From: Flavobacteriales bacterium
Lineage (GTDB): Bacteria > Bacteroidota > Bacteroidia > UBA10329
Length of the DNA stretch: 64,000 bases
Direction: 5' to 3'
NCBI GenBank assembly: GCA_021739625.1
Contig: JAIPBJ010000006.1
Span: 5,334-69,333, forward strand
This document shows, one piece after another, positions 1 through 64,000 of this stretch. The first letter of the stretch is position 1. Each line of letters opens with the position of its first letter. The notes beneath the pieces were generated by a model that was not told the DNA's origin, did no database searches, and saw nothing but the letters and a program-made list of their open reading frames with translations. A program made the translations under genes and the position numbers.

Positions 1-2
1 AG

Positions 3-1196
3 AAGGACATCATCTCAAAACTGGAGAAAGGCCAGATTCTCGAAGGCACCGTCAAGAACATCACCTCCTACGGTGTATTCATCGACCTTGGTGGCGTGGA
101 TGGTCTGGTACACATCACCGACCTCAGCTGGGGCCGCGTGGCACATCCGGAAGAGATCGTTACACTGGACTCCAAGATCAACGTGGTCATCCTCGACTTT
201 GATGATGAGAAGAAACGTATCGCTCTTGGCATCAAGCAACTTTCTGCCCATCCATGGGACGCTCTGAGCGAGACCGTAAACATCGGTGACAAGGTGAAAG
301 GTAAAGTGGTGGTGATCGCTGACTACGGTGCATTCGTTGAAGTGGCCCCCGGTGTTGAAGGTCTGCTGCACGTGTCAGAAATGAGCTGGAGCCAGCATCT
401 GCGTACCGCTCAGGACTTCCTCAAAGTAGGTCAGGAAGTAGAATGCGTGGTGCTGACCATGGATCGCGAAGAGCGCAAGATGTCACTTGGCATGAAGCAA
501 TTGACCCCCGACCCATGGGACAATATCTTGGCCAAGTATCCGGTCGGTTCGCAGCATACTGCCAAAGTTCGCAGCTTCACCAACTTCGGCATTTTCGCTG
601 AACTGGTTGAGGGCGTTGACGGCCTTGTGCATATCTCCGATCTGTCTTGGAACAAGAAAATCAAGCATCCGTCAGAGTTCACAAGCATCGGTGCAGATAT
701 CGATGTGGTGGTTCTCGAAGTGGATGCTGAGAATCGCAGGCTCAGCCTTGGCCACAAACAGTTGGAGGAGAATCCATGGGACACCTTTGAAACAGTGTTC
801 AATGTGGGAAGTGTCCACAAAGGCACCATCACCTCATCCAACGACAAGGGTGCTACCGTTATGCTCCCTTATGGTGTGGAAGGGTTTGTTCCCAAACGTC
901 ACATGAAAAAAGCTGACGGCTCTGAACTTGCCAACGAGGAGACTGCCGATTTCGAGGTCATCGAATTCAGCAAGGACACGAAACGTGTGGTAGCATCACA
1001 TGCCAAGATCCACTCCGATGCGGCCTATGACGCCAAACAAGGTGAACAGAACGAGCGCAAGGATGCGGCAGCATCCACAGCGAAAGGTGTGAAGAAGGTG
1101 CAGAGCAGCATCGAGAAGACCACCCTTGGCGATCTGGACGCATTGGCCAACCTGAAAACAGAAATGGAGGCCACAGAGAAGAAAAGGAAGAAGTAA
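3..1196 (+). CDS. rpsA: 30S ribosomal protein S1, 5'-truncated (frame open to window start; gene continues upstream)
   Basis: Repeated S1 RNA-binding domain pattern (GxxVxGxVxxIxxYGAFV..GLLHxSExSW / DGLVHISDLSW) recurs four or more times; lysine-rich C-terminal tail; translation in frame 3 is open from nt 3. Confidence 0.88.
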   Translation, partial: KDIISKLEKGQILEGTVKNITSYGVFIDLGGVDGLVHITDLSWGRVAHPEEIVTLDSKINVVILDFDDEKKRIALGIKQLSAHPWDALSETVNIGDKVKGKVVVIADYGAFVEVAPGVEGLLHVSEMSWSQHLRTAQDFLKVGQEVECVVLTMDREERKMSLGMKQLTPDPWDNILAKYPVGSQHTAKVRSFTNFGIFAELVEGVDGLVHISDLSWNKKIKHPSEFTSIGADIDVVVLEVDAENRRLSLGHKQLEENPWDTFETVFNVGSVHKGTITSSNDKGATVMLPYGVEGFVPKRHMKKADGSELANEETADFEVIEFSKDTKRVVASHAKIHSDAAYDAKQGEQNERKDAAASTAKGVKKVQSSIEKTTLGDLDALANLKTEMEATEKKRKK

Positions 1197-1219
1197 TCTC
1201 CATTTTCGCATCATGAAAT

Positions 1220-1258
1220 GAGAGGCCTGTCCGAAAGGATGGGCCTCTTTATTTTCAT
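1220..1258 (+). terminator. Rho-independent terminator after rpsA (GAGAGGCC...GGCCTCTT hairpin followed by TTATTTT)
   Basis: Inverted repeat gagaggcc/ggcctctt with 14-nt loop followed by a T-rich run, 24 nt after the rpsA stop codon. Confidence 0.6.
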
Positions 1259-1330
1259 CAGCAAACATGAATATCAATGAGTGAGGTCGTGTGCCCCAAC
1301 ACAATTTGAAGTAAGTTTGCCCGACTGCCG

Positions 1331-1885
1331 ATGAGCATGGAACCCCGCATTATTCTCGACCACACGCAACTGTCGCTCTCGGTGGAGCGCATCTGCTACC
1401 AGCTCATTGAAAATCACAACGACTTCAAGGACACCGTGCTGGTAGGGCTGCAGCCCAGAGGCATCTTTCTGGCCCGGAGGATCAAGGCCCGTCTTACCGA
1501 ACTGACCCCTAATCACAATATCCCATTGGGCGAGTTGGACGTGACCTTCAACCGCGATGATCACAGAAGAAGAAGTGAACCGATCATCCCCTCGCCCATG
1601 AAGATGGATTTTCTGCTCGAAGGGAAACGGGTCATTCTTATTGATGACGTGCTTTTCACAGGGCGCACCATCCGGGCCGGACTGGATGCCATGATGGCCT
1701 TCGGACGACCTGCACAGGTCGAACTAGTGGTGCTCATCGATCGGAGATTCAGCCGCGACCTTCCCATCGAGGCCAATTATGTGGGCAAGCGAATCGACAC
1801 CATAGTATCAGAACGCGTGGAGGTGACCATTACCGAAAATGGCGACCACGATTCGGTGAAACTCTACTCAGAAACAAAGGAATGA
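1331..1885 (+). CDS. pyrR: Bifunctional pyrimidine operon regulator / uracil phosphoribosyltransferase PyrR
   Basis: PRTase-type motif VILIDDVLFTGRTIRAGLDAMMAFGRP and length (~184 aa) typical of PyrR; overlaps pyrB start by 4 nt (ATGA). Confidence 0.85.
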   Translation: MSMEPRIILDHTQLSLSVERICYQLIENHNDFKDTVLVGLQPRGIFLARRIKARLTELTPNHNIPLGELDVTFNRDDHRRRSEPIIPSPMKMDFLLEGKRVILIDDVLFTGRTIRAGLDAMMAFGRPAQVELVVLIDRRFSRDLPIEANYVGKRIDTIVSERVEVTITENGDHDSVKLYSETKE

Positions 1886-2808
1886 GCGGACTGTCTGTCA
1901 AACATCTGTTAGGAATCAAACACCTCACCACCGAGGATATTGAACTCATATTTCAGACAGCAGACACTTTCAAGGACGTCATCAACCGTCCGATAAAAAA
2001 AGTCCCTTCCCTTCGCGACATCACCATTGCCAATCTGTTCTTCGAGAATTCGACCCGCACCAAACTCTCATTTGAACTGGCCGAAAAACGGCTTTCTGCC
2101 GATGTGATCAACTTCTCCGCCTCGGCATCCTCGGTGAAGAAGGGAGAAACGCTGGTGGACACGGTGAACAACATCCTGTCCATGAAGGTGGACATGGTGG
2201 TGATGCGTCACCCTGATGCCGGTGCTGGCGAATTCCTTTCGCGCCATGTCAACGCCATCATAGTGAATGCAGGTGATGGGGCGCACGAACATCCGACACA
2301 GGCCCTCCTTGACGCATTCTCGATCCGTGAGAAACTTGGTTCGGTGCGAGGGAAGAAAGTGGCCATCATCGGTGACATCCTGCACTCACGTGTAGCACTG
2401 TCCAACATCTTCGCATTGCACAAACTGGGTGCTGAAGTAATGGTCTGCGGTCCGGCCACGCTCATCCCAAAACATATCAGATCACTCAATGTGCATGTGA
2501 CCCACGACCTCAGATCTGCGCTTGAATGGTGTGATGTGGCCAATATGCTGCGCATACAACTTGAACGTCAGGACGTGCAGTATTTCCCCACGCTGCGCGA
2601 ATACGCCCAGAACTTCGGCCTCACCGGACGAATGCTCCGCGAGTTGGACAAGGAACTTATCATCATGCACCCGGGTCCAATCAACCGTGGAGTGGAGATC
2701 ACATCCGATGTGGCAGACAGCCCCAACGCCATCATACTCGATCAGGTGCAGAATGGGGTGGCCATCAGAATGGCGGTGCTTTATCTGCTGGCAGGAAGGG
2801 TGGAATGA
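1882..2808 (+). CDS. pyrB: Aspartate carbamoyltransferase catalytic subunit
   Basis: STRTKLSFE carbamoyl-phosphate binding motif, HPTQALLD motif, ~308 aa; operon partner of pyrR. Confidence 0.9.
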   Translation: MSGLSVKHLLGIKHLTTEDIELIFQTADTFKDVINRPIKKVPSLRDITIANLFFENSTRTKLSFELAEKRLSADVINFSASASSVKKGETLVDTVNNILSMKVDMVVMRHPDAGAGEFLSRHVNAIIVNAGDGAHEHPTQALLDAFSIREKLGSVRGKKVAIIGDILHSRVALSNIFALHKLGAEVMVCGPATLIPKHIRSLNVHVTHDLRSALEWCDVANMLRIQLERQDVQYFPTLREYAQNFGLTGRMLRELDKELIIMHPGPINRGVEITSDVADSPNAIILDQVQNGVAIRMAVLYLLAGRVE

Positions 2809-2901
2809 ATTGTCAACTGAAGTGAATCAACAGAAGGAAATCGAGTGTCCGGCCCATTGCTTGCCGATTATTTCTAATTTCGCACCAAACCTGCACGGAC
2901 G

Positions 2902-3276
2902 ATGAACTTTGAAATCGAGAAGAAGGAAGGCTTTGCAGTGGTGCGGGTCACCACCGAAAAGCTTGACAGCCAGATTTCACCGGCATTGAAATCTGAACTC
3001 GTGGTTCTCAATGCAGATGATTTCAAGAATATCATCATCGATCTATCTGAAACACGGTACTGCGACAGTTCAGGTCTCAGTGCCATTCTCGTGGCCAATC
3101 GGCTGTGCAAAAACTCGCATGGCACCTTTGTGCTTTGCGGCCTGCAGCGCTCCGTTTCCAAATTGATCTCAATCTCACAGTTGGACACCATACTCAATAT
3201 AACCCCCACCTTGGCCGAGGCCATCGATTTTCTCGCCATGGAAGAGGTTGAACGAGACCTTGACAATGAAGAATAA
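2902..3276 (+). CDS. STAS-domain anti-sigma-factor antagonist-like protein
   Basis: ~124 aa with characteristic STAS pattern (DLSETRYCDSSGLSAIL...LCGLQRSVSKLISISQLD). Confidence 0.65.
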   Translation: MNFEIEKKEGFAVVRVTTEKLDSQISPALKSELVVLNADDFKNIIIDLSETRYCDSSGLSAILVANRLCKNSHGTFVLCGLQRSVSKLISISQLDTILNITPTLAEAIDFLAMEEVERDLDNEE

Positions 3277-3325
3277 TTCCTTTCCTTTACACTAACCAAT
3301 CAAAATCATCCAAACCAAATTCATC

Positions 3326-4216
3326 ATGAAAAAAGTTCTACTTACAGTTGTTACGGGCCTGTTCTCTTTGGGGATGGCCAATGCACAGTGCACGCCAAGT
3401 GTGGCCTACGCTGACTCTGCTTTCGGTCTGTGGCCCGACAGCATTCCGTTCATCACCGAAAATGGTGCTTATGCCGGTGTCGACTACAGCTCAGTGATCG
3501 ACCTCAAGACATTTGTGGACACAGTTGTCCCCAATCCGCTTGGTGGCAATGTGAACATCAAAATGGATGCTTTCAAGATCATCAGCATCACTGGTCAACC
3601 TGCAGGTTTTGAGTGGGCAGCTGCTGGCCCTACGTGGAATCAATCTGAGCTGACGTGGTATAACGGTGGCGCTGGAGGTCCTTGCGCAGATCTCACCTCG
3701 GTTCAAGGCTGCATGTCCATCACTGCCGATGCTGCCGCAGTTACCGCTGCTGCACCCGTTTCCGGCTACACAGACTACCCATTGGTGGTTTCAGTTGACG
3801 CACGCATCGCTTGCAGCAATCCTGACATCAGCTTGCTCATCGCCAACGGTGCATGGTTGAGCACTGTACCTGCCAACCTTGGTGGCGGTGCTTTGGCTGT
3901 CAATGACTATGTGCTCCGTGTAAATGCCACAGTTGGCGTTGCCGAGATGCTGAACACTACACGTTTCGATGTTGGTCAGAGCTACCCCAACCCAGCTACT
4001 GGCGAGACTTTCATCAACTTCAACACCCCGAACAGCAGCACAGTTGAATTCGCTGTTTACAACATGCTGGGTGTAGTAGTGCTTTCAGATGTGATCACTT
4101 CTGAAGCAGGTCTTAACGAATACCGTTTCGATGCAGGCAAACTTGCCTCTGGCATGTATGTGTACACCATGCGCAACAACGGCAGCACGGTCACCAAGCG
4201 CCTGAGCGTGAAATAA
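3326..4216 (+). CDS. Secreted protein with T9SS type-A C-terminal sorting domain (Por secretion CTD)
   Basis: N-terminal signal peptide (MKKVLLTVVTGLFSLGMANAQ); C-terminal ~80 aa matches the Por/T9SS CTD pattern (VEFAVYNMLG...GMYVYTMRNNGSTVTKRLSVK). Confidence 0.7.
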   Translation: MKKVLLTVVTGLFSLGMANAQCTPSVAYADSAFGLWPDSIPFITENGAYAGVDYSSVIDLKTFVDTVVPNPLGGNVNIKMDAFKIISITGQPAGFEWAAAGPTWNQSELTWYNGGAGGPCADLTSVQGCMSITADAAAVTAAAPVSGYTDYPLVVSVDARIACSNPDISLLIANGAWLSTVPANLGGGALAVNDYVLRVNATVGVAEMLNTTRFDVGQSYPNPATGETFINFNTPNSSTVEFAVYNMLGVVVLSDVITSEAGLNEYRFDAGKLASGMYVYTMRNNGSTVTKRLSVK

Positions 4217-4237
4217 TCCTCTTCAAAAGGAAAGCGA

Positions 4238-4272
4238 AAGCCCCGGGCCGTAAGGTCTGGGGCTTTTTGTTT
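4238..4272 (+). terminator. Rho-independent terminator (AGCCCCGG..CTGGGGCT + TTTTTGTTT)
   Basis: GC-rich hairpin followed by a T-run directly after the T9SS cargo gene stop. Confidence 0.55.
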
Positions 4273-4294
4273 GGTCAGAACTGGGTATCCAAGG

Positions 4295-5839
4295 TTAGCC
4301 GTACAAGTGCGCAGACGTGTAGTCCACCTCATATCTCCTGCCCTGCAGCCTGTTGTTGAACCAAGTGTGAAAGCAGATCAGTTCGGGGGTCTGAACCTGC
4401 CAGGCATCAACACCTGTCCTTTGCTTCAACTTTCCCAACTCCCTATCCTTGGAATGGGCCACTGCTGCAAAATCATAGCCCAATCTTCTAAGTTCCACCA
4501 ATATGTCCACAATATGCTTGTCACGCGGCCTCAATACGGCCAGCTTCAATCCCTCCCTCACAAACTGTCTGAGATTGAGGATGAGTGCATCAGCATGGTC
4601 GTAATCTGCAAGATCGATCGCATTGAGGATGTTGAGAACTCGCAGACCTATGTTCCAGCCCTCTTTATCCTGTCCAATGGTCTGACTATGTGATAAAAAC
4701 CTGCGCACATTACCATGATTGCCCAGACAGAACTCGACACATGCCATAAGATAGCCGCGCACAGCCTTCTGAAATTCACTTTGATCGATGGCCGGATCCG
4801 AAACAAGCGACTCCAGCGTACGTTTCGCCATTATCAGATTGCCAGAATAGAACTGAGCACGGAACAGATATTCCATCATCAGTGCATGATTTCTGGAATT
4901 GGGGCGCAAGTGTGTCAACGATTCCTTGAAAAAATCAGCTGACTCTTCAAATTGATGCATCCACATCGCGTTGGCACCGCTATTGGCATAAGCGGTCGCC
5001 AATCGGATTCGATTGCGAATGGCCGGACTGTGTTCCACTATGTGGGACAATTGGAGCAGATGCCTTGCTGCCTCTTCCAATTGTCCCTGCAACTGATGGA
5101 GCTCTACTCGCAACAGGTGATAATAGTATCCGACAATGGCGGCCTTTGTAACTTCAAAATCCACCGCCAATTCATTCACCCGTGTCTCCACAAATGCCAA
5201 TCGCTCGCTATCTGCCACTGCATGGTTCAACCCCTTGAAACCATACTGCCTTGTCACTTCATCAAAATAGGTCCGTGCCCTGACCTCAGCATCACGAATT
5301 GCGGAGAACAGCAGGATCTCATCCTTCAGAGCCGATACTTCTGAATCGGAAGTCCGGCCAGAACGATATTGCCTTTTGATGAACAACATCTCCATCAGGT
5401 CATGGAACAGCTCATATTTCTTGGCCAACATGATAGACCTCTCCAATTCACGCAACCCCGCATCGCGCTGCCCTCGGGCCACGAGCATCTGGGCTGCAAT
5501 CTTGCCCTGTGCAACCTGAGCCCGCGCCTGGGCAATGTCATCATACACCTCTTGTCTGACAATGTTGACATCGAGTGTGAGACTGGCGAGCACCTTCTCA
5601 TAGAGCCTTGAAAGCACCATTCTTCGGGCATCAGCAGTAAGCACCTTCTTGCTGAAGAGTTGACTGACACGGTGATCATCAGAGTACTTCTCAAGCAGAT
5701 CGAGCAGCATCAACGTCTTGGGCTTATGGCCTTTTTTCCGCGACTCGAAGCATTGCAGATAGTTGCGCAAGACCGTGCGCTCGTTGGCATCCATCATAAA
5801 AAGGACACCTCGGACGCGCGCAATGCTTTTTGGGCTCAT
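4295..5839 (-). CDS. Hypothetical all-alpha (TPR-like?) protein, 514 aa, no recognised family
   Basis: Long uninterrupted ORF with reasonable codon usage; visibly lower GC than neighbours; no catalytic motif recognised. Confidence 0.55.
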   Translation of the reverse strand: MSPKSIARVRGVLFMMDANERTVLRNYLQCFESRKKGHKPKTLMLLDLLEKYSDDHRVSQLFSKKVLTADARRMVLSRLYEKVLASLTLDVNIVRQEVYDDIAQARAQVAQGKIAAQMLVARGQRDAGLRELERSIMLAKKYELFHDLMEMLFIKRQYRSGRTSDSEVSALKDEILLFSAIRDAEVRARTYFDEVTRQYGFKGLNHAVADSERLAFVETRVNELAVDFEVTKAAIVGYYYHLLRVELHQLQGQLEEAARHLLQLSHIVEHSPAIRNRIRLATAYANSGANAMWMHQFEESADFFKESLTHLRPNSRNHALMMEYLFRAQFYSGNLIMAKRTLESLVSDPAIDQSEFQKAVRGYLMACVEFCLGNHGNVRRFLSHSQTIGQDKEGWNIGLRVLNILNAIDLADYDHADALILNLRQFVREGLKLAVLRPRDKHIVDILVELRRLGYDFAAVAHSKDRELGKLKQRTGVDAWQVQTPELICFHTWFNNRLQGRRYEVDYTSAHLYG

Positions 5840-5954
5840 GTGTCACTGGTCGATCAAAAATAGACGTTATCGATGAACGACCGAACCGAAGATACCGCCA
5901 GGCCCTATAAGTATTCTCATTCAATCAAACTACTAAACACTAACACCAAGACCC

Positions 5955-6131
5955 ATGGAACTTTTAATTGCATTTTTGATTGCTTTTGGCATTGTTTCTT
6001 CTTCAGACAAGGAAACTCTTTTGAAGGATGCTGACAAGACCCAGTCCATCTACCAGTCAAGCGGTCTCAGCGACAGCGACTTCGAGGCATACAAGAAAAA
6101 GATTGTTGACCTTGAACAGGACGGTATGTGA
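5955..6131 (+). CDS. Possible small membrane-anchored protein (58 aa; MELLIAFLIAFGIVSSSDKETLLKDADKTQ...)
   Basis: ATG-initiated 58-codon ORF below the ORF-track cutoff, with an N-terminal hydrophobic helix followed by a charged tail; AT-rich codon usage atypical for the genome; a strong + strand terminator lies ~160 nt downstream. Confidence 0.25.
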   Translation: MELLIAFLIAFGIVSSSDKETLLKDADKTQSIYQSSGLSDSDFEAYKKKIVDLEQDGM

Positions 6132-6289
6132 ACCGTGACATCGGATGCTGCTTTGGCAATGGCCGGGGGTTGGTTCCATAGTTGAATGGAATGGGCGCTT
6201 TCAGGTTTCACTCATTACACAGCTTTCCAAAGAACTGCATATCAGGTCGGTCTCTGCGGAGACAAAAGCATCCGGTCTGTTGGTAGAGA

Positions 6290-6324
6290 AGGTGTGTCCC
6301 ACACGGGGGCACACCTTTTTGGTT
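6290..6324 (+). terminator. Rho-independent terminator (GGTGTGTCCCACACGGGGGCACACC + TTTTTGGTTT)
   Basis: Near-perfect 10-bp-stem hairpin with ACAC loop followed by a T-run; + strand orientation. Confidence 0.6.
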
Positions 6325-6446
6325 TGCCGTCAGGCATAAAAAAGCCGGGACATCCATAGATGCCCCGGCATATTCGGAATGTTTTTTCCCGATAAAGGGA
6401 ATCCACCTGCGTCCAACCCCTCAAACACAGGTGACCATCCCGAAGA

Positions 6447-7136
6447 CTATATGGCCTTTTCAAGTCCTTTTCTGTCCTTGACCTGAACAGAAACACGATT
6501 GAAATCAATAAGTTTCAACTTCCTCAGTTCATTCATTACCCCGGTCACGAATTGACGAGACGCACCCGTTATACCTGCGATGTCCTGATGTGTCATGAAG
6601 TGATAGGCCTTGGAACTATCAGCACCAGCGCTGCGTGCTTCCTTGTCCTTGTCCAGAATGAACTCGATGATCCGTGTGCGGGAATCCTTGAGCACGTAGT
6701 CCTCCATCATGGATTCGGCCACCTTGACCCGTTGTCCAAGATACTGGATGAGACGGTCGGTCAATTCAGGGCTACCGTTAATCGCATGACGCAGATCAGC
6801 GGCCCTCACCGCTATAAAAACTGCACTCATTTTCATGGGAATGGCAAACTCCTCACGCTCTGCGGTACTGAACAGAGATGCCTCACCGAACATTTCTCCG
6901 GGAACCACAACGCGTTTGATGACCTCGCGGCCTTCCTCTCCCACATTACCCAATTTCAATCTCCCTTCGACAAGAAAGAACACGCTGTCGGCCGTATCAC
7001 CAGGGAAATAGACCCCGGACCGTGGCGGTCGTGTTCGGCTGCTTATGGATTGAGAAAGATTGGAGAGACTTTCTGGAGATATGCCTGCGAAAAAAGGAAT
7101 CTGCTCCAATTGACTAAGAGAAATCTTTGTGACCAT
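6447..7136 (-). CDS. Crp/Fnr family transcriptional regulator (cNMP-binding domain + C-terminal HTH)
   Basis: N-terminal cNMP-binding beta-barrel pattern (GEMFGEASLF...) and C-terminal HTH (QDIAGITGASRQFVTGVMNELRKLKLI). Confidence 0.85.
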   Translation of the reverse strand: MVTKISLSQLEQIPFFAGISPESLSNLSQSISSRTRPPRSGVYFPGDTADSVFFLVEGRLKLGNVGEEGREVIKRVVVPGEMFGEASLFSTAEREEFAIPMKMSAVFIAVRAADLRHAINGSPELTDRLIQYLGQRVKVAESMMEDYVLKDSRTRIIEFILDKDKEARSAGADSSKAYHFMTHQDIAGITGASRQFVTGVMNELRKLKLIDFNRVSVQVKDRKGLEKAI

Positions 7137-7254
7137 TGCTTTGCGGTTTGAGCCTCACAAAGGTGGGACATTTATTTAAAAGAAACACGATTCCTACGTG
7201 ATGAACAGAAAATATTCTACGCGATACACGTAGCCGGCTTAAAGACAGGGGATT

Positions 7255-8292
7255 TCACTCTGCGAGCCCAACGAGCAATCGCCTTTCCATCAAGTTCGCA
7301 CCGCTCAACAACGTATCACTGATGATTCTGCTCACCAGCGCATCAGCATTGTCCGGATAATTGACGCGGATGACAGACTTTTCGGCCAACCAGCCTTCCA
7401 GTCTGGTCAAGTGCTTCCGTTTGATGGAAGGAAGCACAGTGATGCCCATTTCGGCAAGTGCCACCGCATTGCATTGCTGTTCAAATTGGCCTTTCATAGG
7501 AATGACGCACAGCTTTTTTCTCAGGAACAATGCCTCGGTGGTGGTTCCGAACCCTGCTGCACAGAGCACTCCGCTGCTCGATGCCATGCTGTGGAGGAAT
7601 GCTGTGCTGGAAATTGGGCGCACAGTGATGTTGCCATGGTCCTCTGATGCTGTTGCCCGTTTTGAAAATACCTCCCAGCGCTGTCCCGGAAGCATTGAAA
7701 GCCATTTGATCACCTTGTCCGTACGGTGAGCTGGGAGATACACGGTGCAGTGTCCGAGGTCGGTCACTTTCATCGTTCTCACGTCTTTTCTAATGAGTGG
7801 TGTTTCGATGGACGTGTTGTAGCGCTGAAAGTGAAAGCCGTAAGACCGGCTGACCGGGGCATAATTGTGAAGGATGAACCGGCCTATAGGATCCATGACA
7901 TCTGCCAATGGCACGCCATCGGTAAAAAGTGCGGCCTGATTGCTCAGCCCGATACAGGGCTTGCCATGGATATAGCAGGCCCAGGATGAGATCGGTTCAA
8001 AGTCAGAAACGATGAGGTCGTAATCGTGAACCGGTAGGCTGTTCACTTCTCGCACGAACCTTCGGAAGCGATTGCTGGCATAAGTGGCGTAGAGGTCGAT
8101 CCCACCCTTTTTTCCAAAAATGAAACTGAGCCCGTGGTAGCGATAACGAACAGGAAATGGCAGTTCCAGCTCGCATTGCGTGCCACTGAGCAGCACATCG
8201 ACCTCAGCCCGTCTCTGAAAATGTGGGATGATCTCCATGGCGCGGCTCAAGTGGCCGTTGCCCGTGCCTTGTATGGCATACAGGATTCTCAC
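7255..8292 (-). CDS. Glycosyltransferase family protein (MGT / TIGR00661-like, GT-B fold)
   Basis: N-terminal MRILYAIQGTGNGHLSRA motif typical of UDP-glycosyltransferase/MGT-like enzymes; 345 aa. Confidence 0.5.
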   Translation of the reverse strand: MRILYAIQGTGNGHLSRAMEIIPHFQRRAEVDVLLSGTQCELELPFPVRYRYHGLSFIFGKKGGIDLYATYASNRFRRFVREVNSLPVHDYDLIVSDFEPISSWACYIHGKPCIGLSNQAALFTDGVPLADVMDPIGRFILHNYAPVSRSYGFHFQRYNTSIETPLIRKDVRTMKVTDLGHCTVYLPAHRTDKVIKWLSMLPGQRWEVFSKRATASEDHGNITVRPISSTAFLHSMASSSGVLCAAGFGTTTEALFLRKKLCVIPMKGQFEQQCNAVALAEMGITVLPSIKRKHLTRLEGWLAEKSVIRVNYPDNADALVSRIISDTLLSGANLMERRLLVGLAE

Positions 8293-9149
8293 GCCCTTGC
8301 GGTGATGTTGAATTCGGTGAGCAGCTCGGCATACAACTGTGTGGCAGTAAGCTCAAGCATGACATCCGACTCGCGCGATGCTTCTTCCTGCTGGAACTTT
8401 CGATCGTCATGCACATAGAGTGTCCATTTGCCTTCGCTGTATTCCAAGGCGGTGAGGTTTTCGACCCAGTCGCCAGAGTTCATGTATTCAATGGAACCCT
8501 TGCTGGTTGTGATCGTTGTGATTTCCGGACGGTGAATGTGCCCACAGATCACGTAATCGTAACCGTTCTCTATACCTATCTCGGAGACGGTGTTCTCAAA
8601 ATCGTTGACATGGGCGATGGCGGCCTTCACACTGTCCTTCACTTTTTTTGACAACGACACTTTATCGCGCCCCAATTTCTCCAGCCCGATATTCACCGCC
8701 CGGTTAAAAAGAATGAGCAGGTCATAGCCGAATCCTCCGAGTTTGGCTATCCACTTGGAGTGGCGCATCGACACATCGAACACATCGCCATGGAAGATCC
8801 AGGTCTTCCTGCCGTCCATTTCAAGCACCACCTTGTTCTCAATGATGAGTTTGCCCATACGATGCCCCACGAATTTGCGAAGCATCTCATCATGGTTGCC
8901 GGGCACATAATAGACCTCCACGCCCTTCGACAAGTGCTTCATCAGCTCTTTCACCACCTTCATGTGGGCCGGAGGGAAGTAGCTTTTGCTGAACTGCCAG
9001 ATGTCGATGATGTCGCCATTGAGCACAAGCCGCTTTGGGCGTATGCTGCGCAGGTAGTGTACCAGTTCGTCCGCGTGACATCCGTAGGTGCCCAGATGCA
9101 CATCACTTATGACCACCGTGTCCACTGTTCTCCTTGTATTGTTTTTCAT
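8289..9149 (-). CDS. Metallophosphoesterase of the UDP-2,3-diacylglucosamine hydrolase (LpxH-like) type
   Basis: Calcineurin-like motifs DVHLG...GDIIDIW...GNHDE...GHIHRP; 4-nt overlap with the upstream glycosyltransferase gene suggests an operon. Confidence 0.6.
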   Translation of the reverse strand: MKNNTRRTVDTVVISDVHLGTYGCHADELVHYLRSIRPKRLVLNGDIIDIWQFSKSYFPPAHMKVVKELMKHLSKGVEVYYVPGNHDEMLRKFVGHRMGKLIIENKVVLEMDGRKTWIFHGDVFDVSMRHSKWIAKLGGFGYDLLILFNRAVNIGLEKLGRDKVSLSKKVKDSVKAAIAHVNDFENTVSEIGIENGYDYVICGHIHRPEITTITTSKGSIEYMNSGDWVENLTALEYSEGKWTLYVHDDRKFQQEEASRESDVMLELTATQLYAELLTEFNITARA

Positions 9150-9788
9150 TGGTGCTGTGGCGTGTCGTACAGTTCTAAGAGTCTGAAAATTGCAACGATG
9201 ACATTTCTCCGCATTTTGCCCGACCAGATGGCAGCCGTTGAACGGCCCTTAGCCTTGCGGTGAGCATCAGTGCTTTGAATCGCACTTTTTCTGGAGGGAG
9301 GAATGTCTGCTGACGTTGCTGTCAGGAAGTTGAACTCGTGGAAAGCGGTGCATTCCGCTCTTACCATGTGGACATCCCTTGGATGGGGGCAAAATAGCAG
9401 CACGTGTTTCAACAGTGAATGAAGGGCAGGTTATCCCGTGGTTAAGGTTTGGAGACGGATCATCGGACGATTGGCCCATCATTTATCAGTATTATGGTTT
9501 TCACACAATTGTGATCTAAAATGATTCTATGCACGGAGGCTTCCGACCTGCTGGCCGGCATTGGCAAGAGAAAAAACTGATGAATGTCAGGAAACAGCTC
9601 TAAGCTGAGTTATTCTCATCCTACATTTGCATCGAACAGCGGGAGATATTTTTTTTCAGGTCGTTGAAATAAAATGCAATCCGCTCCGTTTAACGGAATA
9701 TCGCTCTACTACAACTCACCCTCTAACCCGACAGCCATAGCAGGTTTCTACTCTTACCGATTACTACAATCACCTAAAGAGGGAAACC

Positions 9789-10373
9789 ATGAGACTGTCT
9801 GCACTGAGCGATCAGCAGCTTATAAAGCTGTACATCAACGGGAACGAGCATGCGCTGCGAGAGGTCTTTGACCGGCATCGCGACCGCCTTTTCACCTATC
9901 TTATCCTACTGTTGAAAGACCGAAGGCTTGCCGAGGATCTCTTTCAGGACACGTTGGTCAAGGTCATTGAGACCATAAGGGCGCAGCGCTACAACGAAGA
10001 GGGGAAATTCAAACCGTGGATGATGCGCATTGCGCACAACATCGTCATCGACCATTTCCGTCAGCAGCAGAAGATGCGGATGCAGCACAGCACTGAAGAG
10101 TTTGACATCTTTTCGGTGGTGGACACGGGCGATCCTACCCGCGAGGAGGAAATGATCCTGGAGCAGAACCATTTGGAGCTGCGCAAACTGGTGGCCATGT
10201 TGCCAGAGGACAGGCGCGAAGTGATCCTGATGCGCGTGTATGCCAAAATGCCTTTCAAGGAGATTGCGTGGATAACCAACACTAACCTCAATACCGCTAT
10301 CGGACGCATGAGACGTGCCCTTAGCCATCTCCGTGAGCTGATGGAGGAGCACAATGTGAAGCTGGTGGCCTGA
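9789..10373 (+). CDS. RNA polymerase ECF-type sigma-70 factor
   Basis: Sigma-70 region 2 (FDRHRDRLFTYLILLLKDRRLAEDLFQDTLVKV...WMMRIAHNIVIDHFR) and region 4 HTH (EVILMRVYAKMPFKEIAWITNTNLNTAIGRMRRA). Confidence 0.85.
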   Translation: MRLSALSDQQLIKLYINGNEHALREVFDRHRDRLFTYLILLLKDRRLAEDLFQDTLVKVIETIRAQRYNEEGKFKPWMMRIAHNIVIDHFRQQQKMRMQHSTEEFDIFSVVDTGDPTREEEMILEQNHLELRKLVAMLPEDRREVILMRVYAKMPFKEIAWITNTNLNTAIGRMRRALSHLRELMEEHNVKLVA

Positions 10374-10397
10374 CGGCTTCTGTGGTAAAATGGAAGG

Positions 10398-11333
10398 GTG
10401 CCGGGCGGCAAACTGTCCGGCACCTTTGCTTTCTACGAGCATCTTAGGCGCATTGCACCAACTTACATTTGCGCCATGCTGCTGCCCCGTGAGAACACTT
10501 TCAGGTCGTTCCGTCAATTGTTCAGAGAACATTTGGAGGACATGTATGACCGGGACGAAATAGATGCCCTGTTCCGCATTTCGGTAGAGGAGCAATTGGG
10601 CGTGAAATGGTCCCATGCGATACTTGGCAACAGGTTCAGCGAGAGCGACATCAACCTTGTGTCTCCAGTTCTTGAAGAGCTGAAGGAGGGCCGGCCTCTC
10701 CAATACATTCTCGGCCGCACAGAGTTTCTGGGATGTCGGATCATGGTGGACGAGAGGGTCCTCATTCCCCGGCCGGAAACTGAGGAACTCTGCGAACTGA
10801 TCCTGCAAGAGAACGCAAAAGAGCGGCCACTGAGGGTGTTGGACATCGGCACGGGCAGCGGGTGCATACCCATCGCTTTGAAAAAACATGCCCCGGAATG
10901 GAAAGTGAGTGCAGTGGAGGTCGATGCGGAAGCTCTGAAACTCGCAGACCAGAATGCCCGGCACAACAGCACTGATGTAGAATTCATGGAGCTTGACATT
11001 TTGAAAGCTTCACGCCTTTCCGACCATTATGACATCATTGTAAGCAATCCGCCATACGTGGCCGAGGAGGAGAAACTGGAGATTCTGGACAACGTGCTGG
11101 TGCATGAGCCGCACCTTGCGCTGTTCGTGCCCGACACCGACACACTACTTTTCTACCGCAGGATCTCTGGCCTGGCGGCAAACGCGCTTCTTCCTGGAGG
11201 AAGGCTCTATTTTGAGATCAACGGTAGGTTCGGGGCCGAGACTTTGGCGGTGATGGAGGCAGCTGGACTTTCAGATTGTCGCCTGATCCAAGACCTCAGC
11301 GGCAAGGACAGGTTCGCTGTCGGAAACCGGTGA
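10398..11333 (+). CDS. prmC: Release factor glutamine N5-methyltransferase PrmC/HemK
   Basis: SAM-MTase motifs VLDIGTGSGCIPIAL and the diagnostic NPPY motif (IVSNPPYV). Confidence 0.85.
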   Translation: MPGGKLSGTFAFYEHLRRIAPTYICAMLLPRENTFRSFRQLFREHLEDMYDRDEIDALFRISVEEQLGVKWSHAILGNRFSESDINLVSPVLEELKEGRPLQYILGRTEFLGCRIMVDERVLIPRPETEELCELILQENAKERPLRVLDIGTGSGCIPIALKKHAPEWKVSAVEVDAEALKLADQNARHNSTDVEFMELDILKASRLSDHYDIIVSNPPYVAEEEKLEILDNVLVHEPHLALFVPDTDTLLFYRRISGLAANALLPGGRLYFEINGRFGAETLAVMEAAGLSDCRLIQDLSGKDRFAVGNR

Positions 11334-11339
11334 GCGGAA

Positions 11340-12905
11340 TCACTCCCCTTTCAAAAGTCGAGCGCCCCCGTGCAGGATGTGCCATGCACTGCCCTGTCTG
11401 GTCCTGAGCGTGCGCTCTTTCACTGACTTGGAATAGATCCAACGCACAGAGGCACGGTCAGCTACGAGTTCAAGCAGCATGAACCCATGGTCCATCAGAT
11501 TGGCGTAGCGCACGTGCGGATTGCGTTTGCGGGCCTTGATGTAGCCGGCAGCAAACTTTGCGGCAAATTTCCCGATCTGCTCATCAAGATTGGTGGATGA
11601 GATGCTTGGCGTGACGAATTCGGCACCCACCACCCCTTTCCCTGCCTTGCGGTCATAGACCGTGGGGTCATGTGGGTCGCGGGCCAGCTCAATGCCCCAT
11701 GCGGTGTGAATGTCGCCCGTTATGACTATCAGGTCACGTATGCCATGCGCCTGAAGGGTGTCGAAAATGCGGTCACGGTTTGTGGGATACCCGTCCCAGC
11801 CGTCCATGTTGCGCTGTCTTTCCTTAGCATGTTTCCCGAAATCCATCGGAGAGAACATCACATTGTTGCCCAGGATCTTCCACCGTGCCTGCGAGGTTCT
11901 CAATCCAGTGGTGAGCCAATCGGTCTGCCCCTCGCCCAACATGCTGCGCGAAGGGTCGAACCGGGCAGGGTCCTTGAAATCCTCAATGGGCGGGGTACGC
12001 CCTTCCATTCGGCCATCGATCATGAACAGATCGGCCAGGCCACCATAGTTGAAGCTGCGGACGATGGACTGCTTTTCGGGATTCTCCACCGGCAACCATT
12101 CGAAGTAGGCCCTCTTTGCCGCCAACCTGCGCGCATTCCACTCGCAGACCTTGGGGTCGTGCCTCGGTGCCCCTTGAGCGTAGCAATTGTTGGCAATCTC
12201 GTGGTCGTCCCAGATGACGATGAACGGGTGCAGCCGGTGCAATTCCAACAGGTCGGGGTCGAGACGGTACTGCGCATATCGGCTGCGGTAGTCGCTGAGG
12301 GTCAGAATCTCGTAGGGAGGAATATGCCCTCTTCCGATCGCGCCCTGCGTCCCGTTCTCATATATATAGTCGCCAAGGTGAATGACAGCATCAATGTCTG
12401 GCTGTTGGGCGATCAGACCATAAGCATTGAAATATCCTGCGGGATAGTTGGAACAGCTTGCCACGGCAAATCGCAGGCGGTCGGGATTATCGGGGGCTGT
12501 GCGCGTTCTACCTGTAGGAGAGATTCCTTCTCCGGTCTTGAAACGATAATAATAGGTGGTCCCGGCCTTGAGTCCGGTGGCCGACAGGTGTACTGTGAAG
12601 GCCGATGATGAATCTGTGCGCACAGTGCCCGAACCCACCACTTCAGTAAGATTGGTATCGGTGGCTATGGCCCAATCGACCTCCACGCTGCTGCCAATTT
12701 GCGTTGGCACCACTTTGGTCCACAGCACTACCCTGTCCTGACGCGGGTCGCCAGAGGCCACTCCGAACGGGAATTTCTCTCCCTCGTCAAGCCGTTCCAT
12801 TATTCCCTGATGGAAAATGGACTGGCCTGTGCAGCTCAAGGACGCGCCCACCATCAGCACAAATGCCACCCATTTCATCTGTTCACAATTATGACCCTGG
12901 TCCAC
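11340..12905 (-). CDS. phoD: Alkaline phosphatase D family (PhoD-like metallophosphatase) with signal peptide
   Basis: Signal peptide; PhoD N-terminal domain followed by metallophosphatase motifs (IHLGDYIYE...WDDHE...GDIH). Confidence 0.75.
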   Translation of the reverse strand: MDQGHNCEQMKWVAFVLMVGASLSCTGQSIFHQGIMERLDEGEKFPFGVASGDPRQDRVVLWTKVVPTQIGSSVEVDWAIATDTNLTEVVGSGTVRTDSSSAFTVHLSATGLKAGTTYYYRFKTGEGISPTGRTRTAPDNPDRLRFAVASCSNYPAGYFNAYGLIAQQPDIDAVIHLGDYIYENGTQGAIGRGHIPPYEILTLSDYRSRYAQYRLDPDLLELHRLHPFIVIWDDHEIANNCYAQGAPRHDPKVCEWNARRLAAKRAYFEWLPVENPEKQSIVRSFNYGGLADLFMIDGRMEGRTPPIEDFKDPARFDPSRSMLGEGQTDWLTTGLRTSQARWKILGNNVMFSPMDFGKHAKERQRNMDGWDGYPTNRDRIFDTLQAHGIRDLIVITGDIHTAWGIELARDPHDPTVYDRKAGKGVVGAEFVTPSISSTNLDEQIGKFAAKFAAGYIKARKRNPHVRYANLMDHGFMLLELVADRASVRWIYSKSVKERTLRTRQGSAWHILHGGARLLKGE

Positions 12906-12987
12906 CGACCTGCACGAATTCAGTGGAATTCCTTTCGCCCTGTCCCTTACATCTTATGCCTTACGCCTTATCCCTTACGCCTTCACT

Positions 12988-15507
12988 CTAAAACTTCGCC
13001 ACCAGCTTCACATTCAACTGTCGCGATGTGAGGTAGTTCGGCACAGCATATTGGCGGTTGGTGATATCAGAGATCCAAAGGTAGGACAGCGTATTGTTGG
13101 TTCCCAGCAGGTTGAACACCTCCAGACTCACCCACAGCGACTTGAGGTAGTGCAGCGGATTCTTCTTGGGAAACTCCTTCTTCTCGCCCTTTATCATGTA
13201 GGAGAAACCGATATCGACCCTGCGGTAGGGCGGAATGCGCAACGTGTCCTGATAGCGCTGGCTGTCGGGCGGACCAAAGGGCATGCCTGTGCCCAGCACC
13301 AGATTGAGGTGCATCTTGAGCATGGGCAGGCGCGGCACATAGTCCTGAAAGAAGAGGGAGAAGTTTACACGCTGGTCGGTGGGGCGCGGAATGTAGCCTG
13401 GCTCCACACGGGTGCTGTCCACCGGCACATTGTTCTCGGTGATACCGAACTGGATCTGCTCACCATCGGAGTTGTAATAGTTGTAATAGAAATCGTCCTT
13501 GATGTCCTCCTGCACGGTCATCACGCTCACGCTGGCCCACGACTCTATGCCCTTGACGAACTCACCGTTTATCTTCAGGTCGAGACCTGTGGCATAGCCC
13601 CTTGCGTTGTTGGTGGCGTAGTAGCGGATGCGCACGTTGTCGATCTCGTAGGGCACGATGTTGTCCAGATACTTGTAATAGACCTCGGCCACGAGCTTGA
13701 AAGGACGGCCCCAAGCGAAGAAATTGTAGTCGGTGCCGATGACCGCATGATAGGATTCCTGCGCTTTCAGGTTCTTGTTGAGCTGACCATTGAGGTCGCG
13801 CAGCTCGCGGTAGAAAGGCGGTTGATAGTACATGCCGCCCGACACGCGGAACACCACATCGCGCTTCCATCTGGGGTTGAAGGCATAGCTGGCGCGGGGC
13901 GTGGCGATGAACTGGCCGTTCACATCCCAATAGTTGAATCGGACACCGGCCGTCAGCGTGTGCTTCGAGGTGTCGGAGAACAGCCATGTGTTCTGCAAAT
14001 GGCCGGAGATGCGGTTGCTCTGAAGGCTGAGGTCGGTCTTCAGCACATTGGACAACGTAAGTTCATTCGGACTGAGCGGAATGCTGTAGCCCGATGAGTC
14101 GTTCATGTTCCATTCGTTCAGCTCATCGGTGATGTACTCGTGCTGATACTGGAGGCCCCAGTCCAGCTTACGGTGGCCGTCCAGCCAATGGCCGATGTGC
14201 TTCACTGTTCCCACATTCACCGTCAGGTAATTCCTTGCATGGTCGAGGAACGTGCCGATGCCCCTGTTGAAGGCCACCTCGCCCAGATTGTCGCTGCCGA
14301 AATTGTTGTCGAGCACCCCCAGCCAGTATTGGCCCTGCACATCGAAGGTCTCGCTCTCGTTGCTGCGATAGCCCGAGGCGATGAACTTGAAGCGCAACCG
14401 CTGATCGGGACGGTACTCGGCCGTGAGCGCGCCCGTCATCGTCTCGAACGTGTTCACCTCCTGCCCATCAAAGAACACAGTGAAGCGCAACGCCTCGCTG
14501 ATGGTGCCGAAATCGGTCTCGCGGTTCTCTGGGATGAAGCGGTACTGATTGAGCGAATAATGGCCAAGAAAACCGATGTCCCACTTGTCGTTCACCTCAT
14601 AATTGAGCAGCGCCTGCGCGTCCCAGAACTGTGGTTTGTACTGCCCGTCCGTGTCCAGACTGCCCAGCACATAAGAGTTGCTGCGATAGCGCAGACCGCC
14701 TATCCAAGAGAACCTGTATTCCTTGGTCGCCCCTTCCAAATGCAGCGCACCGCCCAGCAGACTGCCCGATGCGGTGGCCGCGAACGAGCGTGGCCTTCTG
14801 TATTTCACATCGAGCACAGAGGAGAGCTTGTCGCCATACTTGGCCTCGAACCCGCCTGCCGAAAAGCTGATGCCCTCCACCATGTCGGGGTTGATGAAGG
14901 TGAGTCCCTCCTGCTGCCCGCTGCGCACCAGGAACGGACGGTATATCTCCACATCGTTCACATAGATGAGGTTCTCGTCATAGTTGCCGCCCCGCACATT
15001 GTATTGCGAACTGAGCTCGTTGTTGCTGCTCACCCCGGGAAAGGTCTTGAGCAAAGCCTCGATGCCACCGCCTGCCGATGGAATGATGACGGCCATCTTG
15101 GGGTCGATGCGCTGCATGGTGCTTTTGCGGTTGCTCTCGTCAGATATGAGCACCTCGTCCACCACATTGTCCTTCAGTTTCAGGATGCGGTTCAGGGTGC
15201 GCACCTCCCCTGCTGCGAGGGTGATGTCGTAGCCCTGAGGCTGAAATCGGATGTGCGAGAACGACAGCCGCACCTGCTGCCCGGCAGGCACCTGCACATT
15301 GTAGGATCCGAGGCTGTCCGATGCCGTGCCGAAGCTCGTGCCAATCACCGCGATGCTCACATAAGGAATGCCCATGCCCTGCTCATCGCGCAGTTGGCCC
15401 TGCACTGTGGCGCGGTCCTGGGCTTGGGCCAATGGGGCGATGGCCGACAGCATCAGCACAAAGACCAATGGCCAGACGAGACGTGGCCTGCTGTTGCCGA
15501 AACCCAC
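12988..15507 (-). CDS. TonB-dependent outer-membrane receptor with N-terminal carboxypeptidase-regulatory-like domain; most likely GTG start at 15507
   Basis: GTG at 15507 precedes a canonical signal peptide (GFGNSRPRLVWPLVFVLMLSAIAPLAQA|QD). This is followed by a CarbopepD_reg domain, a plug domain, a long beta-barrel and a C-terminal aromatic residue (..LVAKF). The ORF-track ATG at 15807 would translate the 21-bp repeat array as an N-terminal extension ahead of the signal peptide, which is implausible. Confidence 0.8.
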   Translation of the reverse strand: MGFGNSRPRLVWPLVFVLMLSAIAPLAQAQDRATVQGQLRDEQGMGIPYVSIAVIGTSFGTASDSLGSYNVQVPAGQQVRLSFSHIRFQPQGYDITLAAGEVRTLNRILKLKDNVVDEVLISDESNRKSTMQRIDPKMAVIIPSAGGGIEALLKTFPGVSSNNELSSQYNVRGGNYDENLIYVNDVEIYRPFLVRSGQQEGLTFINPDMVEGISFSAGGFEAKYGDKLSSVLDVKYRRPRSFAATASGSLLGGALHLEGATKEYRFSWIGGLRYRSNSYVLGSLDTDGQYKPQFWDAQALLNYEVNDKWDIGFLGHYSLNQYRFIPENRETDFGTISEALRFTVFFDGQEVNTFETMTGALTAEYRPDQRLRFKFIASGYRSNESETFDVQGQYWLGVLDNNFGSDNLGEVAFNRGIGTFLDHARNYLTVNVGTVKHIGHWLDGHRKLDWGLQYQHEYITDELNEWNMNDSSGYSIPLSPNELTLSNVLKTDLSLQSNRISGHLQNTWLFSDTSKHTLTAGVRFNYWDVNGQFIATPRASYAFNPRWKRDVVFRVSGGMYYQPPFYRELRDLNGQLNKNLKAQESYHAVIGTDYNFFAWGRPFKLVAEVYYKYLDNIVPYEIDNVRIRYYATNNARGYATGLDLKINGEFVKGIESWASVSVMTVQEDIKDDFYYNYYNSDGEQIQFGITENNVPVDSTRVEPGYIPRPTDQRVNFSLFFQDYVPRLPMLKMHLNLVLGTGMPFGPPDSQRYQDTLRIPPYRRVDIGFSYMIKGEKKEFPKKNPLHYLKSLWVSLEVFNLLGTNNTLSYLWISDITNRQYAVPNYLTSRQLNVKLVAKF

Positions 15508-15754
15508 CGATGGTCCGTGGATGCCCACCGATGGTCCGTGGAGGCCCACCGATGGTCCGGGGATGTCTACCAGTGATCCGTGGAGGCCCACCGATGATCC
15601 GTGGAGGTCCACCGATGGTCCGTAGAGGTCCACCGATGGTCCGTGGATGTCCACCGATGGTCCGTGGAGGTCCACCGATGGTCCGTGGATGTCCACCGAT
15701 GGTCCGTGGAGGCCCACCGATGATCCGTGGAGGTCCACCGATGGTCCGGGGATG
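15503..15754. repeat. Tandem array R1: 12 copies of a 21-bp unit (consensus CCACCGATGGTCCGTGGATGT), intergenic, abutting the receptor start codon
   Basis: Direct reading: 12 head-to-tail 21-mers with a few point differences (GGATG/GGAGG alternation), open in several frames on both strands. Confidence 0.9.
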
Positions 15755-15810
15755 TCTACCGGTGTGCGGTCTGCGTCATAGAGATCAAGGCGTGCAACTT
15801 TCCTCACCGC

Positions 15811-16524
15811 TCAGTCCTTCTTCTCTCTACGTTTGAACTCCCCATTCTTCCACGCTTTGATGAACCGAGCCCATGCCAGCGGGTTCAGCAGGTTGTTGGG
15901 CGGGAGCTGCCCGGCATAGTAGAGCCTTGCCGCGTGCTGCTGCATGGCATATTTGAAGTTCTCGCTGCCGTCCATGCCCATGGCATCGGCCCGCTCGCGC
16001 ATCTCGAACCACTCCAGATTGCGCATGGCCACCTGCTTGTCGTCCTCGGGCAGACGCAGGTCGAGGAATGCCTGTCTGAACTGCTCCTTGGTGGGCCATG
16101 GATAGACCACCGCCTCCTGAAGCAGGAAAGTGTCGGCACTCATCATCTGAATGAGAGAATAATTGCGGCTGTTCAGCGTGTCGGGAATCACGAACTCGCT
16201 GTCCTTGAAGCCCAGATACGAGAACACGATGGTGTCGAACGGCTCTGCCACGAACGAGAAATAGCCGAAATAGTCGCTGATGGTGCCCCTTCGCGAATTC
16301 TTGACAATGATGTTGGCGAAAGGAACCGCCTCAAGACTGTCGGCCGTGAGCAGCACGCCCGAGAACTGGATGAGCCTGCGCTGATCCTTGGGAACCTCCT
16401 TGTTCTGGCCCACCGCCTGCGTTGCGGACAGCACTGTGAGAAGGATGAGCAGCAGGAACGGGGAATGTATGATGGGTCTCATGGGGCGCGGACGATAACG
16501 TGAACTGAGGGCGGATATTTCCAT
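15811..16524 (-). CDS. Carboxypeptidase-regulatory-like domain protein (signal peptide; probable start at ATG 16482)
   Basis: Signal peptide MRPIIHSPFLLLILLTVLSATQAVGQ; CarbopepD_reg-like beta-sandwich pattern (FSGVLLTADSLEAVPFANIIVKNSRRGTISDYFGYFSF). Confidence 0.55.
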   Translation of the reverse strand: MEISALSSRYRPRPMRPIIHSPFLLLILLTVLSATQAVGQNKEVPKDQRRLIQFSGVLLTADSLEAVPFANIIVKNSRRGTISDYFGYFSFVAEPFDTIVFSYLGFKDSEFVIPDTLNSRNYSLIQMMSADTFLLQEAVVYPWPTKEQFRQAFLDLRLPEDDKQVAMRNLEWFEMRERADAMGMDGSENFKYAMQQHAARLYYAGQLPPNNLLNPLAWARFIKAWKNGEFKRREKKD

Positions 16525-16533
16525 TCGCCCCGA

Positions 16534-17064
16534 TTATTTATTGATGTAACCGTTCAGCACCTCTAAGATGCTCATGTAAAGATCTTCGGCCTCAGAGATC
16601 TCCAATTCCGAAATGGCATCCTTGAAACGGTGGATCTCCTCGGTCAGCGTAAGCTGGTCTTCAAACCCGTCCCAGTTCTCGATGATGGTGAGCACTTCCA
16701 GCACCTCCATATAATCGCCCAGCAGCGCCACATTGAGGAACACCGGCAGGCGGTGCGAAGTGTCGAGCCCGCATTGCCAGCAGGCCGCCAGCATCTGCAC
16801 ACGCACCGGTTCGAACCTCGGGTCCATAAGGTGGTCGATCATCACATTCAGGGCCTCGGCATCTTTCAGGTCGAAAAGGGTGAGGGCGATGGCACTGGCC
16901 GCCTCCATGTCGTCCGTAGTGGCAAGCACTGTGAGCAAGTCGGGAATGAGGGTGGCATCGCCCTGGGCCTTCACCTTGGCGATGGCCCCCGCAACCTTCC
17001 GCCCATCACCGCTGTTGAGCTGCGCGATGAGCTGCTCGCGTTCTGTCTGGTTCAAGTCTGGCAT
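16534..17064 (-). CDS. HEAT-repeat-like hypothetical protein
   Basis: Helical repeat pattern (LIPDLLTVLATTDD..AIALTLFDLKDAEALNVMIDHLMDP); no other motif recognised. Confidence 0.45.
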   Translation of the reverse strand: MPDLNQTEREQLIAQLNSGDGRKVAGAIAKVKAQGDATLIPDLLTVLATTDDMEAASAIALTLFDLKDAEALNVMIDHLMDPRFEPVRVQMLAACWQCGLDTSHRLPVFLNVALLGDYMEVLEVLTIIENWDGFEDQLTLTEEIHRFKDAISELEISEAEDLYMSILEVLNGYINK

Positions 17065-17200
17065 ATCAGGGCCGCGAAGTTAACCACGGGCCGGGGTTGT
17101 GGCCCCGATGCCGACAGGGCAGCTTGGCCGGCCATAATTTTTTTCAAGGAGTCCATCGGGAAGGATATTCATCGTAATTTTGCGATTGAAATGGGACTTA

Positions 17201-17517
17201 CCAAGACCGAACACTTCTCCGACTCACAGAACCGCATGGCCGAACTGGCCAAGGCCCTTGGGCATCCCGCCCGCATCGCCATCCTACAGTTCCTTGCCAA
17301 GCAGCAGAACTGTGTCTGCGGCAGCATTGTGGAAGAGGTCGGTCTGGCGCAGGCCACCGTGTCGCAACACCTCAAGGCACTGAAGGAGGCCGGGCTCATC
17401 ACCGGCACCATCGAAGGCACCAGCATCTGCTATTGCATTGATCCTAAGGGAATCGAAGAGATCCGTCAATTACTGAACGGGCTGCTCGCGGAATGCTGCA
17501 CCCCATCCTGCTGCTGA
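17201..17517 (+). CDS. arsR: ArsR/SmtB family metalloregulator
   Basis: wHTH pattern LGHPARIAILQFLAKQQNCVCGSIVEEVGLAQATVSQHLKALKEAGLI with metal-binding Cys pairs; first gene of the ars cluster. Confidence 0.8.
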
Positions 17518-17593
17518 AAAAAATTTGAACCCTACCATCGTAATAAACCGATAATCAAAAACCAAAATCAAATCCAAACCAAAACCAATCATC

Positions 17594-18091
17594 ATGAACA
17601 CACCATCGTTTCCCCGCATGCATGTGAGCCTCTACGTGGCCGACATTGACAGGACCGTCAAATTCTATGAGACCTTTTTCGGCCAGGCGGCCGAGAAGGT
17701 GAAGCCCGGCTATGCCAAGTTCCACCTCAGCGAGCCATCGCTCATCATCTCCTTTGTGGAAAATGCGAAAGAGATCGCACCGCTGTTCGGTCACCTCGGT
17801 TTTCAGGTGGAGACCAGTGAGCAGTTGGAACAGCGCCTTGCCGCTGCGAAGGACGCAGGTCTTGGCATCCTCGAAGAAAAGGGCACCAACTGCTGCTATG
17901 CCACGCAGGACAAGTTCTGGGTGGCCGACCCGGACGGCTATCGCTGGGAGGTCTATCATTTCCATCAGGACGTGGAATGGAACGACCCGCACTACAGCAC
18001 CGGTGAAGCATGCTGCTCTCCTGCCATGGTGACCGCCCAAGAGCCTGCCAAGGCCGAGAGCTGCTGCACACCCCGTGGCGGTTGCTGCTGA
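17594..18091 (+). CDS. arsI: ArsI-type C-As lyase (organoarsenical demethylase; glyoxalase/VOC fold), possibly CadI-like
   Basis: VOC-fold N-terminus (MHVSLYVADIDRTVKFYETFFG..KVKPGYAKF) and the diagnostic vicinal Cys pair in GTNCCYATQDKFWVADPDGYRWEVYHF; Cys-rich C-terminal tail; sits between arsR and arsC. Confidence 0.72.
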   Translation: MNTPSFPRMHVSLYVADIDRTVKFYETFFGQAAEKVKPGYAKFHLSEPSLIISFVENAKEIAPLFGHLGFQVETSEQLEQRLAAAKDAGLGILEEKGTNCCYATQDKFWVADPDGYRWEVYHFHQDVEWNDPHYSTGEACCSPAMVTAQEPAKAESCCTPRGGCC

Positions 18092-18260
18092 AACCCCGCC
18101 CTGACCCCTCTCCGCCAAAGGTGGAGAGGGAAAATCGCTGCGGAAACGGGAATACGTATCCCACATCAATCGCAAATCGGACATCGTTAACCGACCGAAA
18201 GGAGTTCACTGTTTTCACAGTAATCGTTCTTCGCAAATCATCTTCCTCGACCTGCATCAT

Positions 18261-18893
18261 ATGATGAACCTCGCACTGCTCCTCTCCCAATCACCGCTCA
18301 TCCCGCCCCAACGCGTGGAAAAACTCAACGCCCTCGCGGCCCTCGCCAAGCGGGAATTGGAGACAAAAGGTGTTCTGCGGATGAACTTCATCTGCACGCA
18401 CAATTCGCGCAGGAGCCACATTTCGCAGCTTTGGGCATGGGCTGCGGCCCAGCATTTCGGGGTTCTGCCTTTCGAGAGTTTTTCGGGTGGAGTGGAGGTC
18501 ACTTCCTTCAACCCACGGGCGGTGGAGGCCATGCGCAGGGCGGGTTTCATCATCGGTGAGGCAACAGGCCACAACCCGCACTATCCAGTGAAATTGGACA
18601 CGCATGTCCCACCAAGGGCATGCTACTCCAAGACCTTCGATGACCCTGCCAATCCCAGCAGTGATTTCATTGCCGTGATGGTATGCACCGATGCCGAACA
18701 GAACTGTCCGTTCGTGGCAGGCGCATCGCACCGTTTCTCCCTTTCCTTTGAAGACCCCAAAGCATCGGACGGCTCTCCCGATGAGGTTGAGGTCTATGAT
18801 GCCAGCGTGGCTGAGATAGGGAGGGAAATGCTCTTTCTCTTTGAGCAGATCAGGGTTTCAGCTGATCAGCTTTTCAGTGGAACGGGGCACTGA
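18261..18893 (+). CDS. arsC: Arsenate reductase of the LMW-PTPase (thioredoxin-coupled ArsC) family
   Basis: P-loop CTHNSRRS (CX5R) and downstream Cys pair in VMVCTDAEQNCP resembling the B. subtilis ArsC Cys82/Cys89 region; operon context. Confidence 0.6.
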   Translation: MMNLALLLSQSPLIPPQRVEKLNALAALAKRELETKGVLRMNFICTHNSRRSHISQLWAWAAAQHFGVLPFESFSGGVEVTSFNPRAVEAMRRAGFIIGEATGHNPHYPVKLDTHVPPRACYSKTFDDPANPSSDFIAVMVCTDAEQNCPFVAGASHRFSLSFEDPKASDGSPDEVEVYDASVAEIGREMLFLFEQIRVSADQLFSGTGH

Positions 18894-18933
18894 GCAAGCG
18901 CACCATTTTCAGTTTTCCATTTTCTTCAAACCT

Positions 18934-19962
18934 ATGAAAGACACCTCCCCTCTCGGATTCTTCGAACGTTATCTCACCATCTGGGTCGCACTTTGCATAG
19001 CGGTCGGGGTGGGCATCGGGGTCTTGCTGGGCGATAGGATGGAGGTGCTCAGCGGCCTGAATATGTTCGGCATCAACCTGCCCATCACCATCCTTGTCTG
19101 GCTCATGATCTTTCCCATGATGCTTCAGGTGGATCTCTCGAAAGTGGGCGAAATAGGTCGTCAACCGAAGGGGATTCTCCTGACGCTGGTCATCAACTGG
19201 CTCATCAAACCGTTCAGCATGGCGTTCATCGCGTGGCTGTTCTTCAGCAAGGTGTTCGCTGCATGGCTCACGCCCGAGCAGGCCGAGCAGTATCTGGCCG
19301 GGGCCATCCTATTGGGTGTTGCACCCTGCACGGCCATGGTGTTCGTGTGGAGTTATCTCACCAAAGGCAATCCGCTCTACACGCTTGTGCAAGTGAGCAT
19401 CAACGACCTCATTATTCTCATTGCCTTCATTCCGCTGGTAGGGCTGCTGCTGGGGGTGAGTGGCGTGGAGATCCCATACAGTACGCTGGTCACCTCGGTC
19501 ATCCTGTTCGTAGCCGTACCGCTTCTGGCCGGCTATCTGGTGCGCAGGGCCGTGCTGGCCTCAAAGGGGCAGGAGTGGTTTGAGAAGACGTTACTGCCAG
19601 CTTTCAAGCCTGTGTCCATCATAGCCCTGCTCACCACGCTGCTGCTGCTTTTCGCCTTTCAGGGCGAGACCATCATCGGGCAGCCGCTTGTGATCCTTCT
19701 CATTGCTGTGCCGTTGACCATCCAGACCTACCTCATCTTCTTCGTCACCTGGGGTGCAGGCAGATGGCTGAAGCTGCCGCACAATGTATGCGCCCCCGCC
19801 AGCATGATCGGGGCCAGCAATTTCTTCGAATTGGCAGTGGCGGTGGCCATTGCGCTCTTCGGACTGCATTCGGGCGCGGCACTCGCCACTGTTGTCGGAG
19901 TATTGATAGAGGTGCCGGTGATGCTGAGTCTGGTGGCCTTGGCCAACCGATGGAGGTATTGA
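18934..19962 (+). CDS. acr3: Arsenite efflux transporter, ACR3 family
   Basis: ~10-TM profile with ACR3-typical N-terminus (FFERYLTIWVALCIAVGVGIGV) and conserved Cys/Pro-rich TM segments; first ATG at 18934. Confidence 0.85.
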   Translation: MKDTSPLGFFERYLTIWVALCIAVGVGIGVLLGDRMEVLSGLNMFGINLPITILVWLMIFPMMLQVDLSKVGEIGRQPKGILLTLVINWLIKPFSMAFIAWLFFSKVFAAWLTPEQAEQYLAGAILLGVAPCTAMVFVWSYLTKGNPLYTLVQVSINDLIILIAFIPLVGLLLGVSGVEIPYSTLVTSVILFVAVPLLAGYLVRRAVLASKGQEWFEKTLLPAFKPVSIIALLTTLLLLFAFQGETIIGQPLVILLIAVPLTIQTYLIFFVTWGAGRWLKLPHNVCAPASMIGASNFFELAVAVAIALFGLHSGAALATVVGVLIEVPVMLSLVALANRWRY

Positions 19963-20044
19963 TGGAAGCCTGCAAAGGGAGGGCAGCAGACCTGACCCCT
20001 GTTGCCAGTCCATTGCAGACCTTTGGCAGCCAAAGCCGCACCGC

Positions 20045-20944
20045 TTGAGCACCACCAGACGCCTTGAGACCATCACAGTTCCTGCACTGGCCGCCACCGT
20101 GCGCCTGTCAGACCTGCCGCACCACTATTTCGGGACCATCGCATCGCGCAAGGGACTTAAAAAGGCCATCGACAAGGGGCTTGTGACGGTCAATGGGCGT
20201 GTGGCATATTCTGGCGACCATATCAGCGGTGGCGAGACCATCGAGCGTTTTGAGGCCATGCAGCAGCAGAGCCCCATCCTTGAACTCAAGGTGAAAGTGC
20301 TTTATGAGGATGAACATCTGGCAGTGGTATGCAAACCTGCCGGACTTGAAGTGAGCGGTAATCGCAAGTGGACACTGCAACACGCCCTGGCCTTCAATCT
20401 CACTGCCAGTTCGCAGCCCGATGCACTGCCCCGTCCCGAGCCTGTCCATCGGATCGACCATCCGACCACTGGGGCCGTCCTGGTTGGGAAGACAGTGGCG
20501 GCAGTCATGGCGCTCAACCGCCTTTTTGAAACTCGGGCGGTGACCAAGACCTACCACGCCATCTGCATCGGACACATGCCCACATGCGGTGAAATGATCA
20601 CTCCAGTGGACGACAAACCTTCCAGTGCGTCATTCACCGTACTGTCCTGTTTAGCGTCCACGAAATATGGTGGCCTCAATCTTCTGTGTCTGCATCCGCA
20701 TACCGGGCGAAGGCATCAGCTCCGCAAGCAGCTGGCAGAAATGGGCAATCCGATCCTTGGCGACCGCGAATATGGGATTGAAGGGCGCATCATGACGGGC
20801 AACGGGCTCTATCTGCATGCATCGTCACTCCGGTTCACGCACCCTGTGACCAACGGGGAAATGACCGTGAAGGCCGATCTGCCGAAGAAATTCCTGAAGT
20901 TGTTTCCCGATTTGGAATCTGGTACTTTGATGAGGATTGACTGA
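20045..20944 (+). CDS. RluA-family pseudouridine synthase
   Basis: Catalytic-Asp motif HRIDHPTTGAVLVGKT; S4-like N-terminal region. Confidence 0.8.
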   Translation: MSTTRRLETITVPALAATVRLSDLPHHYFGTIASRKGLKKAIDKGLVTVNGRVAYSGDHISGGETIERFEAMQQQSPILELKVKVLYEDEHLAVVCKPAGLEVSGNRKWTLQHALAFNLTASSQPDALPRPEPVHRIDHPTTGAVLVGKTVAAVMALNRLFETRAVTKTYHAICIGHMPTCGEMITPVDDKPSSASFTVLSCLASTKYGGLNLLCLHPHTGRRHQLRKQLAEMGNPILGDREYGIEGRIMTGNGLYLHASSLRFTHPVTNGEMTVKADLPKKFLKLFPDLESGTLMRID

Positions 20945-20973
20945 TGCCCGGCAGCCGATGATCCAAGGCCTGT

Positions 20974-21504
20974 TCAGTCAAGTTTCACTCCAAGGTGGTG
21001 CATCACTTTGAGCGTAAGGTCGTCCCCTTCGGGCGCTACGATGATGATGGAATTCCCAGTGCCATCGGCCGAGTTGAACACATGCGTGTAGGCCTCCTTG
21101 GCAGCCACCTCTTTCATGGCCTTCTGAATCTGCTGTGCGATGGGACGGATGAGGTCTGAACGCTTCTGGGCCAGTTCCTGCTCGGCATTCGCCAGTGCCG
21201 CATCGTAGGCCGCCTGCGTGGCCTTGAGCTCGCTGCTGGCAATGATGCGGCCGGCATCGGTCAGTTCACCCTTCTTCTCCTTGGTCTGAAATGATACATA
21301 CTTTGCTTCCAATTCCGACTTCTGCTTCTCCAGTTCCGCCTGCCGCTCCATCATGAAACGGTCGAGGATGCGGTTCATCTCCTTAGCCTCGTCCATCCGC
21401 GAGAGCACCTGCTCCATATAGACATGGCCAATGCGAGGGCTGTTGTCCACTGACATCGAGAGTGTTAATAGACCTGCGAGGAATGCGATGGCTGCGTTTT
21501 TCAT
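20974..21504 (-). CDS. skp: OmpH/Skp-family periplasmic chaperone
   Basis: Signal peptide plus long coiled-coil region rich in E/K/A/Q, ~176 aa, typical of OmpH. Confidence 0.75.
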   Translation of the reverse strand: MKNAAIAFLAGLLTLSMSVDNSPRIGHVYMEQVLSRMDEAKEMNRILDRFMMERQAELEKQKSELEAKYVSFQTKEKKGELTDAGRIIASSELKATQAAYDAALANAEQELAQKRSDLIRPIAQQIQKAMKEVAAKEAYTHVFNSADGTGNSIIIVAPEGDDLTLKVMHHLGVKLD

Positions 21505-21565
21505 TATGAACGGTCAAGTGGTTTAGTATTGCTTATTTCGCCTGCAAGTTAGGCCCCCTGCCCGC

Positions 21566-22297
21566 ATGCGGTATCCGTTGCTCTTTTTCCGGTCGCTCTC
21601 CTTCGCAGTGCTGACACTGGGATGCACTTTCACGGTGGTCATAGGCCGCATTTCGGGGCGACCGCACACCTTCTCGCTCAAGGTCCAGCAGTTCTGGAGC
21701 AAGGCCATGCTGCGAAGCTGGGGCGTTCGCACAGTGCTTCATGGCACACCCCCCAAAGGAGGGCTCATCATGTCCAATCATCAGAGCTATCTCGATATCT
21801 GGATGATTCCCAAGTACTGCATCAGCGTGTTCGTGGCCAAGGCAGAGGTAAGGAGAATGGCCCTTGTGGGATGGGGGGCCAGTTCGGTGAATACGGTGTA
21901 TGTGGACCGCACAAGCAAGGACAGCCGCAGCAGGACCCGAGAGGCCATTGCCGACCGTCTGCGCAAGGGACGCTCGGTGATCATCTTCCCTGAAGGGACC
22001 ACGCATTCAGGAAAGGAAATGCTGCCGCTGAAACCGGGCATGTTCTATGCTGCTGCCGAAGAGGGCTTTCCCATCATCCCTGTGGCCATTGCCTATGAGG
22101 ATGCTGGTCTGATCTGGGTAGGCGATGAACCGATAGGCAAGAACTTCTTCAGGAATTTCGGACGTTGGCGCAGCACTGCGCACATCCATTATGGGGAACC
22201 GATCACCGGAAATGACCCGGAAGCAATGATGCAGCAGGTGAAGGATTGGATTGAAAGCGAGAAGGACCGCTTGCTGACACAGGCCAAGGACCGCTAA
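21566..22297 (+). CDS. plsC: 1-acyl-sn-glycerol-3-phosphate acyltransferase (lysophospholipid acyltransferase)
   Basis: Acyltransferase motifs NHQSYLD (HX4D) and FPEGTT. Confidence 0.8.
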   Translation: MRYPLLFFRSLSFAVLTLGCTFTVVIGRISGRPHTFSLKVQQFWSKAMLRSWGVRTVLHGTPPKGGLIMSNHQSYLDIWMIPKYCISVFVAKAEVRRMALVGWGASSVNTVYVDRTSKDSRSRTREAIADRLRKGRSVIIFPEGTTHSGKEMLPLKPGMFYAAAEEGFPIIPVAIAYEDAGLIWVGDEPIGKNFFRNFGRWRSTAHIHYGEPITGNDPEAMMQQVKDWIESEKDRLLTQAKDR

Positions 22298-22941
22298 AGG
22301 CCCTTGATCCAGATCACCGACTTGGTCTCGAAATAATCCTCATTGAAGAAGGACTGAATCGGAATGATGCGTGCCGTCATCTTGGCTGCACTCATTTCCT
22401 CGGCAAGGTCACCGCCCTTGAGGGCCAGCAGTCCACGGACAGACTTGGCGGTCTTGGGATCCAAGCGCCCGCGCAGCCACTGTTTCAGTTGCGATAGCGG
22501 TGCCACGGCACGGGTCACCACAACATCGTAGGTGTGTGGCAGCAGCTCCACACGGGCCTGTTCTGCGGTCACATTCTCCAGACCGAGTGCTTCGGCCACA
22601 CCGTTCACCACCTTGATCTTCTTTCCTATGCTGTCCACCAGATGGAACGTACAGTTGGGAAACATGATGGCTAACGGTATGCCCGGAAATCCACCGCCAG
22701 TGCCTACATCCAGCACTACGGTTCCATCATCGAACGGAGCAGCTTTGGCAATGGCCAACGAATGCAGCACGTGGTGAACATAGAAGGACTCCATGTCCTT
22801 TCGCGAGATCACATTGATCTGCGCATTCCATTCCTCATAGAGCGGCAGCAACTGCGCGAACTGCGCCTGCTGCCTTGCCGTGAGGTTCGGAAAATACTTG
22901 GAAATGACAGTGATTTCATCAGCCATCTCAGCCTCGACCAA
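22294..22941 (-). CDS. rsmG: 16S rRNA (guanine527-N7)-methyltransferase RsmG/GidB
   Basis: GidB-like SAM-binding pattern (VLDVGTGGGFPGIPLAIMFPNCTFHLVDSIGKKIKVV). Confidence 0.85.
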   Translation of the reverse strand: MVEAEMADEITVISKYFPNLTARQQAQFAQLLPLYEEWNAQINVISRKDMESFYVHHVLHSLAIAKAAPFDDGTVVLDVGTGGGFPGIPLAIMFPNCTFHLVDSIGKKIKVVNGVAEALGLENVTAEQARVELLPHTYDVVVTRAVAPLSQLKQWLRGRLDPKTAKSVRGLLALKGGDLAEEMSAAKMTARIIPIQSFFNEDYFETKSVIWIKGL

Positions 22942-22973
22942 CTTTGAACCGTGAACTTCGAACCCGCGCTGCG

Positions 22974-23588
22974 TCAGATCTTCTCCTTACTGTTCTTCAG
23001 GATATTGTAGAGGAATTCGCGCGCACGGAACAGCTGCGCCTTCACAGTGCCCAGCGGCAGTTCCAACTCAGTGGCGATCTCCTCATAGCTGTATTCCTTA
23101 AAATAGCGCAATTCGACAAGTGTGCGATAGCGCGGCTTCAGTCGCTCTACCAGTCCTTGCATCAACAGTGCCTTCTGCGCTTTGATGTAGGTCTCTTCGG
23201 GATCGAGGGTGTTGCTCGGCACATCAAAGGTCATTTCACCACCGTCAGTACCTTCAATCGGCTTGTCAAGCGAATAGACGTGCTTCTTCTTCTTGCGGAT
23301 GAAATCGATGCAGTTGTTGGATGCGATCTTGAAAAGCCACGTACTGAAAGCATAATTCGGGGTGTACTGATGGAGCTTGTTGAACGCCTTTCCGAATGCC
23401 TCTATGGTCAGATCGTCAGCATCGTCCTTGTTGTTCACCATCTTGAGCAACATGAAATAGATGCTGTCGCGATAGCGGTCCATGAGCAGCGCATATGCCT
23501 TCTGGTCGCCACGCTCCACGGCCGCCTTCACCAGACGGTAATCATACTGAGCTTTCTCAGAGAGGTCCGGGTTGAACTCTACTTCCAT
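22974..23588 (-). CDS. RNA polymerase sigma-70 family ECF sigma factor
   Basis: Region 2 (LLMDRYRDSIYFMLLKMVNNKDDADDLTIEAFGKAFNKLHQY..FSTWLFKIASNNCIDFIRKK) and region 4 HTH (YRTLVELRYFKEYSYEEIATELELPLGTVKAQLFRAREFL). Confidence 0.85.
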   Translation of the reverse strand: MEVEFNPDLSEKAQYDYRLVKAAVERGDQKAYALLMDRYRDSIYFMLLKMVNNKDDADDLTIEAFGKAFNKLHQYTPNYAFSTWLFKIASNNCIDFIRKKKKHVYSLDKPIEGTDGGEMTFDVPSNTLDPEETYIKAQKALLMQGLVERLKPRYRTLVELRYFKEYSYEEIATELELPLGTVKAQLFRAREFLYNILKNSKEKI

Positions 23589-24721
23589 GCAGTAGGTGGT
23601 TTAATGAGTACGGAGGCACTTGCCAACGCGTTGAAGATCGGTGAGAACACGTCTCCCAGCAGCGAAAATAAGAAAAGGTCGGGTTCTTTCAGAAGCCGCG
23701 TGGTGGCTCGCATGATCGACAAGTGACATACCCATTTCACTGCGAGCGCCACAAAGGCCGACCAATAAATGGATTGAATCGACAGAACCACAATAAACGC
23801 CCCATAGAAGCAGATTGCAGAGAAACTGTAAATCCCCAGAAAAATTTTCGACTCCCACCGATAAAGCCCCGGTGTGGTCAGATGTCTGCGTTTCTGGTGC
23901 CACCATGTGGCCAAAGTGTCCTTGGGGGCCGACAGGGTGTGCGCATCGCCATGAACCGCTATCGTGGTGTTGGCCCCTGTCGAGACCTCGTTCACCAACA
24001 GATCGTCATCGCCCGAAGCTACATGGCGGTGTTTGATGAATCCCTTGGTCTGAAAGAACAGTTCCTTGCGGTAGGCGAGGTTGCGCCCAACACCCATGTA
24101 GGGCCGGCCGGCCAATGCATAGGACAGGTATTGCAGGGCTATGTGCAATGCCTCGTAGCGATACAGCTTATTCAATAGACCTGGGCGTTTTTCAAACCCC
24201 CCGTAGCCAAGCACTACCTCTTTGCCGTCCACCATTGCTGCGCTCATCCGCCTAAGCCACTGGTCGCTACGTGGGCGGCAGTCGGCATCGGTGAAGACGA
24301 GACGGTCATACTTCGCTCCTTTGATGCCCATGGACACTGCGAACTTCTTGCCGCGCATGTTGGCATTGTCACGGTTCAGGTCGATGGAATGAAGATGAGG
24401 GAATGCCTTTTTCCATTCGTGCAGCAGGATGTCGGTCTCGTCAGTGCTGTGGTCGTTCACCACGATTACCTCAAACTGCGGATGGTCCTGATTGAGCACC
24501 GACTCCAGATGCCTACGGAGATTCTCCTCCTCGTTCCATGCACAGATGATGACCGAGACGGGCTCTGTGCCCAATTTCTCCTCTTCCACCTTGTAGAACA
24601 GCAACCTCACGAAGAAATATAGATAGTAGAACAGCTGCACCACAAGCGCAGCCCCCAGCACCGCAAGCGCAGCGGTCTGCCATGCATGGACAAGCAATAT
24701 GTTGGGGATAAGGATTTCCAC
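23579..24721 (-). CDS. Family 2 glycosyltransferase (GT-A) with N- and C-terminal TM segments
   Basis: GT2 motifs VSVIICAWNEEENL...FEVIVVNDHSTDETD...VFTDADCRP. Confidence 0.8.
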   Translation of the reverse strand: MEILIPNILLVHAWQTAALAVLGAALVVQLFYYLYFFVRLLFYKVEEEKLGTEPVSVIICAWNEEENLRRHLESVLNQDHPQFEVIVVNDHSTDETDILLHEWKKAFPHLHSIDLNRDNANMRGKKFAVSMGIKGAKYDRLVFTDADCRPRSDQWLRRMSAAMVDGKEVVLGYGGFEKRPGLLNKLYRYEALHIALQYLSYALAGRPYMGVGRNLAYRKELFFQTKGFIKHRHVASGDDDLLVNEVSTGANTTIAVHGDAHTLSAPKDTLATWWHQKRRHLTTPGLYRWESKIFLGIYSFSAICFYGAFIVVLSIQSIYWSAFVALAVKWVCHLSIMRATTRLLKEPDLFLFSLLGDVFSPIFNALASASVLIKPPTAWK

Positions 24722-24795
24722 AGCTCAGATATGGGACAGGTCGTAGTGGCCGATGACAGGGTGCGTTCCCTCACCCGGACCTTGAACACGGAACC

Positions 24796-26001
24796 TTGAA
24801 CCCATTGCCCAAAACTACCCGCACCCCCGATGGACGTTCACTTACCTTTGGCCGACTTATGAACATGGGGCTGGGATTTCAGATCAATGCCAAGGACAAG
24901 GGTTCCAAGGCACGTGCAGGGACATTCAAAACCGCGCATGGAGAGGTGCAGACGCCCATCTTCATGCCTGTTGGCACCATTGGCACAGTGAAAGGCGTGC
25001 ATCAGCATGAGCTGCGTGATGACATCCGCGCTCAGATCATTCTCAGCAATACCTATCACCTTTATCTGCGGCCCGGCATGGAGACGCTTGAAAAGGCGGG
25101 AGGGCTGCACCGTTTCATGGGCTGGAATGGCCCCATCCTTACAGACAGTGGTGGCTATCAGGTCTATTCATTGGGCCATCGCAGAAAGATCAAGGAAGAA
25201 GGCGTGACATTCCGTTCACACATCGATGGGTCGAAGCACTTCTTCAGCCCTGAGAGCGCAATGGATATTCAGCGCACTATCGGGGCCGACATCATTATGG
25301 CGTTTGACGAATGCACCCCTTACCCTTGCGACTATCATTATGCCAGACGGTCGATGGACATGACCCACCGTTGGCTGAAGCGCTGCTGCGACCATTTCGA
25401 TGGCACAGGGCCGAAATACGGTTTCCATCAGGCCCTGCTCCCCATTGTTCAAGGCTCTACCTATAAAGACCTGCGGATAAGGTCGGCAGAGACCATCGCA
25501 TCTTTCGACCGCGAGGCGAATGCCATCGGTGGCCTCAGCGTGGGCGAACCCGATGAGGAGATGTACGCCATGACCGATATCGTCTGCGGCATCCTTCCAG
25601 AAGACAGGCCGCGCTATCTGATGGGCGTAGGCACCCCTGTGAACCTCTTGGAGAACATCGCCCTGGGCATCGACATGTTCGACTGTGTGATGCCCACCCG
25701 CAATGCGCGCCACGGACTGCTTTACACGTGGGATGGCATGATCAACATCAAGAACAGGAAGTGGGAGCACGATTTCGGCCTGCTCGACCCCAAGGGAACT
25801 TCCTACGTGGACACGGCCTATTCCAAGGCATACCTGCGTCACCTGTTCCAGACCAAGGAGCTTCTCGGGCCACAGATCGCCAGCATCCACAATCTGGCCT
25901 TCTATCTCGACCTGATGCGCACCGCCCGCGAACACATTGTTTCCGGTGATTTCAGAGAATGGAAGGACGGGGCCGTGGGAACTTTGGCTCAGCGACTTTA
26001 A
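24796..26001 (+). CDS. tgt: Queuine tRNA-ribosyltransferase (true start may be an internal ATG around 24862)
   Basis: TGT hallmark motifs FMPVGT, LTDSGG, MAFDECTPY, zinc site CxCxxC...H. Confidence 0.9.
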   Translation: MNPLPKTTRTPDGRSLTFGRLMNMGLGFQINAKDKGSKARAGTFKTAHGEVQTPIFMPVGTIGTVKGVHQHELRDDIRAQIILSNTYHLYLRPGMETLEKAGGLHRFMGWNGPILTDSGGYQVYSLGHRRKIKEEGVTFRSHIDGSKHFFSPESAMDIQRTIGADIIMAFDECTPYPCDYHYARRSMDMTHRWLKRCCDHFDGTGPKYGFHQALLPIVQGSTYKDLRIRSAETIASFDREANAIGGLSVGEPDEEMYAMTDIVCGILPEDRPRYLMGVGTPVNLLENIALGIDMFDCVMPTRNARHGLLYTWDGMINIKNRKWEHDFGLLDPKGTSYVDTAYSKAYLRHLFQTKELLGPQIASIHNLAFYLDLMRTAREHIVSGDFREWKDGAVGTLAQRL

Positions 26002-26038
26002 TCTCCAGGGCTGATAGTTCAGTATCCGCAGAATCTGG

Positions 26039-29000
26039 TCACCTCATCAGATTAACGTGGCCCACGTAATGGTGCGGCTCTCCTTTGATGTCCACTATAT
26101 TGAACATGTAAACATAGACGCCCTGCTGCACGGGATGCCCGTTCTTGGTGCCGTCCCAGGGGAATTCCATGTCGCCAGACTCGAATATCTGCGAACCCCA
26201 TCGGTCGAAGATGACCATCTGATAGCTGGCCACTCCCACCCCGGTGCCATAGAAGGTCTGGTTGTGCGCATCGCTGTTGGGTGTGAACGTGTTCGGGATG
26301 TAGAAGTAGTATTCGGGATCCACAATCACCACGGTCTGTGCGGTGTCCATACAGCCGAACTGCGTGCTCACATACTGCGTGATAGTGAAGGTGCCGGTGT
26401 CCTGATAGTTGTGTGTCACATGCTGAATATCATACCATGTCCCATCACCGAGGTCATAGGTCCATGAGGAAATGTTCGGACTGCTGAGGTCTGTGACCCG
26501 CATGCGCGCAAAAAGCAGTTCAGCCCTGCGGGGATCGACATCGAACCATGCGTCAGGCTTTGGATACTCGGTGATATAGTCCTGATAGGTGGCTGATGAG
26601 ATGCAACCGTTGCCAGAGGTGACCACGAGCGATACGGTGAAGACACCTTCATCGAACGGGCCAAGTGTATCTGTGTGATAGATGTTGACAGGGAATTGCC
26701 CATAGACACTGTCGGTCCCATCTCCGAAGTCCCACTGCCACGAGGCAAGACTGTAAGGGACGGGGATCGTGGTCTGATCCAAGAACTGAACAAGGAAAGG
26801 CTGGCAGCCTCTGGTCGTGTCCACGGTGAATGCTACCCGGGGCAAGGGATAGATCTCGACCGCATGCGTCACCGTGTCCACACAGCCATGGTTGCTTATC
26901 ACAGCAAAGGTCACATCATAGAATCCTTCGTCATTGTACAGATGAACAGGGTCAGGAATTGTGGATAGATTCCCATCACCGAACTGCCACGACCATTGCA
27001 CCAACGAGTCGTTGGGATAGTTGTCCAATGTACTGAGGTCACCGAACGCAGTCGAATCCTGATGACAGTTGGCGATATTGTCACTGAACATGGCTGCCGG
27101 TTTCGGATGAACTCGGGCCGGACCGATGACAGTATCATGCATACAGCCATTCTCGCTGGTCACGGTGAGTGTGATCTCATAGTCGCCCCATGAGTCGTAG
27201 TAGTGAACAGGATGTTGATCCACCGTGTTGATGTTGGCATCTCCGAACCGCCAGTCCCAGCCTGTTATGAGGTCGCTCCCTGCTAAGGTGCTCAGGTCTG
27301 TGAAGGATGTCGGGAGTGGAAAACAGACCGTGTCAAAAGTGAATGAGGCCACTGGCACAGCGAAAATCTCCAAGGCATGATACATGGTGTCGCGGCAGCC
27401 GTGGTCGCTCACCACTATAAGTTCCACATCATAGATGCCATGCGTGCCGAAATAGTATGGGCCGGGCGCAGTCGCATCCATCAGGGTGCCATCATCCAAA
27501 TCCCAAAGATTCTGCTCAATGGTACCGCTGGGAACCGTTGAACCGTTCACGAAAACAGCAGGGTCATAAAGGCAGACATCATTCACAGCGAACAAGGCCA
27601 CTGGAAGATCGAACACTTCTGCCGCGTGGGTAACCGTGTCGCGGCATCCATTGTCGGTCTCCACCATCAGCGTCACATCGAAAGAGCCGCTTGAAGTGTA
27701 GATATATGCGGTGTCCTGGGCTGAAGAGGTTCCGCCATCATCGAAATCCCACTCCCATTGCACAACCGATGAACCTGCTGCCACCATAGACTGGTCTGTG
27801 AACTGGCTGGCATCGTTCAGGCATTCATCAGTAAAACCAAAATCTGCATCAGGCTTAGGGTGCACAACCACCGTTCTGACAACGAGGTCCACACAGCCCT
27901 CATCAGTGGTGGTGGTCAACTGCACCTGATAGTTGCCCCCCGGTTGGAAGATATGGGTCGGATCCTGTTGCACGGAGGATCCTCCATCCCCGAAACTCCA
28001 GCTCCATCCCACGATGCTGCCACTGCTCACAACGCTTGTGTCTGTGAAGCCTGTGAAGAGTTCAGCGCACACCGTGTCATTCACAAATCCGGGCTGCGGT
28101 GATGGATAGACGGTCACCTGATGCACAATGGTATCAGAACAGCCAAATGGGGTGAAGGAGATGAGCCGGGCATCGTAGGTGCCCGATATGGTATAAATGT
28201 AATTGGGGTTCTGCTGTGCACTGCTTCCCCCATCCCCGAAATCCCACGCCCACTGAACAATGCCATCGGGGTGGGAAGACTGGTCGCTGAACGCAGATGC
28301 CAAACCTTCGCAGGCCTGCTGAACGCTGAAATCCGCCACGGGCGGGGCATGCACGATCACAGGTAGAATTGCCTGCCCTTCGCAGCCGAGGTCGGTGTTC
28401 ACCGTTAGTTCCACATTGTAAGTTCCGCTCGTGCCGTAGGTGTGCAGCACATCCTGGGTCACTGCCTGCGTCAAGTCGTCCAGATCCCATTCCCAAGTGT
28501 TGATGACACCTGAAAGTGTCGTGCTCCTGTCGCTCAGGTCATTCGGGTCATTCAAGCAGACTTCAGTGGCTATGAAATCGGCTACAGGATTGTAATAGAC
28601 CTCCACCTGATGGGTCACCGAATGTGAACATACGCCCAGCGAGGCAGTCAGTTCCACATCATAGATGCCTCCGGCCGTGAAGATGTGCGAAGGATTCTGC
28701 GAAGTCGATGTGGCCCCACCATTGTCAAAATCCCACTGCCAAGTGTCTATGACCCCAGCGGTAATTGAGGCGGCATCGGTGAATGAGGTTGCCGTGCCCT
28801 GACACTCAAGCGTGAAAGTAAACTCTGCCGTCACCGTCTCCTCTTCAAGCAGGATATCGGTCACCTCACACTGACTTCCAAGGGTGTAGCGCGCTTGGAA
28901 AGTGCCCGTACCAAAGTTGTTGGCCGACACGTTGAGCACCGCGTTGGTCTGCCCAACGAGTGCCACACCCTCGCGGAACCACTGCCAAGTACCTCCGGCA

Positions 29001-29893
29001 CTGTCCGATGCGGCAGTCAGAACCACGTTGTCCGAACAATAATCTCCAGTTGGGGCTATGGTCAGCGAATTGAAGAAGTCGGTCTCATTGAGAATCAGAT
29101 TGTCAAAGTAGAAATAGGGGTAGCAGGCTCCACTGTAACCGGGGGGCAAGGCACATGGAGATCCGATGATGACCGCATTGATGTTCTGGGCAGGCGTAAA
29201 ATTGACAGTTATCAGATCCCAGGCCGCCACAGGCACATAGTTGGTGCTGCCTAGAATGACCCAATTGGCACTCGCCCCACTTGGACAGCCGTTCGTATTC
29301 ACTGGAAGTGTATTGCAGTTCGGACTTCCATAGATCACAATGTCGATAGGCTCGTAATTGATGGTGCCTCCATTGCAAACCCCGCCCTGTCCATCAATGG
29401 GCGTGGATGCGATGTCAAACGTGAGCTGGTAGTTGTTGCCTGCGGTCATGGTGCTGGACAGGCACGAGCCGACATATTCCTGCCATCCGGGCGAGAAAAT
29501 GGCACCGAGAATCCCGTTCCCGTCCGGAAAGGGCACAAGTCCTGCCGAAGTGGCCGCCCCAAAAACGAACCCACAGGTGTTCATGTAGTCAGAAGTTGGA
29601 GTGCTTGCCTGGATCCAACCCGAAGCGCAACTGACCTGACTATAGGAACTTGGGCAGCAGTTGGTCTGCTCGAACGATGCGTTGGGAATGAGCGAAGGGG
29701 CACTTGTGGTGTTGGAGAATCCTGTGCAGGCACACAGCGGGTCGTTCAGGTCGATAAGCCCATCGCCATTGTCATCAATACCATTGGCGCAATTCTCCTG
29801 AGCATGCAACAGAACAGGCAACAGCAGCACCAACAGTACGCCCCAAGCGGCCCGTCCATTGAAAAACCCATAGATCCGTTTATTCCGATTCAC
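26039..29893 (-). CDS. Giant secreted PKD-repeat adhesin-like protein with gliding-motility-associated (T9SS type-B) C-terminal domain
   Basis: Signal peptide; at least 8 PKD-like repeats each containing WxWDFGDG; C-terminal PNTFTPNSDAHNQTF...WDGTKNGHPVQQGVYVYMFNIVD matches the type-B CTD. Confidence 0.8.
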   Translation of the reverse strand: MNRNKRIYGFFNGRAAWGVLLVLLLPVLLHAQENCANGIDDNGDGLIDLNDPLCACTGFSNTTSAPSLIPNASFEQTNCCPSSYSQVSCASGWIQASTPTSDYMNTCGFVFGAATSAGLVPFPDGNGILGAIFSPGWQEYVGSCLSSTMTAGNNYQLTFDIASTPIDGQGGVCNGGTINYEPIDIVIYGSPNCNTLPVNTNGCPSGASANWVILGSTNYVPVAAWDLITVNFTPAQNINAVIIGSPCALPPGYSGACYPYFYFDNLILNETDFFNSLTIAPTGDYCSDNVVLTAASDSAGGTWQWFREGVALVGQTNAVLNVSANNFGTGTFQARYTLGSQCEVTDILLEEETVTAEFTFTLECQGTATSFTDAASITAGVIDTWQWDFDNGGATSTSQNPSHIFTAGGIYDVELTASLGVCSHSVTHQVEVYYNPVADFIATEVCLNDPNDLSDRSTTLSGVINTWEWDLDDLTQAVTQDVLHTYGTSGTYNVELTVNTDLGCEGQAILPVIVHAPPVADFSVQQACEGLASAFSDQSSHPDGIVQWAWDFGDGGSSAQQNPNYIYTISGTYDARLISFTPFGCSDTIVHQVTVYPSPQPGFVNDTVCAELFTGFTDTSVVSSGSIVGWSWSFGDGGSSVQQDPTHIFQPGGNYQVQLTTTTDEGCVDLVVRTVVVHPKPDADFGFTDECLNDASQFTDQSMVAAGSSVVQWEWDFDDGGTSSAQDTAYIYTSSGSFDVTLMVETDNGCRDTVTHAAEVFDLPVALFAVNDVCLYDPAVFVNGSTVPSGTIEQNLWDLDDGTLMDATAPGPYYFGTHGIYDVELIVVSDHGCRDTMYHALEIFAVPVASFTFDTVCFPLPTSFTDLSTLAGSDLITGWDWRFGDANINTVDQHPVHYYDSWGDYEITLTVTSENGCMHDTVIGPARVHPKPAAMFSDNIANCHQDSTAFGDLSTLDNYPNDSLVQWSWQFGDGNLSTIPDPVHLYNDEGFYDVTFAVISNHGCVDTVTHAVEIYPLPRVAFTVDTTRGCQPFLVQFLDQTTIPVPYSLASWQWDFGDGTDSVYGQFPVNIYHTDTLGPFDEGVFTVSLVVTSGNGCISSATYQDYITEYPKPDAWFDVDPRRAELLFARMRVTDLSSPNISSWTYDLGDGTWYDIQHVTHNYQDTGTFTITQYVSTQFGCMDTAQTVVIVDPEYYFYIPNTFTPNSDAHNQTFYGTGVGVASYQMVIFDRWGSQIFESGDMEFPWDGTKNGHPVQQGVYVYMFNIVDIKGEPHHYVGHVNLMR

Positions 29894-29996
29894 GATCGGC
29901 CAAGTTAGAAATTGCCTTGAAGGTTGTGCATGACCTTGACGATGAATGCAGGAGCAAGTTGCCGTGCCCCATAGTTCTACCTACTACTTTCGTCCC

Positions 29997-31229
29997 ATGT
30001 CAAAAAACGTGGCAGTGGTCGGTGGCGGAGCAGCCGGATTTTTCGCGGCCATCACCTGCAAACAGCAATGCCCGAAGGCATCGGTGATCATTCTGGAAAA
30101 ATCAGACAAGGTGCTGGCCAAGGTGAAGGTGTCGGGCGGTGGGCGATGCAATGTCACCACCTCGGTGACTGACATTTCAGCACTCATCACTAATTATCCC
30201 AGAGGGGGAAAGCGGCTTCGCAAGTGCTTCTCTCAATTCGGACCCTCGGATACGGTGAAATGGTTTGCAGCAGGCGGTGTCCGACTGAAGACCGAGCCTG
30301 ATGGCCGCATGTTCCCTGTCACCGACTCATCGCAGACCATTATCGACTGTCTGATGGGCGAGGTGCATCGGCTGGGCATCATTATCAGAAAGCAGGCAAC
30401 CGTGAGCAGGATCATTCTCAATGAGAATGAATTTGAATTGAATTGCGGGAATGCCGGCCTCGTCAGGGCCGATCGCGTCATCATCACAGCAGGCGGAAGT
30501 CCAAAGACCGATGCATACCGCTGGTTGGAGGAATTGGGCCACACCATTGAATCGCCCGTGTCTTCACTTTTCACCTTCAACATGCCCGATGAGGACATCA
30601 CCGCACTGATGGGCGTGGTGGCAGACCCTGTGTCGGTGCGTATCCAAGGCACAAAACTGCAAAGTGGGGGTCCGCTGCTCATCACGCACTGGGGCATGAG
30701 CGGCCCGGCCATTCTCAAGCTCTCGGCTTTCGGAGCACGGATATTGAATGGGATGGACTATGCATTCCGTGTGCAGGTGAACTGGTTGAATGACTTGACC
30801 GAAGAACATGTGCGCCTTATGGTAGAGGCCCATCGCACGGCACACCCAGAAAAACAGGTCGGCAATGGCAACCCTACGAAGCTGCCTTCCAGACTATGGC
30901 TATTTCTGGTGGCAAAGGCAGGAATTTCAGAAACTTCCCGCTGGTCAGACATTCAAGGCAGGCCAATGAATCGGCTCATCAACGTGCTGGTGAACGATGC
31001 GTATGCTGCCAAAGGCAAGACCACCTTCAAAGAGGAGTTCGTGACCTGTGGCGGGGTGTCGCTCGAAGATGTGAATCTGGAAACGATGGAAAGCCGTGTC
31101 TGCCGAGGGCTCTACTTCGCTGGCGAAGTCCTGGACGTGGACGGAATCACAGGCGGATTCAACTTTCAGGCCGCATGGACCACCGGATTCATCGGTGGGC
31201 GCGCCTGCGCTGCTTCTCTTTCAGAATAA
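29997..31229 (+). CDS. HI0933/BaiN-family FAD-dependent oxidoreductase (aminoacetone-oxidase-like flavoprotein)
   Basis: Rossmann GxGxxG at start (VAVVGGGAAGFFAAI), GGGRCNVT motif, ~410 aa. Confidence 0.75.
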   Translation: MSKNVAVVGGGAAGFFAAITCKQQCPKASVIILEKSDKVLAKVKVSGGGRCNVTTSVTDISALITNYPRGGKRLRKCFSQFGPSDTVKWFAAGGVRLKTEPDGRMFPVTDSSQTIIDCLMGEVHRLGIIIRKQATVSRIILNENEFELNCGNAGLVRADRVIITAGGSPKTDAYRWLEELGHTIESPVSSLFTFNMPDEDITALMGVVADPVSVRIQGTKLQSGGPLLITHWGMSGPAILKLSAFGARILNGMDYAFRVQVNWLNDLTEEHVRLMVEAHRTAHPEKQVGNGNPTKLPSRLWLFLVAKAGISETSRWSDIQGRPMNRLINVLVNDAYAAKGKTTFKEEFVTCGGVSLEDVNLETMESRVCRGLYFAGEVLDVDGITGGFNFQAAWTTGFIGGRACAASLSE

Positions 31230-32358
31230 GGGAAAGCTCGCGGCCCACCTGCCCGGCCACAGAGGTGTTCTCCTCGGCCCTGCGGATGAGATAGGGCATC
31301 ACCAGCCGAACAGGGCCATAAGGCACATACTTCACCACATTGTAGCCTGCATGGCCGAGGTTGAAACTGATGTTGTCGCTCATGCCGTAAAGCTGAGCTG
31401 AGAAGACCCGCCTGTCATCCCTCGCGATACCCTGCTCCTGCAACAGCCTGATGAGATGGTGCGAGCTGGCCTCGTTGTGTGTTCCCGACATGAGACAGAT
31501 GCTGTCCAGATGCTTCACGCAATAATCGAGTGCCGCATCGTAGGCCACATCGGTCTCCTCCTTGGTCGGGTGGATGGGAGATGGATAGCCCTTTTTGGCC
31601 GCACGCTCGCGCTCCTGCTCCATGTAGGCCCCGCGCACCAGTTTGGCCCCGAGCAGATATCCCCTCTGCATGGCGCGCCCGTGGCTTTCCTTCAGAAAGT
31701 CCAAACGGTCTGAACAGTACATCTGAAAGGTGTTGTAAACCATCACCTCCCCGTGGTTGAACTCCTCCATGAGGTCGGTGACAAACCCGTCCACGGCAGC
31801 ATGGAGCCAGGTCTCCTCTGAGTCCACCAGCACCGGGACCCGATGTTCGGCCGCTGCAACTGCGATACCCCGGACACGTGCCATGCCCCGGTCATAAGCA
31901 GTCTGTTCACCGGGTCTCAGCTTTGTCCCACTGCTCACCTTCTCCAAAAGCACGCCATTCACGATGCCCGTAGGTTTGAACACCGCAAAGGGAATGCGTC
32001 TGTCGGTCGTGGCACGGACGATGGTCTTGACAACCTCGGCTGCTGCACGGTCAAAGTCGGCCTCGCTGTCCGTGCCTTCGGCAGAATAGTCGAGCAGGGT
32101 ATGCACCCCACCGGCATGGAGGCGTTGGACAGTCTGCTCACAGTCGGCCACGCTCTCGCCTCCACAGAAATGATTGAACACTGTGCTGCGGATGATGCCA
32201 GTGACCGGCAGTTGGAGCGACAGGGCCATTTTCAGCACCGATTGGCCCATCTTGACCATTGTTGGACTGCCCACCATCCGAAAAAGAAGTTCGGCACGGC
32301 TCAGTTCAGCATCGCTGCGGTCGGCAAAGGCGATGGCGGTGTTATCGAAGGCTACCAT
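31189..32358 (-). CDS. Proline dehydrogenase (monofunctional PutA-like)
   Basis: PRODH TIM-barrel pattern; 41-nt convergent 3' overlap with the flavoprotein gene. Confidence 0.75.
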   Translation of the reverse strand: MVAFDNTAIAFADRSDAELSRAELLFRMVGSPTMVKMGQSVLKMALSLQLPVTGIIRSTVFNHFCGGESVADCEQTVQRLHAGGVHTLLDYSAEGTDSEADFDRAAAEVVKTIVRATTDRRIPFAVFKPTGIVNGVLLEKVSSGTKLRPGEQTAYDRGMARVRGIAVAAAEHRVPVLVDSEETWLHAAVDGFVTDLMEEFNHGEVMVYNTFQMYCSDRLDFLKESHGRAMQRGYLLGAKLVRGAYMEQERERAAKKGYPSPIHPTKEETDVAYDAALDYCVKHLDSICLMSGTHNEASSHHLIRLLQEQGIARDDRRVFSAQLYGMSDNISFNLGHAGYNVVKYVPYGPVRLVMPYLIRRAEENTSVAGQVGRELSLILKEKQRRRAHR

Positions 32359-32566
32359 GCTTGGAAATGAAGCGGCAAATATAGGTGGGCAACAATCTGT
32401 AGCGCAGATTCACCTGTCAGCAATGCCGCGCCCATGATCTTCTATACCAAGGATGCGAAGTTCAGAACACGGTCATACTTAAAAATGATCAAAATCATCC
32501 GAACTCATGACTTCGGACTAAAAAGTCCGAAGTTTTGCACGCAACTTTGCCCTCACAAGCCACGCC

Positions 32567-33016
32567 ATGTTCTTCTCCAAGACCTGCGAATACGCAATCA
32601 AGATCATGATTCATCTGAAGGTGGAATTTCAGGACGGTCAACGGTTGGGGCTGAAGGGCATTTCAACGGAAACAGAATCACCGGAACCTTTCACCGCAAA
32701 GATTCTGCAGCAGTTGGTGCGCCATGGGCTGGTAGAATCTATGCGCGGGCCGAATGGCGGATTTGCCATCAGAGATCCAAAATCGGAACTCAATCTGCTT
32801 CAGGTGGTCAGGGCCATCGATGGAGATGGCATCATCTGCAAATGTGTCCTGGGCCTTGAAGAATGCTCCAATGAGAATCCATGTGCGGCCCATGACCAGT
32901 TTGTGGAAGTGCGCAATCACTTGGCCCATGCGCTCTCATCCACCACAGTGAACCAAGTCGCGGTAGGCGTTCGGAATAATCAGAGACTATTGAAAAGAAG
33001 ACCGGTTGCTCACTGA
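32567..33016 (+). CDS. Rrf2-family transcriptional regulator (NsrR/IscR-like)
   Basis: Rrf2 wHTH N-terminus (MFFSKTCEYAIKIMIHL) and C-terminal Cys cluster (C..C.....C) typical of Fe-S Rrf2 sensors; immediately upstream of the nos cluster. Confidence 0.8.
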   Translation: MFFSKTCEYAIKIMIHLKVEFQDGQRLGLKGISTETESPEPFTAKILQQLVRHGLVESMRGPNGGFAIRDPKSELNLLQVVRAIDGDGIICKCVLGLEECSNENPCAAHDQFVEVRNHLAHALSSTTVNQVAVGVRNNQRLLKRRPVAH

Positions 33017-33067
33017 CATTTCTAACATCTCCTTAATAACGGATTTCCTTATCGTTTATTCTTTTGC

Positions 33068-34477
33068 ATGATGCCCGTTCAGTCCAAATATCCCATTGCG
33101 CAAGCCCGCTATTGGGGGTTTCAGGGAAATTCCGCGACTGAACCTCATCAGAACAGCGTATTCAGGAATGCGAAAGCAACTGGCGAAAGCGTTGATGACC
33201 AAGCGGATTCAAAAAGCTTATTCACCTCTGCATTCATACATGGTTGGCTTAGGGCGGCCGTGCTGTTCTTTCTCGTGGCCTCCATTTTCGGACTCACGAT
33301 GCGCTACCTGTTCGTGGGCGAGCTGCCCCTCGTCACCTACAAACATCTTCTGCACGCACACTCGCATGTGGCCCTTATGGGATGGGCCTATATGCTCATG
33401 AGCGGGGCACTGCTGTTCCTTTTCATTCAGCGCACCGAAAGGTCATGGCTCTACCGGGTCATATTCATTTTGAACGTAGTGTCTGCGGCCGGCATGGCAC
33501 TTTCCTTCCCTGTACAGGGCTATGGGCCTGTGAGCATCACCTTCAGCACCTTGCACCTCTTCACGGTCTATGTGTTCGCCTATCAGTTCCTGCACGACCT
33601 GCGCAACTCCAAGCAGGGCGATGCCGCCCGGTTTGCACGATGGAGCATTTACTGGCTAGTGCTGTCCACGGTCGGGCTTTGGGCCATTGCCCCTGTTGCT
33701 TCAATTCTAGGAAAACTGCACCCGCTCTATTTCATGTGCATCCAGTTCTTTCTTCATTTCCAACTTAACGGTTGGCTCACATTCGCGGTGCTCGCCCTGT
33801 TGGTCCAATATGTTCAAAGGGACAGCCCGGGTGTCTCCATGTCGAAGACCGGGTTCTGGATACTGCAAGTGTCGCTTCTGCTTACCTATACACTAAGTGT
33901 GACCTGGAGCAATCCGATACCGGCACTGTTCTACATCAACAGTTTCGGAGTGGTGCTTCAGGGCCTGGCCTTCCTGATCCTGTTGTGGCCCCTCCGCTCG
34001 TTGCCATCTCTTTCGTGGAAAGATGCCGACTGGAGGAAGTGGCTGCTGCTTGCAGGAGTGGCCTGCATCATCCTCAAGGTGTTGGTGCATGTGGCTGTGG
34101 CGCTCCCAGTTGTGGCAGAGATCTCCTATACCATTAAGAATTTCGTGATAGGGTTCATTCACCTGGTGGTGATAGGGAGTGCCAGTCTATCTGCGGCAGG
34201 CATCATGCTCAACCGCGACCTTATCCCTTCAGACCGATGGTCGCGATACGGGTGGCAGTTGCTGCTTTCGGCATTCCTTCTCACCGAGGTCATGCTTATG
34301 GGACAGGGGCTGCTGCTGTGGATGGAATTGGGATTCGTTCCTCATTACCATCTCATCCTATTCTCTGTGTCAGCCATCTTCCCGGTCGCCCTGCTCATCG
34401 TCCTGTCAGGCTTTTGGCGAAAACAGGATTCTGAGCCGGTCCTGCAAACAGTAATATCTCAACCAACAATCAGATAA
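33068..34477 (+). CDS. Polytopic membrane protein, NnrS-like (putative NO-responsive haem/copper membrane protein); family uncertain
   Basis: ~12 predicted TM helices with conserved His clusters in TM segments (HLLHAHSHVALMGW; HLVVIG); position between Rrf2 regulator and nos genes. Confidence 0.4.
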   Translation: MMPVQSKYPIAQARYWGFQGNSATEPHQNSVFRNAKATGESVDDQADSKSLFTSAFIHGWLRAAVLFFLVASIFGLTMRYLFVGELPLVTYKHLLHAHSHVALMGWAYMLMSGALLFLFIQRTERSWLYRVIFILNVVSAAGMALSFPVQGYGPVSITFSTLHLFTVYVFAYQFLHDLRNSKQGDAARFARWSIYWLVLSTVGLWAIAPVASILGKLHPLYFMCIQFFLHFQLNGWLTFAVLALLVQYVQRDSPGVSMSKTGFWILQVSLLLTYTLSVTWSNPIPALFYINSFGVVLQGLAFLILLWPLRSLPSLSWKDADWRKWLLLAGVACIILKVLVHVAVALPVVAEISYTIKNFVIGFIHLVVIGSASLSAAGIMLNRDLIPSDRWSRYGWQLLLSAFLLTEVMLMGQGLLLWMELGFVPHYHLILFSVSAIFPVALLIVLSGFWRKQDSEPVLQTVISQPTIR

Positions 34478-34509
34478 AACAAGTCACTAACCCGAAAAAC
34501 CAGACCACC

Positions 34510-35001
34510 ATGAACAAAGTCATTCTTTCAATCACACTGATTTCAATGGGCCTCATCATCTCCTGCGGAGGTGGCGACACCACTGCACCGAATGCCGCAG
34601 AGACTGCGGTCACCGAAGCACCCAAGGCAGACCCGAAAGGCATTGGCGCCATCACCAGTGTCACACTCACCGATCCGATGGAACAGTCCATGATAGCCAG
34701 CGGCAAGGCCATCTATGAGATGAAATGTTCCGCATGCCACAAGCTGGACGGGATGCGCGTGGTAGGGCCCGGTTTCTCGGGCATCACCAACAGGAGGAGA
34801 CCTGAATGGGTCATGAACATGATCACCAACACAGAGGTGATGTTAGAGAAGGATCCCGCAGCACAGGCGCTGTTGGAGGAATGTCTGATGCGCATGCCCA
34901 ACCAGAATCTATCGACAGGGGATGCGCGCGATGTGCTCGAGTTCATGCGCAAGAACGATGAGGACACCGCAGGCAAGAAGGACGGTGCCGTGAACAGTTG
35001 A
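34510..35001 (+). CDS. Class I c-type cytochrome lipoprotein (probable electron donor to NosZ)
   Basis: Lipoprotein signal (LISMGLIISCGG) and a single haem-binding CSACH motif plus distal Met region. Confidence 0.75.
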   Translation: MNKVILSITLISMGLIISCGGGDTTAPNAAETAVTEAPKADPKGIGAITSVTLTDPMEQSMIASGKAIYEMKCSACHKLDGMRVVGPGFSGITNRRRPEWVMNMITNTEVMLEKDPAAQALLEECLMRMPNQNLSTGDARDVLEFMRKNDEDTAGKKDGAVNS

Positions 35002-35048
35002 ACAAACAAGAACCTTTCAATCAGTCAATTAACCAACCCGTAGAAATC

Positions 35049-35603
35049 ATGAAAAAACAGATGAAACAATTGCTTGTGATCGGGCTTGGCGGCCTGATGT
35101 GGACTGCCTGTGGCCAGCCTCAGGGCGACAGTGCATCTGAGGTCGCAGATGCCGCAGATGCACCCGGACAATCTGCAGTGCAAGATGAATACTCAAGGCC
35201 CAATGTGGTGCAGGTCGCGGTGAGCTCAGCCGACCACTCCACGCTGGTTACAGCAGTGACCACCGCAGGACTGGTGGACGTGCTCTCCAATGTAGGCCCA
35301 TTCACCGTGTTCGCCCCGGTGAACGATGCCTTTGCCGCCCTGCCCGCAGGAACTGTTGAGTCGCTTCTCAAGCCTGAGAACAAGGCACAACTGACGGACA
35401 TTCTTGAATATCACGTGTATGTGGGTGTCATCCGGACCAATCTGATGCGTGACGGAATGACCCTCAACCAAGTGAACAGCAAGAACGTGACCATCACCAA
35501 GGACGGTGACAGGTTTAAGGTGAACAACGCCAACATCATCGCCTCTATCGATGCTGCGAACGGTGTGATCCATGTGATCGATGCCGTGCTCCTCCCGCAA
35601 TAA
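35049..35603 (+). CDS. Fasciclin (FAS1) domain protein, secreted/lipoprotein
   Basis: FAS1 conserved blocks (TVFAPVNDAF...LEYHV...GVIHVIDAVLLP). Confidence 0.8.
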   Translation: MKKQMKQLLVIGLGGLMWTACGQPQGDSASEVADAADAPGQSAVQDEYSRPNVVQVAVSSADHSTLVTAVTTAGLVDVLSNVGPFTVFAPVNDAFAALPAGTVESLLKPENKAQLTDILEYHVYVGVIRTNLMRDGMTLNQVNSKNVTITKDGDRFKVNNANIIASIDAANGVIHVIDAVLLPQ

Positions 35604-35643
35604 TCCAACCATCAACCAACCACTGAATCAATCGACAGAAATC

Positions 35644-37623
35644 ATGAAAAAATCAAGCTTTTTCCAATTGGGGACGGCCGTTGCCGCTGCGGTGGTCATC
35701 GGGCTCTTCCCCGGGTGCAAGCCTAAGGCCCCTGGTCAGGTGGGCGTGGGCGATGCCGCCACGAAAACGTATGTTGCCCCAGGGCAGTACGATGAATTCT
35801 ACAACATCGTCTCAGGAGGATTCAATGGACAGATGAGCGTGGTGGGACTTCCATCAGGCCGGGTGTTCCGAATCGTGCCTGTGTTCTCTGTGAATCCGGA
35901 GAGCGGGTATGGCTACAGCGAAGAATCGAAGGCGATGTTGAACACTTCGTTCGGTTTTGTTCCATGGGATGACCTTCACCATATTGCCCTGTCCACCACC
36001 AAAGGCGAGCATGATGGCCGCTGGGCGTTCGGCAATGCCAACAATACGCCCCGAGTGGCCCGTGTTGACCTCACCACGTTCGAGACCACAGAGATCATTG
36101 AGCTGCCTAACAGCGGAGGCAATCACTCTTCGCCATTCATCACTGAGAACTCTGAGTATGTGGTGGCCAGCAGCCGATTCTCCGTGCCGATCGGCACGGA
36201 CGCACAGCGCGATGTGCCTATCAATACCTACAAAGAGAATTTCAAAGGCACTGTGAGCTTTATCAGCGTTGACACTGAGGGCGGAATGAAACTGGCTTTC
36301 CAGCTGGTGGCTCCACCTGTGAACTTCGACCTTGCGCGCTCGGGCAAAGGCAAATCTCATGGTTGGTTCTTCTTCTCGTGCTACAACACAGAGGCCGCCT
36401 ACTCGCTTCTTGAAGTGAACGCATCACAGAAGGACAAGGACTATATCATGGCACTGAACTGGAAGAAGGCCGAGGAGTATATCAAAGAGGGCAAAGGAAC
36501 GATGACCAAGGCGCGCTATGCCCACAACAAGATGGACCATCACTCATTCACAGCCACATCCACCATACTTGAAGAGGTGTTGCAATTGGACCCATCGGTG
36601 CTCAAGGACATCATCTACTTCATACCATGCCCGAAGTCTCCTCACGGCTGTGACGTTGACCCATCGGGCGAGTATATCGTTGGAAGCGGCAAGTTGGCCG
36701 CGCAGATTCCCGTGTTCTCTTTCACCAAACTGATGAAGGCCATAGAAGACAAGGATTTCGAGGGCGACTATGCGGGTCATCCTGTGGTACGATACGAATC
36801 GGCCCTCCACGGCATTGTTGAGAAGCCGGGCCTCGGGCCGCTCCACACAGAATTTGACGGAAAAGGCAATGCCTACACGTCCATGTTCGTTTCCTCTGAA
36901 GTGGTGAAATGGGACATCGCCACCCTGCAGGTGCTGGACCGGATTCCGACCTACTACTCTGTGGGTCACATCTGCATCCCTGGCGGCCCGACTGCCAAGC
37001 CTCATGGAAAATATCTGATCGCCTACAACAAGATCACCAAGGACCGCTATCTGCCCACCGGGCCCGAGCTGTGCCATGCCGCCCAGCTCTATGACATCTC
37101 TGGTGACAAGATGAAACTGCTGCTCGACTTCCCGACCATCGGTGAGCCGCACTATGCCGAAGCACTTCCTGCGAGCCTGATCAAAGACAAGCAGGTGACG
37201 TTCTACAAGCTGGAGGAGAACACCCACCCTTATGCCGCCAAAGGCGAAGGCGAGGCCAAAGTGGTGCGCAAAGGCAAAGAGATCCATGTTTACATGACCT
37301 CGATCCGCTCGCACTTCTCGCCCGACAACATTGAGGGTGTGAAGATCGGAGACGAGGTGTATTTCCACGTGACCAACTTGGAGCAGGACTGGGATGTGCC
37401 GCATGGATTTGCCATCCGTGGTGCGAAAACTGCTGAGACGCTGATCATGCCGGGTGCCACGCAGACTTTGAAATGGGTTCCTGAGCGCGTAGGCGTAGTT
37501 CCTTTCTACTGCACAGACTTCTGCTCTGCCCTTCATCAGGAGATGCAGGGTTATATCCGGATATCTCCGGCCAACAGCAATGTGGAGCTGAAATACTCTC
37601 TGGGCGAAACAAGCCCACAGTAG
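35644..37623 (+). CDS. nosZ: Nitrous-oxide reductase NosZ, Sec-dependent (clade II / atypical) type
   Basis: Seven-bladed propeller CuZ-site His ladder and C-terminal cupredoxin CuA motif (H..C..FCSALHQEMQGY). The signal peptide lacks a twin-arginine motif and has a lipobox-like LFPGCK, as expected for clade II NosZ. Confidence 0.9.
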   Translation: MKKSSFFQLGTAVAAAVVIGLFPGCKPKAPGQVGVGDAATKTYVAPGQYDEFYNIVSGGFNGQMSVVGLPSGRVFRIVPVFSVNPESGYGYSEESKAMLNTSFGFVPWDDLHHIALSTTKGEHDGRWAFGNANNTPRVARVDLTTFETTEIIELPNSGGNHSSPFITENSEYVVASSRFSVPIGTDAQRDVPINTYKENFKGTVSFISVDTEGGMKLAFQLVAPPVNFDLARSGKGKSHGWFFFSCYNTEAAYSLLEVNASQKDKDYIMALNWKKAEEYIKEGKGTMTKARYAHNKMDHHSFTATSTILEEVLQLDPSVLKDIIYFIPCPKSPHGCDVDPSGEYIVGSGKLAAQIPVFSFTKLMKAIEDKDFEGDYAGHPVVRYESALHGIVEKPGLGPLHTEFDGKGNAYTSMFVSSEVVKWDIATLQVLDRIPTYYSVGHICIPGGPTAKPHGKYLIAYNKITKDRYLPTGPELCHAAQLYDISGDKMKLLLDFPTIGEPHYAEALPASLIKDKQVTFYKLEENTHPYAAKGEGEAKVVRKGKEIHVYMTSIRSHFSPDNIEGVKIGDEVYFHVTNLEQDWDVPHGFAIRGAKTAETLIMPGATQTLKWVPERVGVVPFYCTDFCSALHQEMQGYIRISPANSNVELKYSLGETSPQ

Positions 37624-37767
37624 CAGGCTCCCGGCCGGCACAGGTTGGGTCAGATTGCAACAACAACGGCCTTGCCGGCCACTTTCTGCCGATGAACGGT
37701 CGGGAATGCACAGGCGTTCCCGACCGGACAACGGTCTCACTGAACCAATGAACAAATACCCTAAGAG

Positions 37768-38343
37768 ATGAAGAAGTTGCTGCCAACTTCCAGGATTGCC
37801 ATTGCTATTGCATCACTGCTTCTCGCCATCACTTTCTTCACTCCCGTCTGGTATATCTGGATGTGGGCACCGCAATATCCTGAAGGACTGAGCCTGTACA
37901 TCTGGCTCAACAACATTACCGGTGATGTGGACATCATCAACGGCCTGAATCACTACATCGGGATGAAGCACATCAAGGTGGAGATGTTCCCCGAATTCGA
38001 GGTGATGCCCGCCATTGTAGGAGGTATAATGGCATTCGGCCTGCTGACCGCGCTGGTGGGCAGACGGTGGCTGCTATGGGCATTCCTGTTGACATTCATC
38101 GCCATCGGCATTGCGGGGATGGTGGATTTTTGGATGTGGGGCTATGACTATGGCCACAACCTCGACCCCACTGCGGCCATCAAAGTGCCGGGCATGGCCT
38201 ATCAGCCACCTTTGATCGGCAGTAAGGAACTTTTGAATTTCATCGCCTACTCCGCTCCCGACATCGGGGGCTGGATGTTCATCTCGACCGGGCTGCTAAC
38301 TGTTTCGGCCTTGGTCTTTGACATCGTCAGAAACAAACGATAG
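37768..38343 (+). CDS. Four-TM membrane protein directly downstream of nosZ (NosB-like)
   Basis: Four hydrophobic helices; the gene order nosZ-then-small-TM-protein is characteristic of clade II nos clusters. Confidence 0.5.
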   Translation: MKKLLPTSRIAIAIASLLLAITFFTPVWYIWMWAPQYPEGLSLYIWLNNITGDVDIINGLNHYIGMKHIKVEMFPEFEVMPAIVGGIMAFGLLTALVGRRWLLWAFLLTFIAIGIAGMVDFWMWGYDYGHNLDPTAAIKVPGMAYQPPLIGSKELLNFIAYSAPDIGGWMFISTGLLTVSALVFDIVRNKR

Positions 38344-38345
38344 AC

Positions 38346-38786
38346 ATGAAGAACCCCCTCATCATCATCGCACTGCTGGCCTCAACGCTGGTGTTTTCGT
38401 GCAACGTGGAGCCAGAGCCTATCAACTATGGCAAGGATGCCTGCGACCATTGCCGCATGACCATCATGGATCCCAAGTTCGGGGCAGAACTGGTCACGGC
38501 AAAAGGCAAGGTGTATAAGTTTGACGATGTGAACTGCATGGTCAACCACGCCAAGGGGCTTGCGGAAGGACTGTCGGGTGCCGCGCACATACTGGTGACC
38601 GACATGCAACAGCCTGCCACACTGATCGCTGTCGGATCGGCATTCTTCCTGCGGTCTGATGAGGTGCGCAGCCCCATGGGAAGCCGGGTGGCCGCATTCT
38701 CGGAACAATCCGTGCGCGACAGTCGACTTGAAATGTGGGGAGGGACGGCACTTGATTGGAACGAAACAAAAAACATCTTCGAATGA
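38346..38786 (+). CDS. nosL: Copper chaperone lipoprotein NosL
   Basis: Lipobox (LVFSCN) and the NosL copper-binding signature DACDHCRM...DDVNCMVNH. Confidence 0.8.
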   Translation: MKNPLIIIALLASTLVFSCNVEPEPINYGKDACDHCRMTIMDPKFGAELVTAKGKVYKFDDVNCMVNHAKGLAEGLSGAAHILVTDMQQPATLIAVGSAFFLRSDEVRSPMGSRVAAFSEQSVRDSRLEMWGGTALDWNETKNIFE

Positions 38787-40009
38787 TGCGTTGGACTGCC
38801 GTGATGCTGATGCTGGGATGGCAGACCGCAGATGGCGGTGTCATCAGGGCCGGTGATGGCCGCAGCGTTGTGCAGGCGGTGGAGATGGCCGCAGCGGGCG
38901 ACACGGTGATAGTGCCGCAAGGGACTTACGCAGAAGGCAACATCCTGATCAGAAAGCCGCTGACAGTGCTCGGTGAGAACATGCCCGTGATGGACGGCCG
39001 CATGAAGGATGAGATATTCACCATCGCTGCCGAGCATGTGACCATCGATGGGTTCCGCATCATCAACACGGGAAGGTCGAGCATGGAGGATCTGGCGGGC
39101 ATCAAATGCCTTGACGCGCACCATGCCGTCATCCGTAACAACATCTTTGAGAACACTTTCTTTGGGATACATATTTCCAATTCGGACCACAGCACCATCA
39201 GCAACAACAAGCTGTCGTCTTCTGCCGAGTTCGAGTATCAGTTGGGCAATGGCATCCATCTGTGGAAGTGCAAGCATGCCTTGATCGAGGGTAACGAGGT
39301 CACCGGCCATCGAGATGGCATCTACTTTGAGTTCGTCACCCTTTCGTTCATCAGAAAGAACATCAGCCAAAAGAACATGCGCTATGGGCTGCATTTCATG
39401 TTCTCGCACGATGACGCGTATGAGGACAACGTGTTCCGTAACAACGGGGCGGGTGTTTCGGTGATGTACACCCGACATGTGAAGATGCACCGCAACGTGT
39501 TCGAGGACAATTGGGGCAGTTCATCCTACGGCCTGCTGCTGAAGGACATCAGCGACAGCGAGGTGATCGGCAACCGTTTCACAGGCAACACCAGCGGCAT
39601 ATATATGGAAGGCACGAGCCGCACAGTGTTTGACGGCAACCTATTCAGGCAGAACGGATGGGCCATCAAACTGATGGCAAGCTGTGACGGCAACAGTTTC
39701 AACCGGAATAATTTCAGCGGCAATACTTTCGACATCTCGACCAACGGGGCGCTTGTGCTCAACTCCATGAGCCACAACCATTGGGACAAGTATGAGGGCT
39801 ATGACCTCGACCGCGATGGAATAGGCGACATCCCGTTCCATCCCGTGAGCCTGTTCTCGGTCATCTCAGAGCACATCCCATCGGCCATGCTCATCTGGCG
39901 GAGCTTTCTGGTCTTTCTGCTTGACAGGGCCGAGAAAGTGATGCCCGCGGTGACGCCCGCCAACCTGAAAGACGATAACCCCATGATGCACGCCCATGAT
40001 CTCGGTTGA
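38756..40009 (+). CDS. nosD: Periplasmic copper-binding beta-helix protein NosD
   Basis: Parallel beta-helix repeats (many NN..x.N/G turns) with NosD-typical length; 30-nt overlap with nosL (start may be at 38783). Confidence 0.8.
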   Translation: MERNKKHLRMMRWTAVMLMLGWQTADGGVIRAGDGRSVVQAVEMAAAGDTVIVPQGTYAEGNILIRKPLTVLGENMPVMDGRMKDEIFTIAAEHVTIDGFRIINTGRSSMEDLAGIKCLDAHHAVIRNNIFENTFFGIHISNSDHSTISNNKLSSSAEFEYQLGNGIHLWKCKHALIEGNEVTGHRDGIYFEFVTLSFIRKNISQKNMRYGLHFMFSHDDAYEDNVFRNNGAGVSVMYTRHVKMHRNVFEDNWGSSSYGLLLKDISDSEVIGNRFTGNTSGIYMEGTSRTVFDGNLFRQNGWAIKLMASCDGNSFNRNNFSGNTFDISTNGALVLNSMSHNHWDKYEGYDLDRDGIGDIPFHPVSLFSVISEHIPSAMLIWRSFLVFLLDRAEKVMPAVTPANLKDDNPMMHAHDLG

Positions 40010-40709
40010 GGACATAAGGAAGAACTTCGGAAACCTGCGGGCCTTGGACGGGGTGAGCGTTGAGCTGTCGAAAGGCCGCTCCTACGCGTTCATCGGCCCA
40101 AACGGGTCGGGCAAGACCACGCTCATCAAATGCATCCTCGGACTGGTGATCCCCACCTCGGGCGACATCCGTCTGGAGGGAGAAAGCATTCTCAATCAAT
40201 GGGACTACCGCGCATCCATAGGCTACATGCCGCAGATAGGCCGCTACCCGGACAACATGCGCATAGGCCAGTTGATGGACATGATGATGAACATCCGCAA
40301 CCACAGCGGGGCGTTGGATGAGGAGCTGATTGCGGAGTTCCGACTGCGCGACATGTATGACAAGCCCATGCACGGCCTCAGCGGGGGAACCCGCCAGAAG
40401 GTGAGCGCGGCCTTGGCCTTCCTCTTCAACCCGCCCATGCTGATACTGGACGAGCCCACGGCCGGACTGGATCCGGTGTCGGTCGAGATACTGAAGGACA
40501 AGATCAACCGCGAGCGCACGGATGGCAAGCTAATCGTGATCACATCGCACGTGATGAGCGACCTCGATGAACTGTCCTCTGAGGTGATCTACATCTGCGA
40601 TGGGCGCATCCATTACAACGACTCGATAGACAACTTGAAGCAGGAGACCGGCCACGAGAGCCTTGGCCGCGCCATCTCCAAAATAATGAACCGTACAGCC
40701 ACCGCATAA
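39996..40709 (+). CDS. nosF: ABC transporter ATP-binding protein NosF
   Basis: Walker A GPNGSGKTT, signature LSGGTRQK, Walker B LILDEPTAGLD, H-loop. Confidence 0.85.
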   Translation: MISVEDIRKNFGNLRALDGVSVELSKGRSYAFIGPNGSGKTTLIKCILGLVIPTSGDIRLEGESILNQWDYRASIGYMPQIGRYPDNMRIGQLMDMMMNIRNHSGALDEELIAEFRLRDMYDKPMHGLSGGTRQKVSAALAFLFNPPMLILDEPTAGLDPVSVEILKDKINRERTDGKLIVITSHVMSDLDELSSEVIYICDGRIHYNDSIDNLKQETGHESLGRAISKIMNRTATA

Positions 40710-40721
40710 AGCCCACCCTCC

Positions 40722-41489
40722 GTGCCCCGCATCATCAAATACATCCTGTATGACATCCTGCGAACGCGGTTCATACTGTTCTACACGTTGTTCCTGCTGC
40801 TGAGCGCTGTGGGCATGTATCAACTCGACAGCGACACATCGAAGGTGGTGCTCAGCATGATGAACATCGTGCTGATCGTGGTGCCGCTGGTGAGCATCGT
40901 GTTCACCACCATCCATTTCTACAATTCCTACGAATTCATCGAATTGATGCTGGCGCAACCGGTGAACCGCACCGTGGTGTTCCTGTCGCAATACCTGAGC
41001 GTGGCGCTCTCGCTACTGCTGGCCTACACCGTGGGCATCGGGCTGCCGATGGTGTTCTACGGCACGGAGGCGAGCGGGCTCACGCTCATCCTGTCGGGGG
41101 CCATGCTCACGTTGGTGTTCGTGTCGCTTGCATTCCTTTCGGCCGTGCTCACACGCGACAAGGCGAAAGCCATCGGTGTGGCACTGCTGTTCTGGTTCTA
41201 CTTCTCGCTGATCTTCGATGCCTTCGTGCTGTGGATCCTCTACAGTTTCAGCGACTATCCGCTGGAGAAGGTGACCGTGGCCCTCATTGCCCTCAACCCC
41301 GTTGACCTTGCCCGCATTCTGATGATCCTGCAGCTCGATGTGTCGGCCCTCATGGGCTACACGGGCGCATTCTTCAAGGACTTCTTCGGTGGCGGAATGG
41401 GTTTCGCCTTTGCCACGGGCGTGCTGCTGCTCTGGGTGGCCGTGCCGCTGGGGCTGGCCATGCGCGTGTTCAAGCGCAAGGATCTTTGA
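40722..41489 (+). CDS. nosY: ABC-2 type permease NosY
   Basis: Six-TM ABC-2 permease immediately after nosF. Confidence 0.8.
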   Translation: MPRIIKYILYDILRTRFILFYTLFLLLSAVGMYQLDSDTSKVVLSMMNIVLIVVPLVSIVFTTIHFYNSYEFIELMLAQPVNRTVVFLSQYLSVALSLLLAYTVGIGLPMVFYGTEASGLTLILSGAMLTLVFVSLAFLSAVLTRDKAKAIGVALLFWFYFSLIFDAFVLWILYSFSDYPLEKVTVALIALNPVDLARILMILQLDVSALMGYTGAFFKDFFGGGMGFAFATGVLLLWVAVPLGLAMRVFKRKDL

Positions 41490-41507
41490 CGGGCAAACGG
41501 AATTCTT

Positions 41508-41675
41508 TTCATCAGAATGAGGTTTTCCTTCATCAGAATGGAGAATTCCTTCATCAAAAATCAGAATTCCTTCATCAGAATCGAAAATTCCTTCATCAAA
41601 AATCAGAATTCCTTCATCAGAATGGAGAATTCCTTCATCAGAATGGAGCATTCCTTCATCAGAACCCTCAGATCT
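41508..41675. repeat. Tandem array R2: 8 copies of a 21-bp unit (consensus TTCATCAGAATGGAGAATTCC) in the convergent gap between nosY and the outer-membrane gene
   Basis: Direct reading of 8 head-to-tail 21-mers with internal variants (AATGGAG / AAAATCA / AATCGAA); begins 19 nt after the nosY stop and ends at the stop codon of the minus-strand gene. Confidence 0.9.
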
Positions 41676-43785
41676 TGAACCGCACCTGCACCCGGATGTC
41701 CGTGCGGTGGTTGCCGTCTATCTCCTCCAGGCCGCTGCCCACGGTGGGGCGGTCGTGGTAGAAGAGGTTGGCGATGCGGAACCACACGCTGATGTTGCGC
41801 GTGATGTCGTAGCGGATGTTGAGGTACGCTTTCATCCCCTTGTAGTAATAGGCAGGGAAGGAATAGGCATAGAGGATGTCGTTCTCGTAGGCATAGATGC
41901 GGGCGTTGTAGGTCTCCGTGTCGAAATAGGCCAACCGCGTGCTGAACGAGACCGGGAAGCTGAGCGGTTTGAAGATGAGGTCCTGAAAGACCATGAAGCC
42001 CTGCTCCACATCGCCATCGCCCCTTCTGTAGCGTGAATACTCCACACGGCTGCGCAGCGACCACGCCTTGCTGAGACGGTAGCTCAGGTGCAGGCGGTAG
42101 GAGCTTCGCCTCTCATCCTCAATGTAGCGGATAGGCTCGGTGTTGCTGTCCGCAGAAACGGTCACCTCCTTGTTCTTCTGTCGGAAGCGGAACGAGATGT
42201 CGAGGTTGCGATTGGGGCGATAGCTGAGCTGCGCGATGCCTTCATAACCATAAGAAGGACTGTTGACCCCATAGCGCAGCCACGGGAAACGGAACAGGTC
42301 GAAGAACCCCGTCACATACCAGCCCCTGAACGGGTTGAGGCTCACTCCGAGATAATAGCCCGTCTCGTTGTTCATGCGCGAATTCTCGGTGACAGCATTG
42401 GCGTAAACCGCCTGATAGTCGGCCTCCAGATGGCGCACCATGGCCGTCACGGTCACTTTCGGGTCAAGCGTCATGAGCACCCCGTGCGTGGTGGCGAAAC
42501 CGAGGTTCTGGCTCATGCTGAATTCGCCATAGAAATTGAAATTGCGGAAAAGATAGCTGTAGTCCACCCCGAAGTTGCTGTTCTGTGTGCCGCTGAACTC
42601 GTTCACGTTGTAGAGGTCTGCACTGCGGGTGAAGGGTTTGGAGAAATGGTAGCCCACCCCTGTGAAACCCACCTGCAACCGCTTGTGGCGATAGTTGATG
42701 TTGCTCCCGTAGATGAGTTCATCGATCGCCTGTTTCTTCTCCAACTCACCGGGCGTGCGGTGGAATCCGCTGCTGAAAATGGAGCTGAACGCCTCCTCGG
42801 CCTCTGTCAATGTGTCGCTGGTGATGGAGGTGATGCTCGCGTCCACAGATTTGTAGCTGATGAAGGCCGTCACGTCCACCCGCTTGCCGATGGATATGGT
42901 GGCCGCGCCCCCGCGCAGGAAACGGTTCTCATCCACCGAGGTGTAGGGCCGCAGCCCCTGCGCATTGCGCTTCACCCCTACTCCATTGGCCGACTTGCCG
43001 AAGGCCAGCCCGCTGAAGAACGTGAGCCCCTGCCCGAACTGCGCCTGAAAATCGCCCAATGCTGCGGCCTTCAGAATGCCGATGTTGCGGACGAAGAGGT
43101 GCGCACTGTAGAAGTCGAAGCCCTGCTTCTGGGTTCCGGTGAAGAATTCCTCGCCCGCGTCCTTCTCCATCGTCACGCCCCAGCTCACACGGTTGCCGAA
43201 CTGAAAGCGGTATCGCGCCCACACGCGGTCGGGCGAGCCGAGATAGCGGCTGTTCGGGCTTTGGGCCAGCAGGCTGTCCTCAATCTCGGTGTAGCCCTTC
43301 TTCTCCTCCAAAGTGCGGTCGTAACGAACCACCAGCTCATGTCGGCCCTCCTTCCACATATTGCGCAGGTTGAACTTCGCGCTGCCCGACTCATTCACCG
43401 TGACGAATGGCATGATCATGCGGATGGTGTTCAGGGAGAATCCCTTGATGCCTTGCAATTCGAGGATTGACAGCAGATTTCCGTGGTCCTCGCGATGTTT
43501 CAGCAAAGCATTGATGGCGATGTCGTCCAGAATGATGAGGCGTTCGAGGTCATCGCGGGTGGCGGCATTGATGTTGAGCGGCTTCTCGCTGTAGATGAGC
43601 AGGTCGTCCACCAAGGTGTTGTAGTCGATGTTCTCATCGTTCTCACCGGCCTGCTCCGCGATGGTCTCCACCAGCACCTCTATCATCAGGCTATTGCGGG
43701 TGTCATTCTCCTCCTGCGCCCATGCTCTGCCTGCTGCCGACAGGGGCAGAAGCATGAGGAGCAGATATCGGCTGAGGGTTCTCAA
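41668..43785 (-). CDS. Outer-membrane protein with N-terminal helix-hairpin-helix (ComEA-like) region and C-terminal beta-barrel-like domain
   Basis: Signal peptide; HhH-like segment (LNINAATRDDLERLIILDDIAINALLKHRE..LSILELQGIKG); long alternating amphipathic C-terminal region ending in an aromatic-rich strand. Confidence 0.5.
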   Translation of the reverse strand: MRTLSRYLLLMLLPLSAAGRAWAQEENDTRNSLMIEVLVETIAEQAGENDENIDYNTLVDDLLIYSEKPLNINAATRDDLERLIILDDIAINALLKHREDHGNLLSILELQGIKGFSLNTIRMIMPFVTVNESGSAKFNLRNMWKEGRHELVVRYDRTLEEKKGYTEIEDSLLAQSPNSRYLGSPDRVWARYRFQFGNRVSWGVTMEKDAGEEFFTGTQKQGFDFYSAHLFVRNIGILKAAALGDFQAQFGQGLTFFSGLAFGKSANGVGVKRNAQGLRPYTSVDENRFLRGGAATISIGKRVDVTAFISYKSVDASITSITSDTLTEAEEAFSSIFSSGFHRTPGELEKKQAIDELIYGSNINYRHKRLQVGFTGVGYHFSKPFTRSADLYNVNEFSGTQNSNFGVDYSYLFRNFNFYGEFSMSQNLGFATTHGVLMTLDPKVTVTAMVRHLEADYQAVYANAVTENSRMNNETGYYLGVSLNPFRGWYVTGFFDLFRFPWLRYGVNSPSYGYEGIAQLSYRPNRNLDISFRFRQKNKEVTVSADSNTEPIRYIEDERRSSYRLHLSYRLSKAWSLRSRVEYSRYRRGDGDVEQGFMVFQDLIFKPLSFPVSFSTRLAYFDTETYNARIYAYENDILYAYSFPAYYYKGMKAYLNIRYDITRNISVWFRIANLFYHDRPTVGSGLEEIDGNHRTDIRVQVRFKI

Positions 43786-43872
43786 AGGGAAAATAGAAAA
43801 TTGAAAATTGAAAATCGTGGTTGCGTCACCTGTTCTGTGGACTATCGACCGTGGACTATGGACTCCCGACCC

Positions 43873-44706
43873 TTACCCCTTCTTCTTCACATTGAACATG
43901 TATGCCAACGATGCCTTGGGCGAGAAACCGAGGATGGGATGGATGGCCCCCGCGATGTCGAAATGGAAATGCTTGAGACGGAGCCCGAAACCGATGTCCA
44001 TGTGCAGCGGTAGGGTTCCCATTCCCAAGCGGATGGCGAACTGTTCCACAGGAAGGTATTCGATGCCGATCTTCACATTGGGGTCGAGCACAAGATCCTT
44101 CTCCACCTCCACGGCCATGAGCACCTTCTTCGAGAAATCGTATTGAAGGCCGAGGCGGAAGTTCATCGGTACACGCTCATCCGTGCCGTCCTCCAGCACG
44201 GTGCGGGTAAGGTTATAGGCATGGAATCCTGCGCGCAGTTTGGGCGTGATCTGCGATAGGAGACCTATCTCTGCCACAAAGCTGTGACGGTCGCCATAGC
44301 CTTCGGCCAGATGTGTGTTCAGATAGTTGAGCTGCAGGCCCACGCTCAGGAAGGGGAAGAGCTGCTTGCCGTAGGCCAGTCCGTAGCGGCTCTGGTTGTA
44401 GAGCGTATTGCCGAACCTCGCGAAGCTGATTCCGAAGGTGCCGAACTTGCTGGCAGGAATGGCAATGGTGGCGGCCTGCAGGTTGAGGTCGGGCAGCAGG
44501 AAACGGTTCTCGTAATAGACCGCAGCACCCGCCTGTTGCAGACCCGCCAATGCGGCCTGGTTGTGGTGAACGGCCCAGAGGTCGGTGAGCGCCACCGTGG
44601 CATGGCCCATGCCTGCCGAGCGCGCCCCCACCGGGAAATCGCTGCTCTGCGCAGAAGCGGACACGGCCGTCAGCAGAAAACCTATGGAGAGTAGAGTTGA
44701 CCTCAT
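43873..44706 (-). CDS. Small outer-membrane beta-barrel protein, FadL/PorV-like N-terminal motif (possibly PorQ/PorP-family T9SS-associated); family uncertain
   Basis: Signal peptide, GARSAGMGHATVALTD motif near the N-terminus, alternating beta-strand pattern, C-terminal ..MFNVKKKG. Confidence 0.45.
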   Translation of the reverse strand: MRSTLLSIGFLLTAVSASAQSSDFPVGARSAGMGHATVALTDLWAVHHNQAALAGLQQAGAAVYYENRFLLPDLNLQAATIAIPASKFGTFGISFARFGNTLYNQSRYGLAYGKQLFPFLSVGLQLNYLNTHLAEGYGDRHSFVAEIGLLSQITPKLRAGFHAYNLTRTVLEDGTDERVPMNFRLGLQYDFSKKVLMAVEVEKDLVLDPNVKIGIEYLPVEQFAIRLGMGTLPLHMDIGFGLRLKHFHFDIAGAIHPILGFSPKASLAYMFNVKKKG

Positions 44707-44873
44707 TCAGCCCGATGATGTGGCCGAAAGTACTACTTACGGCTATGGGCCGGGCGTTATGCCTCGGTTAAGTGATGTGGGAATTGAGAAAATGGAAAAT
44801 CGTAACCGAGGCCACCTCTGACCTTCACGACTACCTACCATTTTCAATTTTTCATTTTCTCGAAGTATGTTAA

Positions 44874-46583
<1,710 letters not shown>

Positions 46584-46838
46584 GCATAAGGCTCGCATAG
46601 CCTCGCGGTTCCTTTTTCCTGATGGTCGTTTTCGATGGTCGTTACTGATCGCCCTTGGCGGCAGTGGATGCCTTAACTTCAATATACAGAGGACTACGTA
46701 GGGCCGGTTCAATGCCCTGAATGTCCTTTGACCGTTGAAGGCCGGCCGGTCACACTGGCCTCCAAGGAATCCAGAAACCTTTCAAACGGGGCGGATCTGA
46801 AAAGCCAAACGAGTAGGGAACCCAAAGACCACATCATC

Positions 46839-48077
46839 ATGAACACAGTTTCTACACTCAAAAACCTTCCGATCGCACTGGTCCTGGGCCTCGCCCTTCT
46901 GCAATCGGCATCGGCCCAAACATGGACACTGATGGACGAGACCTTCACCCAGAGCATGAAGGAAATCGAATTCTTCGATGAGAACACAGGCATCGTAAGC
47001 CGGGGCTATGCCATGAACACGACCTCAGATGGCGGCACCTCATGGGGCAGCGACATCGATTTCACATGGACAGTGAACGCGCTCAAGTACACCGGGGGAT
47101 CCACCCTTTTTCTGGGCACCGGAAACGGCACGATCTTCAAATCTGTGGACGGTGGTGCCAACTGGTCTCAGATTGGAGGCTACATCGTCAGCGACATCCG
47201 CAGCATGGCCTTCAATGGGTCGAACGGCATTGTGGTGGACAACAACTGCAAGATCGCATGGACCAGCAATGGTGGCGACAGTTGGACTGCCATACCAAGC
47301 GATGACCTCTGCGGAAACCTGAGCCGCTTGGACCATGTGGACATGCCCTCCTCGACCGTGGCCTATGCGGGCGGAAACAACGGATACATGTTCAAGTCAA
47401 CGGACGGTGGTCAGACTTGGACGGCCATCACCTCACTGCCAGCAGAATTCGATGATATGAGCGGAATGTCGTTCCCGACCACCGAGGTGGGCTACATCAC
47501 CGGCAGCGTAATGAACGAGAATACGGCACTTGTGCTCAAGACCACCGATGGCGGTGCCAACTGGACGGACATCAGCGCTGGTCTGACCCAGAGCATATCG
47601 GACATCTTTGCAGTGAACGCCACCACAGTGTATGTGGGTGCAGGGGGCAACAAGATCTACAAGTCAACGGACGGAGGTGACAATTGGGCCGTGGATTATA
47701 CCCATCCTGTCTGCACGCAGTGCGCCATCAAGGAATTCGATCTGGGCGGCACCACGCTTTATGCCCTGTTCGACAACGGTGGAGAGCACAAGAAGATCGT
47801 GAAGCTGGCCAACGCCACGGTAGGGATCAACGACACACCGGACCAGAACACCTTCAGTGTCCGTCCCAACCCGAGCAATGGGATATTCAGCATCACTTTT
47901 CAAAAGGCCCCCGTACAACTGGATGTCTATGACGTTCTGGGCAATCTGTTGTTCTCAAAGGGAAACCTTTCCCTCACCAATGTTCAACTGGATCTGAGCC
48001 ATCTGTCCAAGGGCATTTATGTGATGAAGGCGTTCGATGGCACTGGCGCAAGCACGCAACGGTTGGTGATCGACTGA
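46839..48077 (+). CDS. Secreted BNR/Ycf48-like beta-propeller protein with T9SS type-A C-terminal sorting domain
   Basis: Signal peptide (LPIALVLGLALLQSASAQ); repeated S-x-D-G-G-x-(T/N)-W BNR motifs; C-terminal LDVYDVLGNLLF...KGIYVMKAFDGTGASTQRLVID CTD. Confidence 0.7.
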   Translation: MNTVSTLKNLPIALVLGLALLQSASAQTWTLMDETFTQSMKEIEFFDENTGIVSRGYAMNTTSDGGTSWGSDIDFTWTVNALKYTGGSTLFLGTGNGTIFKSVDGGANWSQIGGYIVSDIRSMAFNGSNGIVVDNNCKIAWTSNGGDSWTAIPSDDLCGNLSRLDHVDMPSSTVAYAGGNNGYMFKSTDGGQTWTAITSLPAEFDDMSGMSFPTTEVGYITGSVMNENTALVLKTTDGGANWTDISAGLTQSISDIFAVNATTVYVGAGGNKIYKSTDGGDNWAVDYTHPVCTQCAIKEFDLGGTTLYALFDNGGEHKKIVKLANATVGINDTPDQNTFSVRPNPSNGIFSITFQKAPVQLDVYDVLGNLLFSKGNLSLTNVQLDLSHLSKGIYVMKAFDGTGASTQRLVID

Positions 48078-48103
48078 CACCTGCCCGGAGCTTTGAAGGA
48101 AGA

Positions 48104-48135
48104 AGGCTGTCTCCCACACGGGGGCAGCCTTTTTC
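48104..48135 (+). terminator. Rho-independent terminator (GGCTGTCTCCCACACGGGGGCAGCC + TTTTT)
   Basis: Hairpin with ACAC loop and T-run 27 nt after the stop; shares the core TCCCACACGGGGGCA with the terminator at 6290-6324. Confidence 0.6.
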
Positions 48136-48342
48136 CATGACCTGCAAGCCCTGTTCGAAGACCGATGGAATGCAGGACGTTACGGCAGCAGGAGACATGC
48201 AATTCATCGCCCCGACACGGGTCTGCAACCGTGTTCGGGCATCGCACTGGCACAAGGGAACGGGTCATCTTCTTCCACATAAATCCTGATGCCCGCCCCC
48301 CTCTGCTAATCATATCTTTGCCGCCCTTAATTCTCAATTGGA

Positions 48343-50223
48343 ATGGATAAGAACTCGGCCATCGGGCTGACACTGATACTGCTGATATTCGTTGGATTCA
48401 GCTATTTCAACCAACCCTCGGAAGAGGAGGTCGCGGCTGCGAAGCACTCACAGGACTCGGTGGCGGCCGCACAGATAGAGCAACAGCAGGCACAGGAGAT
48501 GGCCGTTGTGAAGGAGGCCATCACTGAGCTTCCCACGGGGTTGGACACCACCCTTACGGACTCGGCCGCGCAGGTGGCGCTCACCTCACAGTTCGGGGCT
48601 TTCGGGGCTGCGGCCAAGGGCGAGGACGGTGTGGTGGTGCTGGAGAACGATGTGCTGCGCATGGAGGTGAGCCGCAAGGGCGGACACCCGCTGTCGGTGC
48701 AACTGAAGGACTACCGGACCCACGACTCGCTGCCGCTGATGCTCTTCGAGGGAGAGCAGAACCGGTTCGCTCTGGAATTCTTCTCGCAGAACAGGCGCAT
48801 CAGCACACAGGACCTCTATTTCCAACCATCGAACGAGGGCATCACCGTGACGGGCGATGGCGAGCGCAACCTGAGCATGAGGCTGAATGCCGGAGAAGGC
48901 CGCTATCTCGAATATGTCTATACGCTGAAGGGCAATGACTACATGGTGGATTTCGACATCAACCTTGTAGGGTTCGACCAGCTGATGGAGCGCAATGCCA
49001 CGAGCATCGACCTGCATTGGCGGGCCGACATGCCTTCGCAGGAGAAGAGTCTGAAGACCCAGCAGGAGAGCAGCACGGTCTATTACCGTTTCAATGACGG
49101 TGAAGTGGATTATCTCTCTGAGCGCAAGGACGAGAAGCAGAGCTTTGTGAACCGGTTGCAGTGGATCGGTTTCAAACAGCAGTTCTTCAGCACGGTGCTG
49201 ATCGCAGAGAGCGGTCTGGAGCCGCCCAGCGAGGTGGAGACCATTCACGATGAGGCCAGCCTCGATGTGGTGAAGACCTGCGATGCGCGGCTCACGCTGC
49301 CATTCGCGCATGGTGCGATGGAGCAGGTGGCGTTCAGATTCTATTTCGGCCCCAACCACTACAAGACACTGAAATCGTACGACATCGGCCTCGAACACCT
49401 CATTCCGTTGGGCTGGGGCATATTCGGGTGGGTGAACAAGTATGCGGTGATCCCCGTCTTCAACCTGCTGAGCGGGACCGGATGGAGCTATGGCATCATC
49501 ATTCTGATACTGACGCTGCTGCTGAAACTGATACTGGCGCCATTCACCTACAAGAGCTATCTGAGTTCGGCCAAGATGAAGGTGCTGAAACCGGAGATCG
49601 AGGAGCTGAACAAGAAATTCGAGGGCAAGGACGACCCCATGGCCAAGCAGCAGGCCACCATGGCGCTCTATAGCAAGGCGGGGGTGAACCCGATGGGCGG
49701 CTGCCTGCCCATGCTGCTGCAGATGCCCATTCTCATCGCCATGTTCCGGTTCTTCCCTTCAAGCATCGAGCTGCGGCAACAGCCTTTCCTGTGGGCCGAG
49801 GACCTGAGCAGCTATGACAGCGTTCTGAGCCTGCCGTTCGAGATTCCGTTCTATGGCGCCCACGTGAGCCTGTTCACCATACTCATGACCATCAGCACGC
49901 TCATATACACGCATAAGAACATGGCCATGAGCGCGGGCAACCCGCAGATGGAGCAGATGAAATGGATGATGTACCTCATGCCCTTCACCATGCTGTTCTG
50001 GTTCAACAGCTATGCATCGGGACTGAGCTACTATTATTTTCTGGCCAACATGGTGTCGTTCGGGCAGACCGCGCTTTTCCAACGTTTCGTGGACGAGGAC
50101 AAGCTCCACAAACAGATTCAGGAGAACAAGAAGAAGCCCGTGAAAAAGTCGGGGTTCCAGAAGCGTTTGGAGGACATGGCGAAGAGCCGTGGCTACGAGG
50201 CCCCCAAGCCGAAGAAGAAGTGA
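48343..50223 (+). CDS. yidC: Membrane protein insertase YidC
   Basis: Large periplasmic domain followed by the conserved five-TM core (..GWSYGIIILILTLLLKLILAPFTYKSY..PMGGCLPMLLQMPIL..) and a basic C-terminal tail. Confidence 0.9.
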   Translation: MDKNSAIGLTLILLIFVGFSYFNQPSEEEVAAAKHSQDSVAAAQIEQQQAQEMAVVKEAITELPTGLDTTLTDSAAQVALTSQFGAFGAAAKGEDGVVVLENDVLRMEVSRKGGHPLSVQLKDYRTHDSLPLMLFEGEQNRFALEFFSQNRRISTQDLYFQPSNEGITVTGDGERNLSMRLNAGEGRYLEYVYTLKGNDYMVDFDINLVGFDQLMERNATSIDLHWRADMPSQEKSLKTQQESSTVYYRFNDGEVDYLSERKDEKQSFVNRLQWIGFKQQFFSTVLIAESGLEPPSEVETIHDEASLDVVKTCDARLTLPFAHGAMEQVAFRFYFGPNHYKTLKSYDIGLEHLIPLGWGIFGWVNKYAVIPVFNLLSGTGWSYGIIILILTLLLKLILAPFTYKSYLSSAKMKVLKPEIEELNKKFEGKDDPMAKQQATMALYSKAGVNPMGGCLPMLLQMPILIAMFRFFPSSIELRQQPFLWAEDLSSYDSVLSLPFEIPFYGAHVSLFTILMTISTLIYTHKNMAMSAGNPQMEQMKWMMYLMPFTMLFWFNSYASGLSYYYFLANMVSFGQTALFQRFVDEDKLHKQIQENKKKPVKKSGFQKRLEDMAKSRGYEAPKPKKK

Positions 50224-50258
50224 GCATGGGTTCAAGGTTCAAGGTTCAAGGTTTGGGG

Positions 50259-50762
50259 ATGATGGCCGCACTCAGTGCGATACTGTTGACCGGCAGTTGC
50301 AAAAGCAAGGAACAGACCACGGTGAGGCCCACGGAGACCACAACCTCTGCGACCACAACTGCCACCGAAGGCCCGGCCATTCTGGCCACCATAGAGCGCA
50401 CCTCGTGCTTCGGCAGTTGCCCCATCTACAAGGCCACCTTTTTCGACAATGGCGAGGTGATGTATGTGGGCAGGAATTTCGTGACCAACATCGGCACCTA
50501 CACCACCCTCATCTCGGCCGAAGAGCTGCAAGGGATAAGGACCATGGCCGAGGACGTGGGCTATTTCCTGCTGGAGGACGCCTATCCCACCCCCATATCG
50601 GATTTCCCGAAATGCATCACATCGGTGCAGATGGACGGGAAGAAGAAGAGCGTTCTGAACGGTGAGAACGCCCCGCGCGACCTGATCGGTCTTGAGCGCC
50701 ACCTCGATGGCCTGCTGAAGGAACGCGAATGGGTGAAGGTGTCGGACGTGAGCCGCTACTGA
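50259..50762 (+). CDS. Hypothetical lipoprotein
   Basis: Lipobox MMAALSAILLTGSC followed by a Thr-rich linker; conserved-looking Cys pairs (SCFGSCPIYKA). Confidence 0.5.
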   Translation: MMAALSAILLTGSCKSKEQTTVRPTETTTSATTTATEGPAILATIERTSCFGSCPIYKATFFDNGEVMYVGRNFVTNIGTYTTLISAEELQGIRTMAEDVGYFLLEDAYPTPISDFPKCITSVQMDGKKKSVLNGENAPRDLIGLERHLDGLLKEREWVKVSDVSRY

Positions 50763-52333
50763 CCCGGCAGCGGTCTGCGCGACCGTTCCTTGATCTCGTT
50801 GGCGAGCATGTCGATGGCACCGTCCTGTGCATCGAGCCGCAGATAGGAGCCCTTGCCCCTGCGGGCGATGCGCTTCATCATCCGCTCGGCATCATCATCG
50901 CCAGCATAGCCTGCCACCGAAAGGATGATGCCCTTGCCGGCATGGTCGGCAGCCATGAGAATGGCATCCTTCTCGGTGAACGATGAGGAGTTGAACATGC
51001 CATCGGTGACCAGAATGAGCTGATTGTTGCCGCCCTCGACCCATTGCGCGGTAAGTTGGGCGTAGGCCTCCTTCATGCCTTTGACCCCACTGGTGTAGCC
51101 TTCGGCCTGGAGGTCGAAAATGAGGTCGATGATGGTCTCGGGCGCGGTGACGGATGTGGGGGGCAGCACGGTGAACACCGCTGCGTTGAACGCCAGCACC
51201 GAGAGCCTATCGATGGGCCGCATCATGCCGATGAGACGCGCGGCCGCTGCCTTGAGCCTGTCGAGCTTGGCATCCTTGTTCATGGACGATGAGACATCGA
51301 GCAGCAGCACGATGTTGTTGGGGCGATAGGTGGCCTCGGCAAATTCGGGGGCGGGCGCCTGCACTGCCGTGGCCGGTGGTGTCTGCTCCCCAACGGACAC
51401 TGGGGCCACTGGGGCAGCGGGCGGTTCGTCAAACTGGTCGTTGACGTTGATGCCAAGGTCGGTCTCCGGTTCCTCCACCTTTTTGGGAGGCTGTGGCACA
51501 GGCCGCACGGGCCCGGCCCATCGGTCTTCGGCCACCGGTTCCTCCATCTGTTCGTTGACGGAGACCCCCATGTCGGCCACCGGTGCTTCGGCCGGCACCC
51601 TGTGCACGGTGACCGCCTGGGCGGGCCGCTCAGGCTGTTGGGCGGGGGGCTGCATTCCGCCCTTCTTCCGGGGTTCGACCATGATGATGACGGTTCCCTG
51701 CCTGCGTTCGAGCGCAATCTCCTCCACGGTGGGCCGATAGTCGGGATGCTCCACCTTGGCTGTGAAGCGGCCCATCTCCAGTCTGGTGCGCACAAGTCCG
51801 CGACTGTCGGTGGTGTAGGTGGCGCGGCTTTCCTCTTTCTTGAACAGCCCGACCGTTGCGCCCACCACCTGCTGGCCCGTTGAGCGGTCCACCACGGTGA
51901 TGGTGCTGGTGCCCGAGGACTGTGCGGGCTGGTCTGCGCTGAATGTGGGGCAGGCGGTGAGGGCGTTGTTGCGGAGCGAGACGATGTTGCCGCGCAGGGT
52001 GAGGCGCTGCGGCCTGTCGGAGGCGTTGGAAAAGAGCTCCACCTCTTTGGAGAAGGGGCCGTTGTCGGCCGTGTAATAGTGGATGGTGACCTCGGCCGTC
52101 TCACCGGGGCCGATGCTCCTGTTGGGAAGGACGACCTGCACATCGCGCCCGAAGTGCTGGGGCAGGAACATGAGTTTTGACGTGCCGGTGTTGGTGAGGC
52201 GGAAGACCGCAGGCGGGCTGTCCCAATCGCGCACGGTGCCGAAGTTGAAGGAGGTGCTCTGCCAGTCTATGCGCTGCCCCGATGCCATGGAGCAGGCCAA
52301 TGTGATGAACAGGGAAAGCAGTGGGCGTCTCAT
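50756..52333 (-). CDS. von Willebrand factor A domain protein with N-terminal beta-sandwich region and central proline-rich linker (probable start at ATG 52333)
   Basis: Signal peptide MRRPLLSLFITLACSMASGQ; C-terminal VWA/MIDAS motif VLLLDVSSSM...LVTDG; low-complexity P/A/E linker. Confidence 0.7.
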   Translation of the reverse strand: MRRPLLSLFITLACSMASGQRIDWQSTSFNFGTVRDWDSPPAVFRLTNTGTSKLMFLPQHFGRDVQVVLPNRSIGPGETAEVTIHYYTADNGPFSKEVELFSNASDRPQRLTLRGNIVSLRNNALTACPTFSADQPAQSSGTSTITVVDRSTGQQVVGATVGLFKKEESRATYTTDSRGLVRTRLEMGRFTAKVEHPDYRPTVEEIALERRQGTVIIMVEPRKKGGMQPPAQQPERPAQAVTVHRVPAEAPVADMGVSVNEQMEEPVAEDRWAGPVRPVPQPPKKVEEPETDLGINVNDQFDEPPAAPVAPVSVGEQTPPATAVQAPAPEFAEATYRPNNIVLLLDVSSSMNKDAKLDRLKAAAARLIGMMRPIDRLSVLAFNAAVFTVLPPTSVTAPETIIDLIFDLQAEGYTSGVKGMKEAYAQLTAQWVEGGNNQLILVTDGMFNSSSFTEKDAILMAADHAGKGIILSVAGYAGDDDAERMMKRIARRGKGSYLRLDAQDGAIDMLANEIKERSRRPLPGQ

Positions 52334-52507
52334 GTGGCTAAAGGTAGCCAACGGGATGGGGGGAGAGGAGACCTGTTTCCCAGCGGAGACACATTCTCCA
52401 GCGGAGGGCTTTATGGAAAAGTGCCGACCCATGCCCTAAGGGCCGCTCCACATTGCTGTGGAACGGTTTTTTTTTGGTACTTGCCGATTCTTACAGTGAA
52501 ACCCTGT

Positions 52508-52738
52508 GATAGGAAATATGGAACACCTGATAGGAGAACTGAAACACCAAATAGGAGAAATGGAACACATGATAGGATATATGGAACATATAATAGGATG
52601 AACAGAACATCTGATAGGAGAAATAAAATGCCTGACAGGATACATGGAACATTTGATAGGATAAATGGAACATACGATAGGAAAGACTGAACATCTGATA
52701 AAAGAAATGGAACACACGTTAGGAGTGATAGAACAGAT
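52508..52738. repeat. Tandem array R3: 11 copies of a 21-bp unit (consensus GATAGGAGAAATGGAACATCT) in the divergent promoter region
   Basis: Direct reading of 11 head-to-tail 21-mers; AT-rich; lies between the start of the VWA gene (-) and the start of the hypothetical gene at 52820 (+). Confidence 0.9.
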
Positions 52739-52819
52739 GTGTTCCATGGCTCCGATCGCATGAGAGACCTGTACGGGCAAATGAATCTCGGAACCGGATA
52801 CCGTTAGAACAATGAATTC

Positions 52820-53467
52820 TTGAAGAACATGATCGACAGACCCTACACCTGCACCGACCCTCAGGCCGTTCAGCGCTGCGAGAGCATGCTGCTGGCCTAT
52901 GACGACCACATGGCCGCCTTCACTGCTCTGGACCCGGATTTCAATGCCACGTTCCGCAACGACTGGCGCGCGGCCATCGATGCCTGTATCGCCTATCCCA
53001 CGGATGAGAGCACGCTCGACCTGCAAAAGGGCCACGGGCAGGTCATTGACCGATGCATGGAACAGTGCCGCATGGCCCTTGCCGACCTGCGCTATTATGC
53101 CAAGAAGGCATACAGCACCAAGGGCCGCTACCGTGTGTTCGGGTTCGAGCGTCACAACAGATTGCGCGGTTCAACGGCCAACTATGCGGTGTTCATGCAC
53201 ACGCAGCATCGGCTGGCGCTGCGCTTTCAGCCCGACCTCGCGGCCAAGGGCATGACCCCTGCGCAGACCGATGCCCTGCTCACCTCTGCCACCGCCCTCT
53301 GGGATGCCGAAGTGGGGCAGGAGACCTTCAAACGCGAACGCATCCTGCACACCGTGGAGCGCAGCGAGGCCTTCCGCCATCTCTGGTCCTTTGTGCAGAG
53401 GTTGCAGCACGCGGCCGATGCCGTTTTTGAGAATGATGCGGTGGGAAGGGGGCTATTTGTGGGATGA
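52820..53467 (+). CDS. Hypothetical Cys-rich protein (215 aa), no recognised family
   Basis: GC-rich ORF with normal codon usage; no signal peptide; several conserved-looking Cys (C..C......C...C). Confidence 0.5.
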   Translation: MKNMIDRPYTCTDPQAVQRCESMLLAYDDHMAAFTALDPDFNATFRNDWRAAIDACIAYPTDESTLDLQKGHGQVIDRCMEQCRMALADLRYYAKKAYSTKGRYRVFGFERHNRLRGSTANYAVFMHTQHRLALRFQPDLAAKGMTPAQTDALLTSATALWDAEVGQETFKRERILHTVERSEAFRHLWSFVQRLQHAADAVFENDAVGRGLFVG

Positions 53468-53589
53468 TCGGGGCCGAGGAACGCGACAGGTATTGGAAGG
53501 TGATCGAGGGGAAGGTGGGGTGAGGGAGGCGTTGCCGCCCCGTCCACGTCCCTTCATAAAGGCTAATTTTGGCCGCAAGCAATAGCATC

Positions 53590-54825
53590 ATGGTCAACCG
53601 CATAGGCATAGGCAATTTCAAGTCGATCGACAAGCTGGAGTTCGAGCTTGGCCGCTTCAACGTGTTCATCGGTGAGAACGGCTGCGGAAAGAGCAACATC
53701 CTTGAGGCAATTGGGATGGGTGCTGCAGCGTCTGCCAATAAACTGGAGAATGAATTTCTGAGCAGTAGGGGCATTCGGGTTACCGATTCTCTTTACATGC
53801 GATCTGCTTTTTCTTCCAAAAACTCTGGGAAGGACATCAGCATTTCAATTCAGATTCGAGATATTGATGTGGAATGGTCGATTTCGAACGATAATCAACC
53901 GTACTCTTCATGGCAACAGGAAGCAGTTGTGAAAGATGGTGTCGATTCGTCCCCTGAAACTGAAGAACCATCCGAAGTTGACAGCCTATTGAAATCATGG
54001 AAGGCACTTGAGACGGACACCTACAATCTTTTAGTTGAAGAAAAAAAAACGGAAGATCCAACTCGTAAGAGAGAAATTGGAAAAGTTCTAAAGCGTGTGG
54101 AGGAATTCTTGCCTCGACTTCAGGAGACGTTTCAGCAAATAATTGCCAAGACGTTACACATACCCTTAGGGCAATTCCAGATTTACTCCCCTGAAAACTC
54201 GTCATTGAGGGCGTTTGAAAGAGAAGGCCAAATAGAGCCGTTGGGTCTCAAAGGCGAAGGGCTCTTCAAACTGCTTAAGACCTTTGCACACACAAATCCT
54301 GAAGCTATCCAACGGATCGCTGAGGAATTGCAGGTCTTCGATTGGTTTGAAAGCTTTCAGTTGCCAGACAAGACAATGTCGGACGAGCGGTACATCAAAG
54401 TGAAGGACCGCTTCCTTGATGATGCGCTGGATCAGTTCGACCAAAGGAGCACCAACGAGGGTTTCCTTTTCGTGCTCTTCTACCTCGCACTGTTTATCAG
54501 CAAGGACACGCCCAAGTTCTTCGCCATCGACAACATAGAGGCTTCGCTAAACCCTAAGCTGTGCAAGGAACTGATCGCCAAGCTCAACCGCCTTTCGGCA
54601 GAGAACAGCAAGCAGGTGATCATGACCACCCACAGCCCGGCCGTGCTCGATGGTCTCGACCTGACGGATGACGAACAGCGGCTGTTCGTGGTGTATCGCA
54701 ACAGTGAGGGGCGCACACGTGTAAGGCGGGTAGAGCCGCCCAAAGTGATGGCAGGCGAGGAGGAAGTGCCGCTGTCAGAGGCGTTCGTGCGCGGTTATCT
54801 CGGAGGCCTCCCTAAGAATTTCTGA
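53590..54825 (+). CDS. AAA_21-type ABC ATPase (OLD/PARIS AriA / AbiLi-like defence ATPase)
   Basis: Walker A GENGCGKSN, ABC-signature-like STNEGF, the AAA_21-diagnostic IDNIEASLNP block (variant of lIDEPEnsLHP) and TTHSP H-loop. A long inserted coiled-coil region lies between the N- and C-terminal halves. TAATTTTG promoter element at 53564-53571. GC is visibly lower than in the flanking genes. Confidence 0.75.
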   Translation: MVNRIGIGNFKSIDKLEFELGRFNVFIGENGCGKSNILEAIGMGAAASANKLENEFLSSRGIRVTDSLYMRSAFSSKNSGKDISISIQIRDIDVEWSISNDNQPYSSWQQEAVVKDGVDSSPETEEPSEVDSLLKSWKALETDTYNLLVEEKKTEDPTRKREIGKVLKRVEEFLPRLQETFQQIIAKTLHIPLGQFQIYSPENSSLRAFEREGQIEPLGLKGEGLFKLLKTFAHTNPEAIQRIAEELQVFDWFESFQLPDKTMSDERYIKVKDRFLDDALDQFDQRSTNEGFLFVLFYLALFISKDTPKFFAIDNIEASLNPKLCKELIAKLNRLSAENSKQVIMTTHSPAVLDGLDLTDDEQRLFVVYRNSEGRTRVRRVEPPKVMAGEEEVPLSEAFVRGYLGGLPKNF

Positions 54826-54828
54826 GCG

Positions 54829-55497
54829 GTGGCAAGGGTGTTCGGCATCATAGCAGAAGGACCGAGTGACATTGCTGTCATCCGGAACATCCTGACAGGC
54901 TATTTCTCAGACCCCGACCTTGAGTTGACCGAGATTCAGCCTGTGAAAAAACAGCCCAGTGGAGAGTATGAGGCGGGCGGCTGGAATCAGGTGCTGGCCT
55001 GCTGCGCCTCTGACCGCCTGCGCGGTGCCTTCCAGTACAATGAAGCAGTGATCATTCAGATAGACACCGATGTCTGTGAAGAGAAGGGCTACGATGTGTC
55101 CAAGCGGGGCGAGAAGGACAAGGTTGTGATGCCTGAGGAACTTATTCTCCGTGTGGAGGAGAAACTGTCCGCCCTCATCGGTACGGAGGTGATGGAGAAG
55201 TTCACTGACCGTATTTTGTTTGCGGTGTGCGTAGATGAACTGGAATGCTGGCTGCTACCGTTGTATTATACCGATAGGAAGAAATCCAAGACTACTGGAT
55301 GCCTGTCCACGCTCAATCAGGCTCTCGGGAAAAAGGAGGATTTCACCATTGATGTGAACAAGAAGAACCACCGATACTACGAGGTCATCTCTGAGCCATA
55401 CCGCAAGAAGCGAAAGGTATTGATGGCTGCCGCTGAGCAGAATGCGAGTTTCAAGGTTTTCATGGACAGGTTGAGCGCGAGGTTCGAAATGCCTTGA
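54829..55497 (+). CDS. TOPRIM-like (OLD-family / DUF4276-DUF4435-like) putative nuclease partner of the ATPase
   Basis: GTG start 4 nt after the ATPase stop (translational coupling). N-terminal IAEGPSD (conserved Glu) and IQIDTDVCEE (DxD) match the TOPRIM catalytic motifs of OLD-family nucleases. 222 aa. Confidence 0.5.
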   Translation: MARVFGIIAEGPSDIAVIRNILTGYFSDPDLELTEIQPVKKQPSGEYEAGGWNQVLACCASDRLRGAFQYNEAVIIQIDTDVCEEKGYDVSKRGEKDKVVMPEELILRVEEKLSALIGTEVMEKFTDRILFAVCVDELECWLLPLYYTDRKKSKTTGCLSTLNQALGKKEDFTIDVNKKNHRYYEVISEPYRKKRKVLMAAAEQNASFKVFMDRLSARFEMP

Positions 55498-55568
55498 CGG
55501 CTTGGAACATTTCTCCCCAGTATCTCCCCATCTTTACACAACCTTAAACAATTCTAACCCAAAGACAG

Positions 55569-56033
55569 ATGAGAACAAGATTCCTTACCATGATAATGAT
55601 TGCCACTGCGCTGGGCTTTGCAGGTTGCGCAGAAGACAATGACGATGACACGGACAATGGCGTTCCGGCCAACACGCTGATCGTGAGTGGCACAAGCATT
55701 TCCATGTCCTCGGTCGTGTGCTCAGAGACCGGCAGCGGAAATGACCTTACCCTCACGGTCTCGGACATCGCTATGGAAAATCTCCTGTATATCCGTTTCC
55801 ATATTGAGCGGCCTGCTGTCACTACCACCATCCCACTGTCGCCCAGTGGTTCAAGTTCAGAGGCGTGGGGCGACTATACGGTGAATGGCAGCATCGAATA
55901 TGAGATAAAGAGCGGGACAGCCACGCTTACCCCACAGTCCAATGGTTCGCTGACCATCACATTCAACAACGTTGTTGCCGAAACGAACAATGATGTTCAG
56001 GCCACGTTGAGTTTCAACGGTACCTGCCTGTAG
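55569..56033 (+). CDS. Hypothetical lipoprotein (154 aa)
   Basis: Lipobox LGFAGC followed by a D-rich linker and a beta-rich domain; no family recognised. Confidence 0.45.
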   Translation: MRTRFLTMIMIATALGFAGCAEDNDDDTDNGVPANTLIVSGTSISMSSVVCSETGSGNDLTLTVSDIAMENLLYIRFHIERPAVTTTIPLSPSGSSSEAWGDYTVNGSIEYEIKSGTATLTPQSNGSLTITFNNVVAETNNDVQATLSFNGTCL

Positions 56034-56065
56034 GACAGTACTGCCCTTTTCTGCATTGAATGATG

Positions 56066-56100
56066 AACGCCTGAGGCCAACGCTTCAGGCGTTTGTTTTT
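56066..56100 (+). terminator. Rho-independent terminator (AACGCCTGAGG...CTTCAGGCGTT + TGTTTTT)
   Basis: Hairpin plus T-run 33 nt after the lipoprotein stop. Confidence 0.55.
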
Positions 56101-56181
56101 GGTGGACAGAGGCTTCATGGCTGTTCACCGTTCACCCCCTGATTCCTGAACCGTTCCCGCCCAGCCCCTACTTTTGCCGCC

Positions 56182-57585
56182 ATGGCAAGAGACAAAGTGG
56201 TGCGCGATGTGGTGATAGAGGAGATGGCGGCCGAGGGCAAGGCGCTGGCCCGCATAGGCGAGGTGGTGACGTTCGTAGAGGGCGTGGTGCCGGGCGATGT
56301 GGTGGATGTGCTGATCACGAAGAAACGCAAGAACTACTGGGAGGGGCGGCCCTACCGCTTCGTGTCGTATTCGGAGAAGCGGGCGGATGCGCGGTGCTGC
56401 TATTTCGGGGTGTGCGGGGGCTGCAAATGGCAGCATCTGGACTATGCGGATCAGCTGGCCTTCAAGGAGAAGCAGGTGAAGGATGCCTTGCAGCGCATAG
56501 GCAAGGTGAGTGTGGGCGAATGGCTGCCCATCATGGGTTCGCAGGAGGTGTTCCACTACCGCAACCGCCTGGATTTCAGCTTTGCCGACAAGCGCTGGCT
56601 CACAAGGGAGGAGGTGGAGAGCGGCACTGATATCGCGGAAAGGCCCGCGCTGGGGTTCCATGTGCCGGGCCGCTGGGACAAGGTGCTGGATGTGGAGGAA
56701 TGCCACCTGCAGCCCGAGCCGAGCAACGCGATCCGCAACCGGGTGCGCGAGCTGGCGATGGGGCACAACATCCCCTTCTTCGACCCGGTGAGCCAGAAGG
56801 GCCACCTGCGCAACCTGACGCTGCGCAACACCACGACAGGGCAGTGGATGCTGCTGCTGTCCGTGGGGAGCGACAGCCCGAAATGGCGCGATGCGGTGCT
56901 TGGACCGATCGTAAGGGAGTTCCCGCAGCTCACGAGTGTGATGTATGTGGTGAACACGAAGGCGAACGACACGATATATGACCTCGACATCAAGGTGTAT
57001 GCGGGCCAGGACCACATTATGGAGGAGATGGAGGGGCTGCGGTTCAAGATCGGGCCGAAATCGTTCTTCCAGACCAACGGCAAGCAGGCCGAGGAGCTGT
57101 ATAAGGTGGCCCGCGATCTTGCTGGACTTACGGGCAATGAAACGGTCTATGACCTCTATACCGGCACGGGCACCATTGCGCTCTACGTGTCGAAGAAGGC
57201 GAAGAAGGTCGTGGGCATCGAGCAGGTGGAGGCCGCGATCGAGGATGCGAAATTGAACGCATCGCTCAACGGCATAGGCCATGCCTCCTTCCACGCGGGC
57301 GACATGAAGGACATCTTCACTCCTGAGTTCATTGCGAGGGAAGGCCGCCCCGATGTGATCATCACCGACCCGCCCCGCGCAGGGATGCATGGCGATGTGG
57401 TGCATCGGCTGCTGGAACTGGCCGTGCCGCGCATCGTCTATGTGAGCTGCAACCCGGCCACGCAGGCCCGCGACCTGCAACTGCTGTCAGCGCAATATGA
57501 TGTGGTGAAGGTGCGTCCCGTGGACATGTTCCCCCACACGCACCACGTGGAGAATGTGGCGCTGCTGGAGCTGAGAGCGCTTTGA
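56182..57585 (+). CDS. rlmD: 23S rRNA (uracil1939-C5)-methyltransferase RlmD (RumA)
   Basis: TRAM domain N-terminus, Fe-S cluster Cys (C...CGGCKWQH), SAM-MTase motifs (DLYTGTGTIAL; DPPRAGM) and catalytic Cys near the C-terminus. Confidence 0.85.
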   Translation: MARDKVVRDVVIEEMAAEGKALARIGEVVTFVEGVVPGDVVDVLITKKRKNYWEGRPYRFVSYSEKRADARCCYFGVCGGCKWQHLDYADQLAFKEKQVKDALQRIGKVSVGEWLPIMGSQEVFHYRNRLDFSFADKRWLTREEVESGTDIAERPALGFHVPGRWDKVLDVEECHLQPEPSNAIRNRVRELAMGHNIPFFDPVSQKGHLRNLTLRNTTTGQWMLLLSVGSDSPKWRDAVLGPIVREFPQLTSVMYVVNTKANDTIYDLDIKVYAGQDHIMEEMEGLRFKIGPKSFFQTNGKQAEELYKVARDLAGLTGNETVYDLYTGTGTIALYVSKKAKKVVGIEQVEAAIEDAKLNASLNGIGHASFHAGDMKDIFTPEFIAREGRPDVIITDPPRAGMHGDVVHRLLELAVPRIVYVSCNPATQARDLQLLSAQYDVVKVRPVDMFPHTHHVENVALLELRAL

Positions 57586-57696
57586 TTCCGGAATATTGAA
57601 TATCGATTGAAGATTGCAGATCGATATTCTGAAATCATCATACCATTGCTATCCTTTACGATGGTATTGAACTCATAGCGCGGGTATATTTGCCCC

Positions 57697-59538
57697 ATGA
57701 GCAACTTCATGCGGGTAGTGAAGATGATTTCGGCCTACAAGGGCCTGACCGCCCTGGTCATCCTCTTCGACATCCTCTCGGTCATCTTCTCGCTCTTCTC
57801 CTTGACGATGGTGGTGCCGCTGTTGGGCGTGCTGTTCGGCATTCAGCCGCTGGTGATGGACAGGCCCGAGTTCACGCTCAATCCCAACGGCCTCATCGAC
57901 CGGTTCTATTACGAGATAAGCCGCGTGATTCTCGATGGTGCAGGTCAGGTGACGCTCGATGGGCAGATGCGGGCCCTCGTGCTCATCTGCGGCTTTGTGG
58001 TGGTCACCTTCCTGCTCAAGAACCTGTTCCGCTATCTGGCCCTGTACTTCAGCGCACCGCTCAAGAATGCCGTGGTGCGCGACATACGCAACAACATCTT
58101 CCGCAAAGTGCTCAGTCTGCCATTGGCCTATTTCTCTGAGGAGAAGAAAGGCGAGATCATCGCCAAGATGACCAGCGATGTGCAGGAGGTGGAAAGCTCG
58201 GTGATGAGCTCGGTGGAGGTGGTGTTCAAAGAGCCGTTCACCATCATTTTCTTCCTCGGCACGTTGGTGGTGTGGAGTCCTGAACTGACGGGCTTTGTGC
58301 TGATCCTGCTGCCGCTCACAGGCATCATCATCGGCCGTGTGGGCAAGAGCCTCAAAAAGTCGAGCAAGAAGGTGCAGGACCAGATGGGCGTGCTGCTTTC
58401 GAGCATGATAGAGGCGCTGTCGGGCCTGCGTATCATCAAGGCATTCAACGCCACCGAGACCTCCTACAACAACTTCCAGCAACAGAATCAGGAATTCATG
58501 CGCATGAAGGTGAGCATGATCCGCAAGCAGCACTTGGCATCACCGCTCAGCGAGGTGCTCGGCACTTTGGTGATGGTGGCGGTAATCTACTACGGTGGCT
58601 CGCTCGTGCTGGGCGGTGGCGGGCTCAAGGCCGACCTCTTCATCGGCTACATCGTGGTGTTCTCTCAGCTCATTCAGCCAGCGAAGGCGCTCACCGGAGC
58701 AATCTACAACATTCAGAAGGGCATGGCCGCTGCCGAACGCATAGACACCGTGCTCGAAGCCAAAGAGACCATTGCCGACAGGCAGAATGCGCAGCATCTG
58801 GAAGGATTCGATCAGGGCATTGAATTCAAGGACGTGTCGTTCCATTACGAGGACGGCTATCAGGTGCTCAAGAACATCAACCTCACCATCAAGAAGGGGC
58901 GCACCATCGCCATAGTTGGACCATCGGGTGCGGGCAAGACCACCCTGGTGGACCTCATTCCGCGCTTCTATGATGTGACGGCCGGTGCAGTGCTCATTGA
59001 TGGCATCGACACCCGCGATTGCCGCATCCATGACCTGAGGGCGCAATTGGGCATCGTCACACAGGAGGCCATCCTCTTCAACGACACCATCTTCAACAAC
59101 ATAGCTTTCGGACTGAAGAACATCTCAGAATCTGAGGTCATCACGGCAGCAAGAGTGGCCAACGCCCACGATTTCATCATGCAGATCGAGGGCGGCTATC
59201 ATGCCAGCATCGGGGAGGGCGGCAACAAGCTCTCTGGCGGACAGCGGCAGCGCATCAGCATTGCGCGGGCCATTCTTCACAACCCGCCTATCCTTATCTT
59301 GGACGAAGCAACATCGGCCCTCGATGCCGAAAGCGAGAAACTGGTGCAGGAGGCACTCTTCAACCTGATGAAGAACCGCACATCGCTGGTCATTGCCCAC
59401 CGCCTCAGCACCATCCAGTTCGCAGACGAGATCATCGTATTGCAGGATGGCGAGATCATTGAACGCGGCAATCATCTGGGCCTCATCGCCCACAAAGGGG
59501 TGTACAGGAAACTGTATGAGATGCAGGCGTTTGTTTAG
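57697..59538 (+). CDS. ABC transporter permease/ATPase fusion (MsbA-like lipid exporter)
   Basis: Six-TM N-terminal domain followed by an NBD with Walker A GPSGAGKTT, signature LSGGQRQR, Walker B ILILDEATSALD. Confidence 0.85.
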   Translation: MSNFMRVVKMISAYKGLTALVILFDILSVIFSLFSLTMVVPLLGVLFGIQPLVMDRPEFTLNPNGLIDRFYYEISRVILDGAGQVTLDGQMRALVLICGFVVVTFLLKNLFRYLALYFSAPLKNAVVRDIRNNIFRKVLSLPLAYFSEEKKGEIIAKMTSDVQEVESSVMSSVEVVFKEPFTIIFFLGTLVVWSPELTGFVLILLPLTGIIIGRVGKSLKKSSKKVQDQMGVLLSSMIEALSGLRIIKAFNATETSYNNFQQQNQEFMRMKVSMIRKQHLASPLSEVLGTLVMVAVIYYGGSLVLGGGGLKADLFIGYIVVFSQLIQPAKALTGAIYNIQKGMAAAERIDTVLEAKETIADRQNAQHLEGFDQGIEFKDVSFHYEDGYQVLKNINLTIKKGRTIAIVGPSGAGKTTLVDLIPRFYDVTAGAVLIDGIDTRDCRIHDLRAQLGIVTQEAILFNDTIFNNIAFGLKNISESEVITAARVANAHDFIMQIEGGYHASIGEGGNKLSGGQRQRISIARAILHNPPILILDEATSALDAESEKLVQEALFNLMKNRTSLVIAHRLSTIQFADEIIVLQDGEIIERGNHLGLIAHKGVYRKLYEMQAFV

Positions 59539-59540
59539 TT

Positions 59541-59616
59541 CGAGGTTCCGAGTTCAAAGTTTAAGGTTCGAGAGCGAGTCAACTTTGAACCTTGAACTCT
59601 GAACCTTGAACTACTT
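59541..59616. repeat. Palindromic TTGAACC-heptad repeat element in a convergent intergenic gap (likely bidirectional terminator)
   Basis: GTTCGAGGTTCCGAGTTCAAAGTT...AACTTTGAACCTTGAACTCTGAACCTTGAAC: inverted copies of the GTTCAAAGTT / AACTTTGAAC motif able to form a long hairpin between two convergent genes. Confidence 0.6.
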
Positions 59617-60111
59617 TTTAAAAAGCGGAACGGTGCTGCACGCCTCGCCATACATCAGACTTTTCACCACTGGGCGCAGGCGCGACACGAACTCCACGTA
59701 GGCTGAAGTTGGCACGGGATACTTGCTGCATCCTTTCACTATGACACGTCCGTCACGGAACTGCTCAAGGTCGAGTGCCGCCAATGCTTCCTGAAAAAGC
59801 ACGGTCTCCAAAGTCTCGCTGCTGCCCATCACCACGCGCTTGGCGACTGGCTCCAAATAGGTGGCGGCCAGCATGAACGCCCATTGCGGCACTATGGCAT
59901 CGGCCGAGCATTGGATATGGACGAAATGCCCTGCATACTGCGACCAATCCAAGTCCATCAACCGCTGGCGGTAGTCTTTCTCCCGCAGAATCAATCCTTC
60001 AAACAGAAAGTCCACCAGATCGAAAGCAGAGCGTGGCCCCACCTGATAGAGGTCTTCCAGATTGAAGGTGATGAGGCTGCTTTCGGCTACCTTGTTGCGG
60101 ATTTCTTCCAT
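59611..60111 (-). CDS. Conserved hypothetical protein (DUF2480-like), probable ATG start at 60111
   Basis: ORF with normal codon usage. The ORF-track start at 60141 is a TTG lying inside a repeat element, so the first ATG (MEEIRNKVAE...) is preferred. Confidence 0.5.
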   Translation of the reverse strand: MEEIRNKVAESSLITFNLEDLYQVGPRSAFDLVDFLFEGLILREKDYRQRLMDLDWSQYAGHFVHIQCSADAIVPQWAFMLAATYLEPVAKRVVMGSSETLETVLFQEALAALDLEQFRDGRVIVKGCSKYPVPTSAYVEFVSRLRPVVKSLMYGEACSTVPLFKK

Positions 60112-60120
60112 ATTGATAAA

Positions 60121-60152
60121 GGGACGAGGGACGAAGGACAAGGGACGAGAGG
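60121..60152. repeat. 31-nt GGGACGA-heptad element, copy A (GGGACGAGGGACGAAGGACAAGGGACGAGAGG)
   Basis: Near-identical (one mismatch) to copy B at 63242-63273. Confidence 0.85.
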
Positions 60153-60204
60153 CTTATACCTCATCAGCCCAACTTTGAACCTTGAACATTAAACTTTGAA
60201 CCCT

Positions 60205-60531
60205 TTACATAAAACCAAGTTCCAACAGTGCCGCCTCACTCATCATGTCCTTGTCCCATGGCGGGTCGAAGGTCAGTTGCACCTTGCCGGAAGTAATGCC
60301 AGGAACAGCCCGTACTTTCTCTTCCACTTCCTGCGGCATGCTTTCGGCCACTGGGCACGAAGGCGATGTGAGGGTCATCAGCACCTTGGCGTTCAGTTCA
60401 TCATCCACTTTCACTTCATAGATGAGGCCCAGCTCGTAGATGTCCACAGGAATCTCCGGGTCATAGACCGTGCGCAGCACATCAATGATGCGCTCTTCCA
60501 GTTTCTTGCGTTCTTCAGTCGTGGCGTTCAT
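60205..60531 (-). CDS. sufT: Fe-S assembly DUF59/MIP18-family protein (SufT-like)
   Basis: DUF59 pattern DPEIPVDIYELGLIYEV...LTSPSCPVAE; suf operon context. Confidence 0.75.
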   Translation of the reverse strand: MNATTEERKKLEERIIDVLRTVYDPEIPVDIYELGLIYEVKVDDELNAKVLMTLTSPSCPVAESMPQEVEEKVRAVPGITSGKVQLTFDPPWDKDMMSEAALLELGFM

Positions 60532-60974
60532 TGTCCGTTGTGTTGGGCCTTGAAGGCCAATGCATACAGTTTCATCTGTTTGATCATGCTCACCAGTCCG
60601 TTGGAGCGGGTGGGCGATAGATGTTCTTTCAATCCGATGCGCTCCACAAAGGTGAGTTCGGTGTTGATGATGGACTCTGGGCTTTGGCCCGAAAGCACAC
60701 GGATCAACAGGCTTATCACGCCTTTGGTGATGATGGCATCGCTATCTGCGGTGAACACCACTTTGCCGTTCTCCATCTTGGCGTGCAGCCACACACGGCT
60801 CTGACAGCCCTTGATGAGAAGGTCGTCAGTTTTCTTGCTTTCCTCAATGAGCGGCAGTTCTTTTCCGAGCGAAATGATGTATTCGTACTTGTCCATCCAA
60901 TCGGTGAACATGCCGAATTCCTCAACTACTTCTGCCTCGCGGTCTGCTATTGTGTTTTCCAATGTCGTGTTCAC
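60528..60974 (-). CDS. sufE: Cysteine desulfuration protein SufE
   Basis: SufE motif with the active Cys in LIKGCQSRVWL. Confidence 0.85.
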   Translation of the reverse strand: MNTTLENTIADREAEVVEEFGMFTDWMDKYEYIISLGKELPLIEESKKTDDLLIKGCQSRVWLHAKMENGKVVFTADSDAIITKGVISLLIRVLSGQSPESIINTELTFVERIGLKEHLSPTRSNGLVSMIKQMKLYALAFKAQHNGQ

Positions 60975-60985
60975 TTTTCCCGTTC

Positions 60986-62218
60986 TTATTTGAACATTCT
61001 CACTACCCGTTCCAATCCTTCCGCCAATTTATCTACTTCTTGCTTGGTGGTATAGACCGCAAATGACGCCCTTACAGTGCCTGGGATCCCGAACCGGTCC
61101 ATTATAGGTTGTGTGCAATGATGCCCTGTGCGCACGGCTATTCCCATCTTGTCCAGAATCACCCCAGCGTCATAAGGATGAATGCCATCCAACAGAAAGG
61201 ACACCACGCCTGCACGCTTCTTAGCCGTGCCGATCTGCCGTAGCCCTGAAATGGTGCCGAGGGTAGAAATGGCGTATTGCATCACCTCTTTCTCATGTGC
61301 CGAAATGGCTTCGAAACCGATACTGTTGATGAAGTCGATGGCCGCTCCAAGTCCTATGCCACCTGCGATGTGGGGCGTTCCTGCTTCGAACTTGAAGGGC
61401 AGTTCATTGTACTCCGTTTTGGCGAAGCTCACCGTCTTTATCATGTCGCCACCGCCTTGGTAGGGCGGCATGGCGTTGAGGTATTCTTCTTTTCCGTAGA
61501 GAATTCCAACACCTGTCGGGCCATACATCTTGTGGGCGGAGAAGGCATAGAAATCGCAGTCCAACGCCTGCACATCAACGGGTGTGTGATGCGCAGCCTG
61601 AGCTCCATCAATCAATACAGGCGTTCCATTTGCGTGGGCCATTCGGATGATCTCGCTCACAGGATTTACCGTTCCCAACGAATTGGAGATATGAACCACA
61701 GAGACCAGTTTGGTCTTGGCCGTCAGCAACCGCTCCACATCCTTGAGGTCAATTTCACCTTCGTCAGAAATTGGGATCACTTGCAGTTTCGCGCCTTTGC
61801 GCTCGCAAAGCATCTGCCAAGGCACAATGTTGCTATGGTGCTCCATGGCCGTGATGAGGATCTCATCATCCTTGCCGATGAATTTCTCACCGAAAGAACT
61901 TGCCACGAGATTGATGCCGCCTGTGGTTCCACTGGTGAAAATGACCTCGTGGTCGTACCTGGCGTTGATAAAGCGCTGCACTTTCTTCCGCACCTCTTCA
62001 TACGCCATCGTTGCATTGGCACTCAGCGTGTGCACTCCACGATGGATATTGCTGTTCTCAGCCTCATAGTAGCGCGATATGGCATCGATCACCGACTGCG
62101 GTTTCTGTGAACTGGCACCATTGTCCAAATAGACCAACGGCTTGCCATTCACCTCTGTGTGGAGGATGGGAAACTTAGCGCGCAGGGCTGTGATGTCTAT
62201 TTTGGTATCGATAATCAT
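60986..62218 (-). CDS. sufS: Cysteine desulfurase SufS (class V aminotransferase, group II)
   Basis: PLP-lysine motif SAHKMYGPTGVG, catalytic-Cys loop RTGHHCTQP, N-terminal LDNGASSQ. Confidence 0.9.
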   Translation of the reverse strand: MIIDTKIDITALRAKFPILHTEVNGKPLVYLDNGASSQKPQSVIDAISRYYEAENSNIHRGVHTLSANATMAYEEVRKKVQRFINARYDHEVIFTSGTTGGINLVASSFGEKFIGKDDEILITAMEHHSNIVPWQMLCERKGAKLQVIPISDEGEIDLKDVERLLTAKTKLVSVVHISNSLGTVNPVSEIIRMAHANGTPVLIDGAQAAHHTPVDVQALDCDFYAFSAHKMYGPTGVGILYGKEEYLNAMPPYQGGGDMIKTVSFAKTEYNELPFKFEAGTPHIAGGIGLGAAIDFINSIGFEAISAHEKEVMQYAISTLGTISGLRQIGTAKKRAGVVSFLLDGIHPYDAGVILDKMGIAVRTGHHCTQPIMDRFGIPGTVRASFAVYTTKQEVDKLAEGLERVVRMFK

Positions 62219-63475
62219 CTATTCCATTCCGGATAAACGTGATTGGATCTTTTCTTCTAATACCGCCCGAAGGCCCTCATCACTCACTTGCACCAACACA
62301 TCTGAGGCAAATGCAGTCAGCAACAACGCAATCGCTCCTTTGTGCGAAAGTCCACGCGAACGGAGGTAGAACACCGCGTCTTCGTCCAACTGCCCCGTTG
62401 TGCTGCCGTGGCTGCATTTCACATCATCGGCATAGATCTCCAACTCTGGTTTGGAGTTCATGGTGGCGGTGTCGCTCAGCAGGATGTTCTTGTTCTGCTG
62501 ATAGGCATTGGTCTTCTGAGCATCGCGGTGCACATGCACTTTGCCGTTGAACACACCAGTTGCTTTTCCAGAGAGAAGACCCTTGTAAACCTCATTGCTC
62601 TGGCAGTTCGGCACAAGATGATCCACCAGCGTATGGTTGTCATACAGGTCGTTACCATCGATCATATAGAACCCATTGAGGTGTGCCTCGGCATTCTGAC
62701 CAGTAATGCGCACGTTGGTGTTGTTGCGGATCAATTTTCCGCTCAATTGCACCGTATTGGTGGTGAAACGGCCATCGCGTTCTACATTCACTTCGGTGGT
62801 GTTCACCAGATTTCCAGTGCCTATTTCTTGCAGAAAATTCAGTTCCAACGAAGCATTAGCACCGATGAAAGCCTCTGTGACATGATTCACCAATGAGCTG
62901 TCAGAAATGGCTGTCCCATGGAAATGATGCACGCAATTCAGCTTAGCGCCATCTTCCAGTACAATGAGGATGCGTGAATTGAAAAGCTCTGATCCAGTGG
63001 CACTGACACTATGGTCGATGAGCAGTGATTGCGCGAGTTGTGCGTTCTTTTTCACTTGGATGATCAGCACATCTGTGAACAGGACTGTGTTCAACGCGGC
63101 CAATTCCTGCTTGCCATGAATACCGCTCTTTCCAATGAATCGATTCAACTCACCTGCATCAGAAAACAGACTGAACGTCACGCCATCCAGCGTTGGGAAA
63201 TTCTTGCTGACCGAAGAATTCGTGAGCTGAACTGCTGGACTGGGGACGAGGGACGAAGGACGAGGGACGAGAGTTTCAGCCGATGAAGAAGATGCCAACC
63301 CGTTATCAAAGAGCCGCTTGATGTTGGTGTATTTCCAATCCTCATGACGCTTGCTCGGAATTCCTTTCTCACGGAGAAACGATGCCGCTTCCTCTCGAAT
63401 GGCAAAAAGGCTGTCTGAGGGCATGGCCTCAAGCAGATGCCCAAGAACTTCAGTAGTCTCTTTCAGAATACTCAT
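62219..63475 (-). CDS. sufD: Fe-S cluster assembly protein SufD, carrying an in-frame insertion derived from the GGGACGA repeat element
   Basis: SufD N-terminal EDWKYTNI motif and C-terminal beta-helix core; overlaps the sufC stop by 4 nt. Confidence 0.85.
63242..63273. repeat. 31-nt GGGACGA-heptad element, copy B (GGGACGAGGGACGAAGGACGAGGGACGAGAG), inside the sufD coding sequence
   Basis: One mismatch relative to copy A; encodes ..[13 protein letters not shown].. in the SufD N-terminal domain. Confidence 0.85.
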
Positions 63476-64000
63476 GCCGCTGTTTCTTCCAATTCGGCCT
63501 TGATCCAGTCGTAGCCTTTCTCCTCCAACTCCAAGGCCAGTTCTTTTGTTCCTGATTTCACGATGCGACCGTTGTAGAGCACATGCACGAAGTCGGGAAC
63601 GATGTAGTCCAACAGCCTCTGATAGTGCGTGATGACAATGAACGCTTTGTCTTTGCTGCGCAGCTTGTTCACGCCATTGGCAACGATGCGCAGCGCATCA
63701 ATATCAAGTCCCGAATCGGTCTCGTCAAGGATGGCCAGTTTGGGGTCGAGCATCGCCATTTGGAAAATCTCGTTACGCTTTTTCTCTCCGCCCGAAAATC
63801 CTTCATTCACCGCACGGCCAGCAAGGTCAGCGGTCAGTTCCACCATCTCCTTCTTCTCCTTGATGTAAGCGAGGAATGCCTTGGCATCCAGCTCTGGCAG
63901 ACCGCGGTGCTTGCGCACTTCGCCCAACGCGGCACGTAGGAAATTGGTGTTGCTAACCCCTGGAATTTCCACTGGATATTGGAACGCGAGGAAAACACCT
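63472..64000 (-). CDS. sufC: Fe-S cluster assembly ATPase SufC, 5'-truncated by the window end
   Basis: ABC ATPase C-terminal motifs (signature [10 protein letters not shown], Walker [14 protein letters not shown]-loop ITHY); ORF remains open to nt 64000. Confidence 0.85.

Follow-up and report, generated by a model that had tools for sequence, protein, structure and literature searches.

Among the closest described systems, ABC-ATPase and Toprim domains are either fused in one polypeptide, as in the OLD family, or encoded by separate genes, as in PARIS (AriA and AriB), MADS3-4 and HEC-01. HEC-01 gave no protection in a first assay and protection in a later study. The families DUF4276 and RloB have both been placed in the Toprim superfamily (PMC12065111). 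A further candidate, PDC-M31, belongs to a set of 145 untested 'phage defence candidates' in PADLOC-DB v2, predicted by embedding in RM, BREX and DISARM loci (Payne et al., bioRxiv 10.1101/2024.01.29.577857). In our literature search PDC-M31 was named in no paper text, and no function, mechanism or description of it was found to be published.

Here, we analyzed a two-gene locus in a 64,000-nt stretch of a Flavobacteriales contig (JAIPBJ010000006.1; hereafter the window). A search with the PADLOC-DB models assigned the first gene (gene A) to PDC-M31A with an E-value of 2.5e-76 (255 bits; residues 1–409 on model positions 1–394 of 395), the next best model being PDC-M25A at 1.9e-34. The second gene (gene B) was matched by three PDC-M31B models (2e-12, 2.3e-11 and 2e-06) and by no other PADLOC family at E ≤ 1. 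The two genes lie on the same strand, with 3 nt (GCG) between the TGA of gene A and the GTG of gene B. On the basis of these model matches and this adjacency, we concluded that the pair belongs to PDC-M31. The window copy agreed with the family in models, gene order and adjacency, and no feature was found that sets it apart. An earlier sequence-only reading of this DNA had proposed a candidate defence system with an ATPase gene followed by a separate Toprim gene, which agrees with the Pfam and fold matches of gene A and with the DUF4276 and RloB matches of gene B homologues. Its suggestion of an unclassified or new system was not sustained, as both proteins match models of a family that is already a catalogue candidate; the locus is thus no new type of system. 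The GTG start that it gave to gene B was correct, but the gap is 3 nt and not 4 nt. The features of the locus are summarized in Table 1.

Table 1. Positions in the window of the features of the PDC-M31 locus.
Feature	Position	Strand	Remarks
Remnant of a 114-aa gene, last ~17 codons (GAEERDRYWKVIEGKVG*)	53470..53523	+	translation, alignment to L001 and L081
Bacteroidota-type -7 promoter box (TAnnTTTG), TAATTTTG	53564..53571	+	18 nt upstream of gene A ATG
Gene A, ABC-type (AAA_15/AAA_21) ATPase, PADLOC PDC-M31A	53590..54825	+	411 aa from ATG
Walker A of gene A, GENGCGKSN, residues 28-36, K34	53671..53697	+	read in sequence
Hypervariable coiled-coil insert of gene A, residues 109-195, proposed trigger-sensing part	53914..54174	+	conservation and predicted model
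Walker B region of gene A, FFAIDNIEASLNP, residues 310-322, D314 then Asn315	54517..54555	+	profile alignment
H-loop of gene A, TTHSP, residues 346-350	54625..54639	+	H348 invariant (50 homologues)
Gene B, standalone Toprim-like protein, 222 aa, GTG start, PADLOC PDC-M31B, putative nuclease effector	54829..55497	+	
E10-G-P-S-D14 of gene B, Toprim Glu and acidic residue four on	54856..54870	+	E10, D14 invariant
D79-T80-D81 of gene B, Toprim DxD, end of strand 3	55063..55071	+	invariant; model strand residues 73-79
E139-C-W-L-L-P144 of gene B, helix start after strand 4	55243..55260	+	invariant

The length of the gene A product was corrected from 412 aa to 411 aa from the ATG, as is also annotated for P0121, a 100% identical protein ('AAA family ATPase [Flavobacteriales bacterium]'); an upstream in-frame TTG at 53569 would extend it to 418 aa. 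Both Pfam families expected for the ATPase matched above the cut-off (AAA_15, 2e-20; AAA_21, 2.5e-19), and Foldseek matched its predicted model to the ATPase heads of PtuA, SMC, Rad50 and OLD with E about 1e-13 to 1e-10. The three hallmarks proposed from the letters alone were all present: GENGCGKSN, IDNIEASLNP (within FFAIDNIEASLNP) and TTHSP. Walker A positions G28, N30, G31, G33 and K34 were invariant in 50 homologues, and the homologue alignment indicated the same for the signature-like S287/N289-E-G291, D314 and H348. These results revealed that gene A encodes an ABC ATPase of the SMC/Rad50/OLD type, interrupted by a coiled-coil insert.

In the Walker B region, Asn315 sits directly after D314, where the catalytic Glu is expected. 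The corresponding profile, 'idnidasLnP', aligned to IDEIDLHLHP of PtuA-type ATPases and IDEPEVGLHP of the retron Eco8 OLD. The same D-N was read in 120 of 120 homologues, at 79 of 79 genome loci and at 13 of 13 plasmid or viral loci, that is, in all 212 family sequences checked. Judged from these alignments, the catalytic Walker-B Glu is replaced by Asn in every PDC-M31 member examined. Its loss could mean that the gene A product is no enzyme at all. As the substitution is family-wide and the ATP-binding motifs are kept, we propose that the protein acts as a switch rather than a motor.

The coiled-coil insertion that had been predicted between the two ATPase halves was supported by the AlphaFold model, in which the insert forms a helical hairpin (helices 129–153 and 157–194). 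Its column conservation was 18%, compared with 74–82% elsewhere in gene A, and its length varied from 39 to 97 aa. Mean pairwise identity was 13% in the insert and 66% in the core; between the window copy and one of its closest relatives (L001), the values were 37% and 89%, respectively. Even among close relatives, no DNA alignment was obtained for this region. The alignments thus indicate a much higher rate of evolution in the insert than in the core.

We then consider gene B. No Pfam family matched gene B itself at E ≤ 1, including DUF4276, RloB and DUF4435, of which DUF4276 and DUF4435 had been suggested for it. Among 53 homologues, DUF4276 matched 43 (best 7.4e-07) and RloB matched 26 (best 5.3e-05), and a 37%-identical plasmid homologue is named 'DUF4276 family protein' in RefSeq. 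For the exact gene B product of the window, a look-up in public assemblies gave no record. The conserved Glu and DxD reported by the sequence-only reading were confirmed, and the conservation among homologues on which it had staked its Toprim claim was found: E10 and D14 (IAEGPSD), D79 and D81 (IQIDTDV) and also E139 were invariant in the 53 homologues, and the two motifs are therefore not chance motifs. Toprim domains have a three-layer alpha/beta fold with the sheet order 2-1-3-4. E10 and the DxD fit strands 4–8 and 73–79 of the predicted model, which suggests an alpha/beta, Toprim-like fold, but Foldseek found no solved homologue in the PDB at E ≤ 0.001; searching PDB sequences with a profile yielded matches at chance level only. 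The spacing of E10 and D14 equals that of E400 and E404 in Burkholderia OLD (PMC6755086). By the order of secondary-structure elements, inferred without superposition, E139 stands approximately at the position of E508 of Bp OLD (PMC6755086) and E110 of RNase M5, and by this analogy it is a candidate second-metal ligand. The motif conservation and family matches suggested that gene B encodes a remote, Toprim-like relative of DUF4276/RloB and a putative nuclease.

Several cyanobacterial homologues of gene B are named 'phage tail protein' by NCBI, which would imply a phage structural protein, and copies on viral contigs do lie near tail-fibre and baseplate genes. This explanation is scarcely credible, as the predicted alpha/beta Toprim-like fold carries an acidic catalytic motif set, gene B is always paired with the ATPase, cultured phage genomes contained no match to gene B, and RefSeq gives the plasmid homologue its DUF4276 name. 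Most likely, the 'tail' name was propagated from the gene neighbourhood, and the annotation is probably wrong.

The family is patchy, with 312 matches among 185,579 species genomes (~0.2%). Gene A lay immediately upstream of gene B at 80 of 80 genome loci from Cyanobacteriota, Bacteroidota, Acidobacteriota, Desulfobacterales and Armatimonadota, and the order was the same at 13 plasmid or viral loci. The stop of gene A and the start of gene B were at most 3 nt apart or overlapping at 82 of the 93 loci. The distance matrices of the two proteins correlated with r = 0.89, a value reached in 0 of 500 permutations. Hence, the two genes are strictly linked and co-evolve. Clustering of flanking ORFs detected no conserved third gene; the synteny found was confined to particular lineages, Microcoleus and Armatimonadales. 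RecR, the partner of RecF, is itself a Toprim protein, and the N-terminus of gene A gave weak matches to RecF, RecN, Rad50 and SMC models, with a fold like SMC/Rad50 heads; the pair could on these grounds be a housekeeping DNA-repair or recombination pair like RecF and RecR or SbcCD/Rad50-Mre11. We regard this as very unlikely: the matches fall far under the curated cut-offs, the pair occurs in so few species genomes and is scattered horizontally across phyla, its flanks are unrelated even at 80% identity, it is carried by plasmids and phages, the insert is hypervariable, and the catalytic Glu is missing.

DNA homology to the closest relatives covered only positions 53474–55497 (starting at 53474 or 53476), with unrelated flanks, and flanks were unrelated even between 80%-identical copies. 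The module is thus a discrete, mobile unit. Terminal direct or inverted repeats and other mobility signatures were sought at its borders, and only short chance-level matches were obtained. In an empty-site comparison, meant to reveal the module as an insertion in this genome, the closest RlmD relatives in metagenomes were only 67% identical and shared no synteny. In the two closest relatives (L001 and L081), a 114-aa gene directly precedes gene A, of which the window keeps only the ~17 final codons; judged from the alignment, the left recombination breakpoint of the module lies at this remnant. Given this loss, the window copy might be an inactive relic, in which recombination removed an upstream partner or regulator gene and which is no longer functional or expressed; in at least one relative (L047), gene A is disrupted, its match spanning only query residues 193–411 and an N-terminal fragment forming an ORF of its own upstream. 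A relic is nevertheless very improbable, since both frames are intact with every family-invariant residue present, the -7 box has survived between remnant and ATG, and most loci in other phyla do not have the 114-aa gene, which is therefore no required component.

The Bacteroidetes-type element claimed about 20 nt upstream of the ATG was located at 18 nt (TAATTTTG). The TAnnTTTG positions are kept in both closest relatives (TACCTTTG), and the nn positions differ. Across the whole window, TAnnTTTG was not enriched (18 matches against 13.7 expected); by comparison of positions, approximately half of the matches lie at most 30 nt upstream of an ORF start, including those of yidC, rlmD and an ABC transporter gene. 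Searches for sigma-70 promoters and intrinsic terminators gave nothing meaningful, as expected for Bacteroidota. Given a weak 'retron Eco8 effector' match of gene A, RNA elements such as a retron ncRNA were sought, and no Rfam match was found in 51500–56500; a reverse transcriptase was absent among the most frequent neighbour families. Both genes had been described as AT-richer than their flanks, which is true only in part: GC was 0.42–0.51 in the middle of gene A and the 3' part of gene B, but 0.55–0.585 in the 3' part of gene A and the 5' part of gene B, the flanks being roughly 0.58–0.66.

The neighbours of the module in the window are a vWA protein, an orphan gene, a lipoprotein and rlmD. 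Searches with defence models and Pfam found no other genuine defence system near it in the window, which is a housekeeping neighbourhood and no defence island. Matches to mad2, mad3 and mad8 in the window (E 1e-11 to 1e-34) were read as generic housekeeping genes because ABC_tran and methyltransferase Pfam matches accompany them and no other mad model matched. Homologue context had been named as a point on which the defence reading might fail. At 35 diverse loci the neighbours were mostly ordinary genes, and defence-type matches (Uma2, DpdF/DrmB-like, dGTPase) were few and scattered; strong 'mad3' matches near relatives may be ordinary ABC ATPases.

Relatives also ride very small mobilizable plasmids (the 5.8 kb pMARC2 and Acinetobacter plasmids of 10–13 kb) and viral, prophage-like contigs, where they lie beside tail-fibre, baseplate and repressor genes. 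This carriage, together with movement as a discrete unit and the position of most chromosomal copies outside defence islands, suits a stabilization module of the addiction or toxin-antitoxin type, or one for competition between elements, in which B would be a toxin, A its antidote or regulator, and phage defence not the selected function. We consider such a role unlikely. A hypervariable, sensor-like insert suits changing external triggers rather than a fixed toxin-antidote pair, the closest characterized architectures (OLD, PARIS, Gabija, retron Eco8 and MADS3-4) are all anti-phage, and the window and most loci have no recognizable mobile element to stabilize. One role need not preclude the other.

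Taken together, the locus is probably a two-gene conflict module of ABC-ATPase and Toprim type directed against phages or mobile elements. That A and B form a complex, that a trigger is sensed, which nucleic acid is cut and that the pair protects the cell are inferences. In the proposed mechanism, the SMC/Rad50/OLD-like gene A product would dimerize on ATP and serve as a slow or non-hydrolysing ATP-binding switch, not a motor, and its hypervariable hairpin would recognize a trigger derived from the invader. Gene B, translationally coupled to gene A, would supply a small two-metal Toprim nuclease (E10/D14, D79xD81 and E139), held inactive in complex with A until the trigger is sensed. B would then cleave DNA, or else tRNA/RNA as PARIS does, and the infected cell would stop growing. 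Against a defence role stand the housekeeping surroundings here and the mostly ordinary neighbours across the 35 loci, the fact that no PDC-M31 member has a published phenotype and that HEC-01, of similar architecture, failed its first assay, the lack of a Pfam match for gene B itself, and the loss in the window copy of the small upstream gene of its closest relatives.

Confirmation of PDC-M31 as a defence system would turn a catalogue entry into a characterized system. The family occurs in no fewer than 312 species-level genomes; many belong to filamentous cyanobacteria and Bacteroidota, hosts in which defence has seldom been studied experimentally. The lack of the catalytic Glu across the family is a clean natural experiment on whether ABC-ATPase immune sensors need ATP hydrolysis or binding alone, and the sharply bounded hairpin is an obvious place to seek trigger specificity.

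Finally, we compared the pair with known systems. It is none of PARIS, AbiL, HEC-01 or MADS, as gene B matches none of their nuclease models. The PARIS or AbiL identity suggested by the sequence-only reading thus fell away: the PADLOC models that matched both proteins were those of PDC-M31, and gene B matched no AriB, AriAB, AbiLii or DUF4435 model at E ≤ 1. Gene A matched AbiLi at 4.5e-22, much more weakly than PDC-M31A. PARIS (PMC11464382) likewise has two genes, the ATPase first and the Toprim effector second, and a coiled-coil insert in the ATPase; gene A matched an AriA model at 6.8e-29, and the putative trigger-recognizing parts of AriA are poorly conserved, like the gene A insert (PMC11464382). 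However, AriB is ~35 kDa whereas gene B has 222 aa, and AriA has the Walker-B catalytic Glu (E393) where gene A has the invariant Asn315. HEC-01 is also a split pair of ABC ATPase and Toprim protein, and gene A matched HEC-01A models at up to 2.5e-30, but gene B gave no HEC-01B match and the pair has no Hma helicase context. MADS3-4 (Mad3 ATPase and Mad4 DUF4276) shares the pairing of an ATPase with a small Toprim protein (gene A against mad3, 1.1e-20), and the nearest sequence families to gene B are DUF4276 and RloB, which also supply effectors in Menshen and in type I RM loci; in contrast to these systems, no methyltransferase, other MADS gene, NsnA/NsnB/ParB context or RM genes adjoin the pair. 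In the OLD family (P2 Old, class 2 OLD/GajA and the retron Eco8 effector), the domains are fused and the Walker B is of DEPE type, whereas here two ORFs are split by a stop codon and the catalytic Glu is missing. The best 150 gene B family representatives are 140–331 aa long, and none of them is therefore a fusion to an ATPase. Tentatively, PDC-M31 may protect against phages and form a branch of its own, distinct in mechanism, among OLD-like ATPase-Toprim systems, with a naturally hydrolysis-deficient switch, a rapidly diversifying hairpin as trigger receptor and, as effector, a minimal Toprim nuclease of DUF4276/RloB type and 220 aa that sensing sets free or switches on; we hold this to be less likely than not. 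Such a branch would mean that ATP turnover is dispensable for immune sensors of this kind.

The locus encodes an ABC-type ATPase (A) and, just downstream on the same strand, a putative Toprim-like nuclease (B), with 3 nt between the TGA of A and the GTG of B. The sequence-only reading had proposed a two-gene ATPase and TOPRIM defence cassette. The two-gene arrangement was confirmed, and all motifs quoted from both proteins were found in the ORFs; the length of A and the spacer, given as 412 aa and 4 nt, were corrected to 411 aa and 3 nt. A public record, P0121 ('AAA family ATPase [Flavobacteriales bacterium]'), is identical to A, including its start. In two stretches, central A and the 3' end of B, the GC content was 0.42–0.51, compared with about 0.58–0.66 around them. 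A TAATTTTG box is located 18 nt upstream of the ATG of gene A, and the aligned box in the two closest relatives is TACCTTTG, in which the TAnnTTTG consensus positions are conserved and the free positions vary. Several further genes of the window have this motif upstream. Throughout the window, many ORF starts follow a TAnnTTTG box by no more than about 30 nt (boxes at, e.g., 1312, 5855(-), 32376(-), 48313, 56169, and 57685), a placement consistent with promoters of the Bacteroidota type and very short leaders.

Features of the A–B locus and its upstream region (window coordinates)
Feature	Position	Strand	Description
Tandem repeat	52488-52760		about 10-12 copies of a degenerate 21-nt unit (TGATAGGAGAAATGGAACACC), AT-rich
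Public gene call on repeat	52491-52715	-	74-aa protein of heptad repeats (…SYQMFH…)
Orphan gene	52829-53467	+	212 aa from ATG, or 215 aa from TTG at 52820
Remnant of 114-aa gene preceding A in closest relatives	53470-53523		last ~17 codons, …EERDRYWKVIEGKVG and stop
Gene A	53590-54825	+	ORF, 411 aa from ATG
Gene B	54829-55497	+	ORF, 222 aa, GTG start

A matched AAA_15 (2e-20) and AAA_21 (2.5e-19) of Pfam, both over the cut-off, and Foldseek returned retron and Septu PtuA, SMC, Rad50, and OLD heads (E 2e-13 to 1e-10). Walker A K34, Walker B D314, H-loop H348, and the signature-like S287-x-N-E-G291 were invariant across 50 aligned homologues. The Walker B aspartate is followed by Asn315 in place of the catalytic Glu: the profile alignment placed 'IDNIDASLNP' of the A family opposite 'IDEIDLHLHP' in PtuA-type ATPases and 'IDEPEVGLHP' in the OLD nuclease of retron Eco8. 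E393 of AriA, the counterpart of Asn315, has been mutated to kill ATPase activity. The Asp-Asn pair was kept in all 120 database homologues, in all 79 genome loci covering this region, and in all 13 plasmid or viral loci. Since E-to-Q mutants of ABC ATPases retain ATP binding and dimerisation and barely hydrolyse ATP, we infer by analogy that A may be an ATP-binding switch with little turnover.

In the AlphaFold model of A (pLDDT 80), a helical hairpin (residues 129–194) interrupts the ABC head. The segment W108–F196 is hypervariable, with a length of 39 to 97 residues, a column conservation of 18% against 74–82% in the rest of the protein, and a mean pairwise identity of 13% against 66% in the core. 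Even between the window A and its 78%-identical relative at locus L001, the identity was 37% in the insert and 89% in the core, and the insert gave no nucleotide alignment where the flanking gene parts of relatives shared 86–91% DNA identity. Separately, gene A of a cyanobacterial Richelia MAG (L047, 6843–7987) appears split: downstream of an ORF for an N-terminal fragment, only A residues 193–411 are matched, which suggests a disrupted copy.

Window B showed no match in Pfam or NCBIfam, and neither Foldseek nor a profile search gave any match in the PDB. Its homologues (53 aligned) matched DUF4276 (43/53, best 7.4e-07) and RloB (26/53, best 5.3e-05), which have been assigned to the Toprim superfamily; members of these two families are described as effector nucleases in Menshen, in MADS (Mad4), and in loci linked to type I RM (PMC12065111). 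The AlphaFold model of B was confident (pLDDT 93). E10, D14, D79-T-D81, and E139-C-W-L-L-P144, as well as P38, W52, C158, and N205, were invariant among the 53 homologues. The spacing of E10 and D14 equals that of E400 and E404 in Bp OLD, D79xD81 is a DxD motif, and E139 lies at the start of the helix after strand 4, like Bp OLD E508 and RNase M5 E110, residues that Schiltz et al. assigned to a two-metal site (PMC6755086). These five acidic residues are thus predicted to form a two-metal site, on the basis of motif order and secondary structure without superposition. A RecF/RecR-like repair pair is a less likely reading of this ATPase and Toprim-like protein than a defence module. C59, C140, and C158 of B (window about 55003, 55246, and 55300) were invariant or nearly so, one of them within the ECWLLP motif.

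An exhaustive HMM search for the B family yielded 1202 cluster representatives at E <= 0.001; no ATPase fusion was found among the best 150, all being standalone proteins of about 210–240 aa (extremes 140 and 331 aa). Several cyanobacterial homologues (e.g., P0008, P0013, P0036, and P0039) are named 'phage tail protein' by NCBI. The fold, motifs, and constant ATPase pairing of B argue that this name was mis-propagated, and a phage structural protein is the less likely identity.

One genome per species was searched with a pattern scan, which detected 312 loci; 80 of these were retrieved, and A was directly upstream of B in every one of the 80. Among the carriers are Cyanobacteriota (many Microcoleus), Bacteroidota, Acidobacteriota, Desulfobacterales, and Armatimonadota. 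In 82/93 loci, the stop codon of A and the start codon of B overlapped or were separated by at most 3 nt. The A and B distance matrices were correlated (r = 0.89; 0/500 permutations as high), which fits co-inheritance without partner swapping. No conserved third gene was present at these loci, common flanks being lineage synteny only. Likewise, the 124 neighbours examined at 35 diverse loci included no recurrent partner and only scattered defence-type matches, in agreement with the remark of the PADLOC authors that association with other defence systems is lower for embedded candidates (bioRxiv 10.1101/2024.01.29.577857). Guilt-by-association thus gives little independent support for a defence role.

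The window is a housekeeping region: the pair is surrounded by yidC, a DUF6438 lipoprotein, a vWA protein, the orphan, a small lipoprotein, rlmD, and an ABC exporter, with S1, TGT, CTP synthase, and SUF genes elsewhere. Further PADLOC matches in the window (mad3, DndA/SspA, and mad2; source ORFs not assigned) appear to be generic hits to housekeeping genes, in keeping with the Pfam matches there to ABC_tran, aminotransferase class-V, and methyltransferase. The tandem repeat lies between the vWA and orphan genes and had no Rfam match; L177, a relative's locus, carries 21-nt repeats at the equivalent position, upstream of a homologous orphan gene. The orphan protein has no Pfam domain and only four homologue clusters (76–89% identity) among 5.8 billion proteins. 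Its DNA homology to L177 is limited to its own start-stop, with different flanks, so that this gene looks like a small movable unit too.

The DNA similarity of the window to its closest relatives (L001 and L081/L082) was 78–82% over exactly 53474/53476–55497, ending at the B stop codon, with unrelated flanks. L001 (4955–8669) and L081 (6897–10669) share an island of about 3.7 kb, in which three uncharacterised genes (311 aa; 118 aa, opposite strand; 114 aa) precede A and B. The two copies of the 114-aa protein share 92% identity, and the window retains only the last codons of this gene. For the copy in the window, an inactive relic is a less likely explanation than a defence module. Remoter pairs (A 41–49%, B 23–37% identical to the window) are carried by plasmids of Paracoccus (5.8 kb), Acinetobacter (10–13 kb, mobilizable), and Pseudanabaena, where B is annotated 'DUF4276 family protein', and by 11 viral contigs, with neighbours including tail-fibre, baseplate, repressor, and methyltransferase genes. 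Cultured phage genomes gave no match. With these carriers, a module for mobile-element stabilisation or competition was considered, and is less likely than a defence module.

For a defence module, analogy with PARIS, OLD, Gabija, and Septu proposes a mechanism. A would be the sensor and regulator, forming a complex that holds or controls B, and its hypervariable hairpin would recognise an invader-derived trigger. B, as a two-metal nuclease, would then attack DNA or RNA/tRNA, leading to growth arrest of the infected cell. Because A has no catalytic glutamate, ATP binding rather than turnover is suggested to drive the switch. The main interest lies in this family-wide Glu-to-Asn change and the sharply bounded insert, both of which allow specific experiments.

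In PADLOC-DB, A matched PDC-M31A over its full length (2.5e-76), followed by PDC-M25A (1.9e-34), HEC-01A (2.5e-30), and AriA (6.8e-29), and B matched three PDC-M31B models only (best 2e-12). The PDC set comprises 145 'phage defence candidates' of one or several genes, found embedded in BREX, DISARM, or type I RM loci, which entered PADLOC untested (bioRxiv 10.1101/2024.01.29.577857); no mention of PDC-M31 was found in paper texts. The ATPase-Toprim candidate of the sequence-only reading was correct and had already been catalogued. PARIS, AbiL, HEC-01, and MADS were rejected, because B matches no nuclease model of any of them and their accessory genes are absent. We concluded that the pair is a genuine, intact ATPase-Toprim module, known only as the catalogued, untested candidate PDC-M31.
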